Source of the DNA: Bacteriovoracaceae bacterium
Lineage (GTDB): Bacteria > Bdellovibrionota > Bacteriovoracia > Bacteriovoracales > Bacteriovoracaceae
Assembly (NCBI GenBank): GCA_048270185.1
Contig: JBLWTJ010000002.1
Location: forward strand, 512,001 to 576,000
DNA length: 64,000 nucleotides
Reading direction: 5' to 3'
Notes under the pieces: generated by a model
The model's database searches: none
Seen by the model: the letters and a program-made list of their open reading frames with translations, nothing else
Told to the model about the DNA's origin: nothing
Position numbers and translations under genes: made by a program
Part shown: piece by piece, positions 1 to 64,000 of the stretch
How positions within the stretch are numbered: position 1 is the first letter of the stretch
Layout: each line of letters begins with the position of its first letter

Positions 1-1029
1 TTGTTGTGTAACAGATGAGGATACCTTACTAGAGGCCATGCTCATATTTGTACTTGATTTCTCTGTGACCTGTGATGATTCACGTAATTTCTCACTAAGC
101 GATACGATAACCTTAACTGATTTTGCGAAATTCTGCTGAAAGAACAGAGCAAAAACCGCAATAACAGCAAAGAGAATTGGAATATAGAGCTTAACCTTAT
201 TTTCGATATCTTTTATATGAGATAGATTATTATTAATCTTAGATTCAACAATAGTAATCGTTGAAGTTATCAGTGAGATCAATTTATTGGAACGCTCATA
301 AGCATCTGCCATATTCTTGTTTAACTCAACTTGATTATTCCATAATTTATTAAAAGAATTTATATAGTTATCGACTGACTTATTAAGGTCATCAGCAACA
401 TACTTTTTATAATTTCTTACTTTTAATTCGTTTTCAATTTTACTTGCCTCAACGGCCGCTTTCTTTACATATTTTTGGTCTCGTCGTAAAAGAAAGTCTT
501 TTTCGTGTCGTCTAAGCATGAGTAAAGAAACCATGAACGTAGGATTTAAATCATATTGTTTAATTTTCGTTTCAATTTCATGAGCAAAAGAACGTAGCTC
601 ACCTCTTAGCCCATTCTTTGAATCACCTTCTGCTTTAATATAACCTGTCGTTTCAGAGAAGTTTGATTGATAAGATGAATAGGCTTCATACATTTCTGTC
701 CAAGAAATTTCATCTAAATAGTCTACTTTTATATTTTTTGCTGAATCTAAAAGCTCAGTGTTTTCGACTTCAATTTCTTTAAATCGCTTTAGTGCATCTT
801 GTGACTGGTCGATGATATATTCTTTCTCTATAGAAATTTGTTCTTTCATATTACCAGAGATTTTTCTGAGATTATCTTTTAACTCTAAGTCATTCTGAAC
901 TGTCGTTCTTAACTCGTTAACTAAATTATCATAAGAGTAAATCGATATTCCAAGGCCCATACCAAACATGATAAAGATCCCAAGGAAACTAAAGATAGTC
1001 TTCTTATTCATCGACATTGTTGATTTCAT
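1..1029 (-). CDS. Methyl-accepting chemotaxis protein, N-terminal part (runs off the window edge)
   Basis: Hand translation from ATG at 1029: MKSTMSMNKKTIFSFLGIFIMFGMGLGISIY (TM1), a periplasmic helical sensor containing MLRRHEKDFLLRRD, then TM2 (IPILFAVIAVFALFF) and the start of a coiled coil. Lies directly after cheW. Confidence 0.85.
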   Translation of the reverse strand, partial: MKSTMSMNKKTIFSFLGIFIMFGMGLGISIYSYDNLVNELRTTVQNDLELKDNLRKISGNMKEQISIEKEYIIDQSQDALKRFKEIEVENTELLDSAKNIKVDYLDEISWTEMYEAYSSYQSNFSETTGYIKAEGDSKNGLRGELRSFAHEIETKIKQYDLNPTFMVSLLMLRRHEKDFLLRRDQKYVKKAAVEASKIENELKVRNYKKYVADDLNKSVDNYINSFNKLWNNQVELNKNMADAYERSNKLISLITSTITIVESKINNNLSHIKDIENKVKLYIPILFAVIAVFALFFQQNFAKSVKVIVSLSEKLRESSQVTEKSSTNMSMASSKVSSSVTQQ

Positions 1030-1067
1030 TCTATATCCCCATTACGTTCCACACTAAGCACAAATAA

Positions 1068-1535
1068 CTAAGCTGCTTTACTTGTAAATCCTGTTATCTC
1101 ATCAATATTTAGAATCTGTTGTAGTTCAACTAATTGAATCAGAGATTCGTTATGTCGATATACCCTATTGAGACGATCTTGCTTCTTTGTCTCAACAGAT
1201 GCAACTTCTTGAATTTGTTCTTCATCAACTGATAATACTTTGCAAATATTATCAACAACTATCCCAAGACATAATTCACCAAATTCAACAATGATAACTG
1301 CTTCTTCATTAGACTCAGCTGGCTTAACACCTAGTCGTGTTCTTAAGTCGATAATTGAAATTACTTGCCCTCTAAGGTTCATAATACCGACATAGTATTT
1401 TGGACTAAAAGGCACATTTGTTGTCTCTGGAACAGAGATAAGTTCTCTTACTTGAAGGAGTGGAATTGCATAATTCTCTTCACCAAGTTTGAATTCTAAG
1501 TATCTTTTTGTTACGTCTGAAATCTCATTTGTCAT
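1068..1535 (-). CDS. cheW: Chemotaxis coupling protein CheW
   Basis: YLEFKLGEENYAIPL, GIMNLRGQVISIIDLR and GIVVD motifs. ATG at 1535 follows a GGGGA SD; the ORF track starts at 1547. Confidence 0.95.
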   Translation of the reverse strand: MTNEISDVTKRYLEFKLGEENYAIPLLQVRELISVPETTNVPFSPKYYVGIMNLRGQVISIIDLRTRLGVKPAESNEEAVIIVEFGELCLGIVVDNICKVLSVDEEQIQEVASVETKKQDRLNRVYRHNESLIQLVELQQILNIDEITGFTSKAA

Positions 1536-1557
1536 AATTGTCCCCACTATTTTGAAA

Positions 1558-3588
1558 CTATGCTGCGTTTGTTACTGTTCTTTTTGATTTTGTTGTTACT
1601 TTACTTACTTTCTCTACCACTAATTCTTTTAAATCTAAGATTAGTGCTGGCTTTCCATTTCCAAGGATCGAACTTCCCATAAAACCTTGTGTATCTTTAA
1701 TATCATTACCTAAGCTTTTAATTACTACCTGTTGACGACGAAGAACATCATCAACAACAACGACAAAGTCCATTCCCTCAGTTCTTACGACCAGAGCAAT
1801 TTCATTTTTAACTTCTTCTTCAACCTTGTGCTTTAGAAGTTGACTTAGTCTAAATGCAGGAAGAACTTGACCCCTAAGTACAATACATCCACCAACATTA
1901 TTTACTTTCTTATAATTTTCTTCACTTACTGATACCGTTTCATGAATTAGGTTAAGAGGTACAACATAGTTCTCAGTACCTACTCTAGTAACCATTCCTT
2001 CAATAATTGCCATAGTGAGAGGAAGTTTGATTTTAAATACTGAACCTTTACCAACTTCCGATTTAACCTCAACGGCACCAGAAATATCTTGGATATTCTT
2101 TTTAACAACATCCATACCAACCCCACGGCCAGAAATTTCACTTACCGCTTCTTTCGTTGAGAAACCTGGGGCAAATATTAGGTTAATAGCATCTTGATCA
2201 CTTAACTTATCTGCGCTTTTAATAACACCCTTCTCAATAGCTTTTTGCTTAATGATTTCAGGATCAATTCCTTTTCCATCATCAACAACCTCAATCACAA
2301 GGCTATTACCCTCATGAAATGCTTTCAAATAAATCTCACCTGCTTCACTCTTTCCCGAAGCTAAACGCTCTTCTGAACTTTTCTCAAGTCCATGGTCTAC
2401 TGCATTTCTAATAATGTGAACTAAAGGATCTGACAATTGCTCAAGAATGCTCTTATCAACCTCAGTCTCTTCACCAATGATAGTAAGATTAACTTTCTTA
2501 CCAAGTGCCTTTGAAGTATCTCTAACAATACGTTGGAGTTTTGAAAATGTTGTTTTTAATGGAACCATTCTCATCTTCATTGATATGTCTTGAATTTCTT
2601 TTGTAATTTTAGATAAGTGACTAACACTCTTTCTAACGTGCTCATCTGTCACGAGGTCGTTACACTCACTTAATACAGTTTGCAGAATCACTAATTCTCC
2701 AACATAGTTATTAAGTTTTTCAACACGACTAATTCCGATACGAATTGTCTCTTCAGGTTTGGCCGGCTTCTTCGCAACAGGAGCAGCCTTAGTCTCTTTC
2801 ACTTCTTTTGTCGCTGCCGTATTAGAAACTGCCATTTTTTCTGCTGCACTTTGAATTGGTACAACATTATCACTACCGCTCATTAGCTTATCAAGGTCAT
2901 TAGGTTCTTCAGCCTTAACTTCTTCGATTTTTACGTCTTGAGTTTCGACCATATTTCCATAGAGAAGTCGATCTAGATCATCAATATCATCAAGAGAAGG
3001 TCTACTATCAACTTCCTCGGCAGATTCTTCGATATCTCCTTGGGCGAAGATTTCTTCTAATCCTTCATCCTCTTCTTCACAAGATTCAAGTGCAGAAATT
3101 TCATCAACACTTATTTCTTCCTCAGCTTCAAATGTATCTTCTTCAGAGTCTTCAGGTAAGTGTGAGATTTTTAATTCAGGATGATTAACGTCTGCGCTAC
3201 CAACGGCTTTAATCATCTCGATAATTTCATCTGAATCAAAGCTAGCACTAATATCATCTCTTAATCCAGAGATCATATTATTTAAATGATCTGAACATTT
3301 AAGAAATACATCTATCACTTCAGCACAGATCTCAACTTCACCCTTTTTAACTTTAAGAATGAGCTCTTCCATCTCATGTGTAAACTCAGCAACATCACTG
3401 AATTCAACTGCTCGAGAAGTTCCCTTCAAATTATGAGCTAAACGAAAGATCTTATCGATATGCTCTGCTGGGTTTTCAACACCTGATTCAAGTTCAAGAA
3501 AAGATTCCTCACAGTCTTCAAGAAGTTGAATCGCTTCTTCTAGGAAATCCATTTTTAATTCTAATTCAAACTCATCCATAATCTTCAC
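1558..3588 (-). CDS. cheA: Chemotaxis histidine kinase CheA
   Basis: Hpt domain (FRLAHNLKG), HIIRNAVDHG, DDGKG, PGFST and GRGVGMDVV kinase boxes, C-terminal CheW domain. An acidic linker sits where P2 would be. The start may be ATG 3579. Confidence 0.97.
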   Translation of the reverse strand: MKIMDEFELELKMDFLEEAIQLLEDCEESFLELESGVENPAEHIDKIFRLAHNLKGTSRAVEFSDVAEFTHEMEELILKVKKGEVEICAEVIDVFLKCSDHLNNMISGLRDDISASFDSDEIIEMIKAVGSADVNHPELKISHLPEDSEEDTFEAEEEISVDEISALESCEEEDEGLEEIFAQGDIEESAEEVDSRPSLDDIDDLDRLLYGNMVETQDVKIEEVKAEEPNDLDKLMSGSDNVVPIQSAAEKMAVSNTAATKEVKETKAAPVAKKPAKPEETIRIGISRVEKLNNYVGELVILQTVLSECNDLVTDEHVRKSVSHLSKITKEIQDISMKMRMVPLKTTFSKLQRIVRDTSKALGKKVNLTIIGEETEVDKSILEQLSDPLVHIIRNAVDHGLEKSSEERLASGKSEAGEIYLKAFHEGNSLVIEVVDDGKGIDPEIIKQKAIEKGVIKSADKLSDQDAINLIFAPGFSTKEAVSEISGRGVGMDVVKKNIQDISGAVEVKSEVGKGSVFKIKLPLTMAIIEGMVTRVGTENYVVPLNLIHETVSVSEENYKKVNNVGGCIVLRGQVLPAFRLSQLLKHKVEEEVKNEIALVVRTEGMDFVVVVDDVLRRQQVVIKSLGNDIKDTQGFMGSSILGNGKPALILDLKELVVEKVSKVTTKSKRTVTNAA

Positions 3589-3615
3589 ATCTTCATTAAA
3601 GTTACTAGTGCTATT

Positions 3616-3642
3616 TTTTCGGACTTTCCGCTAATTTAATTA
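3616..3642 (-). promoter_or_regulatory. Possible internal sigma28 promoter for cheA
   Basis: TAAT-N15-TCCGAAAA compared with consensus TAAA-N15-GCCGATAA. Confidence 0.35.
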
Positions 3643-3729
3643 GTATTTTTAATCACTTGGTCAAAATTTCTGTAAATAAGCTTAATTTGCTTCAACCTTA
3701 TTTATCGTATTTCAATGCTAAGTTACCGA

Positions 3730-4569
3730 CTATTCGTCAGCTGTCCCCAATAAAATATAAATATAAAATGAGCCCATTTTTGTCGCGAGAGGAATCATAA
3801 GGGACTCAAACTGATCTAAGTCAATTTCTGAGAAGTTCTCTCTCAGAATAACTGACGGAATAGCACGATCAATAACAATACCTCTATTCTGATTTAAGCT
3901 TGCTTTTGCCTGTCCAAGTGTAATATTTGTAAACTCAGCAATTGCATCTTTTACGTCATCGTTTAACTCATTATAATCTTCACCAAATATTTCATTATAG
4001 ATTCCTATAAAAACAATATCAGGAAAACAAATGAGTAGCCTTCCATTGAAAGATTCATTCTGGACATCAATAGAACCAATTACACCAATATCATAACTCT
4101 CAAAATCTTTAGCTTTTGAAACTTTACCTGGTAAAACCTTTAAGTTCGCTTGTACTCCGAATGTATCAATTGCTGCTTGAATAAATGGGTTTACAAAATT
4201 GACGTCTAACTCAATTCTTTTCTTTTTTAAATTGAGCTCTTGAAGCCTTTTAGCTATTGATTCGGTAATATTGAATTTTTCATCAACATAATCACTCTTT
4301 AGTTCTCTCACTAAAGATGATCTAACATTGATTGAATAAATCAAAATAGACTTTTCTTGGGCCGATTTAAATAGTCTAAATATTTCATTATATATTTTAG
4401 GAGAAATATATTCGACGGCCTTAAGATCTAAAATGATCATTTTATCTTTTTCATCTTCAAGAATTGCATCAAAGATCATCGATAAAGACTTCACACAATC
4501 TTGATCAATATCTCCCGAAAATGATAGTACTGAGAAATGGTTTTTGGTGATTCGTTCAACCATGCCCAT
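3730..4569 (-). CDS. STAS domain fused to a CheX-like chemotaxis phosphatase
   Basis: N-terminal SFSGDID...IILDLKAVEYIS (STAS-like). C-terminal VNPFIQA...DAIAEFTNITLGQAK (CheX E-x2-N motif). Lies within the che operon. Confidence 0.75.
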   Translation of the reverse strand: MGMVERITKNHFSVLSFSGDIDQDCVKSLSMIFDAILEDEKDKMIILDLKAVEYISPKIYNEIFRLFKSAQEKSILIYSINVRSSLVRELKSDYVDEKFNITESIAKRLQELNLKKKRIELDVNFVNPFIQAAIDTFGVQANLKVLPGKVSKAKDFESYDIGVIGSIDVQNESFNGRLLICFPDIVFIGIYNEIFGEDYNELNDDVKDAIAEFTNITLGQAKASLNQNRGIVIDRAIPSVILRENFSEIDLDQFESLMIPLATKMGSFYIYILLGTADE

Positions 4570-4584
4570 AACGACCTCCTCAAA

Positions 4585-4998
4585 TTAACCAGCTGGAAAC
4601 CTTTTCTTCATCGCAAGCGATAATCTCTTTTTAAATGAGATCTGATCGAATGGTTTAATTACATAGCCATCAACATCACTTGCAATGGCCTCTTGAATTT
4701 GAGCAACGTCTTGTTCGGCCGTAACCATAACAAAAGGCATTTCTTTGAAGTTCTCACTTCCACGAATTGTTTTTAATAAATCAAGACCTGTAGCATTTGG
4801 CATACTCCAGTCAGAAATAATAAAAGAGATCTCATTTGGGCCTCCTTTATTTTCAACAATCTTCTTTAAGGCATCTTTACCATCAACTGCCTCAACAAAT
4901 TTATCTGCTCCGAGATCACGTAGTAGCTTTTTTACAATTTTTCTCATTGTGCTCATGTCATCTACAATCAAAAAAGAAAACTTTTTTAAATCTTCCAT
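4585..4998 (-). CDS. cheY: CheY response regulator
   Basis: LIVDDMSTMRKIV, DWSMPNATG, VTAE and KPF motifs. First gene of the che operon. Confidence 0.9.
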   Translation of the reverse strand: MEDLKKFSFLIVDDMSTMRKIVKKLLRDLGADKFVEAVDGKDALKKIVENKGGPNEISFIISDWSMPNATGLDLLKTIRGSENFKEMPFVMVTAEQDVAQIQEAIASDVDGYVIKPFDQISFKKRLSLAMKKRFPAG

Positions 4999-5127
4999 AT
5001 TTTCTCCTAATGAAAACTTTAACTAGCCAATCTTACCCCAAGACAAAACTTCCAGTTAGAATATCGATTTTGCCACACAAACAAATTAAGTTACTTTTCT
5101 CTATATATTTGCTGTATATCTAAGTAT

Positions 5128-5154
5128 TTATCGGTGTTTCCTTTGGTTAACTTA
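5128..5154 (-). promoter_or_regulatory. sigma28 (FliA) promoter of the che operon
   Basis: TAAG-N15-ACCGATAA on the minus strand, 130 bp upstream of cheY. Confidence 0.65.
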
Positions 5155-5401
5155 AAGAAAAAAGTGTCAATAAATTAATATTTTATGAGATAAGTCATAA
5201 GAACCTATGTTATTTCAATAGATTTCATCGTTTTCCTAAGTGACTAAAATCATGTTGTAACAATTTTTATTTCAGAGTAGATGCCAACAAAATAAAATAT
5301 AATTAACTCACTAAATTATTTTTCATGTTTAAACGCTGTTCACACTGTATAAGGATTACAGTTAAACACCTGGATTTCATTGAAGATGCTAAATTTAGGA
5401 T

Positions 5402-7402
5402 ATGAAGAATATACTTATCGCAATCCTCCTTTGTGGCCCCCTATTAACGAATGCACAAGAGACTAATAATTTAGTTGATAAACCCCTAATATCACAGGAC
5501 CAAAAACGAGGTGACTCAAATAAGAATAAAGTCATTCATTATCTGCAAGAGCATTTAAGTAGAGAGAATATAAACCGCCAACTTCTTGATGCATTCAATA
5601 GTTTAAAAATTGACTTAGATACAGATATTTTTAAAGTCAAAATTTCTGATGGCCTATCAATCAAAGGAAACTACGCATACGAAGTTGAAAAATCCTATAT
5701 TCAAAATCAATACACGAGACGTGATACATATGACTTAAAAATAGATCACGATCCAAAGAGATCATTCTTTCCAAATTTACAAACACCTGTTTTTTTAAAA
5801 GCTAATCGAGATAATAAAGTCATAATTTCAAGACAATACGATAAAAAGATTGATGCGATGAAGGCCTTGCCATTTAATATTGCAAGACTACCAATTCGTG
5901 CAAAGAATGTTGAGCGTTTAGATAAAGGTGACTTTATTTCTATCCCAGCCTCAATGGCCGTCACAACAGGTTTTTCATATAGCGACATTGCGCCTGTGCT
6001 CAATACGGGAGTGACAGGTTTTTTTACAATGGCGGGTGAATTTCTAATTCAAGTTTATAAACTCGAAGAACAAAAAGTTAGAGTAAAAATCATCGCTGAA
6101 AAAAAGAAAACAACGGGTCTATCTTTTAAAAGTCGATTTGGTGTTGAACTTTTTAGTTTTGAATTGCTCGGATTTGATATTGAACCTGAGTATAAAATCG
6201 AGTGGATTAAATTCGATTCATCTAAAACAAAGGGTAATATTATCCTTGCTGACTATATTTTTCATTTAGAACATAAAGAATCTAGAACACTTTATAATAA
6301 ACTCTTTAATAATGTTTTCAAATTTAAAGAGGCGAAGCTACTTGCAGAGTCACTGAATTCAGATCTTCTCGATCGCTACTATGTTGTAAACCTAGAAGAT
6401 GTAGACCGAATTGCTCGTGCTGATGGATTAAAAACTAATCCTCGTATTGAAAGAGTTTTCAAAGGTAATAATCGTTACACTTCAAAGACAACAGGTCTTA
6501 AACTTGATCTTAAATTATTTGAATTAACAACCAGAAGTCACTTAATTAATAATAAGTTTATTTTTGAAAAACTAAATGGTGAGAATATTACTTTTCATTA
6601 TCCAAGTTACACAAAGAGAACAAAGAACAAATTAACACTTAAAATCTTCAATACTAACGAAGAAAAGATCTTGTCATATTATGGCCTAACATCACCACAT
6701 AATGATCACAAATTCCTAAATACAGGAGTAACTTTTAATCGACGCGATAATGATTTTGGTAAGTTTGAACAACGTCGATTTAAAAATATACTAGGAGGTT
6801 TACTTCCACTAAAGTACAGAGATGAAGTACTAGCAAAGATCCCTGAAATTAAGCGCTATATTAACTTTAATGGGAATATTACAATGATCTTTAAGAAAGA
6901 AGCATTTGAAGAGTTTGATAAGTATTCTCTTGAAGACTTCACAAGTGTTATTAGTGAACACTTAAGAGATAAGAAATTCTTTAGAAAAAGTATACGCAAT
7001 AAAGATGACCATAGAAATCCTTGGTATTTAAGTGATGATGAATACAACAGAAAGGCAAAACGCCTGGCAAAACAACTCTATAAGATCATTAAGAGTGAAC
7101 TTCCTTATAATGAAAAGCTTGAAGTGTTTATGAAGAAACTCAAAAGCTTAAGTAAGGAATATTATATTCTTCAAGTACTAACGATGCTTCTTCCTCAAGA
7201 TCAACTTGAAGACTATTTGTATCTTGATCTCTATATTGCAGATGACTCGGAAACACTAGTAGATATGACAATTGGAACAAATGAATACTCAGAGGTTTAC
7301 AAACAATTAGAGTACTTAAACCGTTATATTCGAGGGCACGGAGAGGATCTAAGAATCGAAGAACAAGTTGGTAAAATAGAAGAAATACAAAAAATTGATT
7401 AA
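5402..7402 (+). CDS. Secreted hypothetical protein (666 aa)
   Basis: Long ORF with an AGGA SD and a Sec-type signal peptide (MKNILIAILLCGPLLTNA-Q). No family recognised. Confidence 0.8.
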   Translation: MKNILIAILLCGPLLTNAQETNNLVDKPLISQDQKRGDSNKNKVIHYLQEHLSRENINRQLLDAFNSLKIDLDTDIFKVKISDGLSIKGNYAYEVEKSYIQNQYTRRDTYDLKIDHDPKRSFFPNLQTPVFLKANRDNKVIISRQYDKKIDAMKALPFNIARLPIRAKNVERLDKGDFISIPASMAVTTGFSYSDIAPVLNTGVTGFFTMAGEFLIQVYKLEEQKVRVKIIAEKKKTTGLSFKSRFGVELFSFELLGFDIEPEYKIEWIKFDSSKTKGNIILADYIFHLEHKESRTLYNKLFNNVFKFKEAKLLAESLNSDLLDRYYVVNLEDVDRIARADGLKTNPRIERVFKGNNRYTSKTTGLKLDLKLFELTTRSHLINNKFIFEKLNGENITFHYPSYTKRTKNKLTLKIFNTNEEKILSYYGLTSPHNDHKFLNTGVTFNRRDNDFGKFEQRRFKNILGGLLPLKYRDEVLAKIPEIKRYINFNGNITMIFKKEAFEEFDKYSLEDFTSVISEHLRDKKFFRKSIRNKDDHRNPWYLSDDEYNRKAKRLAKQLYKIIKSELPYNEKLEVFMKKLKSLSKEYYILQVLTMLLPQDQLEDYLYLDLYIADDSETLVDMTIGTNEYSEVYKQLEYLNRYIRGHGEDLRIEEQVGKIEEIQKID

Positions 7403-7430
7403 AAAAAAAGCCGCATAAGCGGCTTTTTTT
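7402..7430. terminator. Bidirectional intrinsic terminator
   Basis: A-tract, GCCGC-ATAA-GCGGC, T-tract, between convergent genes. Confidence 0.9.
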
Positions 7431-8466
7431 ATTTTAGAAATTCTACGTGAACTGGTTTTTCTTGAGCAGCTTGCTCTTTCTTTGCAATACGAGCTTTCTT
7501 CTTATCCTGTCTCTTCTTGTGAGCGGCTTCTCTTTCTTCGTATGCTTGTCTTCTTAACTCTTTTTCTTTTGCCTTCTTTGTCTCAGAAATCTCTTTAATC
7601 GACTGGAAGTAAGTCTCTCTTCTAAACTTAGTGAAAGCTTTATCATCAGCGGCAGTACAGCCTTGATGACCTTTATTCTTAAGATTGATTGATTTCTTTG
7701 TTGAAATGTACTCAACAGCAGTTTCTAGCTTCTTTCCATTACTATCAATACCAATAGCAGCTAAAAGACTTTTCTTTGTAACAAGTCTGTACGATCCTGG
7801 AGCAATTCCCTCAACAGTAAGTCCACCAATTGAAATACGTTTTAGTTTATCAACGGTAAGACCTGCCCCTTCACACATACGACGAATTTCACGGTTCTTA
7901 CCTTCGTTAATTCTAAACTCTAACCAAGTCTTTGTTTGAAGTTGTTTAATAACACGTACAGATTGTGGTTTTGTCATCACACCATCAATATAAACACCTG
8001 CTCTCAATTTTTTTAGCAGAAATTCATTAACGGCACCAAATACCTTAACTTCATACACTTTTGTTAGATCTGAACTTGGGTGAATAACAAGATTTGCAAA
8101 GTCACCATCGTTAGTTAGAAGAAGTAGACCTTCTGAAAGATAGTCAAGACGGCCAACAGGATAGATTCTCTCACTGATCTCTTTACAAAGATCAATTACA
8201 GTTTGTCTTCCCTCTGGGTCATTAACTGTTGTCATGATCCCACGTGGTTTATTCATAACCATATATATTTTTTCAACGGCCTGTAGATCCGCAATCTTTC
8301 CATCAACGATAACAGCGTCGATATTTGGATTAACTTTTGTTCCAAGCTCTCTGATTGCAATACCATTAACCTTAACTCGTCCTTGAACGATTAAGTCTTC
8401 GGCCTTACGGCGTGAAGTGATTCCACAATCTGCAATAAATTTTTGTAAGCGAACTAATTTTGACAT
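7429..8466 (-). CDS. rluB: 23S rRNA pseudouridine synthase, RluB/RsuA family
   Basis: S4 domain (RLQKFIADCGITSRRKAE), NKPRG, catalytic GRLD, EGKNREIRR, lysine-rich tail. scpA-scpB-rluB synteny. Confidence 0.9.
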   Translation of the reverse strand: MSKLVRLQKFIADCGITSRRKAEDLIVQGRVKVNGIAIRELGTKVNPNIDAVIVDGKIADLQAVEKIYMVMNKPRGIMTTVNDPEGRQTVIDLCKEISERIYPVGRLDYLSEGLLLLTNDGDFANLVIHPSSDLTKVYEVKVFGAVNEFLLKKLRAGVYIDGVMTKPQSVRVIKQLQTKTWLEFRINEGKNREIRRMCEGAGLTVDKLKRISIGGLTVEGIAPGSYRLVTKKSLLAAIGIDSNGKKLETAVEYISTKKSINLKNKGHQGCTAADDKAFTKFRRETYFQSIKEISETKKAKEKELRRQAYEEREAAHKKRQDKKKARIAKKEQAAQEKPVHVEFLK

Positions 8467-8510
8467 TTGATTCTCCTATCTGCCATCTCGGCGGTTAAAA
8501 GTCATAAAGA

Positions 8511-8548
8511 AAAAGCTTACGTCTAAATAGAACTAAACGTAAGCTTTT
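8511..8548 (-). terminator. Inverted repeat between scpB and rluB (terminator or attenuator)
   Basis: AAAAGCTTACGT-N14-ACGTAAGCTTTT. Confidence 0.5.
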
Positions 8549-8570
8549 ACAAGTATTAAGTAATTATTTC

Positions 8571-10043
8571 TTAATCGAGAAGTGAGTCTGAGTCCTCTAA
8601 GTCCTTGTTATTTAGAAAGTCTAAGTCTAAATCAAGATCACGGGCCCCATTAATTAAGTTTTGAGTCGTTTCATTGATATTATCTGTGAATTCTGCATCC
8701 ATTTCATCTTGTGGCAGATCTGATCCCCCACCGAATAATTTAGAGAAGGCATCATCAAGGGCCTGGGCCAATTGATCCTCTTCTGAAGATGACTTTGTTT
8801 CATCAATAATTGCAATTTCTTCAATCTCTTGTTGTGGTTCTAAGGCCACAGTCTCTTCTGCGTCAGGAGCCAAAATTGCTTCAGCAACTTCTTCAAGAGC
8901 TTCTTCAACAGTAATATCTTTAATAACTTCACCTGAATCCAGGTCAATCATTTCAAATTCTTCTTCCTCTTCTTCAGGAATGTTAAATGGGCCTTTCGTT
9001 AGATCTTCAATAACTTCAGGACAAGTGATGGCAGTAAAAACTTCAGAAGCTGCTGATTCAATATTTGAGCCAGTCACAAGAGAGTTATCAAGATGTCTTT
9101 CTAATAGATCGAAGGCCGTAAGTACTTCTTCTCCTTCAACATTACTCTTTCTCTTTCTTTCTTGAACTTTAAGAGACTTAGTGAATGCAGTTTCTGAATC
9201 GATTTCTTTAATCGACATGGCAATATTATCAAGCTCTTCAATCTCATCTTGATCAAAGCGTGATGCAAGATCGGCATTAACAAGAGTTTTAATGTCCTCA
9301 ATTTTACCAACACCTTGAGCAGCAATTTCAGAAAGCTCATGCTCAGGTGGAAGTTGATCAATATTTGCAAGGTTAAATACTTCTAAGAACTCAGCAGTTG
9401 TTCCGTAAAGAACAGGACGACCAACTTCATCAGAGCGGCCTTCAACTTTAACAAGTCTCTTATCCATTAGACCGCGAACAATGTGAGAGCTATCCACTCC
9501 GCGGATCTTTTCAATTTCAATTTTAGAAACTGGCTGCTTATAAGCAATAATAGCAAGTACTTCAAGAGCAGTTGGAGAAAGAACTAGTTCATTGATTTTG
9601 AATAGGTCTTGCACATATTTAGAGAAAGTTGCTTTTGTTCTAAATTGGTAACCATTAGCAACTTCTTGTAGTCTAATACCATGGTGCTTTGATTCATACT
9701 CATCTTGTAGACGAGTAATCGCTTCGTGTACAACACGCAGAGGAATATCTTCATCAATTAATGATTTAATCTTCATTAGTGGAACTGGCTTATCGCTCAT
9801 GAAAACGATTGTCTCAATTGCTCCACAAATAGTTTCTTCGTTTAAGCCAGTTCTGGCCTTCCAAAGCTTATCTTCTTGAAGCTTTTCATCTGCAAAGTCT
9901 GACTCCAGTTTTAAATACTCTTCTGGAAACTCAAGGTCAGCATCACTTGGCATTAGTACCATTTCTAGCTCTTCAAGCATTTCCTCATCAGTTGAAAGAA
10001 ACTCAAGGTTTAATTCATTTGTTGTCGTTGTATTCTCATCCAT
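8571..10043 (-). CDS. scpB: SMC-Scp complex subunit ScpB with long acidic extensions
   Basis: AIETIVF, EVANGYQFRT, ALEVLAIIAYKQP, IRGVDS, GRPVLYGTT and FLEVFNL motifs. Confidence 0.93.
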   Translation of the reverse strand: MDENTTTTNELNLEFLSTDEEMLEELEMVLMPSDADLEFPEEYLKLESDFADEKLQEDKLWKARTGLNEETICGAIETIVFMSDKPVPLMKIKSLIDEDIPLRVVHEAITRLQDEYESKHHGIRLQEVANGYQFRTKATFSKYVQDLFKINELVLSPTALEVLAIIAYKQPVSKIEIEKIRGVDSSHIVRGLMDKRLVKVEGRSDEVGRPVLYGTTAEFLEVFNLANIDQLPPEHELSEIAAQGVGKIEDIKTLVNADLASRFDQDEIEELDNIAMSIKEIDSETAFTKSLKVQERKRKSNVEGEEVLTAFDLLERHLDNSLVTGSNIESAASEVFTAITCPEVIEDLTKGPFNIPEEEEEEFEMIDLDSGEVIKDITVEEALEEVAEAILAPDAEETVALEPQQEIEEIAIIDETKSSSEEDQLAQALDDAFSKLFGGGSDLPQDEMDAEFTDNINETTQNLINGARDLDLDLDFLNNKDLEDSDSLLD

Positions 10044-10067
10044 TGTGTGTGCTCTCTCTAATAACGA

Positions 10068-10979
10068 TTAAAGCGTTACTTGTTGTTCAACTTGTTCAGT
10101 TAATTCTTGTGTATCGATTTTATCTTTTGATTCATTTTCATCTTCGAATCCATCTGCCTGAGTGACGTCAAAGTCTTCGAGTGACTTCACAACATCAACA
10201 TAAACGTTTCCAAAGTTTTCGTTTTGAAAGATTTCAACTCGCTTTAGACGTGCAAGCTCTAGAAGTGAGATAAAAGTAATAACTACATTATCAATCGTGT
10301 TCTTACCATCTGCTGACATCTTGGCCGTATCATCACCAGTGCTTGTCGCAATTCGACTATTGCTATCATTTTCTAAAAGCTCATCTAAGTTAGTTTTTTG
10401 TCCTACAGTTAAGTAGTTCTTTAGGAACTCAAGCTTCTCTTTAATTGATAAGCGATCGCGCTTAATAACAGTATATTTTCTATTTTGTCTGAAAATAAAA
10501 TCAATCATGGTATCTGTAAGCTTCTCAAGATCCATTGGCGTAAGGATTGAGTTTACAATCTCTTTACGATTAATTTTTGGCTTTACAAAAATATCCACAC
10601 CTTTTTGAGGAAGGCCGAGTAACTTCTGTCCCATTTTCTGATAAAGGGCAAGCTCTTCAAGGCGTCTTACAAGTTCAGCATGAGAAGTGATATTTAATGA
10701 TCCTTCGGCCCCAAGTTGGTTTTGTAGTTTTGCCTGTTCTTCTTCTGTCACAGCATTCTTAGACTTAAGTAGAACGAGAGTTGCTGCTAAGAATAAGTAG
10801 TCACCTGCAATATCGAAGTTTAGCTCTTTCATATTGGCCAGGTAATCAAGGTATTGCTTTGTGATCTTAGTAAGGTTTAACTCCTTAATCGACATTTGCT
10901 CTTTCTGAATAAGCAGTAGCAAAAGTGACAAGGGGCCATCAAACGTATCTGTTTTGACCTTAATTGTTGTGTCTAACAT
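10068..10979 (-). CDS. scpA: Segregation and condensation protein ScpA
   Basis: FDGPLSLLLLLI, ITKQYL, AATLVLLKSK, TFISLLELAR and QNENFG motifs. Confidence 0.93.
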   Translation of the reverse strand: MLDTTIKVKTDTFDGPLSLLLLLIQKEQMSIKELNLTKITKQYLDYLANMKELNFDIAGDYLFLAATLVLLKSKNAVTEEEQAKLQNQLGAEGSLNITSHAELVRRLEELALYQKMGQKLLGLPQKGVDIFVKPKINRKEIVNSILTPMDLEKLTDTMIDFIFRQNRKYTVIKRDRLSIKEKLEFLKNYLTVGQKTNLDELLENDSNSRIATSTGDDTAKMSADGKNTIDNVVITFISLLELARLKRVEIFQNENFGNVYVDVVKSLEDFDVTQADGFEDENESKDKIDTQELTEQVEQQVTL

Positions 10980-11006
10980 AAGTTAATATCCCTCTATTCC
11001 CTTAAC

Positions 11007-11666
11007 TTAAGAGAGAATACGAGCAAACGTATTCATCAAATTCATTCCAAATCCCATTACAGGTCTAATCATGTAACCAAAGATTGGAGTGAACCAAAGA
11101 ATTAGAATAAATAAAAAGCTAAATCTTTGGAGTTCTTCATATTTTCGTGCTGAATTGTAGTCTAAGTAAGCTGAAACCATCTTCGATCCATCAAGAGGAG
11201 GAAATGGAATTAAGTTAAATACGGCCAGTAAGATATTGATAAATACCGAGTACTGAAGCATATCCATAAATTGAGTCTTAAGAGTAAATGTCCCTGGCAC
11301 ATAAGCATAAACAAGTCCAAAGACGAGTGCTGAAAGGAACATTAAAATCAGATTTGCACCAGGTCCAGCAAAACTCACCCAAAAGATTCCCGACTTCATA
11401 TTTTTAAAGCGACGTGTATCGACGGGTACTGGCTTGGCCCAACCAAATGGAACACCACCTAGGGCAATCCCAACGAGTGGGAATAAAACTGTTCCAACGA
11501 GGTCAATATGTGGAATAGGATTTAGCGTAAGGCGACCAATTCTTTCGGCCGTATCATCACCATATCTTCTCGCCATCCAGGCATGGCCAAACTCATGAAA
11601 TGAGATCGCTAATAAAAATCCCGGAAGGGCCAAAGTTAATGTATTGAAAATACGCATAATATCCAT
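11007..11666 (-). CDS. Site-2 protease (peptidase M50)
   Basis: HEFGH zinc motif, GRLTLNP, AGP, NLIPFPPLDG; several TM segments. Confidence 0.92.
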   Translation of the reverse strand: MDIMRIFNTLTLALPGFLLAISFHEFGHAWMARRYGDDTAERIGRLTLNPIPHIDLVGTVLFPLVGIALGGVPFGWAKPVPVDTRRFKNMKSGIFWVSFAGPGANLILMFLSALVFGLVYAYVPGTFTLKTQFMDMLQYSVFINILLAVFNLIPFPPLDGSKMVSAYLDYNSARKYEELQRFSFLFILILWFTPIFGYMIRPVMGFGMNLMNTFARILS

Positions 11667-11803
11667 CGCAATAATCTACCAAATCCCACGGGAATCGACA
11701 AAATTTTAGGCCCTAAAATGAACGGAATGTAAGACAAATTAAAGAAATTAACCCCAAATTTCCCCAAGTCCCTGTAAATTGAAAATTTTGATATAATAAA
11801 CTT

Positions 11804-12214
11804 ATGAATACGCTCCATAAAAAAGTGCAAGTGGTCACACTGCACAAAAACAAAAAATCCTTACTTCTTCTGGAGATGAAAGAGGACCGTGGCTTTGGTT
11901 GGCAAAATATTACGGGCTCAGTTGAGGGTGAAGAGGATTTAGAAACAGCGGCCAAAAGAGAGCTTTTAGAAGAAACTGGAATTGCTCAAGCCGAGGTTGT
12001 GCAACTTGATCAGATTTTTAAATTTCATGACAGGTGGGGAAAGGATGTTGAGGAATATTGCTTCCTAGCACTTGTAGCTACACTCGATATTACAATTAGT
12101 AGTCAAGAGCACCAAGGTTACAAGTGGCTTGCGATTAACGAAGTACAGGGCAAGGACTTCAAATATGAAAGCAATTATACTGCATTCAAAAAGGCCATCG
12201 AATGCTTAGATTAA
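11804..12214 (+). CDS. Nudix hydrolase, NudB-like
   Basis: Nudix box GSVEGEEDLETAAKRELLEETGI, plus WQNITGS and EHQGYKW as in NudB. Confidence 0.85.
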   Translation: MNTLHKKVQVVTLHKNKKSLLLLEMKEDRGFGWQNITGSVEGEEDLETAAKRELLEETGIAQAEVVQLDQIFKFHDRWGKDVEEYCFLALVATLDITISSQEHQGYKWLAINEVQGKDFKYESNYTAFKKAIECLD

Positions 12215-13143
12215 AGATCATACTTCTCATTTTTGTCTGCTTCATATCTTATGCAGAATCTAAAGAAGACAAACTCTTTAAAGATCTTGCTCGTCTTTCC
12301 AAAGAAGAGCAAGGAAAGAAAAAGAAAGCTCCTTCACGTTTTAAATACTTAAAAAATAACTTTCAAGTAAAGACTCAAAGAAGTGTTGTTACTGCTGGAT
12401 CGACTCTTGAGAGCCTTGATGGTACTAAATTCTACCAAGTTTCTGAAAATACCATCGTCAAAACAAGAGAAGTAGCGCCAGGATCTCGCTACTATTACAT
12501 TCTTCCTAAAGAGGGTGAACCTAAGTATGTTATTCAAGGTGAGTATTTAAGGCATCTTGAGCATATCCTGACTTTCAATGAGAAGAAGTTTAAACCTTTT
12601 GATCGTAGTAAACACAAGACCATCGAGTTTGATAAAGATGAGCTCTACACATACTTTCAAGTTAAGGCAGGGGTTGGTTCATCCACACCATCTTTCTTCA
12701 ATGATGGCACAAGTTTAACAAGTACCAATTTTGCACTTGAAGCTGGAGTTGAAACATTTAAGAATATCCCAGTTTTTATAACCCTGGATTACCTTACGCA
12801 AAACAGTGGTCAAGAAGTTCAGTTCAATGCTTTCTCGATTGGCGTTCGTACAGAATACCGAAAACATTTTAAAAATGATTCATATATTGCCGCAGGATTA
12901 GTTGCACAACGATCACTTTTCTCTTCTGCTAAAGTTTTAGGTACATCAATCAATCATTCCCTCGATTCATTTGGAATTAATATCAGCTATAACTACAAAA
13001 CGTATTTTTTAAGTTTTGATTTAAAAAAACAAAATTACTCTTTCGATGCCAATGTATCTTTTCCTAGCTCAAACTTAGCAGATAATAATGGGGCAACTCT
13101 CTTTAGTTTTGGTATCGGTAAGGAATTTGAGGCCGCAATATGA
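12202..13143 (+). CDS. Secreted protein with probable C-terminal outer-membrane beta-barrel
   Basis: Signal peptide; alternating hydrophobic/aromatic strands in the C-terminal half, ending FSFGIGKEF. Confidence 0.6.
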   Translation: MLRLKIILLIFVCFISYAESKEDKLFKDLARLSKEEQGKKKKAPSRFKYLKNNFQVKTQRSVVTAGSTLESLDGTKFYQVSENTIVKTREVAPGSRYYYILPKEGEPKYVIQGEYLRHLEHILTFNEKKFKPFDRSKHKTIEFDKDELYTYFQVKAGVGSSTPSFFNDGTSLTSTNFALEAGVETFKNIPVFITLDYLTQNSGQEVQFNAFSIGVRTEYRKHFKNDSYIAAGLVAQRSLFSSAKVLGTSINHSLDSFGINISYNYKTYFLSFDLKKQNYSFDANVSFPSSNLADNNGATLFSFGIGKEFEAAI

Positions 13144-14108
13144 TTAAGACTCTACTCACTCTCCTCTTTATTTTCAGAGTATTTGCAACTGATGGATTAA
13201 TTCGAGTTCATGAAGCACCTATCCTCAGTAAGCCAAGTGCAGATGGAAATATTTTAATGTTAGTACGTAAGGGGGAGACGATCTATCTTCATCCAAATCA
13301 CTTAAATGATGAAGGTTATTACACTACTCTCACGAGAGATGGGAGAAAGGCCTATATTAGAAAGGACTTCATAAAGTTAATTTTGAATAATGAATCTGAG
13401 GATTTAGGTAATACGATTTATGTTCAAAATGATCCCACTGATTATGTTATTGATGAACCACTTCCAGAAAAATATCCACTTAAAGGATACCCATCCAACA
13501 AGGCCAATATCGATTTCGTTCTTAGAAAGGGGATGACTTCACACTATAATTACTCCAATCAGATTGAGCGTGAAAGTACAGGCTTTTCAGGAACTCTTAA
13601 TTTAAAGTATCTGCGTCCCGCCCGTTTTGATGAGGAGAATAGGCTCTATTTCGGCTTCTTTGGAGGCATATCGAGTGGTCAAAACGAGTATTTATTAACT
13701 GATGAAATCTACACGAGAGAAAGTGACGTTTCCTTCACTATTGGGCCTGTCATTTCCTATACATTTTACAAGAGACAATTCTTTGAAATTGAATCTGTAT
13801 TACAAGTCGGTGCTAATTTTCAAAGAACCTTTATCACACAAGATGATGTAACAAATGGAGTCTTTGAAGAAAAACTTTTCACAGGACTTTCTTTTAATAT
13901 TCGGCTTGGTGTTAATCTGACTCATAAGAAGTTTTTTAACTCTGATTCAGCTTTTCTCTACCATGGTCCAGTCATCGATATTAGACTCCCCTCAACTCTT
14001 AGTTCAGATGGACAATTTGAAAATCCACAGCTTTGGACGGCCACAGATTTAGCAACAGATTTAGAAGGAACTTTCGGATACAACGTCGGAATAACCTATA
14101 TTTACTAG
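13140..14108 (+). CDS. SH3-like domain plus probable outer-membrane beta-barrel
   Basis: Signal peptide, SH3b-like segment (APILSKPSADGNILMLVRKGE...GRKAYI), C-terminal strand GYNVGITYIY. ATGA overlap with the upstream gene. Confidence 0.6.
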   Translation: MIKTLLTLLFIFRVFATDGLIRVHEAPILSKPSADGNILMLVRKGETIYLHPNHLNDEGYYTTLTRDGRKAYIRKDFIKLILNNESEDLGNTIYVQNDPTDYVIDEPLPEKYPLKGYPSNKANIDFVLRKGMTSHYNYSNQIERESTGFSGTLNLKYLRPARFDEENRLYFGFFGGISSGQNEYLLTDEIYTRESDVSFTIGPVISYTFYKRQFFEIESVLQVGANFQRTFITQDDVTNGVFEEKLFTGLSFNIRLGVNLTHKKFFNSDSAFLYHGPVIDIRLPSTLSSDGQFENPQLWTATDLATDLEGTFGYNVGITYIY

Positions 14109-14120
14109 TACTTACAAGCA

Positions 14121-14141
14121 GAGGGGAAAAATCTTCCCCTC
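14121..14141 (+). terminator. Hairpin after the OMP pair
   Basis: GAGGGGAA-AAATC-TTCCCCTC. Confidence 0.5.
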
Positions 14142-14163
14142 ATCACTATAGCCTCTCTTTTTT

Positions 14164-14190
14164 TTAATTATTAAATTCTATCGCCGATAA
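14164..14190 (+). promoter_or_regulatory. sigma28 (FliA) promoter
   Basis: TTAA-N15-GCCGATAA with a perfect -10 element. Confidence 0.7.
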
Positions 14191-14246
14191 ATTAGGTGTC
14201 ATTGTTTTAGCAAGGAATGCAAAAACATAATTCAGGAGGAAGGTTT

Positions 14247-14459
14247 ATGACAGTTCAATACAAAGGTACAGAAGTTCTTTTTCAAAAACTAGGTAATAAC
14301 TGGTTCATTTTCGCAGAAATCAACGACGAAGTAATTTATTCAACAATGCCAGAAGGTATGGATCCATATTCAACAAAGCTTGAACTTTATGAAGTGATTG
14401 AAGATCACATGAAGAGAGTTTCAACAATGAGAAAAAGCTCAGCTGAAGCAGCTGCTTAG
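14247..14459 (+). CDS. Small hypothetical protein (70 aa)
   Basis: ATG 14247 follows a strong AGGAGGA SD. The ORF-track start at 14217 falls inside a leader hairpin. Confidence 0.75.
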   Translation: MTVQYKGTEVLFQKLGNNWFIFAEINDEVIYSTMPEGMDPYSTKLELYEVIEDHMKRVSTMRKSSAEAAA

Positions 14460-14468
14460 GATCGAATT

Positions 14469-14660
14469 ATGGGTGTAAAAAAATACACAACATTATATAT
14501 GGGTGCACCGGCCGAAAAAGCTAGTGCACCAACTAAAGAAGATCACGTTAAAGAAAAAAGCGAGATTGAACAGCTAAAAGAAGCGATTCAAAAACGTTTT
14601 GAAAATCCAGAAGAAATAAAAAAAGCTGCTCGAATTATTGAAGAAATGCTAAATCGCTAA
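14469..14660 (+). CDS. Small hypothetical protein (63 aa)
   Basis: AGGA SD, starts 9 bp after the previous gene, charged helical C-terminus. Confidence 0.65.
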   Translation: MGVKKYTTLYMGAPAEKASAPTKEDHVKEKSEIEQLKEAIQKRFENPEEIKKAARIIEEMLNR

Positions 14661-15517
14661 CGTCTAAAGTTAGCGACAACTTCCATTAAAGAATTTACAT
14701 TACATTGCTTAATCACTTGGATAACTTCAGTTGTTACATTGTAGACCTGACAAGGCAATCTTTCTTCGAGTACAATATTTTGCTCGATAAAATTCTTCGT
14801 AAAATTATTTGAAGTCTGACTATTTAACTTACTCATGCCCAAAATTATTGCTCGATAGAGTCGTTTATTATTTTTTCTTACATAGAGATAGACTGGGTAG
14901 TTGTAGTAAATAAAGTTCTTATTATCCACGAGAAGATTTTGTTTTTGATTGAGGACTTCAATATATGCTTCTGAAACCCCCCTTAAAGTATAATCTGCAC
15001 TTCCATTATTTAATGCATGATAAATTCCTGAAAATGAATCCACTGCCACTAATTTAAATTTACTCTTTTTTAAAATTTTAAAATCTCTCCAATTTCTATT
15101 AAATGAAACTCGTAATTTCTTATAGTCTGCGGCTCCCTTTATTCCCTCAATCATCTGTCTGTTCTTATATTCATAAACAGGCAAACGCAGCCCTAGAAGT
15201 CCCGAAAGAATAGGAGCCTCAACTCTCCTAAAGTCAGTTAGATCCCAATTCTCAGAAGGAGAATAGAGAATATCTCCTTTTAGATAACTACCATTTTCGA
15301 CACATTCTTTTTCACTACCACAATCAAACGGAATGACTTTGAAATCCCCAAATTCATTTCGGGCCAAAGTTAGTACTTCTTCCAAAAAGTAGCGAAAGTA
15401 TTGATGGCGATAATGTCCCTGAATTGTCTTAATCTCAAACTCTTCAACCTCTTGAGCACTAATACCTAGAGGGAATAACAAGACAATAAATATTAAGTTC
15501 TTTATAAAGCGGCCCAT
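14657..15517 (-). CDS. Periplasmic substrate-binding-protein-like (type 2 fold)
   Basis: Signal peptide; PILSGLLGLRL, WRDFKIL, ADYTLRGVSE and YNYPVYLYV patterns typical of orphan ABC/PBP2 proteins. Confidence 0.6.
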   Translation of the reverse strand: MGRFIKNLIFIVLLFPLGISAQEVEEFEIKTIQGHYRHQYFRYFLEEVLTLARNEFGDFKVIPFDCGSEKECVENGSYLKGDILYSPSENWDLTDFRRVEAPILSGLLGLRLPVYEYKNRQMIEGIKGAADYKKLRVSFNRNWRDFKILKKSKFKLVAVDSFSGIYHALNNGSADYTLRGVSEAYIEVLNQKQNLLVDNKNFIYYNYPVYLYVRKNNKRLYRAIILGMSKLNSQTSNNFTKNFIEQNIVLEERLPCQVYNVTTEVIQVIKQCNVNSLMEVVANFRR

Positions 15518-15649
15518 GACTTAGTCTCTAATATTTTGTCACTACTTTGAACTTAAGATTCCCTAATATTTATTTATGAACGAAACTCCCCTATAAGCTA
15601 TATAAAAGTGTTTAAAGCCTTGCCTGAACGGTCTCTTTTTGATAACTAG

Positions 15650-16426
15650 GTGCAATATAATATTGAGGAGTTTAAGTTGCCAGTTAAATCAGATGCTCAA
15701 CAAGCTAGTAATGACCCATTTGCGTATAAACAAGACCAAGATAAGTCTTTTTCAGAAGGTTTTGAATATAAGCATAAGAACCCTTACCACGACAAGCTAA
15801 CTGAATTTAGTGAATTCGTTCTTCGTGACGATGAAGCAGAAGTTCACCGCGGGAAGTGGAATGAGGAAGTCTTTAAGACAGATGGTGAGCTATGTCTTGA
15901 GATTGGTTCAGGATATGGCCACTTCATGCTGCAATATTGTGATGCTTATCGCGACCAAAATTTTGTTGGCCTAGACTACCGCTTTAAGCGTAGCTATGCG
16001 CTTGCGAAGAAATTAAAATCACTTCCATATCGCAATTTTAAATACTTAAGAGCGAAGGGAGAACGAATTGAACATCTCTTTGCTGAAAACGAGCTAGATA
16101 AGGTATTCTACTTCTTCCCTGATCCTTGGCCAAAGGCCCGTCATCATAAGAAGAGACTCTTCCAGCTTCCATTCTTAGAGAGGGCATACAAAGTTATCAA
16201 GCCAGGTGGATACTTCTTCGTTAAGACGGATCACGATGGTTACGCTGAGTGGATGAAGGAAGTAATTGAAAAACAAGATCTTTTTGAGCTAGAGCTTGAA
16301 ACAAAGGACTTGTGGAATGACGCTCCAGACCACCTACTTTGCCAGTTTAAGACTAAGTTTGAGAAAATATTTATCGAGCAAGGTGTAAATATTAAAGCTT
16401 TTGTTCTAAAATCCAAAAAAGCATAA
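15650..16426 (+). CDS. trmB: tRNA (guanine-N7)-methyltransferase
   Basis: LEIGSGYG, FPDPWPKARHHKKRL and KTD motifs. The true start may be TTG 15677 after GAGGAG. Confidence 0.93.
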   Translation: MQYNIEEFKLPVKSDAQQASNDPFAYKQDQDKSFSEGFEYKHKNPYHDKLTEFSEFVLRDDEAEVHRGKWNEEVFKTDGELCLEIGSGYGHFMLQYCDAYRDQNFVGLDYRFKRSYALAKKLKSLPYRNFKYLRAKGERIEHLFAENELDKVFYFFPDPWPKARHHKKRLFQLPFLERAYKVIKPGGYFFVKTDHDGYAEWMKEVIEKQDLFELELETKDLWNDAPDHLLCQFKTKFEKIFIEQGVNIKAFVLKSKKA

Positions 16427-16447
16427 TAAATAAGGTAAGCCTCTTAG

Positions 16448-18331
16448 ATGTCACTACAGCAATTGCGCGAAAAAATCGTCAGTGAAATCCCGATTTCTGA
16501 TTTAATCGAGCGCTATGGTGTGCACTTAGTTCACAAGGGTAATCGTATTACGACGATTTGTCCTTTTCACGATGACACCAATCCATCAATGCACGTCAAT
16601 AATGACTACGGAAATTATAAATGCTTTGCCTGTGGTGCCGGTGGCTCTCACTTTGACTTTGTTATGAATCTCCACACACTCGAGTTTGTCGATGCCTTAA
16701 GAGATATTTGTGAAAAATTTGGTATTAATTTTGATGCCTATACAAGCAAAAGAAATAAACCTAAGAAAGAAATCTTTGCGGAAAAGATTCTAAAAGTTGC
16801 AAGCGCTATATATTATAAGTACGGTCAGGACACAAAGCCTGCCGCCTATCTCGATTTCTTAAAAAATCGAAATATGAAAGAAGAGCTGGCCGAGCTCTAT
16901 CAAATTGGTTTTGCACCAAAGCAAAATAGTATTTACGACTATATCCACACTCTTCCGGAAGAAGACCGTGAAGAAATCCTAAAGACTGCCATTGAAATTG
17001 GAATCGTTAAGTATAATCCAGAAAATAAGTCCCATTATGATACTTATCGCGAACGCGTTATGTTTCCTATCTGGGATCACTATGGCCGTGTGATCGGCTT
17101 TACTGGACGACGAATACGCGATGAACAATATGGTAAGTATGTGAATTCAAAGGGATCGTTCATCTTTAACAAGAGTAACCTCCTTTATGGCCTTCATCTT
17201 GCAAAATCCTATATTAGAAAACGCGATAGCGTTATTATAGTCGAAGGAAATATGGATCAGGTTGCAACGTTTAAGAAAGGATTCGAGAACTCAGTTGCCA
17301 TCATGGGAACGGCCCTTGGTGATAATTCCCTGCGCGTCCTTAAGGCCTTAACGAAGAATATTTACTTGGCCCTTGATAATGATGAGGCCGGCTATAAAGC
17401 CGCCCAGAGGACAAGTCAGCAATTCTTAGAGTATGGAATTCTGGCCAAGTACGTTAACCTTGCTCCACACAAAGACCCTGATGACTTCTTAGAAGCAGAA
17501 GGAATCATAGCTTTTCAAGAGCGCATTGATAATGCACCAGCTTTTATTGACTATGAACTCGATCAACTTATACCTCAAAGACCAATTGAGCTAATTGACG
17601 AGAAGCTCTCAATCCTTGATCAAGCATTTGAAGTGGTTGCACCACTTAAGAACGATATCAATGCCACAGAGAGACTCTTGGCCCTGGCACCAAAGCTTAA
17701 GTTAAACTCTAGTAACGAACAGATTAATACACGTTATGAAAATTTCTTAAAAGGAGTTAAGAAACCAGCTGCTAAACCAGTTCAAAAAGAAGTTATTCAA
17801 GAAGATTTTAATATGCCAGAGTACGATGAGAGTTACATGGCAAGTTTTGTTGAATCTGATGCAAACCAGATGCCAACTATTGAAGAAATTGCGCCTCAAA
17901 TCTCAAAAACAGAAGAGACTCTTCTCCTCTCAATCATTGAACATCCGGAATGTCTTGAGTATGATGAAATGACCGATCTGCTTGATTTTATGCAGTCAGA
18001 TGGGGTAAAAGAATATATTTTGAATCTTAGAAAATTAATCTTTGAAATCGATGAGAGGGAATTTAAAAACTTTGCACTTTCGAGTTCTTCCAAATATGGC
18101 CTTGAAGAAATTATAAAAAAAGGCATTATAAAAAATAAAGGAATCCAACTAGAAAAAGAGAAAGCTGTAAAAATCATTAGTGACCTCGCAAAAATTCTCA
18201 AGCAACAAAGCTTTAAAGACGAAAAGAAATCTTTGAGGCAGAAAATGTCTTCGGTTAAAACTGAAGATGAGTTGAAAGAGATTATGAAACAGATTCACGA
18301 CATAGAAAAAAAGCTATTAGCTTTAAAGTAA
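16448..18331 (+). CDS. dnaG: DNA primase
   Basis: CPFHDD...CFAC zinc finger, RVMFPI, KYVNS, TOPRIM VEGNMD, ALDNDEAG and KDPDD. Confidence 0.97.
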   Translation: MSLQQLREKIVSEIPISDLIERYGVHLVHKGNRITTICPFHDDTNPSMHVNNDYGNYKCFACGAGGSHFDFVMNLHTLEFVDALRDICEKFGINFDAYTSKRNKPKKEIFAEKILKVASAIYYKYGQDTKPAAYLDFLKNRNMKEELAELYQIGFAPKQNSIYDYIHTLPEEDREEILKTAIEIGIVKYNPENKSHYDTYRERVMFPIWDHYGRVIGFTGRRIRDEQYGKYVNSKGSFIFNKSNLLYGLHLAKSYIRKRDSVIIVEGNMDQVATFKKGFENSVAIMGTALGDNSLRVLKALTKNIYLALDNDEAGYKAAQRTSQQFLEYGILAKYVNLAPHKDPDDFLEAEGIIAFQERIDNAPAFIDYELDQLIPQRPIELIDEKLSILDQAFEVVAPLKNDINATERLLALAPKLKLNSSNEQINTRYENFLKGVKKPAAKPVQKEVIQEDFNMPEYDESYMASFVESDANQMPTIEEIAPQISKTEETLLLSIIEHPECLEYDEMTDLLDFMQSDGVKEYILNLRKLIFEIDEREFKNFALSSSSKYGLEEIIKKGIIKNKGIQLEKEKAVKIISDLAKILKQQSFKDEKKSLRQKMSSVKTEDELKEIMKQIHDIEKKLLALK

Positions 18332-18349
18332 CGATTGGAGAAATCAAAC

Positions 18350-20101
18350 ATGTCAAGTGCTGCACAATTTTTAAAATCTAAGGGTTTCGAAAAACTTATC
18401 TCACGCGGTAAGGATCAAGATGCCCTGACTCCAGAGGAAATTAACGACGCTCTTCCAGCAAGCTTAATTCAACCTGAAGAACTTGACCTCATTATGCTTG
18501 CCATCACTGAAGCAGAGATTGAAATTTCTGAGCAAGAAGTTGAAGAGGAAGATGAAGGAATCAAATTAGACGGTACTGAAATTATTGAAGAAACTCTATC
18601 AAAAGAAGAGAGAGCGGAATTAAGAAGTGCCTCAACAGATCCTGTAAAATTATATCTTAAGAGAATGGGTTCAGTTGCCCTATTAACGAGAGAAGGCGAA
18701 GTTGTTATCGCAAAAGAAATTGAAGAAGGTGAAAGAGAGATTATCCTTTCATCACTAAAATCTTCTCACGCGATTGCAGAAATCATCACACTTAAGGATC
18801 GTATTAACGAACTTGAAAACCCTACTGAGTTCGTAAGAGAACTAGTTCGTGGTCTAGATGATGAATCGACTCAAAAAGATGTTGATAAGGTTAAGAAAAC
18901 AATTATTAAAGTTTGTGATGATCTAAAGAATATCTATGACAACGCTTTAAACGAAGAAGACGGAACACTAGAGAAATTCTCTAAAGATCAAAAAGAAACA
19001 ATGCTAAAAGTTTCAACTGAGTTAGCTGATCTTACTTTCAACAGAAAGATCATCAACAGCTTCGTTGAGCCAGTAAAGAAATACTACCTACAATTTAAAG
19101 ATCTTTACGAACAACAAGATCGTATCTTTAAATTCCTAGAAGTTGAGACAATTGAAGCTTACCGTGACCTTCATGAGAAGATTATGGAAGACGATGCATT
19201 CAAACGTGCGTTCGCAAAAGAGCTTTACACAACTGATGCAAAGGTAGAACAACTTGTTCGTAACCAAGAAGATATTTTAAGAAAGCTTAGAAGACTTTCA
19301 CAAGAAGCTGGAATGAGCTTCGATGATATCGAAACTGTTTACAAAATTATTACTAACGGTGAAGAAAGAGCTGACCGTGCAAAAGCTCAACTTGTTGAAG
19401 CCAACCTACGACTTGTTGTATCGATTGCTAAGAAATACACAAACCGTGGACTTCAATTCCTAGACCTTATTCAAGAAGGTAACATTGGTCTAATGAAGGC
19501 CGTTGATAAATTCGAGTATCGTCGTGGTTATAAATTTTCAACTTATGCAACTTGGTGGATTCGTCAGGCCATTACTCGTGCCATTGCTGACCAAGCAAGA
19601 ACAATTCGTATTCCAGTACACATGATTGAAACAATCAACAAAATGGTTAGAACTCAAAGGCAACTTATTCAAGAGCTAGGACGTGAGCCTACTCCTGAAG
19701 AAATTGCAGAGAAAATGGAAATGCCAGTTGATAAAGTAAAGAAAGTTCAAAAGATCTCAAAAGAGCCAATCTCTCTTGAAACACCAATCGGTGAAGAAGA
19801 GGACTCATCTCTTGGAGACTTCATTGAAGATAAGAAGATTATCTCGCCAGCAGATGCTGTAATGAGCATTACATTATCTGAGCAAACTCGTTCAGTACTC
19901 TCTACTCTAACTCCAAGAGAAGAAAAAGTTCTAAGAATGAGATTTGGTATCGGAGAAAAGTCAGACCACACTCTAGAAGAGGTAGGACAGGATTTCTTCG
20001 TAACTCGTGAGCGTATTAGACAGATCGAAGCCAAAGCTCTTCGCAAACTAAGACATCCATCACGTGCAAAACTTCTCAAATCGTATATCGAAAATAGTTA
20101 A
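18350..20101 (+). CDS. rpoD: RNA polymerase primary sigma factor RpoD
   Basis: [46 protein letters not shown] and [15 protein letters not shown] before ATG 18350; follows dnaG. Confidence 0.98.
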
Positions 20102-20103
20102 GT

Positions 20104-20132
20104 AAAAAGGGCCTCTATTAGAGGCCTTTTTT
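20104..20132 (+). terminator. rpoD terminator
   Basis: GGCCTCT-ATT-AGAGGCC followed by a T-tract. Confidence 0.85.
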
Positions 20133-20204
20133 ATTAACAGAACTAAGACTATTACATTCCCTAATTTTGCGTTATAATAAGGCTTTTAGACATAAAGTTA
20201 ATAT

Positions 20205-23200
20205 ATGACACAAGAACCTGGACTCGATCTAGCAAAGAAATATTTTAATACCCTACTAACTTCCAAAGCAAGGAAGTTACTTAGCTATGGAAAGGTCTCT
20301 CTTTCATTTAAGAAAGGTAGTCTTGATGGTTATCTCATCACAACTGGTATTATCAAAGAAGATCGCCCTTATGAAGCCAAGGTTGTCTATAAGAAGAGAC
20401 TAGAAGGAACAGATGAGTCACCTCTAAGCTCTAATTGTGATTGTCTAGAGTGGACTGAAGATAAGCACTGCCACCACACGGCCGCTCTCTTTATGTACTA
20501 TCTTGCAACTAATCACGATCAAGCAGATACTGGCACACACCTACCTCCAATTGGTGGTTATGGTGTCTCTCCTCTTGAATACGGAACCATTATTAGTGGA
20601 CCTCATGAGCTTGAAAATGCACCACATGGACCGACTTACTCGACACTAAATTACTCGCTAACAAGTAAAAAAACCATTGAGTTTCCTATTCCAGAAAACC
20701 TCGATGGCCAAATCATATTTAATATTGCACCCAACAAAGAACAAAGAATCGACTTTCAAGATGATCTTAAATCGAGTATTCGTTTTGGTTTTAAGCCAAA
20801 TGACGATGACAAGATTCATCGTCACGTAAGTATTTTTGAGAGTCTTTATCTATTTGATTGGGACACAGGAAAACTCTATTCACTTCCGAGTGAAGTTAAA
20901 GAATTCTTCTCTTCTCTACGATCAAATATTAATGATTATAAAATTGACGATGCACTAAACCTGGCTTACTCAGAAAGGCTTGAAAAATATATACTCTTTG
21001 AAGTTGATGGCCAGCCATTCGATATTAGCAATATCAGTTCACCTGACTTGCGTATCTATATTAATAATTCTCAACGAAAAGGATATAACAATTTCTCTGT
21101 TGAGTTCTTTAATAAAGAAGATAAGAGGACGAGGCCACCTCAGTTCTTATCTTCACTGACTTTTGAAGGTGGATTTCTAAATTTATTCAGAAAGAAAATT
21201 GAAGCCTATCACTTCCTAAGAGAAGTTCAGCACTACTTTGAAACAGGACTTGATGGCTATAAGAAATCTCTTTCAGGTAAATCTAAAAAGTCATCTTGGA
21301 TTCGACTAATTTCTGAAGTTGTCAGTAAAGAATACACTCTAAGCTTTGACCACGAGAATAGAAAACTATACAAATACGACAATAAATTACAACGACTTCT
21401 TTTTAAAATTATGGTGACTGAATTTGGCGATCACTTCTTCCGTTATTCTTATCACTACAAAGACTCAAATGAAGTTATTTTCCAAGTTTCGATGTCTCAA
21501 ATTACTCAAGGTCTCTCTAAACTCTTTACGGTAACCAAGCCATACGGAGTAGAGATTTTCTACGATAATAATGAATTAAAGAATTGGAACTCTCGTATTC
21601 GCTTTGAGAGAAAGCAAATAGGCCGTTCAGGTTGGTTTGACTTAGAACTTGAGCTTGGAGAGATGGATCAAGAAGTTCTAAAGAATGTTGATCTCGATAA
21701 TAATATTGCCATTACTAAAGATGGTGTTGTTCTTTTAAATAATGAACAAAAAGATCTTTTGAAGTTTGTGCAAAAATACACGAAGTTTGAAGCTAAAGAA
21801 GAAATTCAAGATGGGAAATTTAAAAAGTTCATCCTGCCTTTTTCTCGTGCTCGTATTTTTGAACTATTTGAACTCAAGAAGATTGGCCTTGAAGGTGCCT
21901 TAACAGATGAAGAGATCGCACTTTGTGAAAGACTCCAAAATCTTGAAGGAATCCCTGACTACCCTATTTCTGAAAACCTTGGCTCAATTTTAAGACCTTA
22001 TCAAAAGACTGGTTTTAATTGGCTAAGCTTTCTCTATGAAAATAAACTTGGTGCCTGTCTGGCCGATGATATGGGTCTTGGTAAGACCATTCAAACAATT
22101 GCCTTTATCGAAAGTATTTACGACAAGATCGATAAGGTCCTAATTGTTTGCCCAGTCTCACTTCTTCTAAACTGGGAGAACGAGTTTAAAAAATTCTCAA
22201 ATATTGACGTTCATATCTTCCACGGAGCTGATCGTGAATTGCCAGAAGATTCAAATGCCAAGGTAATTCTAACGTCTTATGGAATCCTTAAAAGAGAATT
22301 AGAAGCTGAATTTGAAGAAACAAATTACGATATTCTCGTTCTTGACGAAGTTCAGCACTTAAAAAATATGAGATCTCTCGGTGCCCACTCGGCCCGTAAA
22401 ATCAATGCCGACTTTAGAATATGTCTTACAGGTACACCTGTTGAGAATGATCTTGCTGAATTCTTTAATATTATAGACTTAAGTATTCCAGGAATCTGGG
22501 GAGATCTGCGCTTCCTACGTTCTAGCTCGACTCCAAAGTCTCGAGTTTACGCAAGAAAGACAGCCGCTCCTTTTATCTTAAGAAGAACAAAGAGTCAGGT
22601 TCTCACAGATCTTCCTCCGAAGTTAGAAAATAATGTCTTACTAAGTTTTGATGATCATGAAGAGGAATTCTATAAGAATAAACTTCAATCAATTAAAGAC
22701 AATATTAACAACGCTCCTAAGAATAAGAAGTACGGAGAAATCCTAAAAGGTCTTCTCGAGCTAAGACAGAGTTGTCTATGGCAAAACCATAGCGGAAAGA
22801 CCACAAAGAATATTCGAAATCTTACTTCAACGAAAGTTGATTACCTAATGGAAAGTTTAGAACAGATTCAAGAAGAAGGTCACCAAGTGATTATCTTCTC
22901 TCAGTTCACAACATATCTTGATATTATCGGTTCGGCCTTTAATGAAAGATGTTGGAAATACTCTAGAATTGACGGCTCTCTTAATGTGAAGAAGAGACAG
23001 GCCGCAGTAGATGAGTTCCAAAGTGGTAATACAAAATTATTCCTCATCTCCCTAAAAGCCGGGGGTGTTGGTCTTAACTTAACAGCTGCAAGTTATGTTT
23101 TCATTATGGACCCATGGTGGAACCCAGCGGTTGAATCACAGGCCATTGACCGTGCTTATCGTATTGGACAAAAGAATACTCTCAACGTCTTTAGACCGAT

Positions 23201-23342
23201 TATCCAGGGTTCTGTTGAAGAGAAAGTTCTTAAGCTTCAAGAAATTAAACGAGAGCTTTTCAAAGAGCTTCTACCAGAAGATGACGAAGAGCTATTCAGC
23301 GGAAAACTCACAATGAAGGATTTCGAAGAATTATTTAACTAG
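20205..23342 (+). CDS. SWIM zinc-finger SNF2-family helicase
   Basis: CDC-x8-CHH SWIM motif, LADDMGLGKT, DEVQ, LTGTPVEN, LRRTK, GGVGLNLT and QAIDRAYRIGQ. Confidence 0.93.
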   Translation: MTQEPGLDLAKKYFNTLLTSKARKLLSYGKVSLSFKKGSLDGYLITTGIIKEDRPYEAKVVYKKRLEGTDESPLSSNCDCLEWTEDKHCHHTAALFMYYLATNHDQADTGTHLPPIGGYGVSPLEYGTIISGPHELENAPHGPTYSTLNYSLTSKKTIEFPIPENLDGQIIFNIAPNKEQRIDFQDDLKSSIRFGFKPNDDDKIHRHVSIFESLYLFDWDTGKLYSLPSEVKEFFSSLRSNINDYKIDDALNLAYSERLEKYILFEVDGQPFDISNISSPDLRIYINNSQRKGYNNFSVEFFNKEDKRTRPPQFLSSLTFEGGFLNLFRKKIEAYHFLREVQHYFETGLDGYKKSLSGKSKKSSWIRLISEVVSKEYTLSFDHENRKLYKYDNKLQRLLFKIMVTEFGDHFFRYSYHYKDSNEVIFQVSMSQITQGLSKLFTVTKPYGVEIFYDNNELKNWNSRIRFERKQIGRSGWFDLELELGEMDQEVLKNVDLDNNIAITKDGVVLLNNEQKDLLKFVQKYTKFEAKEEIQDGKFKKFILPFSRARIFELFELKKIGLEGALTDEEIALCERLQNLEGIPDYPISENLGSILRPYQKTGFNWLSFLYENKLGACLADDMGLGKTIQTIAFIESIYDKIDKVLIVCPVSLLLNWENEFKKFSNIDVHIFHGADRELPEDSNAKVILTSYGILKRELEAEFEETNYDILVLDEVQHLKNMRSLGAHSARKINADFRICLTGTPVENDLAEFFNIIDLSIPGIWGDLRFLRSSSTPKSRVYARKTAAPFILRRTKSQVLTDLPPKLENNVLLSFDDHEEEFYKNKLQSIKDNINNAPKNKKYGEILKGLLELRQSCLWQNHSGKTTKNIRNLTSTKVDYLMESLEQIQEEGHQVIIFSQFTTYLDIIGSAFNERCWKYSRIDGSLNVKKRQAAVDEFQSGNTKLFLISLKAGGVGLNLTAASYVFIMDPWWNPAVESQAIDRAYRIGQKNTLNVFRPIIQGSVEEKVLKLQEIKRELFKELLPEDDEELFSGKLTMKDFEELFN

Positions 23343-23343
23343 T

Positions 23344-24081
23344 TTACTTTACTAGGCGATTCACTTCTGCGTGAATAATTTCCTTCAATTCATCTCGGCA
23401 AAAGATAAATGGGCCTTTTAGAAGTATCTCTGAAAGATCTTTAATTTCATCAGAATAAATACCTCGAGAATGACAGATAACAACTCCTGCAGCAATATCC
23501 CAAATATTCTTATCACGAAATGAGATAACACACTCACAAGCACCAGTTGCAAGAAGCCCGAGCTTAAAGGCAATTGAGCCGAGAGGAGAAATTCTTAGAT
23601 CGTTATTAAAGTCCATATTCTGGGCACTCTTCTCCCACTCAGATCGTGAGATCATAATATTGATCGCATCAGCATGAGAGTGTCGATTTCCAAGAGGATA
23701 TTTCACTTCATTTGTAACTTCAAATCCAGTGAATGGATTATAAATCCAACCAAAATTTCTTTCATCTTTAATATCAGCAGAAAAAAGAATGGCCAACGAA
23801 ACAGCACATTCACCGTACCCCTTGGCAAACTCTCTCGTCCCATCAATTGGGTCTAGGACAATTACTGGAAATTCAAAATTTTCTTGGTCTTCTTCTGAAA
23901 AGAAATTGAAGTCATGATTTGAATCTTTAAATACTTTTTTGACATGATCTGAAACAAAGATATCAAACTCCGTAACAATACTACGGTCGGCCTTTCTCTC
24001 AATGGACATATCACCCCAGTCTAAATTCTCTAATTTATGGTGAATGCCACGTTTTATTTCTTCAATTTCATTGCGATACAT
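23344..24081 (-). CDS. Inositol monophosphatase/CysQ-family phosphatase
   Basis: SEE, LDPIDGT and WDIAAG motifs. Confidence 0.88.
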   Translation of the reverse strand: MYRNEIEEIKRGIHHKLENLDWGDMSIERKADRSIVTEFDIFVSDHVKKVFKDSNHDFNFFSEEDQENFEFPVIVLDPIDGTREFAKGYGECAVSLAILFSADIKDERNFGWIYNPFTGFEVTNEVKYPLGNRHSHADAINIMISRSEWEKSAQNMDFNNDLRISPLGSIAFKLGLLATGACECVISFRDKNIWDIAAGVVICHSRGIYSDEIKDLSEILLKGPFIFCRDELKEIIHAEVNRLVK

Positions 24082-24096
24082 TTATAGGCCCAATCA

Positions 24097-24981
24097 TTAT
24101 CTTATATGAAAGACAAATTCGTGTTTGAAAGTCTTCTCTTGTTCAAGATCAATTAATCCTTCTTTCATATAGAAGTCATTATTTGAATCAAAAGCATCCG
24201 TTACCCCAAATGATGGGGCGATACGAACAAAGCTCGCATCAGGATAAGTCCATATCGAAAGATAAGGAATATTTCCAAAATCAATATTTACTGATTTCTC
24301 ATTTAATAAATTTTTAAGAGAGACACCTTGAGACTTAATATCTTTAAAGATCATCTCGCCTCCGCGAAAGTTCTCTTGAGTAAAGAAGACTCTTCTGTTT
24401 TGAACTACTTTCTTATTATCGGCATCATGAAAATTAACTAATTCATTTTCAACAAAGTATGCACCCCTTTCTTCTTCAGAAGAAAATTCAACAAAACAAT
24501 CCTCATGACCCTCAGGACCTAATGGAACATTGAATGTTGGAGCAAAGCCAAGAGAGAAGAACATCTCTTTCTTATCCAGGTTCTTAATGGAAAAGGAGAC
24601 CGTAAGTTTTGGGCCGTAAACTAAATATGTAATTTCAATTGAATAGCGAAATGGAAAAATCAACTCTGTATCTGCATTACTTGAATGAACAAAGGTTATG
24701 CGGTCCTTTCTTTGATTTTTAACCTCAAATTTAAAGTCTTTAAGATAGCCACCCTTTTGCATTCGGTAGAACTTGCGTCCAAGCCAATACTGATCATCCC
24801 TAAGCTTTCCTACAATAGGAAACATCACTTGTGGACGCCATGGGTTAAGAGTTGGGTGACCTTGCCAGAGATATTCCACACAAGATTCAAGATCATAAAT
24901 CGATAAAAGCCCGGCACCAGAGTCCGTTACCGATACTCTAATGAACTCACTTTCTAAATGGAAAACGCGATCCTTGGCCAT
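24097..24981 (-). CDS. Aldose 1-epimerase (LacX-like) fold protein with catalytic residues apparently lost
   Basis: EYLWQG, FPIVGKL, FPF and MFFSLG scaffold. The HGF, HP and IEP motifs appear replaced. Confidence 0.75.
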   Translation of the reverse strand: MAKDRVFHLESEFIRVSVTDSGAGLLSIYDLESCVEYLWQGHPTLNPWRPQVMFPIVGKLRDDQYWLGRKFYRMQKGGYLKDFKFEVKNQRKDRITFVHSSNADTELIFPFRYSIEITYLVYGPKLTVSFSIKNLDKKEMFFSLGFAPTFNVPLGPEGHEDCFVEFSSEEERGAYFVENELVNFHDADNKKVVQNRRVFFTQENFRGGEMIFKDIKSQGVSLKNLLNEKSVNIDFGNIPYLSIWTYPDASFVRIAPSFGVTDAFDSNNDFYMKEGLIDLEQEKTFKHEFVFHIR

Positions 24982-25320
24982 TTGATTTCCCCTAACTCTA
25001 TTCTAACAGCTTTTTTTCTCTCGTGGAACAGCTAAGCACTTAATACTAGGTGAATCTTTCCAGATTGGGATAGATCACACTTTGCACATTGAGAAAAACT
25101 CAGCATTTGGCCCAATATCGCCTAAAACCTCTTTAAGAAAACGCAATTTTGATTCAATAAATTTTGATCAAATTGTCCTGTCTCTTGTCCCTAAAATATC
25201 CACACAAATTAATTCATTCGAATTAGCCTAAGGCCCCAAAAAAAGGGGCCCTCACCTTTTCTTATTGTCTCTAAATAGCTAGAATATGGTTATCATTTTT
25301 TTAATAGGGAAATTAGTATA

Positions 25321-26265
25321 ATGAAAGTAATTGAGCACATCGACAAGGCCACAAATCCTCTTTTTAGTTTTGAAATTGTTCCACCTCCAAGGGGGAAGAA
25401 TATCTCTGCAGTAACAGATATCGTCAAAGAACTTCTACCGTTTAATCCATCTTGGATTGATGTAACTGCCCACTCAGCTGGAGCATATTACAATGAGAAT
25501 ACTGATGGATCAGTTGAGAGAAAAATCTACAAAAAAAGACCTGGTACAGTAGGAATTTGTGGTGTTATTCAAAATCGATTTAAAATTGATACAGTAACTC
25601 ACCTACTCACTCAAGGTTTTACCAAAGAAGAAACTGAAGATGCTCTCATCGAGTTAAATTACTTAGGTATTCACAATGTCTTAGCTCTTAGAGGTGATGC
25701 CCTAAATTATAATAAGAAATATGATCAATCACGTCAGAGAAATTTCTATGCGAAAGATCTAGTAGCACAAATTGATAATGTAAAAAAAGGAATCTACTTA
25801 GATGAAATCTCAAATAGCCTTCCTCTGGACTTCTCTGTTGGTGTAGCAGGTTACCCTGAAAAACACTTCGAAGCACCAAACCTATCAATGGACATAAAGC
25901 ATCTAAAGGAAAAAGTTGATGCTGGAGCTGACTATATCGTGACACAAATGTTCTTTGATAATTCAAAGTATTTTGAATTTGTGGACAAATGCCGTGAAGC
26001 AGGAATTAATTGTCCAATCGTTCCAGGAATCAAAGTTATCAAAAAAATGAATCAGCTCTCTAATGTTCCAAGACACTTCTACGTGGACTTTCCTGATGAG
26101 TTTGTTGCTGAAATTCACGAAAGCCCTGAGCACATTAAAGAGATTGGAATTAAGTGGGCAAGAAAGCAAACAGAAGAATTACTAAATGCCAATGTGCCTT
26201 CAGTTCATTTCTACGTTATGAATGACTGCGACTCAGTAACAAAAGTATTAAAAGGTTATTACTAA
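25321..26265 (+). CDS. metF: 5,10-methylenetetrahydrofolate reductase
   Basis: FSFEIVPP, LALRGD, VAGYPEKH, KVDAGADYIVTQMFFD and HFYVMN. Confidence 0.95.
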   Translation: MKVIEHIDKATNPLFSFEIVPPPRGKNISAVTDIVKELLPFNPSWIDVTAHSAGAYYNENTDGSVERKIYKKRPGTVGICGVIQNRFKIDTVTHLLTQGFTKEETEDALIELNYLGIHNVLALRGDALNYNKKYDQSRQRNFYAKDLVAQIDNVKKGIYLDEISNSLPLDFSVGVAGYPEKHFEAPNLSMDIKHLKEKVDAGADYIVTQMFFDNSKYFEFVDKCREAGINCPIVPGIKVIKKMNQLSNVPRHFYVDFPDEFVAEIHESPEHIKEIGIKWARKQTEELLNANVPSVHFYVMNDCDSVTKVLKGYY

Positions 26266-29200
26266 ATGAAAGATATTCGCAGCGAATTAGAAGCTAAAGT
26301 AAAAGATAGAATCCTCTTTCTTGATGGGGCCATGGGAACAATGGTTCAACAATACCACTTATCAGAAGATGATTTCCGAGGTGACTTATTTAAAGAAACA
26401 AAGATCGACCTCAAAGGAAATAACGATCTTCTCAATCTTACAAAACCAGAAGTCATTAAAGAGATTCACACAAAGTATCTTGCTGCTGGTTCAGATATAA
26501 TTGAAACAAATACATTCTCAGCAACTCGTATCGCTCAAGATGATTATGCTCTTAGCGAATATGCATATGATATTAATGTTGCTGCGGCAAAACTAGCAAA
26601 AGAAGCCTGTGTAGAATTTATGAAGGAAAATCCTGATCGCACTTGCTATGTAGCAGGAGCGCTTGGGCCAACAAATAAAACGGCCTCGATTTCACCAGAT
26701 GTAAATAACCCAGCTTTTCGAGGTGTTACATTTGATGAACTTGTTGATAATTACTACGAACAAACAAAGGGACTCATTATAGGGGGAGCCGATATCCTTC
26801 TTGCAGAAACTTCATTTGACACCCTAAATCTTAAGGCCGCTATTTTTGCCATGAGAAAGTATCTTGATGAAAATAATCTCAATACACCTATTATGCTTTC
26901 TGTAACAATAACTGATGCTTCAGGAAGAACTCTTTCAGGTCAAACGGTTGAGGCCTTCTGGAACTCGATCGAACATGCTAGGCCATTTAGTGTTGGTATT
27001 AACTGCGCCCTTGGTGCAAGTGAGATGCGTCCATATATTGAAGAATTATCAAGAGTCTCTGATTGCTTCATTTCTTGTTATCCGAATGCCGGACTTCCTA
27101 ATCCACTAAGTGATACGGGATATGATGAAAAGCCAAATGAAACAGCAGCTCTTCTTGAGGAATTTGCTGAGTCAGGACTTGTTAATATTGTCGGTGGTTG
27201 TTGTGGAACAACACCAGATCATATCAACGCCATATATAACCATCTAAAAGATATTTCACCGCGACCAACTCATAAACTACCAATGACTCAACGACTATCT
27301 GGTCTTGAGCCATTAAATCTCGACTACACAGGAGAGAGAACATTTATCATGGTTGGAGAAAGAACCAATGTAACGGGTTCACCTCGCTTTGCCAGACTCA
27401 TTCGCGAAGAAAATTTTGAAGCGGCACTCGATATAGCTCGTCAACAAGTTGAAAACGGCGCCAATATTATCGACGTTAACTTTGATGAAGGACTTCTGGA
27501 TTCGAAAGCCTGTATGGTGAAATTCTTAAATCTCATTGCATCAGAGCCTGATATTTGTAAAGTTCCAATTATGATCGACTCTTCTAAGTGGGAAGTTATC
27601 GAAGCGGGACTAAAGTGTGTTCAAGGGAAAGGGATTGTTAACTCAATTTCTCTTAAAGAAGGTGAAGAGAAGTTTAAAGAGCATGCTCGTATCATTCTTG
27701 AATACGGAGCGGCCGTTGTTGTCATGGCCTTTGACGAAAAAGGACAAGCGGCAACAAAAGAAGAAAAAGTTTCAATTTGTCAGCGAGCTTTTAAAATCCT
27801 AACAGAAGAAGTTGGCTTTCCGGCCACTGATATTATCTTTGACCCAAATGTTCTGACTGTTGGAACAGGAATCGAAGAACATAATGATTATGCTATAAAC
27901 TTCATTGAAGCAGTTCGTGAAATTAAAGAGAAATGCCCAGGAGCACTCACAAGTGGTGGGATCTCAAATATTTCATTCTCATTTCGTGGAAATAATATTG
28001 TCCGCGAGGCCATGCATAGCTCATTCCTCTTTCACGCCATTAAAGCAGGACTTGATATGGGAATTGTTAACGCTGGTATGCTTGAGGTTTACGAAAATGT
28101 TAAACCAGAGCTGATGGAGAAAATTGAGAATGTTCTCTTTAATAAATCGCCAGATGCAACGGATGAGCTTATTGATTATGCCGAACAATTTAAAGGCGTT
28201 AAAACAAAATCAAAAGAAGATGATCTCGCATGGCGAGAGCTACCTCTTCGCGAGCGCATCTCTCACTCTCTTGTTAAAGGTATTGGAAAATTCATTAACG
28301 AAGATGTCGAGGAAGCAAGACAAGAGCTTGGTATCCCACTAAATGTTATCGAAGGTCCCTTAATGGACGGGATGAAAATTGTTGGTGACTTATTTGGTGC
28401 TGGAAAGATGTTCCTTCCTCAGGTTGTTAAAAGTGCTCGTGTTATGAAGCAGGCCGTAGCCTACCTTGAACCATTTATGGAAAAGGATGCTGATGGGAAT
28501 AGTAAGAAGAATACTTTTCTTATTGCGACAGTAAAAGGTGACGTTCACGATATTGGAAAAAATATTGTGGGAGTTGTACTTGCTTGTAACGGCTATAACG
28601 TTGTTGATTTAGGTGTTATGGTAAGCTGTGAAGATATTATTAAAGCGGCTAAAGAACACAATGCCAAAATTATTGGTCTTAGTGGACTGATCACTCCTTC
28701 ACTTGATGAGATGATTCACAATGTTGCTGAGTTTAATCGTCAAGGCCTTGATATCCCTGTACTCATTGGGGGGGCCACAACAAGCCGAACACATACGGCA
28801 GTAAAGATTGCGCCAGAGAGTACAAGTCCGGTTGTCCACGTTATTGATGCCTCTCAGACAGTGGGAATTTGTAATAGTCTTCTAAGTGAAAACCTCAGAG
28901 AGAATTTCTTAAAAGACCTTAAAGAAAAACAGAAACAAACAAAAGAATACTTTGAAAGTAAGAGAGATAATGGAAATGCCACAATCACTCTAGAAGAAGC
29001 ACGTAATCACAATCGTGTGGACCCAGCGAAGACATTTGAAGAATTCACTCCAGAGTTTGTCGGAGTAAAAGCTTTTGACGATATCGAGCTTAGTGAGATT
29101 GCAAAGTATATCGACTGGTCACCATTCTTTTGGACTTGGCAGCTTAAAGGTCTCTACCCCCATATTCTTTCACATAAAGATTATGGTGAAGAGGCAAAGA

Positions 29201-29937
29201 ACCTTTATAACGATGCTCAAAAAGTATTAGAAGATATTATCAAGAATAAGAGATTTAAGCCCAAAGCCGTTCTTGGATTCTGGCCTGCTTATTCTGATGA
29301 AGAGAAAGTTATTCTTCTTGATGAAAATAAGAATGAATTTGGTACTTTTAACTTCCTAAGACAGCAAAAAGCTAAGACACAAGAGGATCGTCCTTATCTT
29401 TCACTTGCGGACTACATCTTACCTAAAGGTGATAAGCAAGATTATATCGGAAGCTTTGTCGTAACAATGGGCAAAGAAGTTGAAGAATACTCTAAAGTCT
29501 TTGAAAATGAAGGTGATGATTATAATTCAATTATGATCAAGGCCGTTGGTGATCGACTAGCAGAAGCTTATGCCGAGCTAATTCACAAGAAGGCCCGAGA
29601 GTACTGTGGAATTGAGGATGCTGAATTTACTGTCGAAGAACTTATTAAAGAAAAATATACCGGAATTCGTCCAGCGGCGGGATATCCGGCTTGCCCTGAT
29701 CACACTGAAAAAAGTAAGCTTTGGGAATACTTAAATGTTGAAGAGCACACTGGTGCAATCCTAACTGAAAACTACGCTATGTATCCTGCGAGTTCTGTAT
29801 CAGGCTATATTTTCTTTAACCCAGGAGCGAAGTATTTTAACATCTTGAATATAGGTGAAGATCAAATTGAATTATATTCAAAAGAGAAAGATCAACCTAT
29901 TGAAGAAACAAAGAAATGGTTAAGGCCGATTTTATAA
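26266..29937 (+). CDS. metH: Cobalamin-dependent methionine synthase
   Basis: [29 protein letters not shown]12-binding DVHDIGKN and [14 protein letters not shown]. Confidence 0.98.
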
Positions 29938-29946
29938 GGTTAATAA

Positions 29947-30927
29947 ATGCATATTTGTATCCATCACCACACAGCTCTTCCAGTTAAAACATACGGCGGT
30001 GTCGAACGCCTTGTTTTCTGGCACATGAAAGAACTAATTAATTTTGGCCATCAAGTTACTTTTATCGGTCCGGCCGAAAGTGAAGTAACAGAATATGGCA
30101 TTAAGCATATTCCTTGGAAGAAAGGACAAGACTGGCAACAGCTTGTTCCAGATAACACTGATGTTATTCATCAATTCTTTCATGATGATATAAAGCTCGA
30201 TATTCCTTATCTCATAAATATTGGAGGTAATGGTCAACCAGGTGAAAAGTTTGATCGAAATACAGTCTTTGTTTCAAAGTCACATGCTCTTCATCATGGT
30301 TCAGATAGTTATGTAAATAATTGTCTCGATATGAGTGAGTACCCTGCAGACTATAAAGAAAGTAAAATTACAGATATTAAAAGTCTTCTATTTTTGGCCA
30401 AAGCATCTTGGCGCGTGAAGAACCTCGATCAATCAGTAAAAATAGCGAGGAAAACAGGTAAACACCTTCATATCTGTGGAGGAGGATCAAAATTCTTTGG
30501 TTGGCACCCTCTTATTCACAATCACGGAATGGTTGGTGGAGCCGAGAAAATGAACTATATGCGTGAATGTGATGCTCTCCTCTTTGCTGTTCGTTGGCAC
30601 GAGCCATTTGGGCTTGCAATTATTGAGGCCATGACTCAGGGGATGCCTGTCTTTGGCTCTAAATTTGGCTCGCTACCCGATTTAATTGCACCTGGAACAG
30701 GTCGTACATTCTACTCTCATGAAGAGATTATTGAATACTTTAATACAACTAAAGATGTGTACGATCGTGATTACATTCGAAAATATGCCATTGATAATTT
30801 TTCAATGAAAAAATTTACTTCAGAGTTTATTGAAAAATATAAGATTGTCATGTCTGGAGAAAAGCTTAATAAAGATAACCCAGAATGGGCACATCCTTTT
30901 AGGGCAGGAAAAAGGCTACCTTTCTAG
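29947..30927 (+). CDS. GT4 glycosyltransferase
   Basis: LPVKTYGGVER and EPFGLAIIEAM...G.PV motifs. Confidence 0.88.
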   Translation: MHICIHHHTALPVKTYGGVERLVFWHMKELINFGHQVTFIGPAESEVTEYGIKHIPWKKGQDWQQLVPDNTDVIHQFFHDDIKLDIPYLINIGGNGQPGEKFDRNTVFVSKSHALHHGSDSYVNNCLDMSEYPADYKESKITDIKSLLFLAKASWRVKNLDQSVKIARKTGKHLHICGGGSKFFGWHPLIHNHGMVGGAEKMNYMRECDALLFAVRWHEPFGLAIIEAMTQGMPVFGSKFGSLPDLIAPGTGRTFYSHEEIIEYFNTTKDVYDRDYIRKYAIDNFSMKKFTSEFIEKYKIVMSGEKLNKDNPEWAHPFRAGKRLPF

Positions 30928-30939
30928 GTAGGTAGCCTT
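30912..30939. terminator. Hairpin between the convergent GT4 and msbA genes
   Basis: AAGGCTACCT-N8-AGGTAGCCTT. Confidence 0.6.
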
Positions 30940-30946
30940 AATTATT

Positions 30947-32659
30947 CTAAGATCTAACACTTAATTCATATAATTTCTTATATTCACCACCAAGCTCCAT
31001 TAGCTCCTCATGGCGACCCTGCTCAATCTTTCTACCATCTTTTAATACAATAATCTTATCGTAGTTTTGAATTGTCGAAAGTCTGTGAGCGACTGCTACA
31101 ACTGTTTTATTTTTTGCTAGATCATTTAGTGATTCTTGTACAACCTTCTCTGATTCGTTATCAAGAGCAGAGGTTGCTTCATCAAATAAGAAAACATTAT
31201 TATCTTGCAGGTAAGCACGAGCAATCGTTAGCCTCTGGGCCTGCCCACCAGAGAGTCTCACTCCACGATCTCCAATAATAGTCTCTAACCCTTCAGGTAG
31301 ATCATTGATATAATCTGTAGCGTGAGCAACCTTTAGTGCCTCCATCATCTTCGCCTCAGAAACTTCCCTACCTAGTGTTAAATTCTCTCTAATCGTCGTA
31401 TTAAATAAGAAGATATCCTGAGAAACAAGTCCAAAGTACTCTCTTAAAGCTTTCAGTGTGAAGTCAGACGAGTCGATGCCGTCAATCTTATAGCTTCCCT
31501 TTTTTACCGGATATAAACCAAGTAGAACATTAATGAGAGTTGATTTTCCAGAGCCAGATAATCCAACAAGAGCAACTTTTTCTCCCTTATTAATATCAAA
31601 ACTAAGATCATTAATAACTTGATTGTCTCCGTATGAAAAATCCAAATTCGTGAATGAAATCTTATCCTTTAATTCAAAATTCTTCTGAGTTCCAGGATCC
31701 GCTTCATTATCAACTTTAAGAAATTTAAAAATTCGCTTTTCAGCTGCTTGGGCCTGGTTGATCTTTAAGTTCCCATCATTCGTCTTACGTATAGGATCTT
31801 GAATCATGGCCATGATTCCAATAAACGTAATGAAATCCCCTGTACTCATTGAACTACCAGAGATTTTAATCTGAGCAAAAACAATGACAGCTGAAAGAGT
31901 AATCGTTGTAATAAATTCAACAAGAGGGTGAGAAAACTGTCTCATGACCTCTGCTTTCATTTGAAAATTAAAGAACTCACGTTGATAACCCCAGAAGAAT
32001 TCTCGCGTATAATCTTGAAGATTAAATGCCTTAATAATCTTTTGTCCTCCAACACCTTCACCAATAACATGAGTCATATCTGATAAACGTTTTTGAACAT
32101 CTTCTTGGTGTGCACGTACTCTCTTTCCAAAGAATGTGAATACAAGAAGCATCAGTGGAAGAATCGCAAATGTTACAAGAGTTAGTTGCCAATCGAGATA
32201 GAATGCATAACCAAGCAGGACAATTAAAGTCATTGGCTCACGAACCATCGTAATCATTCCACTAATTCCTTGAGAATAAATCATCGTATCATTTAAGATT
32301 GTCGAGATAACATCACCTTGTTTTGTTGTCGTGTAGAATGAAATTGGTATATCTTGAATCTTTGAATAAATTTTACTTCTAATCTCACAAACAGCATCAT
32401 TCATTGAATATTCCATCCAATAAAAATGGAAGAATCTTACAGGTAAGTTAATCAATGCAAGTAAACACAAAAGCCCAACAAGATATAAAATATCTCCCAT
32501 TGTTGATTCTGCAGATAGGCCTTTAGTAAAAAGAGGTCCTATTAAAGAAACCTGGCCACCTTTAATCAAGGCCATTCCAATACCAAAGAACATACTCCCA
32601 ATAACACGAGCACGATGGCGATGGATCAGTGGCCATATATTTTTAATAGTTTCAATCAT
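30947..32659 (-). CDS. msbA: MsbA-like ABC exporter (TMD plus NBD)
   Basis: Membrane domain, GLSGSGKST, LSGGQ, DEATSALD and AHRLST. Confidence 0.8.
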   Translation of the reverse strand: MIETIKNIWPLIHRHRARVIGSMFFGIGMALIKGGQVSLIGPLFTKGLSAESTMGDILYLVGLLCLLALINLPVRFFHFYWMEYSMNDAVCEIRSKIYSKIQDIPISFYTTTKQGDVISTILNDTMIYSQGISGMITMVREPMTLIVLLGYAFYLDWQLTLVTFAILPLMLLVFTFFGKRVRAHQEDVQKRLSDMTHVIGEGVGGQKIIKAFNLQDYTREFFWGYQREFFNFQMKAEVMRQFSHPLVEFITTITLSAVIVFAQIKISGSSMSTGDFITFIGIMAMIQDPIRKTNDGNLKINQAQAAEKRIFKFLKVDNEADPGTQKNFELKDKISFTNLDFSYGDNQVINDLSFDINKGEKVALVGLSGSGKSTLINVLLGLYPVKKGSYKIDGIDSSDFTLKALREYFGLVSQDIFLFNTTIRENLTLGREVSEAKMMEALKVAHATDYINDLPEGLETIIGDRGVRLSGGQAQRLTIARAYLQDNNVFLFDEATSALDNESEKVVQESLNDLAKNKTVVAVAHRLSTIQNYDKIIVLKDGRKIEQGRHEELMELGGEYKKLYELSVRS

Positions 32660-32718
32660 GAAAAACCCTTGCTAAATTAGAGATAGATATCTAGCTAGTT
32701 TAGAACAAAATAACTAAT

Positions 32719-33138
32719 TTGCACACCATGTTAGGCATTATGATGGAAAAGTATTTTCAAAGACTCAGAGCACAATACCCACAAGTCTTCTTATCTGATG
32801 ATAGGCTTAATCTCCTACTTAAAAATATTAGAACAGAAGAAGAATTGAAAATAATCTTTAGTTATTTAGAAAGACACTTGAAGTCTTCTCCAAGCCAAAA
32901 AGAAAATGGCGAGCTACTTTTTACCTTGATTGATAAGACACAGTATTCAGTTCGCTCATGGATGGAGGCCATTATTTTATTTGATAACTGGTTAAGAGAG
33001 AGAGAAAGAAAATCAGACTTTAAAACGATGATTGGCTATATTGAATGCTCGACTCTATCCCCAGAGAATAAAGTCTTAAAATACGAACTCAAAGAGCTAG
33101 TTGAGAAAATGCTCAATGAGTTCGGCTATATCGGTTAA
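32719..33138 (+). CDS. Hypothetical protein
   Basis: 139-aa helical ORF; the real start is probably ATG 32740 or 32743. Confidence 0.6.
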   Translation: MHTMLGIMMEKYFQRLRAQYPQVFLSDDRLNLLLKNIRTEEELKIIFSYLERHLKSSPSQKENGELLFTLIDKTQYSVRSWMEAIILFDNWLRERERKSDFKTMIGYIECSTLSPENKVLKYELKELVEKMLNEFGYIG

Positions 33139-33139
33139 C

Positions 33140-33634
33140 TTACTTTACCATTCTAAGTGAACTTTCAATTAAATCATTATAATTACTATGCCCCCACATA
33201 ATTACCTTTTGATCTTTAATTTGATTTTTTGGATGTAAGCGATTTGCTTGTTGAAGCTGTGAGACGAAAGAATTTAACTGGTTAAGTAGTGAGTTTAGAA
33301 TTTTTTCTTCAGATTTATCAACGTAAACTTTTTGCAATTTTAAAATACGATTAGTGTTATTAGTAAAATAATTTTCGACAAGTGCGCTTGTCACTTCCTC
33401 AACCTCTTTCTTTAAGTTATCAGGCTTATTTGCTTCAATAAATTCTGTCGCCTGTGCTTCGAGAAAGTAACCACTCCCTCTTCTCTTAAGAATACCTTTC
33501 TTTGATAAGCGAATGCATAGAGCATTTACTAATGATAGCTCCATGCCGGTATCATTTGAGATTTCAAAAATTGTTCTTCCATCTTTTGTACATGCTTCAA
33601 TGATAACTCTTTCAATTAATAATAATCGATTCAT
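33140..33634 (-). CDS. Winged-helix DNA-binding protein (hypothetical)
   Basis: RTIFEISNDTGMELSLVNALCIRLSKKGILKR...YFL pattern. Confidence 0.6.
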   Translation of the reverse strand: MNRLLLIERVIIEACTKDGRTIFEISNDTGMELSLVNALCIRLSKKGILKRRGSGYFLEAQATEFIEANKPDNLKKEVEEVTSALVENYFTNNTNRILKLQKVYVDKSEEKILNSLLNQLNSFVSQLQQANRLHPKNQIKDQKVIMWGHSNYNDLIESSLRMVK

Positions 33635-33641
33635 AAATATA

Positions 33642-33944
33642 CTACCTTGCCATTAAATTTCTTATTAATATTTTATTTTTTAACTCACTCATAATAAGAC
33701 GACAGTCATTTCGATTTAGGCTCATTGAATGTGATTCAAGAAAAGTTATAAGTTTAGAAATTTCAGACTCTTCACTTCCCATAACTTGCTTAATCTTAAA
33801 ATATTCACTCGTTCTAAGCTCGGCTCCATTCATGACACGAAATAACCTCGTTTGTGGAATCTCAAATAACTCACTAAACTTTTTATAAGTATGCTTTGGG
33901 TACCTCTTTCTCACTTCTTTAAATAATTCAATTTGCTGATTCAT
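33642..33944 (-). CDS. Small XRE-like HTH protein
   Basis: TYKKFSELFEIPQTRLFRVMNG HTH pattern; AGGAGGGAG SD. Confidence 0.55.
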   Translation of the reverse strand: MNQQIELFKEVRKRYPKHTYKKFSELFEIPQTRLFRVMNGAELRTSEYFKIKQVMGSEESEISKLITFLESHSMSLNRNDCRLIMSELKNKILIRNLMAR

Positions 33945-34056
33945 ACTCCCTCCTATTGGCGAGAAATTAATTCAAGCTGTCGTAAATTACGAGACATGTC
34001 GAAAATGGTGATTTCTGTTTTTCTATTGATGAAAAATATGTTTTGATTAATGGAAT

Positions 34057-34836
34057 ATGTTTAATTTTACAGTGATTTCTTCAAATATTCGCTTTAACAA
34101 TCCTGCTGATGGAGTCCACTCTTGGGATGGACGCCGTAATATCCTTGCAAATGCCTTAAATCACTATCAACCCGATATAATTGGAACGCAGGAAGGCTGG
34201 GAGCCACAATTAAGAGATCTTGAAGAACTCTTGGACGGACTGAATATCATTGATAATAATCGTGAATGGATTGATGATCGAATGTATCCATCAATTTACT
34301 ATCGTCCCGATAAATTTGAATATGTTGACTCTGGTGATATTTGGCTATCTGAAACACCTTATGTTGCCGCATCTAAGTCTTTTGATAGCGCCTTTCCTAG
34401 ACTTTGTACTTGGGCCATTTTAAAGGCAAAAGAGATTGGAAAGCATTACTTCTTTGTAAATGCCCACCTTGATCATCTTGAAACAAAGACGAGACAAGAA
34501 CAGATTAAAGTTTTAATTGATGAGATAAAGAAAGTTCGCGCAGATTATCCAGTGATTCTCACGGGAGACTTTAATGAGTCACCATTTGAAAAAGTACGTA
34601 TGATTCTCGATCATAGTGACTTAAATCTTGTTGATCCATGGTTTATGCAAAAGCATGAAGAGTGTGAAAGCCATCACAGCTTCAAAGGGACCCGCGAAGA
34701 TGGTTCTCGAATTGATTGGATTCTTCACTCAAAAGGGACATTGGGTTGTATCCAAATTCACCTTCATAAAGAAAATGAAAATGGAATTTACCCATCAGAT
34801 CACTTCCCTGTCGTGGCAACACTATCTGCTAAGTGA
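34057..34836 (+). CDS. Endonuclease/exonuclease/phosphatase (EEP) family protein
   Basis: SNIR, GTQEG, HLDH, GDFN, RIDWI and SDHFPV motifs. Confidence 0.92.
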   Translation: MFNFTVISSNIRFNNPADGVHSWDGRRNILANALNHYQPDIIGTQEGWEPQLRDLEELLDGLNIIDNNREWIDDRMYPSIYYRPDKFEYVDSGDIWLSETPYVAASKSFDSAFPRLCTWAILKAKEIGKHYFFVNAHLDHLETKTRQEQIKVLIDEIKKVRADYPVILTGDFNESPFEKVRMILDHSDLNLVDPWFMQKHEECESHHSFKGTREDGSRIDWILHSKGTLGCIQIHLHKENENGIYPSDHFPVVATLSAK

Positions 34837-35702
34837 ATATAAGTTTCAATTCCATTCTTAGTATTAGTGACAATATCGTCGCTTGGTGACCACTTACCTT
34901 TTTCTCCAATAACAATAACAGTTGATCCACCAAAGAGAAAATAACCTTTCTCATCTCCTCTGTTAAATGACTTCAGATCACTACTTTGAACAATTCGACC
35001 AACCATCGTTGCACCAACTTCAACATAGGCAAGCTTTCCAAATTCTTTCGTTTCAAGAATAGTCACTTCACGAATATTCGTTGAAAAAATATCATTTTTC
35101 TTTTTTAAAGCAATTGGATTAACAGAATGATAACCACCACCGATTTTATAGTAGTCAATAACTTCACCATCAAGGGGATAATGAAAACGGTGATAATCAA
35201 CAGGGCAAAGACGAGCTAATAAAAGTGGCCCATCCTTAAAGGTTTCTTCCCATTTAATATTTTGTAGAAGTTCTTTAGAATTTAAAAACTTACCCTTTAC
35301 AGGAATGGTATCCGAATCTGAAATTGATTCATATCCAAAATAGCGGGCTTCAGAAAAAGCTGACATTATATTTGGTTCATTATTAAATACTCTCTTTCCT
35401 TCTTTAAAGCGGCGAATAAAGAATTCATTGAAGCTTCCATAAGGATCATCAAGAGAGCGACCTTCACTTGGAAGAAAGTCGTCCATTTCAATCTGATAAT
35501 CTTTAACAAACCCTGGTACTTTATTCTTAGTAAAATTCATATTCTGAAGTTCACCGTAAATACAAGATACAACAGACGAAGTGATCACCCCTGAAACTAG
35601 TTTACCGACAGGATTATCATAGAGAAAATTAATAGCACCATCTCCATAGACCTTTTCTACTTCTAAATTATTTGTATAACGATTAAAATATTGAATATCC
35701 AA
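34800..35702 (-). CDS. psd: Phosphatidylserine decarboxylase proenzyme
   Basis: FNEFFIR, RLCPVDYHRFH, VGATMVG and the FGGST autocleavage site. TTG start after GAGG; 37-bp tail overlap with the EEP gene. Confidence 0.92.
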   Translation of the reverse strand: MDIQYFNRYTNNLEVEKVYGDGAINFLYDNPVGKLVSGVITSSVVSCIYGELQNMNFTKNKVPGFVKDYQIEMDDFLPSEGRSLDDPYGSFNEFFIRRFKEGKRVFNNEPNIMSAFSEARYFGYESISDSDTIPVKGKFLNSKELLQNIKWEETFKDGPLLLARLCPVDYHRFHYPLDGEVIDYYKIGGGYHSVNPIALKKKNDIFSTNIREVTILETKEFGKLAYVEVGATMVGRIVQSSDLKSFNRGDEKGYFLFGGSTVIVIGEKGKWSPSDDIVTNTKNGIETYIHLADSVATTGK

Positions 35703-35803
35703 AGATGACCTCTTTTTTCTTACAAAAAATTGACAATTCTGTGTGGTAGAATTTTTATAATATGATTATATATGTATAATGAAATGAGCGTCAAAAAGAG
35801 ATA

Positions 35804-36910
35804 ATGAGGAATATTATGAAAAGCACAACTAAGCTGATCTTTTTAGTTTTTATTTTATTTACTTCCCTAAATTCAAAAGCATTATTCGATGAAAATAGGG
35901 CCATTCTTGAGAGTGAGAAGAATACTATTTCAGTCTTCGAAAACTCAGTTAATTCAGTGGTCAATATCTCGACTCTAAGTAAAATGAGACTTAGACGTGG
36001 TTTCTTGTACGGCACTACAATGACGAAAGAAATTGTAAAAGGAGAAGGCTCAGGTTGGGTCTGGGATAACGAGGGACATATTATTACAAATTTTCACGTT
36101 GTTGAAGGTGGAGATGACTTTCTCGTGCGCTTCAATGATAACAAGAAGCAATATAAAGCAAAGCTTATTGGTACTGAGCCTGATAAAGATATTGCAGTCT
36201 TAAAGCTATTAGAGATTCCAAGAAATATCACTCCTCTAAAAAGAGGTGATTCAGATAAAGTTCAAGTTGGCCAGAAGGCCATCGCCATTGGTTCACCATT
36301 TGGACTTGAAGCAACTGTTACAACAGGTATTGTTTCAGCAAAGAATCGCGGTATCGAAGGTATAGGTGGTGTTGAAATTCGCGGAATGATTCAAACTGAT
36401 ACTTCAATTAACCCGGGAAACTCAGGTGGACCTCTATTTGATTCTTCAGGAAAAGTTATTGGTGTTAACACAATGATCTTTTCGAGTTCGGGATCTTCAG
36501 CAGGGATTGGTTTTGCCATCCCAATCAATATCGTGAGTAAAATCGTTCCTCAAATTATCAAGTATGGAATGTTTAAGCGACCTGGGCTAGGAATCGCCAT
36601 TGCAGAAAAAAGAAAGCTATCTTATTTCTTTGGTATTGAAATTGAAAAAGGTATTCCAGTCGAAAGTGTTAGACCAAACGGTGGTGCTGACCGCGCTGGG
36701 ATCAGAGGCTTAATTCAAGACCCACAAACGAGACAAGTGACTCTAGGAGATATTATCTTAAAAATTGATGGTAAAGAAGTTAATAGCTACGATGATATCC
36801 TAAATATTCTCTATGAATACAAAGTTGGAGATAACGTTGAAGTTCTTCTTAAAAGAGGTACAGCTCTTAAGAAAGTAAAAATTAAATTAGAAGAAATTAA
36901 AAGACGTTAA
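35804..36910 (+). CDS. HtrA/DegP-family serine protease with one PDZ domain
   Basis: Catalytic triad TNFHVV, DIAVLK, INPGNSGGPL; C-terminal PDZ (GDIILKIDG). Confidence 0.93.
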   Translation: MRNIMKSTTKLIFLVFILFTSLNSKALFDENRAILESEKNTISVFENSVNSVVNISTLSKMRLRRGFLYGTTMTKEIVKGEGSGWVWDNEGHIITNFHVVEGGDDFLVRFNDNKKQYKAKLIGTEPDKDIAVLKLLEIPRNITPLKRGDSDKVQVGQKAIAIGSPFGLEATVTTGIVSAKNRGIEGIGGVEIRGMIQTDTSINPGNSGGPLFDSSGKVIGVNTMIFSSSGSSAGIGFAIPINIVSKIVPQIIKYGMFKRPGLGIAIAEKRKLSYFFGIEIEKGIPVESVRPNGGADRAGIRGLIQDPQTRQVTLGDIILKIDGKEVNSYDDILNILYEYKVGDNVEVLLKRGTALKKVKIKLEEIKRR

Positions 36911-37828
36911 CTAAGACTTTTTAAATAGTTGGAGTGCTAAAACTGGTGCTCCAACACATGCAGTAATTGCACCAATTGGAATAATCGAGTTCTCAAGTAT
37001 CACTCTCGATAATAAATCACAGACAACCAAAAAACCTCCCCCCACAAGAAAGCTAGGTATGATATTCTTTTCATAATTTGCACTAAATGTTCTTTTAACG
37101 ACATGAGGAATGATTAGGCCAACAAATCCAATCGGACCACATTGCCAAACAATTAAAGCAATTAAGAGATTAGAAATAAGAATTAATGTCGCATTTACTC
37201 TTTTTGTATTAACACCACGACTTTGCGCGAAGTCTTCACCAATTGATATTAATGCAAGATTTCTTCGATTAATAATAAAGACAAATAACCCTATTACGTA
37301 GAGTGGGATTGTGTATATCAGAGAGTCGAATCCAACAATAGAGAGGCTTCCCATCATCCATCTAATTAGACGAGCAATACTCTCATTTCCCAGTAAACTT
37401 TGAATAAAAACAATTGCACTTGAAGAAAAGATCGATAAACACACGCCAAAAAGAAGAATTCGCTGTGCCGTAAAGTTTCTAAGATAGAGAAACAAAAGAA
37501 TGATTAGAAATATCGAAGCCAGTGCAATATAAGCACTAAGAGAAAAGCTTTGAAATCCTAGTTCGGCAATTGCTAGTCCAAGAGCTGCAACACTTGAAAA
37601 GCCTAATGTATACGGTGTCGCCAGCGGGTTTCTAAAAATAACTTGAGTGGTATTTCCAATAACAGAAAGAATTCCTCCAACAATAAATGCTAAATAGACT
37701 CTAGGAAAGCGTAAATTCTCCAAGATATAAATACCTTGCTTATCAAAATCAATTAAACCATCACGTCCTAAAAAAGGTGCGATGATTGCAACGACGACAG
37801 AGAGGATTATCAATATACTCTTCTTCAC
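36911..37828 (-). CDS. BtuC/FecCD-family ABC permease
   Basis: LRFPRV, FRNPLATPYTLG, GPIGFVGLIIPH and IPIGAITACVGAP. Confidence 0.9.
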   Translation of the reverse strand: MKKSILIILSVVVAIIAPFLGRDGLIDFDKQGIYILENLRFPRVYLAFIVGGILSVIGNTTQVIFRNPLATPYTLGFSSVAALGLAIAELGFQSFSLSAYIALASIFLIILLFLYLRNFTAQRILLFGVCLSIFSSSAIVFIQSLLGNESIARLIRWMMGSLSIVGFDSLIYTIPLYVIGLFVFIINRRNLALISIGEDFAQSRGVNTKRVNATLILISNLLIALIVWQCGPIGFVGLIIPHVVKRTFSANYEKNIIPSFLVGGGFLVVCDLLSRVILENSIIPIGAITACVGAPVLALQLFKKS

Positions 37829-38490
37829 AGGATATACTGCCTTCCATTTAGTTGCTCATAACGAAATGACTTCTTAAACACTTTATCAAAAACCTGATCA
37901 TCTATTGCTCTTTTTAAAGATGCACAATAGTCAGCACGCCCATCGATGACTGTTATTAAATTTTTAACATTCTCACAAATAAAGTTTAGATCATGTGAGA
38001 CGATAAAGACCTTTTTTTTCCAGTCTTTTATATATTCACTTAACTTATCAACATAAATTGGATCAAGATAATTTGTCGGCTCATCTAAGAAAGTATATTC
38101 ACAATCTAGATAGAATGCACAAACAAGGTTAACTCGTTGCTTTTCTCCACCACTTAACTTTGAAAGAGGACGAGAGAGTAATGTTTCTAACATAAAGTGC
38201 GAGACTAATTGATTAAGAAAAGAGCTATCCTGAGCTTTATTACCACGAGCATAAAAGAGTATGTCACTAACAACCATGTCTCCTTCAAGGCTTGAAGCCT
38301 CTCCACAGAATGAAATATCACTATCGACAACAATACTACCATCATATGTAATCAAATTAGCAATGGCCTTAAGTAAACTCGATTTCCCGGCCCCATTAGG
38401 TCCAACAATACCGTAAGAGTTCTCCTTAAGCTCCAATTGCTTAACTTGAATTCTTTGATTAATTTTTAGGTCATTTATTAAAATCATCAA
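37825..38490 (-). CDS. BtuD/FecE-like ABC ATPase
   Basis: GPNGAGKSS, LSGGEKQR, LDEPT and SHD. Confidence 0.9.
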   Translation of the reverse strand: MMILINDLKINQRIQVKQLELKENSYGIVGPNGAGKSSLLKAIANLITYDGSIVVDSDISFCGEASSLEGDMVVSDILFYARGNKAQDSSFLNQLVSHFMLETLLSRPLSKLSGGEKQRVNLVCAFYLDCEYTFLDEPTNYLDPIYVDKLSEYIKDWKKKVFIVSHDLNFICENVKNLITVIDGRADYCASLKRAIDDQVFDKVFKKSFRYEQLNGRQYIL

Positions 38491-38495
38491 AATTT

Positions 38496-39281
38496 CTATC
38501 TAAGTTGTGTTTTAAATTCATTAATTAGTTTTAGAACTCTTGGTCCTAAAACTACAGCATAGTCTTTTGAAATATATCTTATTTTATCCTTGAAAAGTGA
38601 TTTCTTCCAGTCAGCTGAAATGGCCTGGCTTCCATCCGAAATTCTAATGATGAGGTCAAATTTTGACTTGAGAAGATTTTCAATAGAGCGAATAGGATAT
38701 CCTTCACTCTCTGTCACATTTGTACCGCCAAGACCCTTTAAAATTTCATCAAAGTAATTATTTGAGCCAATGGCACGCACTTCATGTAATTTACCATTTT
38801 TAAATGTTTCACCAATAATGAGAAGAACCTTCTTCTGGGTCCAAAGAGGGTTCAGTGCGAGTTTTAATTTCCTTTCAAAATCATCAATGACTTTATCCTT
38901 ACCAAGTGACAATTTACTATTAATCATTCTTAGCATCTCAACACTATCATTGAGTTTCTTATAAGGAGGAATGATAACCTCTAGACCTAGCTTCTTCAGA
39001 TCTCTTTCAACCCTCGCTCCCTGTACTCGAGCAAGTAATACAGTTGTCACCTTCTCTTTTACTAAGCGCTCCAAGCTCATCTCAAATGATGAACCGTAGC
39101 GTGGAAGCTTCTTGGCCTCTAGTGGATAATTACAATACTCTGAAACACCGACAAGTAAGTCCTGGGCCCCAAGAAAGTACATAGACTCTGTATAACTTGG
39201 AAGGGTTGATAAAACACGTTTCGAATTTGCGGATAAAGAAAATGAAAGGAAGGCGCAGAATAATAAGAATAGAATTCTCAC
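38496..39281 (-). CDS. BtuF-like helical-backbone substrate-binding protein
   Basis: RVLSTLPSYTE...LVGVSEYCNYP and GPRV; signal peptide. Confidence 0.82.
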   Translation of the reverse strand: MRILFLLFCAFLSFSLSANSKRVLSTLPSYTESMYFLGAQDLLVGVSEYCNYPLEAKKLPRYGSSFEMSLERLVKEKVTTVLLARVQGARVERDLKKLGLEVIIPPYKKLNDSVEMLRMINSKLSLGKDKVIDDFERKLKLALNPLWTQKKVLLIIGETFKNGKLHEVRAIGSNNYFDEILKGLGGTNVTESEGYPIRSIENLLKSKFDLIIRISDGSQAISADWKKSLFKDKIRYISKDYAVVLGPRVLKLINEFKTQLR

Positions 39282-39291
39282 GCCAACCTCA

Positions 39292-40302
39292 TTACTTCAT
39301 TTTTGGATCAAGTGCATCTCTTACTCCATCTCCAACGAGTACGAGTAGGAAAAGACTTGTAAATAGTGCTCCAGATGGGAAGAGAGCTAACCACCAAGCA
39401 ATTGTAAAATTCTTATGGGCCTGTGCCAGTAGTTCCCCCCATGAAGGAGTTGGAACAGCAAGACCAAAACCAAGATAATCAAGAGAAGCAAGTCCTGAAA
39501 CACCTGCTGCAATTGTAAAAGGTGCGAAAGTAATAATCGGACCTAGTGAGTTTGGTAGAATGTGTTTGATAATAATTCTTGTAGTCGATGCCCCCATACC
39601 ACGAGCAGCTTCAACGAACTCTTGCTTTCTATTCTTTAAAAATTCACCACGAGCATAGTAACTAACACCCATCCACCCAAAGATTGACGAGATAACAATT
39701 AGTAGAATAAGAGTTGGCTTAAAGATCGAAATCAGAGTTAGCAGTAGAAGGAAAACAGGTACAGTGCTGAAGATTTCAACGACACGTTGCCCGAAGAAAT
39801 CCACTTTTCCACCGAAGTAGCCCATGATTCCACCAAAGAAAACACCAAGAATAGTCGAAAGAAGCCAAACAAGAAATGCATAAGCAATTGAATACTTATA
39901 TCCATAAAGAAGACGAGTAAAAACATCACGTCCCCTATCATCTGTCCCCATAATATTAATATCACTTGGAGGAGATGGATACGTGTATACATCTTTATTC
40001 GATTCATATGGATCCCATTTAACCATTGGCCAAATAGCACTATCCATTTCTAACTTGCGGTAATTCACAACAAAAGTATTTGTGATTCCAAACTCTTTTG
40101 GATGGTAATCATTAAACACAGGAAAGTACGACTTTCCTTGGTATGTCATGTAGATCGGCTTATTATTTGCGATAATAGGCGAAATCAGAGTTAAGAATAA
40201 CGAAAAGAGAAGAGCTGTACTTGCAAATACTGCTGACTTTCTTCTTTTAAAACGTCTCCATCTCTTAAGTGTAAGTTCGTTATCAATAAATTTTTCAATC
40301 AT
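39292..40302 (-). CDS. Peptide ABC permease, YejE/OppC-like
   Basis: GTDDRGRDV, EAARGMGA and PTPSWGELL. Confidence 0.9.
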   Translation of the reverse strand: MIEKFIDNELTLKRWRRFKRRKSAVFASTALLFSLFLTLISPIIANNKPIYMTYQGKSYFPVFNDYHPKEFGITNTFVVNYRKLEMDSAIWPMVKWDPYESNKDVYTYPSPPSDINIMGTDDRGRDVFTRLLYGYKYSIAYAFLVWLLSTILGVFFGGIMGYFGGKVDFFGQRVVEIFSTVPVFLLLLTLISIFKPTLILLIVISSIFGWMGVSYYARGEFLKNRKQEFVEAARGMGASTTRIIIKHILPNSLGPIITFAPFTIAAGVSGLASLDYLGFGLAVPTPSWGELLAQAHKNFTIAWWLALFPSGALFTSLFLLVLVGDGVRDALDPKMK

Positions 40303-41324
40303 GAGAAATCAATCCTTGGATCAACAACAGTGTATAGAATATCACTGATTAAATTTCCTAAGAACATGAGAACAGTCTGAATAAAGAACAGTCCCATAAT
40401 TACATTATAATCTCTTTCAAGAAGTGATTGGTAACCAAGAAGCCCAAGGCCATCTAAGTTAAAAATCGTTTCAATAAGAAGTGACCCAGCAAAGAACATT
40501 GATAAGAAGTGACCAAACCCAGTAACAATTGGAATTAGTGCATTTCTTAGAGCGTGCTTATAATAAACCATCTTATCAGCAAGACCTTTTGCTCTGGCCG
40601 TACGTACATAGTCTTGAGAGATTACATCTAACATTGAGTTCTTCATAAGAAGTGTTAGAACAGTAAACTGACCAATCATATAAGCGATAAGTGGAAGAAC
40701 AAAGTGCCACACTCTATCAGCGATCTGTCCGAAGAAAGAAAGATCATCATAATTGTCAGAAACTAAATCACCGATAGGGAACCAGTCAACAAAGCTTCCT
40801 CCAGCGAAGTATACAAGAAGTAAAATACCAAGCATGAAGGATGGAATTGAATAAAGTCCAGATAGAATAAATGATGATACTCCATCAAACTTAGTTCCAT
40901 TCTTCACGGCCTTAAGCACCCCTAGTGGAATACAAATTAAGTACGACATAAAGAATGAAATCACACCAAATTGAATTGATACAGGTAGCTTACTTAAAAC
41001 AACATCAAGAACCGGCTCTTCATAAGTAAATGATTCACCAAAGTCTAGACGTGATAAATTTTTAAGCCAAATAAAGTATCTTACGTGAACAGGCTTATCA
41101 AAACCGTACTGTTTATTAAGGGCCTCAATTACTTCTTGAGAAACAGCTCCATTACTCGAGCTAGAATCTGTTGAACTTTGTCCAACGCCACCAAATCTCA
41201 TCTGTTGTAGTTTTTGTTCAACAGGTGAACCTGGGGCAAGGTTAATCATCCCAAACATAATAATCGTGACCCCAAGCATAGTTGGGATCATGATCATTAA
41301 TCTTCTAAGTATATAATTAAACAA
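40299..41324 (-). CDS. Peptide ABC permease, YejB/OppB-like
   Basis: YGFDKP, DFGES, YVRTARAKGL and DPRIDF; TTG start. Confidence 0.9.
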   Translation of the reverse strand: MFNYILRRLMIMIPTMLGVTIIMFGMINLAPGSPVEQKLQQMRFGGVGQSSTDSSSSNGAVSQEVIEALNKQYGFDKPVHVRYFIWLKNLSRLDFGESFTYEEPVLDVVLSKLPVSIQFGVISFFMSYLICIPLGVLKAVKNGTKFDGVSSFILSGLYSIPSFMLGILLLVYFAGGSFVDWFPIGDLVSDNYDDLSFFGQIADRVWHFVLPLIAYMIGQFTVLTLLMKNSMLDVISQDYVRTARAKGLADKMVYYKHALRNALIPIVTGFGHFLSMFFAGSLLIETIFNLDGLGLLGYQSLLERDYNVIMGLFFIQTVLMFLGNLISDILYTVVDPRIDFS

Positions 41325-41339
41325 CGTTACTCTCCTAAA

Positions 41340-42989
41340 TTACTTAGCTTGCTTAATCTTCCACTTACTTCCGTAACCGATACCATAAGTATAAGTATCT
41401 TTTTCTTTAACCATACGATCTGTATTTCCGTAGAAAGCAAAACGATCATTAAATAGGAAAATATATGGATAATCTTCAGCGATTAGCTTGTAAACTTCTT
41501 TAAGCATTGTCTTTCTCTTCTCTTTATCAAGAGTAAGCTGAGCTTCATCAATTAGCTTATCTACTCTCTTATTTGAGTAAGAGATAAAGTTTGATCCTTG
41601 GTTCGCAGCTGAATCAGAGTGCCAAATTTGCTTAGGATCCCAGTCAAGTGAACCACCAGACCAAGCTAGAGTAACAGCATCAAAATTTCTTTCATCAAGT
41701 GCTTTAATAAATGCGTTCCACTCAATGAATTTAACTTCAATATCAACACCGGCTTTCTTAGCATCTTCTTTGTACATCGTAAGGTACTTAGAAAAAGTTT
41801 GTGACGGGTTTAGAATTGTAAATTTTAGATTCGTTTTCTTTCCATCAATTACTTTATCAAGAACAGCATCACCATCTGTATCTTTCCAACCATCTGCTCT
41901 AAGAATTTTTATCGCTTCTTGAACATTAAATGGAATTGGCTTCACATCTTGGTTAGCATATTCAGATTGAACGTATAGTGGACCAGTAGCAAGAGCAGAA
42001 TAACCAAATCGGAACTTCTTATTCATTTCCTCTCTATTCATTAAGTAGTTCATTGCCTTACGTACATCTTTTGATTTAAAGATTGGGCTCTTAAAGTTCC
42101 AACCAACAAAACCGTATCCTTTTACTGCTTTGTTTTCAGTTTTTACTTTATGAACTTCTTTACCCCATTTTGGACCACTTGTTTTTTGCTCATATTCTTC
42201 TGGAGATAGTGCATTGAAGTCTAGGTCGCCTTTTTCAAGTCTTTGAATAGCAACAGTCGAGTCTTTAATAAATCTCATGAAGATCTTGTCATATGAGAAG
42301 TCATTCTTATAAAGATCAGTCTTATATCCCCACCAGTCTTTATTCTTTACTAGTGAGATACCCTTTCCTCTTTTTAATTCTTCAAAGATATAAGGACCTG
42401 TACCGATAAGAGTCTTATTAAGTTCTTTCTCTTGTTCCTCTGAAGGGTTCTCATAGATATGTTTTGGAACGATTGCAAGATATCCACCACTTGCAACAGA
42501 AGTTAAGTTACCAAAGTACTTCTTCTTCGCTTTGAAACGAATTGTTCTTGGCCCTTCAACTACTGCTTCTTTAAAGTTAGCAAAGTACGACTTTAAGTGA
42601 GCAGTCTTATATTTATTTTCTGGATGTGTTACAGCATCAAAAGAAAATTTAACATCTTCAACTGTAAATGGTTTTCCATCGTGCCACTTAACACCTTCTC
42701 TGATTTTGAAAACAAAATCATAACCATCATTCTCAACAGACCAAGATTCAGCAAGGCTTGGCTCCCACTCATTAGTGTCGATATTCTTACTAAGAAGACC
42801 TTCAAGAACATACTCTTGAACTCTTGATGAGTAAGCATCTGTTGAAGAAAGTGGATTTAAAGTTGTTGGTGTACCACTTAAGTTGTAATAAAAAGTGTTG
42901 TTGGACTTCTTTGATCCACCACTCTTATTACAGCCTACAATCGAAAGCATTAATGTGCTTAAAAGAATTAAAAAGATTCCTTTTTTCAT
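41340..42989 (-). CDS. Peptide ABC substrate-binding lipoprotein (family 5)
   Basis: Lipobox IVGC, KWHDGKPFTVEDVKFS, GTGPY and VRKAM. Confidence 0.92.
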   Translation of the reverse strand: MKKGIFLILLSTLMLSIVGCNKSGGSKKSNNTFYYNLSGTPTTLNPLSSTDAYSSRVQEYVLEGLLSKNIDTNEWEPSLAESWSVENDGYDFVFKIREGVKWHDGKPFTVEDVKFSFDAVTHPENKYKTAHLKSYFANFKEAVVEGPRTIRFKAKKKYFGNLTSVASGGYLAIVPKHIYENPSEEQEKELNKTLIGTGPYIFEELKRGKGISLVKNKDWWGYKTDLYKNDFSYDKIFMRFIKDSTVAIQRLEKGDLDFNALSPEEYEQKTSGPKWGKEVHKVKTENKAVKGYGFVGWNFKSPIFKSKDVRKAMNYLMNREEMNKKFRFGYSALATGPLYVQSEYANQDVKPIPFNVQEAIKILRADGWKDTDGDAVLDKVIDGKKTNLKFTILNPSQTFSKYLTMYKEDAKKAGVDIEVKFIEWNAFIKALDERNFDAVTLAWSGGSLDWDPKQIWHSDSAANQGSNFISYSNKRVDKLIDEAQLTLDKEKRKTMLKEVYKLIAEDYPYIFLFNDRFAFYGNTDRMVKEKDTYTYGIGYGSKWKIKQAK

Positions 42990-43061
42990 AAACTTATCCC
43001 TTTTTATATTTAGCGTGTCACGATATAAAATTTTACATCAATTGGCTAGAAGCACATTAAA

Positions 43062-43084
43062 ATGGACGGACTACGTCTGTCCAT
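43062..43084 (-). terminator. Intrinsic terminator
   Basis: Minus strand ATGGACAGAC-GTA-GTCCGTCCAT followed by TTT. Confidence 0.6.
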
Positions 43085-43112
43085 AGCAAAAATTTACAGG
43101 GATCATATGTGA

Positions 43113-43838
43113 TTATTTCAAAACATAATTTTTTGGGTCGAGTGACCAGCGATCTTCCTTTAGATTTTTAGACTCTATGCGATATTGTTGTAATTTAAAA
43201 TCAACTTCATTAAGACGTGATTGTAGACCCTCAGTATTGCGAACAAGCTGTTGCTGGTCTTCTTCAAGTCGACGCAGTTCGTCTCGCCACTCTTTCTCAA
43301 GTTTTTGGCGCAAAACATCATAGCGAGAATTCAGTGTTTCGACTCGCTGAGTATATGTCACAAGATCTTGTTTATTGCGGTTTACTTTAGAAAGTAAGGC
43401 CAATCTTTTCTTGGCGAGAATTTCAATTAATTCATTACCCATTGCGACATTATTAACAAGGTCCTGTGAAAAGAAATTATAGTAACGCCCTGTTGCAAAA
43501 GTTGAGTGGCGATTACATTCATCAAATTTTGGAATTCTAACAAGAAGATAGTCACTTGTTCTGGCCATTACAATGGCACGACATTTTGAATCCTCTCGAT
43601 GAAGTCCCCACAACTGAACTTCATCAAGTCGATTTACATATTTGATATTATCAAAATCCATTTTAAAACGAACAAGTCTGGCCTTAGGCTCAATATGTGA
43701 AACCCTACCGGCAAAGTGGCCAAGCTCTTGCTTAAAATCAAGCTCACTTGCATGGCCGATCATTGCACTCAAAAATATTGTACAAATAATGAATATTCTC
43801 ATTAACTCCATTTTGCCATAAGAATGGAATTTGAACAT
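43113..43838 (-). CDS. Secreted hypothetical protein with C-terminal coiled coil
   Basis: Signal peptide from an internal Met (MRIFIICTIFLSAMIGHA-S) and a heptad-rich C-terminal half. Confidence 0.7.
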   Translation of the reverse strand: MFKFHSYGKMELMRIFIICTIFLSAMIGHASELDFKQELGHFAGRVSHIEPKARLVRFKMDFDNIKYVNRLDEVQLWGLHREDSKCRAIVMARTSDYLLVRIPKFDECNRHSTFATGRYYNFFSQDLVNNVAMGNELIEILAKKRLALLSKVNRNKQDLVTYTQRVETLNSRYDVLRQKLEKEWRDELRRLEEDQQQLVRNTEGLQSRLNEVDFKLQQYRIESKNLKEDRWSLDPKNYVLK

Positions 43839-43859
43839 TTAGTGGCAAGAGATGCCTTG

Positions 43860-44570
43860 CTACAATGGCTTTTGAACGATTATCGACTGAGTAAGCTCTT
43901 TATTATGAATTGGCTCTTCAAAGTGCAGAATTCTAAAATCACTAAACATTTCTAAAAGCTCTGCTTTCTTAAGGAAATAAGAATCAAAGCTCTCGTCCTT
44001 AAACTTTTTCTTGTGCTCTAGTGTATAACCCTCATAAATGAGAATACCACCAGGCTTGAGCCATCTTTTAAGTTTTTTAGATACTTCACGGTCGACATAG
44101 TAGAAACATATAATTGAATCAATTGAATTCTCTGCTACTTTAAGATCATTAATGGATTTATGGATCGTTTTGATACGGACACCTGCCTGCCTAGCAAGTT
44201 TTAGTGACTTCTCAATAGCTACAGAGCTGATATCAACACCAGTTACTTTGTAGCCTTTTGTAGCAAGAAAGACAGCATTTCGCCCCTCTCCCATTCCAAT
44301 ATCTAAAACCTTCGCTCCAGGTGGAATATATTGATAATTTCTGGCCAGAAATTGAGCAGCTGATTTACCGTAAATATAGTCATGATTAGCAAATTTCTTA
44401 TCCCAGCGATTAAAGGGCTTCTCTCTAACTTTTTGGCCAGTTAGGATCTCATAGCGACTACCAGAGATAACATCTCTAGCATTAGCATTAAAAATAAATA
44501 AATTTAAAAATATAATCAGGCTAAGCAACGTCTGAATTTTCGGCCTCTTCATGAGATTCAAGCTCCGCAT
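43860..44570 (-). CDS. Class I SAM-dependent methyltransferase (TehB-like)
   Basis: VLDIGMGEGRNAVFLA, GVDIS and LKPGG; hydrophobic N-terminus. Confidence 0.88.
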   Translation of the reverse strand: MRSLNLMKRPKIQTLLSLIIFLNLFIFNANARDVISGSRYEILTGQKVREKPFNRWDKKFANHDYIYGKSAAQFLARNYQYIPPGAKVLDIGMGEGRNAVFLATKGYKVTGVDISSVAIEKSLKLARQAGVRIKTIHKSINDLKVAENSIDSIICFYYVDREVSKKLKRWLKPGGILIYEGYTLEHKKKFKDESFDSYFLKKAELLEMFSDFRILHFEEPIHNKELTQSIIVQKPL

Positions 44571-44925
44571 TTAAATACAAGTTTAATTGATCGTACTTGT
44601 TTTTTACCGTTTTTACCATAGCGTGAACTTTATCTTCAATTGTTGCGGGCATGTCTTGGGTATGAGTTAGATACCATCGAAGTTCATCAACAGTATTATA
44701 ATAATCTTCTAAATTGATAATTAATTCATCTGAAAGCAACATCAGTTGCTCGATTGTAATTGTTTTAAAATTTGAATTAAAAACCGCATTGAAGTGATCA
44801 CGGGTTCTCTTCATCGATAGTATTTGTAGGTACTCTCTTTCGCGATTAATGATTCGATCAGCTAATCGTGATGAGTCCATTCTTAATATAATAAGTAAGC
44901 GACTAACTTCTTTTGAAACTCTCAC
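44521..44925 (-). CDS. Hypothetical protein
   Basis: 134-aa helical ORF, GTG start after AAGGGGAG SD. Confidence 0.7.
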   Translation of the reverse strand: MRVSKEVSRLLIILRMDSSRLADRIINREREYLQILSMKRTRDHFNAVFNSNFKTITIEQLMLLSDELIINLEDYYNTVDELRWYLTHTQDMPATIEDKVHAMVKTVKNKYDQLNLYLNAELESHEEAENSDVA

Positions 44926-44948
44926 TTTCTCCCCTTCATATTGGTATT

Positions 44949-45401
44949 TTAGTACTCAGGAATTCTAGCTCGACGCCCACCTGGCCAACGAGAAGAGTTT
45001 GTCACTAATTTGCTAAAGATTTCTTGGCCAGCTAAGTCCGCCATTCGGAACATGCTGACAGGAAGTCTTTCTTGAAAAACCTTCTTTGTTTTTAAGATCG
45101 AATCGTCGTGTGAAACTTCAAATGAACTAAATTCGAAGAGTGTCACACTCCCCTGCCTAATCATATAATTTAAATAGCGACTGAGTAATTTATTATAATT
45201 AACAAATGAACGAATATCGCGAACACATGCAATAATGAATTGATGTTCACGCATACGAATTGACTTGAAGTCATCAAGTTTCATTGGAACAAGTTTCATC
45301 CCAAATTCATTAAAGACACGAGACATGTAGAGGAAGTCTTTCCCTAGGCTCTTTTCAAATTGTAAATAGATGACGTAATTCGATGTTCTCACATAGAACA
45401 T
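44949..45401 (-). CDS. Hypothetical protein
   Basis: 150-aa ORF ending WPGGRRARIPEY; start position uncertain. Confidence 0.65.
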   Translation of the reverse strand: MFYVRTSNYVIYLQFEKSLGKDFLYMSRVFNEFGMKLVPMKLDDFKSIRMREHQFIIACVRDIRSFVNYNKLLSRYLNYMIRQGSVTLFEFSSFEVSHDDSILKTKKVFQERLPVSMFRMADLAGQEIFSKLVTNSSRWPGGRRARIPEY

Positions 45402-45475
45402 TTCGGCATTGTTATTTGTTTAATGAAGGGATGAATGTGTTTTGGGAAAACTTTACCGGTTAGAATAGAAGTTCA

Positions 45476-45909
45476 AAGGCCTTCACCTGACCTCCCATAC
45501 TGGTCGGTCGGCGTTTCTCGTCGTCATTTTGCCATCGTGGCAAATGCCGCCTTAAAAAGAAAGGCCGAGAGGACAACTTTAATACCACACACGTCACTCT
45601 CGGCCTCTTAAGCTTTGGATTAAATCATAGGGAGAGAGGGATGTATCTCCAAAGCTTTATAACTTCCATGTTTCTCTTGCGTCCATCCGTGGACACAGTT
45701 AAATCTTTTTTTAGAAAGGGGCCTAGAGGGGGATTAGTGCTAAAGCATCGTGCTTTCTACAATTCTGTGGCCCCATTCCTCTAGGCCCTTTTATCCTGCA
45801 AATAACCTTAAATTCCTAAGTGTTACTCACAGTAACCATCGCAACGTCCTATTGCTGATTTTCCAAAAACGTCCTATTTTTGGAGAGGCTCCCTGGCCCC
45901 TTGGTTACT
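45476..45909 (-). ncRNA. Candidate sigma54-dependent multi-hairpin sRNA with GGA loops (CsrB/RsmZ-like)
   Basis: No ORF in the supplied track, GC-richer than the flanks, at least 11 hairpins. Loops include CAGGGA, AGGAC (twice), GGAAUU, ACGGAU and AUGGAA. A sigma54 promoter lies immediately upstream. The 3' end is either about 45554 (stem plus U-tract) or about 45476. Confidence 0.7.
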
Positions 45910-45917
45910 ATCTATAA

Positions 45918-45933
45918 AGCAGGATGCGTGCCA
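45918..45933 (-). promoter_or_regulatory. sigma54 (-24/-12) promoter
   Basis: TGGCACGCATCCTGCT, an exact GG-N10-GC; predicted +1 near 45907. Confidence 0.8.
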
Positions 45934-45950
45934 AAATTGCTTAATAATAG

Positions 45951-45963
45951 ATTCAATAACTTA
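45951..45963. promoter_or_regulatory. IHF-like site
   Basis: ATTCAATAACTTA against WATCAANNNNTTR (one mismatch), about -45 to -57 from the predicted TSS. Confidence 0.5.
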
Positions 45964-46058
45964 CAAAAAATTGACAAAGAAATGTCCAAAACGCCCCACA
46001 GGCCGCGCCAAAGAATGTTAAGTGGTCCTACAAAAACAGCCACTTAGCGTAGGACCAA

Positions 46059-46088
46059 AAAGGAACTAATACTTGAGTAGTTTCCTTT
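46059..46088 (-). terminator. Probable lepB terminator
   Basis: Minus strand AAAGGAAACTA-N9-TAGTTCCTTT followed by TT. Confidence 0.45.
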
Positions 46089-46119
46089 CTGGCCCCATAG
46101 AAAAATTATTTGATGATAC

Positions 46120-46884
46120 TTAGAGAGATTTTCCGATTCGTGATGGCCTGAAGTGGAATGGTTTATCTGACCATGGGTAAACTAATGACATCCAAACCAT
46201 GAATGCCTTTCCACGAATATTCTTGATAGGAACAAAGCCCCAAACACGTGAATCACTTGAGTAGTCACGGTTATCACCCATTACAAAAACGTGATCAGCA
46301 GGAACAGTGACTTTATCTTGATTTAGGTGTCTAAAGAAAGTTGGATTCTCACCAATCGTAAATTCCTTATCCCCTAATTTTTGACGATAGAATTTTAAGT
46401 CTTCTGGATTAAGTGTTGGCTCCTTATCATAGAGAGAGCGAAGTTCTTTATCTTCCTCTGCACTTACTTCTTCTTTCTTCACTTCCTCACCATTGATGAA
46501 TAATTTATTTTCATAAACTTCTACGGTATCCCCAGGTACGGCAATAGTTCTCTTAACATAGAGAATTGCCGGATTGATTGGGTATTCGAAAACAACAATA
46601 TCACCTCTTTTAGGAGCTGATTGTGATCCAAAATAAATAGGATTAAAAAATTCAGTAAAAGGAACTTTTAGGCCATATGACATTTTATTAACGACAATAG
46701 AGTCACCAATAGCATTTGTCGGAAGAAGAGATCCTGTTGGAATATGGTAGTGATCGATGAAAGTTGATCTGAAACCAAAGACAATTAAAATGATTTTGAT
46801 CCAAGAAAGTGCTTCATCTTTGAACCACTGCCCAGATAGAAAAGCAGGCTTTGGAGCCTCTACTTTTGGTGCTTTATTAAACAT
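46120..46884 (-). CDS. lepB: Signal peptidase I
   Basis: IPTGSLLPT (catalytic Ser), YVKR (catalytic Lys), GDNRDYSSDSR.WGFV. Confidence 0.95.
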   Translation of the reverse strand: MFNKAPKVEAPKPAFLSGQWFKDEALSWIKIILIVFGFRSTFIDHYHIPTGSLLPTNAIGDSIVVNKMSYGLKVPFTEFFNPIYFGSQSAPKRGDIVVFEYPINPAILYVKRTIAVPGDTVEVYENKLFINGEEVKKEEVSAEEDKELRSLYDKEPTLNPEDLKFYRQKLGDKEFTIGENPTFFRHLNQDKVTVPADHVFVMGDNRDYSSDSRVWGFVPIKNIRGKAFMVWMSLVYPWSDKPFHFRPSRIGKSL

Positions 46885-47023
46885 ATTTCCTCACTTAGTA
46901 ATGGAGATTATTATAGCGACTGCATTAGTCATTGTATAAGGCTTTGCGCGTCACAAACTTAAGTTGCGAGAACGTTATTTCTTTTCATAGAATATTATTT
47001 ATAAATTCTATTAGGGAGGAATT

Positions 47024-47419
47024 ATGAAAAATATTATTTTATCATTTGTATTCTGTCTTGTCGGTGCTTTAAGTGTACAAGCAACGGAGCAAAACCAAGA
47101 GTCTTACTACCCACGTTATTGTTCAAACTTTGGTGATAAAGTAAGCTTCTCATTCACAAGCTGTGTAAATTCAAATTACAGTCAAGTTGGATTTGAATTA
47201 AGAGGTATCTTCTTAAACCATTGTTCAAATTTTGGTGACAATCTTTCTTACTCATTCCAAAGTTGTGTAACAAATAACTTTCACAAAATTGAAAGAGAGC
47301 TAGGAATCTTCCTTAGCTACTGTTCAAACTTTGGAGACGGTGTTAGCTACTCTTACGTAAGCTGTATCAATCGTAACTTTAGTGAGATTAGTCGAGAACT
47401 CGACAGACAAAGAGACTAA
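47024..47419 (+). CDS. Secreted cysteine-rich triple-repeat protein
   Basis: Signal peptide (..SVQA); three repeats CSNFGD-x-[VL]S[FY]S[FY]-x-SC; strong SD. Confidence 0.85.
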   Translation: MKNIILSFVFCLVGALSVQATEQNQESYYPRYCSNFGDKVSFSFTSCVNSNYSQVGFELRGIFLNHCSNFGDNLSYSFQSCVTNNFHKIERELGIFLSYCSNFGDGVSYSYVSCINRNFSEISRELDRQRD

Positions 47420-47425
47420 AAAAGC

Positions 47426-47451
47426 AAAGGCCCTTTTCAAGGGCCTTTTTT
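47426..47451. terminator. Bidirectional terminator
   Basis: AAAGGCCCTT-TTC-AAGGGCCTTT with flanking A and T tracts. Confidence 0.85.
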
Positions 47452-47842
47452 ATTTGAGTAATACTTCTATTTTCTTTTCTAAAACTTCTGTTGAAAAAGG
47501 TTTTAACAAGTAATTATTTGCGCCACATTCAATTATTCTTCTAATCATCGCTGTTTCTGATTCTGAACTCACCATTAAAACAGGAACACCAGCAACCCTT
47601 TCATCAGCTCTAAGTTGTCTAAGAAAGTCAAAACCATCTGCATTTGGCATATGCATATCACAAAGGATTACCTGAAACGGACTTCCCTTTTCATACTCTT
47701 CAACAACTTTATTAAAGGCAACAGCTCCATCTTCTGCCTCTAAAACTTCCGTCATTCCCATATCTTCTAAGATCGAACTTACCGAATTTCTAATATAATC
47801 AAGATCGTCGACAACCAATGCTTTAACTCCAGAATAATCCAT
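47450..47842 (-). CDS. Single-domain response regulator (CheY-like)
   Basis: LVVDD, CDMHMPNADG, VSSE and KPF. Confidence 0.9.
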   Translation of the reverse strand: MDYSGVKALVVDDLDYIRNSVSSILEDMGMTEVLEAEDGAVAFNKVVEEYEKGSPFQVILCDMHMPNADGFDFLRQLRADERVAGVPVLMVSSESETAMIRRIIECGANNYLLKPFSTEVLEKKIEVLLK

Positions 47843-47882
47843 CGTTCTTCCCTCCAGGAAAATTATTTCCGTAATAAAAATT

Positions 47883-47909
47883 ATATCGGAGTTCCATGAA
47901 ATTTCTTTA
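47883..47909 (-). promoter_or_regulatory. sigma28 promoter of the orphan cheY-like gene
   Basis: TAAA-N15-TCCGATAT. Confidence 0.65.
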
Positions 47910-48047
47910 TTTATTTAAGAAAAGCTTTATAAGGTCTTAATTTTATAGGGGGTTGATAATCGGTTGTTCGTAGATTTACTGCCTTATTTGGTTGGTAGGC
48001 TAATTAATTTTTGAGGGGCTGGGTTATATGAGAAAGTATTTTCACTC

Positions 48048-48266
48048 ATTTTCACTTCGTGAAAATATCGTTCTTCTTTGCGATGTCTTTCCCATTGGCC
48101 TAGAGACAACGAAGCCGGGCTTGGACCCGGCTTGTTGAAATAATTCATTTTCTTTTGCAGTGAGGCCTAGCGCCGCGAACAATAGACTGGCCTTAGCCAG
48201 TCAATTTCGCGGTCGCTTCCCAGGCATACTGCCAAGGTGATTAGACTTTTGAGCTTTGCTCAAAAG
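48048..48266. repeat. Cluster of GC-rich palindromes downstream of groEL (REP-like or structured 3' UTR)
   Basis: Hairpins at 48048-48066, 48112-48133, 48157-48232 (long rod) and 48246-48266. Confidence 0.5.
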
Positions 48267-48267
48267 G

Positions 48268-49917
<1,650 letters not shown>

Positions 49918-49934
49918 CTATATAATCGATTTGA

Positions 49935-50222
49935 TTAAACTAAAATTCCTAAAATATCTGATTCTTTCATAATAAGGTACTCTTGCCCTTCAAGCTTAAC
50001 TTCGCTTCCAGCAAATTTACCAAATAGAACCTTATCGCCTTTTTTAACAGCAAGCTCTGCAATTGATCCATTATCTAAACGATAACCTGGCCCAACAGCA
50101 ATAACTTCACCTTCACTTGGCTTTTCAGAGTTGTTATCTGGAATATAGATTCCACCAGCAGTCTTTGTTTCATTTTCAATTCTTTTGATTAGAACTCTAT
50201 CTTGTAATGGTTTAACTTGCAT
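49935..50222 (-). CDS. groES: Co-chaperonin GroES
   Basis: [21 protein letters not shown] and ESDILG; GGAGG SD before ATG 50222. Confidence 0.98.
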
Positions 50223-50274
50223 AATACCTCCAGTTAAATACATTTTTTATTTAATTTATAAATCTTTAACGACA

Positions 50275-50302
50275 AGATGGGAACGAACAGATACATGTCA
50301 AG
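50275..50302 (-). promoter_or_regulatory. sigma32 (RpoH)-type heat-shock promoter
   Basis: CTTGACA-N13-TCCCATCT compared with consensus CTTGAAA-N13/14-CCCCATNT. Confidence 0.65.
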
Positions 50303-50439
50303 GGTCAATAATAAGAAAAACTTTCATTTTTTCACCTGCGCATAGCAGTAAATTCTTTCCACAACCCTAAGTTTGTGAGATATTGCGAAAAATTAAGAAC
50401 TTAACTTATATTTAGAGGAGTTATTCCGATAAAACTCGT

Positions 50440-52185
50440 ATGAAGCTAAAGTTTAATCAAAAACTTTTAGGAAGATTTCTGCAAGATGAAACAGCAGAAG
50501 AGAGAACATTTTTTGTCCTTACGCTGATTACAGGCGTCGCTTCAGCTTTCGTGGCCGTAGGCCTTCAAAAGGGAGTCCACTGGCTCCAACATATCTTTAA
50601 AACAGACACAACTTTTACTTGGGAATCTGTCCTCTATGGAGGAATCGCTCTCTTTATTTCAGGTTGGCTGACAACTCGTAAATTTCCATTTTCAGAAGGT
50701 TCAGGAATTCCAAAAGTCAGGGCCGCCTTGGTTGTCGATCACGGTAAGATTAATCTTCGCGACACTATTGCAAAAGCTATAACTACTCTACTGGCCCTTG
50801 GCTCCGGTGTTTCGCTTGGACGAGAAGGTCCAACTGTAACCATTGCCTCAGGGATTGCTTCATGGCTTGGTTACTCATTTCATATTTCTAAAAAAAGAAT
50901 TAAGGCCCTCGTTGCAGTTGGTGCTGCAGGTGGTATTGCGGCTGCTTTCGCGACGCCAATTTCTGCCGTTGTCTTTACACTAGAAGAGGTCGTTGGTGAC
51001 CTCAACGCAAAAGTTCTAGGTTCGATTGTTATCTCATCAGTTGTTGCGGCCATAACAGGCCAGATGCTTACAGGCCAACACCACATGTTTGAGCAACTAT
51101 TTTATAAGATGCACGACAATCGCGAGCTTTTCTTCTACCTGCTAATTGGTGTCTCTTGTGCCGTTATTGGTCCACTATGGATGAAGTCAGTTCTCGCCTT
51201 TAGAGAATTCAATCGTACATATATGAAAAGTCACAAGCTAACTTATATGATGATCGTCTTCTTAATTATTGCACTGATGACACAAATTCATTCAAGTGTC
51301 ATTGGAAGTGGTCACGGAACAATCGAAGATACTTTACTATCACTTATTCTCGATCCCAAAATTTTAGGGCTTATGTTCTGCCTTAAATTTCTTGCAACAT
51401 CTCTTTGTTACTCAGCAGGAATTTCAGGGGGTCTCTTTATGCCAACTCTTCTGATGGGTGCTACTCTTGGAAGTTTAATTGGATCACTTGCAAGTATCTT
51501 CTTTCCAGAAATCACGACAAATACCGGAGCCTATGCTTTAGTTGGTATGGGTGCATTCTTTGTGACAGTTATTCGCGCTCCATTTACATCCATTTTAATC
51601 GTATTCGAATTAACGAGAGATTATAATATTATTCTACCACTGATGATCGCAAATATTATTGCCTATATGCTTTCATCAAAATTCACTGATGAATCAATCT
51701 ATGAACAAATTTCAGCGCAAGATGGTATTCACCTGCCAACACGAGAAGATCTAGAAGTACTTGATCAACTTCATGTTGAGGATGCCATGGTAAAAGATAT
51801 TGTTACTTATGGAGCGACATTAACAGTTAGTGAAACTCTAAAAGATATCGAAAAATTCAATCCAGGAATTCAGGGCTTTCCTGTTTTAAAGAACGGGCGT
51901 CTTCTTGGAATGATGTCTACATCAGAGCTTAAACTTCAATTGGCCAAGGGAAATGGCGATACAAGAATCGAGCATTGTTGTGAAAAGAAAATTATCAAGA
52001 TCTATCCAGATCAAAGTTTATATATTGCCCTTCATCGTTTAAAAAGATTTCAAATCTCACGTCTACCAGTCGTTTCAAGACTTGATGAAAAACGCATCAT
52101 TGGTATTCTCACTCCAAAAGATATTGTTCAACAATTTGGTTATCAAATATCTGAAACAAAAGAAGCTGAGAAATTCGAAGCTTAA
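50440..52185 (+). CDS. ClC H+/Cl- antiporter with CBS domains
   Basis: GSGIP, GREGPT, FTLEE, GGLFMP and SIYE; C-terminal CBS pair. Confidence 0.93.
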   Translation: MKLKFNQKLLGRFLQDETAEERTFFVLTLITGVASAFVAVGLQKGVHWLQHIFKTDTTFTWESVLYGGIALFISGWLTTRKFPFSEGSGIPKVRAALVVDHGKINLRDTIAKAITTLLALGSGVSLGREGPTVTIASGIASWLGYSFHISKKRIKALVAVGAAGGIAAAFATPISAVVFTLEEVVGDLNAKVLGSIVISSVVAAITGQMLTGQHHMFEQLFYKMHDNRELFFYLLIGVSCAVIGPLWMKSVLAFREFNRTYMKSHKLTYMMIVFLIIALMTQIHSSVIGSGHGTIEDTLLSLILDPKILGLMFCLKFLATSLCYSAGISGGLFMPTLLMGATLGSLIGSLASIFFPEITTNTGAYALVGMGAFFVTVIRAPFTSILIVFELTRDYNIILPLMIANIIAYMLSSKFTDESIYEQISAQDGIHLPTREDLEVLDQLHVEDAMVKDIVTYGATLTVSETLKDIEKFNPGIQGFPVLKNGRLLGMMSTSELKLQLAKGNGDTRIEHCCEKKIIKIYPDQSLYIALHRLKRFQISRLPVVSRLDEKRIIGILTPKDIVQQFGYQISETKEAEKFEA

Positions 52186-52325
52186 TCTTTTCTTAAAGCT
52201 AATTAAAGAGATGGTGAATTAACCATTCTTAACCTTGACCCCTATCGACTTTCATTTTTTAGGTTGCTACAAATTTCTTCATCAATATTTTTTGTCTAAC
52301 AACCTAACTTAAAAAGGAGAGGGTA

Positions 52326-53546
52326 ATGAAGTTTTTTATTGCAACAACCATGTTCCTCGCAGCTTTTACTTCACAAGCCGCAAGAGTACAATTTGACTTT
52401 GATGTTTATTCATCAGGTGCATCAATTTATCCATGTAACGCTGGTATTAAGCACAAAAAACATCAAGGTGTTTTTTGCTATAATCCAAACACAGGTGACT
52501 CATGTAATCCAAATGGTGGATCACAAAATGGACCGAGTAATGGACCAGGTAATCCAGGTGGTGGGTTTGGATTCCCAGGCGGTGGAGCAACTGGTGGTCA
52601 ATTCCCAGGAAATGGTGGTTTCCCAGGGCAAGGTAACGGGCCAGGTTTCCTAGCTGATATTGGTCTACAAGAAACACCTCCTCCATCAAACAACTGTGAT
52701 CCACAAACAGGTGAAGGTTGTGACTGTGTTTGTGCGGGTGATCTAGATGGACGTTACGAGAACACTCTTGATACAGCAAGAGGAGAATTCACAAAATGGC
52801 GTGATCATGGTGATGATCAATCAAACTTCAGCATTACAATTGAAAAAAATGCTGGATCACAAGACTTTCACAAGCTAATTGATAGTGATGATCAATTTGG
52901 AAAGAGACTTAAGTCACTTTCATTCAACCTTGGTTCAGAACTTTATGGTTCAAAGTACTTTGTTGATATTTGCTATAGAGCGACTCAAATCGACTATGGA
53001 CAAGATGCTGACTACAACCTAGTTGAGGCTTCAAATACTGATAACTTAAAATTCGTACTTCCAGAAGAAATTGCTGATGAAGACGGAATTGTTATGCTTC
53101 CAGAGTCAATCAATCATCCAATATATAAGTTTGAAAGAAAAATTACTGTAACTGACCTAGCGGGAAGTAACACAAGTAATGACTGGGACCTTGATGAAGA
53201 CGATATTATCTGGTCAGAGGAAAGTTATCAATCAGCTTCAAGACTTTCAGTTAGATCTAAAATTTACTGTAAAGACAAGAACGATAACTACGTAAGCATC
53301 TACGGAGGTTCAGGTAACCCAACAGCTTCAATCGATCTTTCGGCAACATCAGTTCTTGAGTTCTACGACCGTTATGCTCACGCAGACCTAAAAGGTTGTA
53401 TCGTTCGCTACGAGTTCGAAGAAAAAGCAAGATATGCAAATGAAGTTACTGACAAGTTCAGAAGATGGAAAATGCAAGCAGCTAATGTATGTACAGACAC
53501 TGCGATCACAAATGTTCAAGGACATGATCACGATTATGACTTTTAG
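52326..53546 (+). CDS. Secreted cysteine-rich protein with Gly/Pro/Asn-rich insert
   Basis: Signal peptide (..TSQA-A), AGGAG SD, many Cys, repeated GGFPG-type units. Confidence 0.85.
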   Translation: MKFFIATTMFLAAFTSQAARVQFDFDVYSSGASIYPCNAGIKHKKHQGVFCYNPNTGDSCNPNGGSQNGPSNGPGNPGGGFGFPGGGATGGQFPGNGGFPGQGNGPGFLADIGLQETPPPSNNCDPQTGEGCDCVCAGDLDGRYENTLDTARGEFTKWRDHGDDQSNFSITIEKNAGSQDFHKLIDSDDQFGKRLKSLSFNLGSELYGSKYFVDICYRATQIDYGQDADYNLVEASNTDNLKFVLPEEIADEDGIVMLPESINHPIYKFERKITVTDLAGSNTSNDWDLDEDDIIWSEESYQSASRLSVRSKIYCKDKNDNYVSIYGGSGNPTASIDLSATSVLEFYDRYAHADLKGCIVRYEFEEKARYANEVTDKFRRWKMQAANVCTDTAITNVQGHDHDYDF

Positions 53547-53563
53547 AATTTAATTTAAATCAT

Positions 53564-53588
53564 AGGGGGAGTCACTACTCCCCCTTTT
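53564..53588 (+). terminator. Intra-operon terminator or stabilising hairpin
   Basis: AGGGGGAGT-CACT-ACTCCCCCT-TTT. Confidence 0.75.
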
Positions 53589-53623
53589 ACTAAGTTTAGA
53601 AATGAGTAGAGGATGGGGAATAT

Positions 53624-55252
53624 ATGAAAGGATTAATATTATTTCTATTATCATTAAATACATTAGCGTGCCTAAGTGTCACGGCACCTAAAAATCTCAA
53701 CATATCAATTTCTCCACTTAGTAAGAGTTTATTTGTCTATGATGAAAATGGTGTTGCGAAAGAAAGTATGCCTGAAATTAATGCAGTAGACTGTCTAGCA
53801 ACAGCAAAGAATAAGCACTATACAATGTTTACAGTAGGAATTGAGAACTACATTCTAACTGACCAGTTCTTAACTTATAGTATCAACGATCGAATTACAT
53901 ATGGCTCTAAGGACTTTTGTCGAATTGAGAATTTAGACGACACTCAGGGAACACTTAAAGATGATAGAGAGCAACGCTTATTAAAGCGTCGTAGAGTTAT
54001 GAATCGCTGTCTGACATTTGAAGTCAAAGATCGTTCAAAAACAGGGATCGAATTTCCTGAATCTCAACCCGGTTGTCGAGTCGAGAGAATTGATGAGAAC
54101 ACTGCCCGATTTGAAGGTTACTTCTGTTTCTTTAAACCTAAAATGGACTCCGCTCTATCTCTAACACCAGTTATTTCACCAAAATGTTTAACAAATGAAT
54201 TCTACAAGGAAAACCAATTTGAACTTCAAGATATTCTGGCATCAATTGGAGTTTATATATCGGGAGATGCGACAGGAAGATCGTCTGTTCTTCAATATAT
54301 TAATGATGTCAAATTAAGGCTAAACCAGTCACCCGAGAATATCATTCCTGTCAATAAAACGGTTAATCCAAATGCACCAAAGTTTCCTACGAACTGGAGG
54401 GTTAAGGATATTAACCTTGGTAAAATTCAAATACAACAGTCAAAAGATACAAATTTATTCTTAGGAGTCCCACTTTTTGTAAGAAATTCGTGCGAAAAAA
54501 GCTGTAACGATGGACTATGCTCAAGTTCATGTAACTATACTCAACCTGTGACAGCAGAGTTTGTTCTAAGTGAGATCGAAGAGAAGAGAAATAAAAGACA
54601 CTATATAACTTCATGGTTTGATGGTGGCGTTTCACCAGCTAATTGGACAGGATTAATAACAGGAATTGGTACAAATATTACTTCTAGCTATATACAAGAA
54701 GGAAAAACGTATGAGCTCGAAGCATTACTAGATGATCAAGAATATAATTTCATGATGTTTAAGGGGCGAATAAAGAGTCGTCTTACCCTTAGGCCAATAA
54801 CAATCCCTAGAATAAGAAGGGAGGGGAAGTCACTTAGCGCCCTTAATCCTTTTGCAAAAATTGAAACATTAAAGACACTTCCGACATTCCCTGTATTTGA
54901 TACGATTCGCTTTACAGGAAATAGTCACGTAGGTGTTAAGAACACTGTTAATTCTATCAGCAGAGTTTTTGAAGATCCTATTTGGCCACCTTATTTCAAT
55001 AATTATTGTGCGGACAACACTTGTGTCTTAATGAAAGAGCACAAACTTAGACTAAAATTAAAATTTAAAGTTGTTAAAAACAAAGATACTGAGAAGCTTG
55101 AAGCAGCAGATATCAGCTATGAGAAAATCAGTAATATTGAAGATAATAAAGTGGTTAACAAGTACGAAGCTCCATATTTTACTTGTACACCACCAGGACA
55201 AGACCCAACAGATGACAACGATGACGATGATTTCGGGGACATTGATTTTTAA
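53624..55252 (+). CDS. Secreted cysteine-rich hypothetical protein (542 aa)
   Basis: Short signal peptide, CEKSCNDGLCSSSC cluster, acidic tail. Confidence 0.82.
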   Translation: MKGLILFLLSLNTLACLSVTAPKNLNISISPLSKSLFVYDENGVAKESMPEINAVDCLATAKNKHYTMFTVGIENYILTDQFLTYSINDRITYGSKDFCRIENLDDTQGTLKDDREQRLLKRRRVMNRCLTFEVKDRSKTGIEFPESQPGCRVERIDENTARFEGYFCFFKPKMDSALSLTPVISPKCLTNEFYKENQFELQDILASIGVYISGDATGRSSVLQYINDVKLRLNQSPENIIPVNKTVNPNAPKFPTNWRVKDINLGKIQIQQSKDTNLFLGVPLFVRNSCEKSCNDGLCSSSCNYTQPVTAEFVLSEIEEKRNKRHYITSWFDGGVSPANWTGLITGIGTNITSSYIQEGKTYELEALLDDQEYNFMMFKGRIKSRLTLRPITIPRIRREGKSLSALNPFAKIETLKTLPTFPVFDTIRFTGNSHVGVKNTVNSISRVFEDPIWPPYFNNYCADNTCVLMKEHKLRLKLKFKVVKNKDTEKLEAADISYEKISNIEDNKVVNKYEAPYFTCTPPGQDPTDDNDDDDFGDIDF

Positions 55253-55296
55253 TATATTAATGAGTGCAACAAACAAAACTATAAGAGGAGAAAGAA

Positions 55297-55830
55297 ATGA
55301 AAAGATTACTAATGTTATTACTACTAGTCATATCAACATCAATCATGGCACAAGACAGTGGAGATATTGATGATATGTTTGGCGGAGGAGACGATCACTT
55401 TGAATTTGAGAAATTCTCTAATGAAGAAATATTACTAAAGATCGAGGAAGACATTAAAGTTTCATGTCGAAAAGGTCTATGTACTCTCTTTGCAACAGAG
55501 AATAAGTTTGGTGGCTTTGAAGTCGGCTTCAATATAGGAGAAGGCATGAATCAACAAGCTGGAAGTGGTGTCAATATCTATACAGGAGGATACGGTGGAC
55601 AAATCAATGGTGAGTACTGGGGAGTCAATGTTAGATACTACAACGGTAAGTGTACTCAAAGGATCAAAGTACCTAAGTCTGTTTACATTGCAATTAATCG
55701 TTACATGTATGGCCTGCTTGATACTGATGGGAATACACGTCGTGGCTTCACTCCAGCAGATGAAGCGATGATTCTCTTTTATACAACAATCATCGGAAAA
55801 TCAGGAAGTTGTGCAAATAGTGGAAAGTAA
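55297..55830 (+). CDS. Secreted hypothetical protein (177 aa)
   Basis: Signal peptide (..SIMA-Q), GAGGAG SD, 4 Cys. Confidence 0.82.
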   Translation: MKRLLMLLLLVISTSIMAQDSGDIDDMFGGGDDHFEFEKFSNEEILLKIEEDIKVSCRKGLCTLFATENKFGGFEVGFNIGEGMNQQAGSGVNIYTGGYGGQINGEYWGVNVRYYNGKCTQRIKVPKSVYIAINRYMYGLLDTDGNTRRGFTPADEAMILFYTTIIGKSGSCANSGK

Positions 55831-55890
55831 GCTCTAAAATTAAACTTTTCTTTAATTGTTAAGAAATATTCAAAATTATAAAACCTCTCT

Positions 55891-58527
55891 ATGAGAGGTT
55901 TTTCTTTTTTCCTATTTATCCTAATACAATCACTTAGCTTTGCCGGTACAAAGTGGCATGAGTGGAAATATCCTGAAATTGCTAATCTCGAAGTAAAACT
56001 CAATACGATCGAATTAAGTAATCGCTCGGCCTGTGCCATTGACTCAAAAAAACCAACTCGATCAATGTTTATTTTCTTAAACAATACAATCGCGGCAAAA
56101 GCAGCATACAGACTTGCGCTAAGGACTGGTCAAGACAAGACACTTGTAACAAAAGAGTTAATTCGCGACTTTAGAAATAAAACCACAAGAGTTTTACAAG
56201 AGGTACATGAACGTCTACTGACTGGAAGCTTGCCCCTGCTTCCCTATCTTGATAGCAAGGCCAATATCCCACCCAAGTACAGTAAAATGATTAAAGATTG
56301 TCATGGTAAAATGAGTTGCCCAAAACTCGATAAATACCTTGATGATTTGTGGCATAGTGACCATAAGTTAAGAAACAGACTCTACGACTCGTTCGAAGAT
56401 GATAATTACTTTAAACGAAAATATCTCACTAATAATAAGACCTTCGAATGTGTTAAAGTTAAGAAATTTAGTGCACTTCAGGCCAATCTCTTTGGACAAA
56501 AGCCAAGTATTCAAGACCTTAACCGCATGGCCAAAGACCTAGAGACTATCGAAGAAAATATTGAAGATTGTCGTATTGATGATATTGATAATATCACTAA
56601 CCTCCAAGTATCAGGTTACCAATTCGATATTCAAGGAATCAAAGAAAGATATTGGGATAAGAAAGTAGGTTTCGATTATTGGAATTCGATGAAGATCTAC
56701 TTTGCATGGGCCATGAAAAACTTAACAGTTGAGAGTGGCAAGTATGAACAAATTATTAAGAATACGAATACACAAGATTATATTCTCTTCGCCCCTAATG
56801 GCTGTAAGAGTGATATCATTCCAGAGTGTAATAATAAGAGACTTGCAGAAAATTCTTTTAGGGAGTTTTCTAAGAGAAACTTTGAAAAAGATGGCCTAAA
56901 TCTTGATATCCTATCCCCCATTTCAGAAGGGGCCCAAGAAGATATTCTGAAGAATCCATTTGCTGAAATTAACAAAGATATTCTCGATATTTCTTCACAC
57001 GATAATGCAGATGAGTGGATTGAACATATCTTTAAAAATCAAATTGGAACAAAGAATTATCTTAAAAATAAAATTGTCGATGCCCTTACTTTCTATAGTC
57101 TATTGGAGAATCGTTTAAGGCCTGAAGAAATTAAAGATCAACTAGACTTCTACTATCGTAACCTTGAAAAAGATGTTTTTAAGAATGATCTCTATTACTT
57201 ATGTGCAGAAGCTTCTGTTATCTCTGATGAAGTATTTAGCTTCACAAAGAAGCATATTGAAGGGCTAAAAGGTACTACATTCATCGACAACCTCGACCTA
57301 ATATTTCAAAACAAGCCTTATGATTCAATAATTGATTATTATATTAGATTAATGAATGAAACTCGAAAGTATTGCAATGATCTTAAACAAAAAGATATTT
57401 TTGACGATACATTCGAATTTGAGCCCAAGGGATTTCATCAGTGGTATATCGACAAAACACGTGGTGATCAAACCTTTGAAACAGATCCTGAAAAACACTA
57501 TGATAATGAAATTCTATCTCAAGACTTTATCACTTTTAATGGTAGTGATGAAGTCATATGTCGTTCAATTAGCCACTGTCTTCGAAAGAGTATTCTCAAT
57601 ATTATTGAAACAGCAAGAGTGACTTATTACGGTGATCTCTTTTGGAAGTCAAAATATTCTCAGGGCTCTGCCGATATATTTAACCCATACGCTGACCGCA
57701 CGGCCTGTAAGGTCTATGACCCTTATTATAAGACAAAAGCCGTCATGACTCAGTTTGTATCTAATATTGGGCAAGCAATGATGAGCTTCTTTACTCCCGG
57801 CATTGTCTACACAAAAATTAGTTTAAGTCCTGGGTATGTTACTTCATTTGAAAAGATGATTGAAAATGGAGAAATTCAATACAATACCAAGTATGAAAAG
57901 AATAAAGTTAATGTGGAGTTAATTACAGAATTTGGTCCTCTCATTGGTATTCCATGTGCTATTTCAATAACAGGTAGTAATAGAAGTCCTACAAATCTTT
58001 ATCATTTTAGGGGTATCTCAGTTGGAGCTTGTGTTGATCGAACCGGTGGAGATGTTATTGCCAATAGTGGCTCCGATGTCTCAACCAATGAGCCAGATGG
58101 AGCGGCTGCATGTGCTGCCTGTAGGATAAATTTTGAAGGTGTTTCAAATACTCTCACCTATTTCAATTCAAAGCTTGGGCCCTTATTCTATGTCGTAAGA
58201 ACTCTATATAGCCTTTATAAAGGACTAACTGATTTTGATAATATTCCACGACGCTGGGATCTGGATCTCAATAAGCTTAAAACAACATATCGCCGCTTTG
58301 GTGAAATTCCAAAGAGGTGCCGCTCAACTCTCTTACGAGGAGAAAATTGTCTTAGAGATGCACAAGAGAAAGTAGCTGTTGAGTTAATTCAAAAGAATCC
58401 TTTAACAATACTCGCTTCTAAGAAATATGTAAGTGGCTATATGTTTAAAGTAGCTGAATGTAAGAATGAAATAAGAGTGAGTATTGATGAACAATATGCA
58501 AGGATTGTATCAAAATGCGAAAAATAA
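55891..58527 (+). CDS. Large secreted cysteine-rich hypothetical protein (878 aa)
   Basis: Signal peptide (..SFA-G) and dispersed Cys pairs. Confidence 0.82.
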   Translation: MRGFSFFLFILIQSLSFAGTKWHEWKYPEIANLEVKLNTIELSNRSACAIDSKKPTRSMFIFLNNTIAAKAAYRLALRTGQDKTLVTKELIRDFRNKTTRVLQEVHERLLTGSLPLLPYLDSKANIPPKYSKMIKDCHGKMSCPKLDKYLDDLWHSDHKLRNRLYDSFEDDNYFKRKYLTNNKTFECVKVKKFSALQANLFGQKPSIQDLNRMAKDLETIEENIEDCRIDDIDNITNLQVSGYQFDIQGIKERYWDKKVGFDYWNSMKIYFAWAMKNLTVESGKYEQIIKNTNTQDYILFAPNGCKSDIIPECNNKRLAENSFREFSKRNFEKDGLNLDILSPISEGAQEDILKNPFAEINKDILDISSHDNADEWIEHIFKNQIGTKNYLKNKIVDALTFYSLLENRLRPEEIKDQLDFYYRNLEKDVFKNDLYYLCAEASVISDEVFSFTKKHIEGLKGTTFIDNLDLIFQNKPYDSIIDYYIRLMNETRKYCNDLKQKDIFDDTFEFEPKGFHQWYIDKTRGDQTFETDPEKHYDNEILSQDFITFNGSDEVICRSISHCLRKSILNIIETARVTYYGDLFWKSKYSQGSADIFNPYADRTACKVYDPYYKTKAVMTQFVSNIGQAMMSFFTPGIVYTKISLSPGYVTSFEKMIENGEIQYNTKYEKNKVNVELITEFGPLIGIPCAISITGSNRSPTNLYHFRGISVGACVDRTGGDVIANSGSDVSTNEPDGAAACAACRINFEGVSNTLTYFNSKLGPLFYVVRTLYSLYKGLTDFDNIPRRWDLDLNKLKTTYRRFGEIPKRCRSTLLRGENCLRDAQEKVAVELIQKNPLTILASKKYVSGYMFKVAECKNEIRVSIDEQYARIVSKCEK

Positions 58528-58994
58528 TATTTTCATTACTACTTTGTCTACCTTCCTTTGCCATCCAGCTAGATATTCAATGGACAGAAAGCTTCACAAA
58601 AGAGATTCATTTAAACTGTGGTTTCATTGGCTGTCTCGATGGTTATAGTAATGATATTATTGAAGAAGAAGTATGTGACGAGTGCTTTTCTGACTCAATT
58701 AATGCCACCTTTATTTTCAAGTACATTACGACTTATCTTCATGTAGGAGAAAGAATCTCTGAAGAGGAATTTCTCAATTACCTCTATCAACGTGAATACA
58801 TTTCGATCAATTATCAAACACCTTACGATATCGTCTCGAGCCGTTCAACGGCAATCAAGAGAATACTCTACAAAGAACTATGTCCAAATGATGATGATCC
58901 AATAATATTCTTTAGAAGAAGTTATGACGATATATACTCCTTCCCCGAAGTGATTTATTGCGGGGAAGAAGTTTATGAAGCGGTATTATTTTAA
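58515..58994 (+). CDS. Secreted hypothetical protein (159 aa)
   Basis: Signal peptide (..PSFA-I), CGFIGC and CDEC; overlaps the upstream stop. Confidence 0.75.
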   Translation: MRKIIFSLLLCLPSFAIQLDIQWTESFTKEIHLNCGFIGCLDGYSNDIIEEEVCDECFSDSINATFIFKYITTYLHVGERISEEEFLNYLYQREYISINYQTPYDIVSSRSTAIKRILYKELCPNDDDPIIFFRRSYDDIYSFPEVIYCGEEVYEAVLF

Positions 58995-61652
58995 GTCGTA
59001 CCAGTTTACACCAAAAGCCGGGTCAACTTTTAGAGGGACTTTTAGTTTTACAACATTTTCCATTCCCTCTTTTACAAGAGTTTTCATTTCATTTAATTCA
59101 TTTTCAGGAACATCAAAAATAAGCTCATCATGTACCTGAAGAAGCATCTTAGATTTTAAGCCTCTTTTCTTAATTTCAGCATCAATATTGATCATGGCAC
59201 ATTTAATAATATCAGCGGCCGTTCCTTGAATTGGCGAGTTGATGGCCATACGTTCAGCATTTGCCTTGATTGTACGGTTATTTGAATGGATATCCGGTAA
59301 AAAACGCTTACGGCCATACATTGTTATAGAATAACCTGTTTTCTCAGCATCCTCTTTAAGTCCATCTAAGAAACCTTTTATCTTTGAGAAACGTTCAAAG
59401 TACTTTTCAATATATGCCTTGGCATCCTTTCTTGAAATTTTAAGTGCCGAAGCAAGTCCGAAAGAAGACTGACCATACATAAGCCCAAAGTTTACGGCCT
59501 TGGCCTTTGACCTTTCATCACTTGTGACATCTTCAAGATTAATACTATTAATCTCACTAGCTGTTTGAGCGTGAATATCCTTATCTTCATTGAAGGCCTT
59601 AATCATTGTTTCATCACCACTATAGTGGGCAAGGATACGAAGTTCAACTTGAGAGTAATCGGCAGCAAGAAGAAGGTTCCCAGGAGTTGCAATAAATGCT
59701 TTTCTTACAAGCCTTCCTTTCTCTGAACGAATTGGAATATTTTGAAGGTTTGGATTCACACTTGAAAGACGCCCTGTTTGAGCGACATGTTGATTGAAGC
59801 TTGTGTGAACTTTTCCGGTTTTCGGATTTACGATCTCTGGAAGAGCCTTCACGTAAGTAGAAAGGATTTTGCCAAGTTCACGGTACTGTAAAATAAGGTC
59901 TGGAACTTCATTAATATTCTTTGCTGCAAGCTCTTCTAATACTGACGAGTCAGTAGAAAAACCAGTTTTCGTTTTTTTCACAACAGGAAAAGATAGTTCA
60001 GTAAATAAGAACTCCCCTACCTGTTTTGGTGAGTTTAAATTAATCGTATCATTAACTGAATATGAATCGACTTTCTTTTGAATTGAATTAAGAGTTTCCT
60101 GAAGATCCTTTTCCATTTCATAAAGAAATTCTTTATTAAGACTAATCCCTTCAAACTCCATTCGAGCAAGAATTGGAGTTAGTTTATTATCAATATCTTC
60201 ATAAACGCTCACTAGTTCTTTCTCTTTTAATTCTTCTTTTAAAAGTGAAGCTAATCTAAAAACTGCAATTGAACGAATTCCAGAGTAAATTGATTTTTCT
60301 TCGACCGTCTCAAGTGATGTGATGAAAGGCGTCTTCTTATCTAAAGTTGTTACATTAACATTAACGTTAGATGAGATGGCCTCAATATTATGTCTCATAC
60401 TAGGGCTTACATTATAATGGGCCTGAGTAATATCAAAGTTCTTTGCATTAAAATCTATCCCATGACGGAAGAGATGAGAATACTCTCGCTTAGAGTGCTC
60501 ACTGAGTACTTCTTTCTTTTCATCTCCCCATACGAGGTCGATATACTCTTTTTCATTCTTTTCATTGATTTCTAAAAAGTAAGACTTGTTATCATCAAAT
60601 GAAAAAGCAATGGCGATTAAGTTGCGTGCATGGATATCTTCACTATCAAACTCTGATTGAATAGCAACTGATGGTGATTTTTTTAGAAGATCTTTGAATT
60701 CTTTTTCTTCAATATCCTTTCCAACAACGAAGTGTTCAAATGGAGAAGCAACAACTCCCTCTTCTTCGTCACCTTCAGCAACAGAAAGCTGATACTTAAG
60801 ATCTTCCATTCTCTTAATCATCGAATTCATACCTAATTCCTTTAGGAATCCAAGTAATTCATCCGATGGATAAAACTTAAGTTCAGAATCTTCTGACTTA
60901 CACTCAAGATTAATATCTGTTACGATTTTAATGAGTTCTCGTGATAACTTGGCATCTTCAACGTGTTCTGTGAAAGCAGTTTGCAGCTTCTTTCCTTTAA
61001 ACGTATCTGATACCTCAAAACACTTATCAAGAGTATCGTGTTCAGCAAGAAGTTTTGCAGCTCCCTTTGCGCCAATCCCACGCATCCCCGGAATATTATC
61101 CGATGTATCCCCTACCATTGAGAGGTAATCAACAATTTGATCAGGCCTTACACCCATCTTTTCAAATACACCTTTCTCATCATAAGTGACATCTTTCATC
61201 GTATCGAGCATCTTGATATTGTCACCAACAAATTGCATAAGATCCTTATCACCTGAAGCGATAAGAATTTCATCAAAGTCATTCTTCCACTGAGTTACAG
61301 AAGAGCCGATAATATCATCTGCTTCGTACTTATCATTTGCTACATTTAATAATCCCATCTTATCGATAAGCTCTTTAATAAGTGCAAATTGGGGAACAAG
61401 ATCTTCCGGCGGTTCAGAACGATTGGCCTTGTATTCTTCGTACATTTCATTACGAAATGATCCTCCCGAAGTATCGCGAGCAAGAAGCATATGTGTTGGC
61501 CTATAATTGGCCATAATTTTAAGAAGCATTGAAAGAACACCATAGGTTGCATTCACCGGTGTTCCATCCGGAGCATTCATTGAGCGAATTGCAAAGAATG
61601 CGCGAAATATAAAGTTACTGACGTCGACGACGATTAATCTTTTCTTTGACAT
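58986..61652 (-). CDS. polA: DNA polymerase I
   Basis: 5'-3' exonuclease motifs (YKANR, EADD, GDKD, GDTSDNIPG); polymerase motifs DYSQVELR, KAVNFGLMYG and QVHDEL. Confidence 0.98.
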   Translation of the reverse strand: MSKKRLIVVDVSNFIFRAFFAIRSMNAPDGTPVNATYGVLSMLLKIMANYRPTHMLLARDTSGGSFRNEMYEEYKANRSEPPEDLVPQFALIKELIDKMGLLNVANDKYEADDIIGSSVTQWKNDFDEILIASGDKDLMQFVGDNIKMLDTMKDVTYDEKGVFEKMGVRPDQIVDYLSMVGDTSDNIPGMRGIGAKGAAKLLAEHDTLDKCFEVSDTFKGKKLQTAFTEHVEDAKLSRELIKIVTDINLECKSEDSELKFYPSDELLGFLKELGMNSMIKRMEDLKYQLSVAEGDEEEGVVASPFEHFVVGKDIEEKEFKDLLKKSPSVAIQSEFDSEDIHARNLIAIAFSFDDNKSYFLEINEKNEKEYIDLVWGDEKKEVLSEHSKREYSHLFRHGIDFNAKNFDITQAHYNVSPSMRHNIEAISSNVNVNVTTLDKKTPFITSLETVEEKSIYSGIRSIAVFRLASLLKEELKEKELVSVYEDIDNKLTPILARMEFEGISLNKEFLYEMEKDLQETLNSIQKKVDSYSVNDTINLNSPKQVGEFLFTELSFPVVKKTKTGFSTDSSVLEELAAKNINEVPDLILQYRELGKILSTYVKALPEIVNPKTGKVHTSFNQHVAQTGRLSSVNPNLQNIPIRSEKGRLVRKAFIATPGNLLLAADYSQVELRILAHYSGDETMIKAFNEDKDIHAQTASEINSINLEDVTSDERSKAKAVNFGLMYGQSSFGLASALKISRKDAKAYIEKYFERFSKIKGFLDGLKEDAEKTGYSITMYGRKRFLPDIHSNNRTIKANAERMAINSPIQGTAADIIKCAMINIDAEIKKRGLKSKMLLQVHDELIFDVPENELNEMKTLVKEGMENVVKLKVPLKVDPAFGVNWYDLK

Positions 61653-61725
61653 ATAATCTCCAATTTATGCTATAAATCTAGCCAATTAAGTTGAATCTGT
61701 TAATGGTTAATGTGGAGAATCAGTC

Positions 61726-62193
61726 ATGGACAATGCGCAAAAGATCGAAAAATATAACGGTGTTAAACGTGATATCTTTGCAATTTGCGAGGGTGAAACA
61801 AGTACTATCGCTAAGATGGCCACAATTTCTTGTGTTCTAAAGCAAGCTTTCTCTCACTACTATTGGTGTGGATTCTATATAGTTGACCCAAATAAAGAGA
61901 ATGAACTAGTTGTTGGGCCTTACCAAGGTACCCTGGGATGCCTTCGCATACCCTTTGGTAAAGGGGTTTGCGGGACGGCCGCTCAAACTCTTGAAACTCA
62001 AATCGTTGAAGATGTTCACTCTATCGCTAATCACATAACTTGTGACCCAAAGAGTCAGTCAGAAATTGTCGTACCTGTATTTGAAAACGAAAAGCTTATT
62101 GCAGTTCTTGATGTCGACAGTGACTCACTGGCAAGCTTCAATGAAGTTGATAAAAATAATTTAGAAGAAATAATTGAAAAAGTTTTTGCTTAA
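61726..62193 (+). CDS. msrC: Free methionine-R-sulfoxide reductase (GAF domain)
   Basis: WCGFY, GPYQGTLGC, GVCG, HITCD, SEIVVP and LDVDS. Confidence 0.88.
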   Translation: MDNAQKIEKYNGVKRDIFAICEGETSTIAKMATISCVLKQAFSHYYWCGFYIVDPNKENELVVGPYQGTLGCLRIPFGKGVCGTAAQTLETQIVEDVHSIANHITCDPKSQSEIVVPVFENEKLIAVLDVDSDSLASFNEVDKNNLEEIIEKVFA

Positions 62194-62687
62194 GCCTGAG
62201 TTCCTTGGTCTTCAAACCAATTAGTCTTTCGCTTCTTAATAGCAAGCATCGTATCATCATTTGCCATGACAGTTGTGTCGGCCATGACGTCACCTAATCT
62301 GTGACCAGAATCTAACTTGTAAAGAAGATAGAGCTCAATCCCTACAATTGGCACTCCAATAATTACGGCCATAAACCAACCTGCAACAGGAATAATGGCA
62401 AAGGCCAACGGAATGATAAATGGTAGATTTCTAATAAAACTCTGCTTAAGTGAACAAGGTGTTCCATCAATAAGTGAGATCACGCGAAAGCCAATGAACT
62501 TCTTCCCTACCGACTGCCCATTTTGAATTGAGTCAGCAAAGCTTAGATAAACAATGGAAAAGAGAATTCCAATTGGATAGAGAAATAGTGAAAGAACAAT
62601 GACAATGAAGAGGTCAATTGCCTTGGCCAATATACGTGAATATCTTGCGACCTTGATGGCCGACTTTAGAAGATACTTTCTATCCAT
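62190..62687 (-). CDS. RDD family membrane protein
   Basis: RILAKAID, GQSVGK, FIRN and HRLGDVMADT. Confidence 0.88.
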   Translation of the reverse strand: MDRKYLLKSAIKVARYSRILAKAIDLFIVIVLSLFLYPIGILFSIVYLSFADSIQNGQSVGKKFIGFRVISLIDGTPCSLKQSFIRNLPFIIPLAFAIIPVAGWFMAVIIGVPIVGIELYLLYKLDSGHRLGDVMADTTVMANDDTMLAIKKRKTNWFEDQGTQA

Positions 62688-62884
62688 ATATTTATCTTAT
62701 CCTATTAATTTTATTAGAAAACAAGGCATTTTTTGCACTACGTCCAAACAAGGAGTATTAACTGAAGAAATCTTTAACTTATCTATCACTCAATAGTCTT
62801 TGATTAATAGCCAAGAATAATTTTTTACGATATAACTTTAGACTGAGAATAAAAAGAGCACCATTTGCTCTGGAGGATAATTAT

Positions 62885-63208
62885 ATGAGTACTGTTGGTA
62901 AAACTGACGTAACAAATTTTGAAACTGATGTATTAAAAAACTCAAAGCCAGTTCTAGTTGATTTCTGGGCAGAATGGTGTGGACCTTGTAAAACTTTAGG
63001 CCCAGTTCTTGATGAAGTTGCATCAGAAATTGGTGAAGGTGCGAGCATTCTTAAAGTAAACGTTGATGACAACGGTGAACTAGCTCAACAATATGGAATC
63101 CGTGGTATTCCAACAATGATCTTCTTTAAGGACGGACAAGCAGCTAAGACTCTTGTTGGTGTTCAAACTAAAGACGAAATTAAAAAATCATTAGAAGAAC
63201 TTATGTAA
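62885..63208 (+). CDS. trxA: Thioredoxin
   Basis: DFWAEWCGPCK and GIPT. Confidence 0.96.
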   Translation: MSTVGKTDVTNFETDVLKNSKPVLVDFWAEWCGPCKTLGPVLDEVASEIGEGASILKVNVDDNGELAQQYGIRGIPTMIFFKDGQAAKTLVGVQTKDEIKKSLEELM

Positions 63209-63211
63209 TAG

Positions 63212-63240
63212 AAGCCTCTTTTTAAAAGAGGCTTTTTTCT
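63212..63240 (+). terminator. trxA terminator
   Basis: AAGCCTCTT...AAGAGGCTT followed by a T-tract. Confidence 0.75.
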
Positions 63241-63253
63241 TTTTGAAGGATAT

Positions 63254-63835
63254 ATGGAAAATTTCATTTCTCACGCTTTTAATCACGCCCAAGAAACTTT
63301 AAATAAATTTATTGCTAACGAAGAAAACTTCTCAATTATGGAGAAGGCCATTAATGAAATGGTTCAAGCAATTAAAGGTAATGGCCGAGTAATTAGCTGC
63401 GGAAATGGTGGATCAATGTGCGATGCTATGCACTTTGCAGAAGAGTTAACAGGACGCTTTCGCAAAGACCGCCCAGCAATGCCAGCTGTAGCAGTTGCCG
63501 ACCCATCACATATCACTTGTGTGGCAAATGACTACGGATTCGAGTATATCTTCTCAAAGTATGTTGAGGCCCATGGCCAAAAAGGCGACGTCCTTCTTGC
63601 AATCTCAACTTCAGGTAATTCACCAAATTGTCTCGAGGCCGTAAAGTCTGCTCACGCCCAAGGAATGAAAGTCGTAGGACTCCTTGGAAAAGGTGGCGGA
63701 AAAATGAAGGACCTTGTGGACTTCCCAATTGTCATTGAAGCCGAACTTTCTGATCGTATTCAAGAAATGCATATTAAAATCATTCATACGTTCATAGAAG
63801 GGATCGAGCGCCAAGTCTATCCAGATAACTACTAG
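63254..63835 (+). CDS. gmhA: D-sedoheptulose-7-phosphate isomerase
   Basis: CGNGGSMCDAMHFAEEL, ANDYG, STSGNS and RIQEMH. Confidence 0.95.
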   Translation: MENFISHAFNHAQETLNKFIANEENFSIMEKAINEMVQAIKGNGRVISCGNGGSMCDAMHFAEELTGRFRKDRPAMPAVAVADPSHITCVANDYGFEYIFSKYVEAHGQKGDVLLAISTSGNSPNCLEAVKSAHAQGMKVVGLLGKGGGKMKDLVDFPIVIEAELSDRIQEMHIKIIHTFIEGIERQVYPDNY

Positions 63836-63935
63836 ATAAAACCGGCACAAACTTCCAACTCTTTAAAATCAAGTGCTTGACGCATTTATGCGTTAAAATA
63901 TTCTTAAGATAGTACATAATTTTAAGGAGCTATAA

Positions 63936-64000
63936 ATGGAAGGCACAGCTGTATCATCGGTAAACACGATCGCTGCATTTTTTCAAAATGGTGGGATTTT
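63936..64000 (+). CDS. Partial CDS, possibly MotA/TolQ/ExbB family
   Basis: AAGGAG SD then MEGTAVSSVNTIAAFFQNGGI; the FF..GG N-terminus resembles ExbB/TolQ. Only 21 codons are visible. Confidence 0.4.
   Translation, partial: MEGTAVSSVNTIAAFFQNGGI

Follow-up and report, generated by a model that had tools for sequence, protein, structure and literature searches.

Stand-alone RNAs that act as sponges for CsrA have been described for Gammaproteobacteria, where they are under GacA/UvrY control. Does a locus of Halobacteriovorax, a marine predator of the Bdellovibrionota, encode an RNA of this kind, and how would such an RNA fit with FliW, the protein antagonist of CsrA? The question arises from a sequence-only reading of a 64,000-nt stretch of DNA (hereafter the window), which proposed a sigma-54-driven CsrA sponge at 45476..45909 on the minus strand and placed it, correctly as to lineage, outside the Gammaproteobacteria. 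For species whose CsrA is partnered by FliW no RNA antagonist has come to light, and according to a review the two mechanisms have so far excluded each other (PMC7366521). We examined the limits, conservation, promoter and motifs of the locus together with the gene content of its genome, and we weigh below what kind of RNA it may be.

A discrete minus-strand RNA closed by a terminator

Judged from its sequence, the locus is a stand-alone, discrete and structured non-coding RNA of about 354 nt on the minus strand, running from a predicted start at 45907 to the end of the U run of its terminator at 45554. Every hairpin named by the sequence-only reading was found where it had been placed, and the minimum-energy fold gives the same hairpins; the proposed closing stem (45909-45902 with 45838-45831), the CUUA-GGAAUU-UAAG hairpin (45820-45807) and the CAGGAUA stretch (45798-45792) are present as well. 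The folding energy is -121.7 kcal/mol (z -4.84) for the minus strand and -107.6 kcal/mol (z -3.98) for the plus strand, and the fold z-score of the RNA was -5.9 and -4.8 in two computations. G-U pairs favour the minus strand, as had been said, and the compensatory changes described below are likewise specific to it.

The intrinsic terminator (45554..45607, minus strand) consists of an 11-bp G+C-rich stem with an inner extension, followed by the U run; it was absent from a simple terminator scan because its loop exceeds the limit of that scan. In the alignment, conservation among relatives breaks off right after it, which sets the 3' limit at about 45554. The proposed minus-strand non-coding RNA thus stands, and its extension to 45476 does not: the 3' quarter of the interval 45476..45909 is a separate dispersed repeat of about 75 nt (45478..45553, minus strand) that lies outside the RNA family and is inserted just after the terminator. 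This repeat has five other copies in the same genome, occurs in only 6 of the 13 genomes of the genus and never sits at the RNA locus in the others. The hairpin GACC-AGUAUGGGA-GGUC (45489-45505) was rejected as a part of the RNA since it lies within the repeat.

Contigs from two RNA libraries of one study, which are unstranded, span only 45540-45898 within 45200-46300. The flanks (45200-45532 and 45903-46300) carry no contig in runs X4 and X5, lack of coverage not being evidence of silence, and the same holds for a third library (run X12), which gave no contig anywhere on the 45200-46300 stretch. The 3' end of the contigs sits at the edge of the repeat, and repeats can break assemblies.

Homologues and covariation

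Each of the 13 genomes of the genus has a homologue, and so does one other genus, which makes 14 of 237 genomes of the family; five full-length relatives share 80-82% identity with the RNA. Covariation among homologues had been proposed as a check on the hairpin stems, and the stems do covary. The 3' domain is 90.6% paired and shows changes on both sides in 24 of 27 pairs. On four of five measures none of 500 shuffles attains the observed values, and slid controls are 33-53% paired. In an unfitted MAFFT alignment, the 5' and central helices are 96.1% paired (11/28 pairs changed on both sides), and in the terminator helix, which is 98.3% paired, all ten of ten pairs have changed on both sides. 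A long central hairpin (45719..45788, minus strand; 95% paired, 4/14 pairs changed on both sides) is followed by a U-rich run, and together they possibly form an internal terminator. This hairpin is about 100 nt longer in other clades.

No Rfam family matches the RNA, an outcome that the sequence-only reading had named as favouring novelty. At gathering scores the whole window gave no match, CsrB, CsrC, RsmX, RsmY and PrrB_RsmZ included, and at E values up to 10 the interval 45200-46200 gave only four unrelated plus-strand chance matches. Of four weak matches of the RNA model in other genera, three were mRNA leaders or coding sequence and were set aside, as were three extra matches to a two-motif pattern, all of them coding sequence. 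A scan of metagenomes with this pattern returned at least 119 stretches; among the 80 loci that were fetched none matched the RNA model (E up to 0.01), and the pattern was too loose for that metagenome collection. The suggestion that the RNA is new to print agrees with our finding no description of it for the Bdellovibrionota group, for which a prior computational prediction in Halobacteriovorax may nevertheless exist; the main text of the InvenireSRNA predictions names no Bdellovibrio or Bacteriovorax (PMC5568370).

Hairpin loops of the CsrA type

The GGA-bearing hairpins, all on the minus strand, differ in how well they are kept. H1 (45885..45900; loop CAGGGA) has a helix that is 94% paired, with 2 of 5 pairs changed on both sides; its loop GGA is present in the RNA of the window and in more distant clades and is lost in four of the six closest sequences. 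H2 (45863..45883; loop (U)AGGAC(G)) is 98.9% paired with 5/9 pairs changed on both sides, and its loop, UAGGA(C/U)G, is unchanged across ten aligned sequences. H3 (45841..45855; GCAAU-AGGAC-GUUGC) is invariant in the six closest sequences and is replaced in other clades by hairpins with CAGGA(U/A)G- or AUGGAUG-type loops. Towards the 3' end, P5 (45679..45696; GUGUCC-ACGGAU-GGACGC) carries a loop that matches CANGGANG on a covarying helix; it reads CCA(C/U)GGA(U/A)GG in 14/14 homologues, with UCACGGAAGA in the other genus. P6 (45661..45672; AAC-AUGGAA-GUU) is a weak hairpin with ACA(N)GGA(A/U)GU whose helix belongs to the 3'-domain alignment; all 13 genomes of the genus have it, and the RNA of the other genus carries UCAAGGAUGA elsewhere. 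The earlier statement that loops are conserved and stems differ therefore holds for H2, P5, P6 and the H3-type hairpins. It fails for H1 and for CUUA-GGAAUU-UAAG, whose GGA is lost in 5/6 closest sequences (the RNA of the window and its five nearest relatives).

The claim that the RNA is rich in GGA divides in the same way. The plain count is 11 in the 354-nt RNA (12 had been counted before), and dinucleotide shuffles, with 8.0 +/- 2.0, reach it in 108 of 1000 cases, so GGA as such is not enriched. GGA in hairpin loops is enriched: there are eight, compared with 1.8 +/- 1.3 in shuffles, none of 1000 of which reaches eight, and seven GGAs of the RNA have an unpaired probability above 0.5. Ranked by hairpin-loop GGA, the locus comes first among the non-coding loci of the genome and second overall, the other six of the top seven sitting in open frames of 142-217 aa. 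Individual homologues carry 2-8 hairpin GGAs (n=14), which is above shuffles at the 5% level in nine and within the shuffle range (79-180 of 1000) in the other five.

Strict matches to CANGGANG are more uniform, with 2-4 per RNA in all 14 homologues where 0.02-0.05 are expected. Two of these loops persist in every homologue, and additional A(N)GGA hairpins appear in some RNAs and not in others. Of the proposed multi-site sponge, about four sites in all are conserved across the family, only two of them strict; the homologue of the other genus has two hairpin GGAs in the approximately 170 nt counted, its terminator end left out. Neighbouring GGA sites are 10-40 nt apart. Loops that bind CsrA with high affinity follow the consensus CANGGANG or CAGGA(N)G, and the context conserved around GGA here (C at -3, A at -2, G at +2) matches the CsrA/RsmE consensus. 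On the strength of these motifs, the RNA probably binds and sequesters CsrA, whose sites are characterised in a review as 'short hairpins exposing unpaired ANGGA' (PMC7366521). Large portions of the RNA, among them the central hairpin and a CU-rich loop, are unrelated to GGA.

A sigma-54 promoter with conserved upstream motifs

The sigma-54 promoter of the sequence-only reading is present as TGGCAC-N5-CTGC (45918..45933, minus strand; GG at 45932-31, GC at 45920-19), with a predicted start at about 45906-45909. It is kept in 14/14 homologues as TGGCA(C/T)-N5-NNGC, at a fixed distance to H1. The genome has rpoN (212 bits in a profile search) and about eight enhancer-binding proteins, counted from eight Sigma54_activat matches with E below 1e-19. 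A sigma-70 promoter with a GacA/UvrY box was not found at the locus, where the promoter is of the sigma-54 type GG-N10-GC; a TGTAAG is conserved upstream in the clade of the window, and the second half of the palindrome is missing.

Further upstream, a distal motif, GGTCCTAC (46049..46056, minus strand), and a proximal one, GTAGGACC (46024..46031, minus strand), form the arms of an inverted pair 17 bases apart. This (G/A)TAGGACC pair, a candidate site for an enhancer-binding protein, lies upstream of the promoter in 13/13 genomes of the genus, with TTTTGACAC motifs upstream in three clades. The GTAGGACC pair occurs nowhere else in the genome, which has ten single occurrences of the motif in all. 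The promoter type and the conserved motifs together imply control by an enhancer-binding protein. No gene for such a protein is found near the RNA, the nearest being about 68 kb away and outside the window. The TAGGAC within the (G/A)TAGGACC motif of the DNA recurs in the H2 and H3 loops.

An invariant CU-rich loop and its candidate target

The most conserved element of the RNA is the 16-base CU-rich loop ACAUCCCUCUCUCCCU (45629..45644, minus strand), the only 16-nt stretch that is identical in 13/13 genomes of the genus; its core, CCCUCUCUCCC, is kept in the other genus. The loop is carried by hairpin P7 (45610..45657, minus strand), whose stem, AAGCUUUGG/CCAAAGCUU in the window, shows changes on both sides in 7 of 8 pairs and takes four different sequences across clades, being wholly replaced while the loop stays. 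The sequence-only reading had passed over this element. Anti-Shine-Dalgarno-like and complementary to a purine-rich ribosome-binding region, the loop is a candidate base-pairing seed, and its invariance suggests that base pairing is a further function of the RNA or an alternative one. Other bacteria have C/U-rich loops that work independently of Hfq, and Hfq was not found in this genome.

The best of 9758 start regions is that of a gene for a trypsin-like lipoprotein (protease), at -23.9 kcal/mol; the gene starts at 476346 on the minus strand of contig C2. Leaders of its orthologues gave -26.1, -23.1, -22.3, -19.1, -18.6, -17.4, -17.4, -17.0, -16.7 and -16.2 kcal/mol, and the duplex null has a mean of -10.0 and an sd of 3.2; among 2500 null windows, 0, 4, 21, 54 and 66 reach -26.1, -22.3, -19.1, -17.4 and -17.0, respectively. 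Complementarity to the protease leader was seen in 11/11 genomes examined, at about two sd or more from the null mean, for a target that was picked post hoc and in orthologues which, being kin, are not independent tests. In one clade the complementary site forms a conserved element of its own, 45-90 nt ahead of the start codon, and in two clades it is simply a strong Shine-Dalgarno sequence. The genome holds no perfect trans target of the loop. Outside the genus, matches to the CU motif with one mismatch were discarded, as they are about as frequent as those of a reversed control and no homologue was found at the 21 loci checked. The RNA may also pair with mRNAs through its CU loop, a function that we put forward less firmly than the titration of CsrA.

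CsrA and FliW in the same genome

The genome does have the csrA homologue that a CsrA sponge supposes, in a single copy of 77 aa (91.3 bits), and R6, R44, E46 and N55 are in place when its sequence is read by eye. The gene sits inside flgK-flgL-csrA-fliW, from which we take this CsrA to be FliW-partnered. The sequence-only reading had set an RNA antagonist against FliW; with fliW adjoining csrA this opposition falls, and the RNA would add to FliW and not replace it. csrA occurs in 120 of 121 genomes of the family and does not discriminate those that bear the RNA. Set beside this near-universal gene, the RNA, with 14 of 237 family genomes, is rare, and most relatives manage without a recognisable copy. 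The flagellin leaders of the same genome have a hairpin GGA and a GGA in the Shine-Dalgarno region, and the CsrA of Bdellovibrio bacteriovorus is reported to repress the GGA-hairpin leader of B. subtilis hag, in work that used a B. subtilis csrA fliW double mutant with a foreign CsrA (PMC13443453).

A possible mechanism and its alternatives

We judge the chances to be even that the locus makes a CsrA-titrating RNA under sigma-54 and enhancer control, possibly with a second, base-pairing function. Under this reading, an activated enhancer-binding protein would cause the RNA to accumulate, dimers of the single CsrA would bind pairs of its GGA loops, and less CsrA would be free to act as a repressor on leaders with GGA, those of the flagellin genes for example. 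The RNA would then be a second, signal-controlled antagonist of CsrA on top of the flagellin-FliW partner switch. Its CU loop would pair with purine-rich ribosome-binding or leader regions, the best candidate being the trypsin-like lipoprotein gene, and the transcript would have a dual function, as a sponge for a protein and as a repressor that acts by base pairing. We offer only tentatively, and consider rather improbable as a whole, the fuller picture in which a FliW-partnered CsrA is under two antagonists and the RNA also silences mRNAs, for example that of the secreted trypsin-like protease, so that one signal re-programmes translation between the hunting and the growth phase.

The same elements could be given other weights. 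The RNA might be a base-pairing small RNA only, its CU loop a seed that blocks ribosome-binding regions and its GGA hairpins either client sites of CsrA, helping stability or pairing, or structural parts. This would suit a loop that is identical in all 13 genomes of the genus and shown on a fully covarying stem, a complementarity to the protease leader that recurs in 11/11 genomes, GGA hairpins that are few and variable in number, and a genome in which no Hfq was found, given the Hfq-free C/U-rich loops known elsewhere. However, the two strict CANGGANG loops match the CU loop in conservation, and a pure seed RNA would have no need of them or of extra A(N)GGA hairpins that turn over; the genome has no perfect trans target, the target was chosen post hoc, and a strong Shine-Dalgarno sequence accounts for part of the complementarity. 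We hold this account to be possible and, on balance, doubtful. It is unlikely, in our estimate, that the RNA is a structured one for another protein or role whose likeness to CsrA sites is coincidence or Shine-Dalgarno mimicry. GGA loops do look like Shine-Dalgarno sequences too, TAGGAC is common to the upstream motif and the H2/H3 loops, and a conserved protein of 147-150 aa and of no known family has its gene close to the RNA in four clades as well as the other genus. Yet the RNA is not always present where that neighbour occurs, the bases conserved next to GGA fit the CsrA/RsmE consensus, and csrA is there in single copy.

Two readings would tie the locus to protein-coding genes, and together we regard them as very improbable: the RNA as a long leader of the downstream 150-aa gene, or as an mRNA for a small protein from a Shine-Dalgarno-plus-AUG at the base of the central hairpin. 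The 150-aa gene does lie downstream on the same strand in most genomes, and in one relative an RNA-library contig joins the 3' part of the RNA to the start of this gene, but a strong covarying terminator closes the RNA, other genes intervene in two genomes, and the contigs of the window's own sequence end before the gene; we therefore consider the long leader unlikely. No useful Pfam or NCBIfam family was found for the neighbours of the RNA, and in the ESM Atlas the 150-aa protein falls into unnamed clusters only. As for a small protein, a frame of 53-68 aa starts from a conserved AAGGAG-N-AUG in six genomes, and in a seventh the same AUG follows a slightly different Shine-Dalgarno sequence. 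It was rejected, since changes fall evenly over codon positions (16/16/12, 26/24/28, 34/31/30), changed codons are mostly non-synonymous, and the frame is missing from the clade of the window and from the other genus. A conserved open reading frame from the AUG at P6 was likewise discarded, the frame being different in the nearest relatives when the alignment is read by eye. It is highly improbable, finally, that there is no functional transcript at all and that the locus is conserved intergenic DNA such as a regulatory region. The direct RNA evidence does consist of the unstranded contigs of one study, but these fit the predicted span, promoter and terminator come in the right order, and it is the minus strand alone that the compensatory changes and G-U pairs fit.

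Significance and comparison with known systems

Should the two-antagonist reading be true, the locus would encode the first CsrA RNA antagonist in a FliW lineage and outside the Gammaproteobacteria, and the first under sigma-54. If the RNA binds CsrA, the picture of either sponge or FliW breaks, CsrA becomes tied to an enhancer-binding-protein signal in the life cycle of a predator, and sponge RNAs would have arisen independently with a different promoter logic. If the CU loop alone acts, this would still be the first defined small-RNA regulon candidate in the family. The locus is in any case a concrete candidate that is cheap to test, with a conserved RNA, textbook CsrA loops, a sigma-54 promoter of its own and 14 natural variants.

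Among known systems, CsrB/CsrC and RsmX/RsmY/RsmZ are alike in being stand-alone RNAs with an intrinsic terminator in genomes that have csrA, in their repeated hairpins with A(N)GGA, CAGGA(N)G or CANGGANG loops, in variable stems and a turnover of site number between relatives, and in a transcription set by a signal-transduction regulator. They differ in control, having a sigma-70 promoter and a GacA/UvrY box where the Halobacteriovorax RNA has sigma-54 and upstream motifs of its own. The latter also has 2-8 sites in 170-440 nt, a lower density than that of CsrB or RsmZ, an extra invariant CU loop and no Rfam match; its host belongs to the Bdellovibrionota and has a FliW-partnered CsrA, whose binding is read here from motifs.

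The promoter recalls CrcZ of Pseudomonas and GlmY of Enterobacteria, in which sigma-54 and a dedicated enhancer-binding protein drive an RNA that titrates a protein. These RNAs titrate Hfq/Crc and RapZ through A-rich motifs or a stem-loop mimic, unlike the GGA loops here, and cbrB and glrR adjoin their genes, whereas here no enhancer-binding protein is encoded within about 68 kb. The Qrr small RNAs of Vibrio, too, require sigma-54 together with an enhancer-binding protein, and they switch a life-style programme; they are about 100 nt long, Hfq-dependent and purely base-pairing, and share neither sequence or structure nor an Rfam match with the Halobacteriovorax RNA. McaS of E. coli has both GGA sites that CsrA binds and a distinct region for base pairing, as may be the case here, but it is short, Hfq-dependent and controlled by sigma-70 and CRP, whereas no Hfq was found in the present genome and the candidate seed is a C/U-rich hairpin loop.

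The closest likeness in the kind of CsrA is to C. jejuni and B. subtilis, where the gene shares an operon with fliW and flagellar genes. There CsrA is bound by the flaA and hag leaders, which combine a hairpin GGA with a Shine-Dalgarno GGA, and the flagellin leaders of Halobacteriovorax look alike. One study presents flaA as a dual-function mRNA in a setting that lacks antagonising small RNAs (PMC4894983). Both flaA and hag are leaders of coding mRNAs under flagellar promoters, whereas the Halobacteriovorax RNA is non-coding and has a sigma-54 promoter of its own.

Results

The gene upstream of the RNA encodes signal peptidase I (Peptidase_S26, E 1.1e-45), whose nearest named relatives (76-86% identity) come from Halobacteriovorax and 'Bacteriovorax' genomes, marine bacteria of the class Bacteriovoracia (phylum Bdellovibrionota) that prey on other bacteria. 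This bears out the placement outside the Gammaproteobacteria made in the sequence-only reading, which had proposed a sigma-54-driven, CsrA-sequestering RNA on the minus strand. The hairpins it described are all present on that strand and reappear in a fold of 45553-45912 (-123.1 kcal/mol, z -5.94), and the minus strand folds better than the plus strand by 14 kcal/mol. The promoter was also found, as TGGCAC-N5-CTGC on the minus strand (GG at 45932-31, GC at 45920-19), with a start predicted near 45906-45909; the element is kept in 14/14 copies of the RNA. Just after the last conserved hairpin, a G+C-rich stem and U run form a terminator (45607-45554, minus strand), overlooked by a simple terminator scan because its loop is too long for that scan. 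In five relatives of the same genus (80-82% identity), conservation sets in about 100 bases before the promoter and ends at the terminator, and the next 75 bases are a dispersed repeat; the RNA thus measures about 354 nt, from 45907 to 45554. It is real and conserved, and its 3' end had been over-extended: 45553-45478 is the repeat, never found at this locus in other genomes of the genus, and the GACC-AGUAUGGGA-GGUC hairpin within it is ruled out as part of the RNA.

Diverged copies were recovered by a profile search of fetched loci. A pattern of two motifs, the CU-rich loop and the loop of the P5 hairpin, located the RNA in the rest of the genus (12/12 genomes) and in a single genome of another genus. 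Its matches came from 17 of 237 family genomes (1 for the reversed control) and included three that were discarded as chance occurrences in coding sequence. With R1, a covariance model built on the 3' domain, matches were obtained in 11 of 151 family genomes, seven of them within the genus; the four weak matches comprise one true homologue (the other genus) and three that are not, and R1 aligns all 14 copies. No homologue above chance level was found outside the family, none of 80 loci taken from a metagenome scan matched the covariance model at E up to 0.01, and no Rfam model matches the RNA. Copies from the window's clade measure 354-363 nt; those from two other clades reach about 370-444 nt, and the copy from the other genus has about 215 nt.

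The 14 copies also supported the structure by covariation. The 3' domain was aligned by fitting to the model structure, which biases the alignment in favour of that structure; 90.6% of its cells are paired, and both sides have changed in 24 of 27 pairs. No shuffle in 500 reached the observed values on four of five measures (6/500 on the fifth), and sliding the partners by 1-3 columns lowered pairing to 33-53%. The terminator helix, with both sides changed in 10/10 pairs, has the strongest covariation support of the helices. In an unfitted MAFFT alignment of ten sequences, H1 (45885-45900), H2 (45863-45883) and the base of the central hairpin (45719-45788) were 96.1% paired, with both sides changed in 11 of 28 pairs (shuffles: 0/500 on three measures, 3/500 on one, 297/500 on one). 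In H2 and other helices the G-U pairs are compatible with the minus strand alone, as had been noticed. The RNA is non-coding: a small-protein reading was rejected, the sole recurring open frame occurring in other clades, with changes spread evenly over codon positions and changed codons mostly non-synonymous. In every clade a U-rich run comes directly after the central hairpin (window 45713-45788; eight U in one relative); it could serve as an internal terminator and produce a short 5' isoform carrying only the variable GGA hairpins.

The sequence-only reading had counted 12 GGAs, about eight of them unpaired; an excess over chance holds for hairpin loops only. The bare count (11 versus 8.0 +/- 2.0 in dinucleotide shuffles, reached by 108/1000) is not beyond chance, whereas eight GGAs lie in hairpin loops (stem of at least 4 pairs, loop of 4-9) versus 1.8 +/- 1.3, a number reached by 0/1000 shuffles. 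A 400-base frame beginning in the RNA holds nine, the ninth being in the repeat. By the same rule the locus ranks second in the genome, both strands included, and the remaining six of the top seven loci lie inside open frames of 142-217 aa, making it the top non-coding locus. Across the 14 copies the counts are 8, 5, 4, 5, 4, 4, 8, 5, 5, 8, 8, 6, 4 and 2, reached by 0 of 1000 shuffles for four RNAs, 10-46 for five and 79-180 for five.

The claim that loops are conserved while stems differ stood for H2, P5, P6 and the H3-type hairpins. All 14 copies have P5 (45679-45696), which reads CCA(C/U)GGA(U/A)GG or else UCACGGAAGA, together with another CANGGANG site, within the genus P6 (45661-45672; ACA(N)GGA(A/U)GU), and the H2 loop UAGGA(C/U)G is constant while its stems are wholly replaced. 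Further 5'-domain hairpins (loops AGGAC, CAGGA(U/A)G or AUGGAUG) vary in number and position by clade. Strict CANGGANG matches number 2-4 per RNA, with 0.02-0.05 expected at the genome's frequency. A longer CsrA consensus and the CsrB repeat are also known. The motifs seen here are those that PMC7366521 gives for CsrA-family binding, 'short hairpins exposing unpaired ANGGA'. Constant loops, changing stems and turnover of repeated sites are what would be expected of a protein-titrating RNA.

The host genome has one copy of csrA, within flgK-flgL-csrA-fliW (FliW, 126.5 bits). The 77-aa CsrA keeps R6, R44 and E46 and, by comparison with the part of PMC11934962 that ties them to FliW antagonism, N55 and the C-terminal extension. 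According to PMC13443453, the B. subtilis hag leader, which has a GGA hairpin, is repressed by CsrA of Bdellovibrio bacteriovorus, so CsrA of this phylum reads canonical sites. Four flagellin genes of the host outside the window (G000:C5:21414, C5:22508, C4:54993 and C1:750909; G000 is the host genome, C its contigs) have leaders in which one GGA is exposed in a hairpin loop and another lies in the Shine-Dalgarno region, as in the flagellin mRNAs that CsrA represses in FliW-type systems. Hfq was not found in this genome, which is 95.9% complete. All but one of 121 family genomes have csrA (120 of 121), so it does not distinguish RNA-bearing from RNA-less genomes. CsrA-type hairpins also occur in leaders of lipoprotein genes in two other genera, at loci L142 (G419:C54 ~16340-16600, minus strand) and L143 (G343:C48 ~15076-15200, minus strand): one leader has five in about 130 bases (loops AAGGAUG, AAAGGAUU, CAGGAUG, AAGGAUG and AUGGAUG), with a sigma-54-like promoter upstream, and the other has one, behind TTGGCACG-N-TTGT. 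Such leaders may be common in the family.

The genome encodes rpoN and eight strong Sigma54_activat proteins, none within ~68 kb of the RNA. Upstream of the RNA promoter, a pair of (G/A)TAGGACC motifs is present in 13/13 genomes of the genus, inverted and 17 bases apart in the window's clade, direct and 10-11 bases apart in two others; one of these two also has an inverted pair immediately next to the promoter. In three lineages the pairs are flanked by TTTTGACAC motifs. The genome has 30 sigma-54-like promoters and 10 single occurrences of the motif but a pair only here, which suggests a dedicated activator. The motifs (46024-46056) have a TAGGAC core in common with the H2 and H3 loops (AUAGGACG; 45841-45883), which may be coincidence or common recognition. 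Between motifs and promoter lies a block, TTTTTGTAAGTTATTGAATCTA (45941-45967), that shows little or no variation within the window's clade and is conserved there only. The TGTAAG in it resembles half a GacA/UvrY box, the palindromic partner being missing. Two further sigma-54-type promoters of AAAGTTGGCACG...TTGCTTATATATA flavour lie at G000:C1:774851 (minus strand, outside the window) and G000:C1:148559 (plus strand). The former is followed by ~95 bases with no obvious open frame, a terminator and a repeat copy, and may drive a second sigma-54-dependent small RNA.

In two RNA libraries of one study, Logan contigs span 45540-45893 (one contig of 354 bases, with a single difference) and 45565-45898, and nothing else in the 1101 bases of 45200-46300; these spans agree with the predicted RNA. 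A third library gave no contig on the stretch, and a fourth gave one of a relative's copy. The contigs, strandless, from one study and with a 3' end at the repeat edge, are a weak hint of a transcript.

The most conserved element, absent from the sequence-only reading, is the 16-base loop ACAUCCCUCUCUCCCU (45644-45629), identical in 13/13 genomes of the genus and with its core kept in the other genus; the stem around it (P7, 45610-45657) has four unrelated sequences in four lineages. Its complement resembles a strong ribosome-binding site followed by AUG. No perfect trans match exists in the genome. Of 9758 candidate start regions (mean -6.5 kcal/mol, sd 3.5), the one that forms the best duplex, at -23.9, belongs to a lipoprotein gene with Trypsin_2 and PPC domains. 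Orthologue leaders in ten other genomes gave -26.1, -23.1, -22.3, -19.1, -18.6, -17.4, -17.4, -17.0, -16.7 and -16.2; among 2500 null leaders (mean -10.0, sd 3.2), 0, 4, 21, 54 and 66 reached -26.1, -22.3, -19.1, -17.4 and -17.0 or better. In two clades the loop would pair with the Shine-Dalgarno sequence plus the start codon, and in a third with a separate conserved element 45-90 bases upstream. This pairing is suggestive, the target being the best of many, strong Shine-Dalgarno sequences pairing anyway and the orthologues being kin.

The repeat (~75 bases, 45478-45553) folds on the minus strand as a hairpin pair (z -2.9) and has no Rfam match. Five other copies (G000:C1:774660-774729, C3:335137-335207, C2:461555-461625, C2:461681-461740 and C4:54459-54520) complete a set in which each lies immediately 3' of some gene's intrinsic terminator; one copy is interrupted by an insertion. 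It occurs in 6/13 genomes of the genus (1-6 copies each), at the RNA locus only in the window's genome, and could be a mobile element, a small RNA or an insertion-site marker. Further downstream, 44949-45401 (minus strand) encodes a 150-aa protein of no Pfam or NCBIfam family. Its homologues (143-150 aa, 143 in the other genus; L109:1774-2220, L114:889-1332, L149:881-1324 and L144:2617-3048 in relatives' loci) have a conserved C-terminal WPGG(R/K)RA(R/K)(L/I)P and, in four clades and the other genus, follow the RNA either directly or with a gene between; one genome of a further genus has the protein with no RNA upstream.

Discussion

The RNA described here is non-coding, conserved and structured; a sigma-54 promoter precedes it, a terminator ends it, and it displays CsrA-type loops and a CU-rich loop. 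That it titrates CsrA, with or without a second function, we hold to be about an even chance; the putative sponge is well motivated but unproven. An enhancer-binding protein would turn the RNA on, and the RNA would bind CsrA dimers across neighbouring loops, leaving less free CsrA and adding a signal-controlled layer on top of the flagellin-FliW switch. Less firmly, the CU loop might pair with purine-rich leaders, that of the protease gene foremost.

It is unlikely, if worth keeping in mind, that the RNA acts purely by base pairing, perhaps as a client of CsrA; the invariant CU loop would suit such a role. Another partner or role is improbable. That the locus is a leader or mRNA is very doubtful, the one recurring open frame lacking codon-position bias and being absent from the window's clade, and that there is no functional transcript is scarcely credible beside the covariation and the contigs.

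Full-text searches brought up neither this RNA nor any CsrA sponge in Bdellovibrionota; a bare computational prediction (InvenireSRNA) may exist. Eight attack-phase small RNAs without homologues elsewhere are reported for B. bacteriovorus in PMC3627812 (see also PMC3526173). With its FliW context and CU loop, the RNA is more interesting, and more complicated, than was supposed. In protein context it is close to the FliW-CsrA systems of Bacillus and Campylobacter; PMC7366521 and PMC4894983 record no RNA antagonist for such systems. In its proposed working the RNA is like CsrB and RsmZ, and it is not of their families, lacking an Rfam match and having a different promoter logic. Its control is like that of CrcZ, GlmY and Qrr, which combine sigma-54 with a dedicated activator, and its possible double function is like that of McaS.
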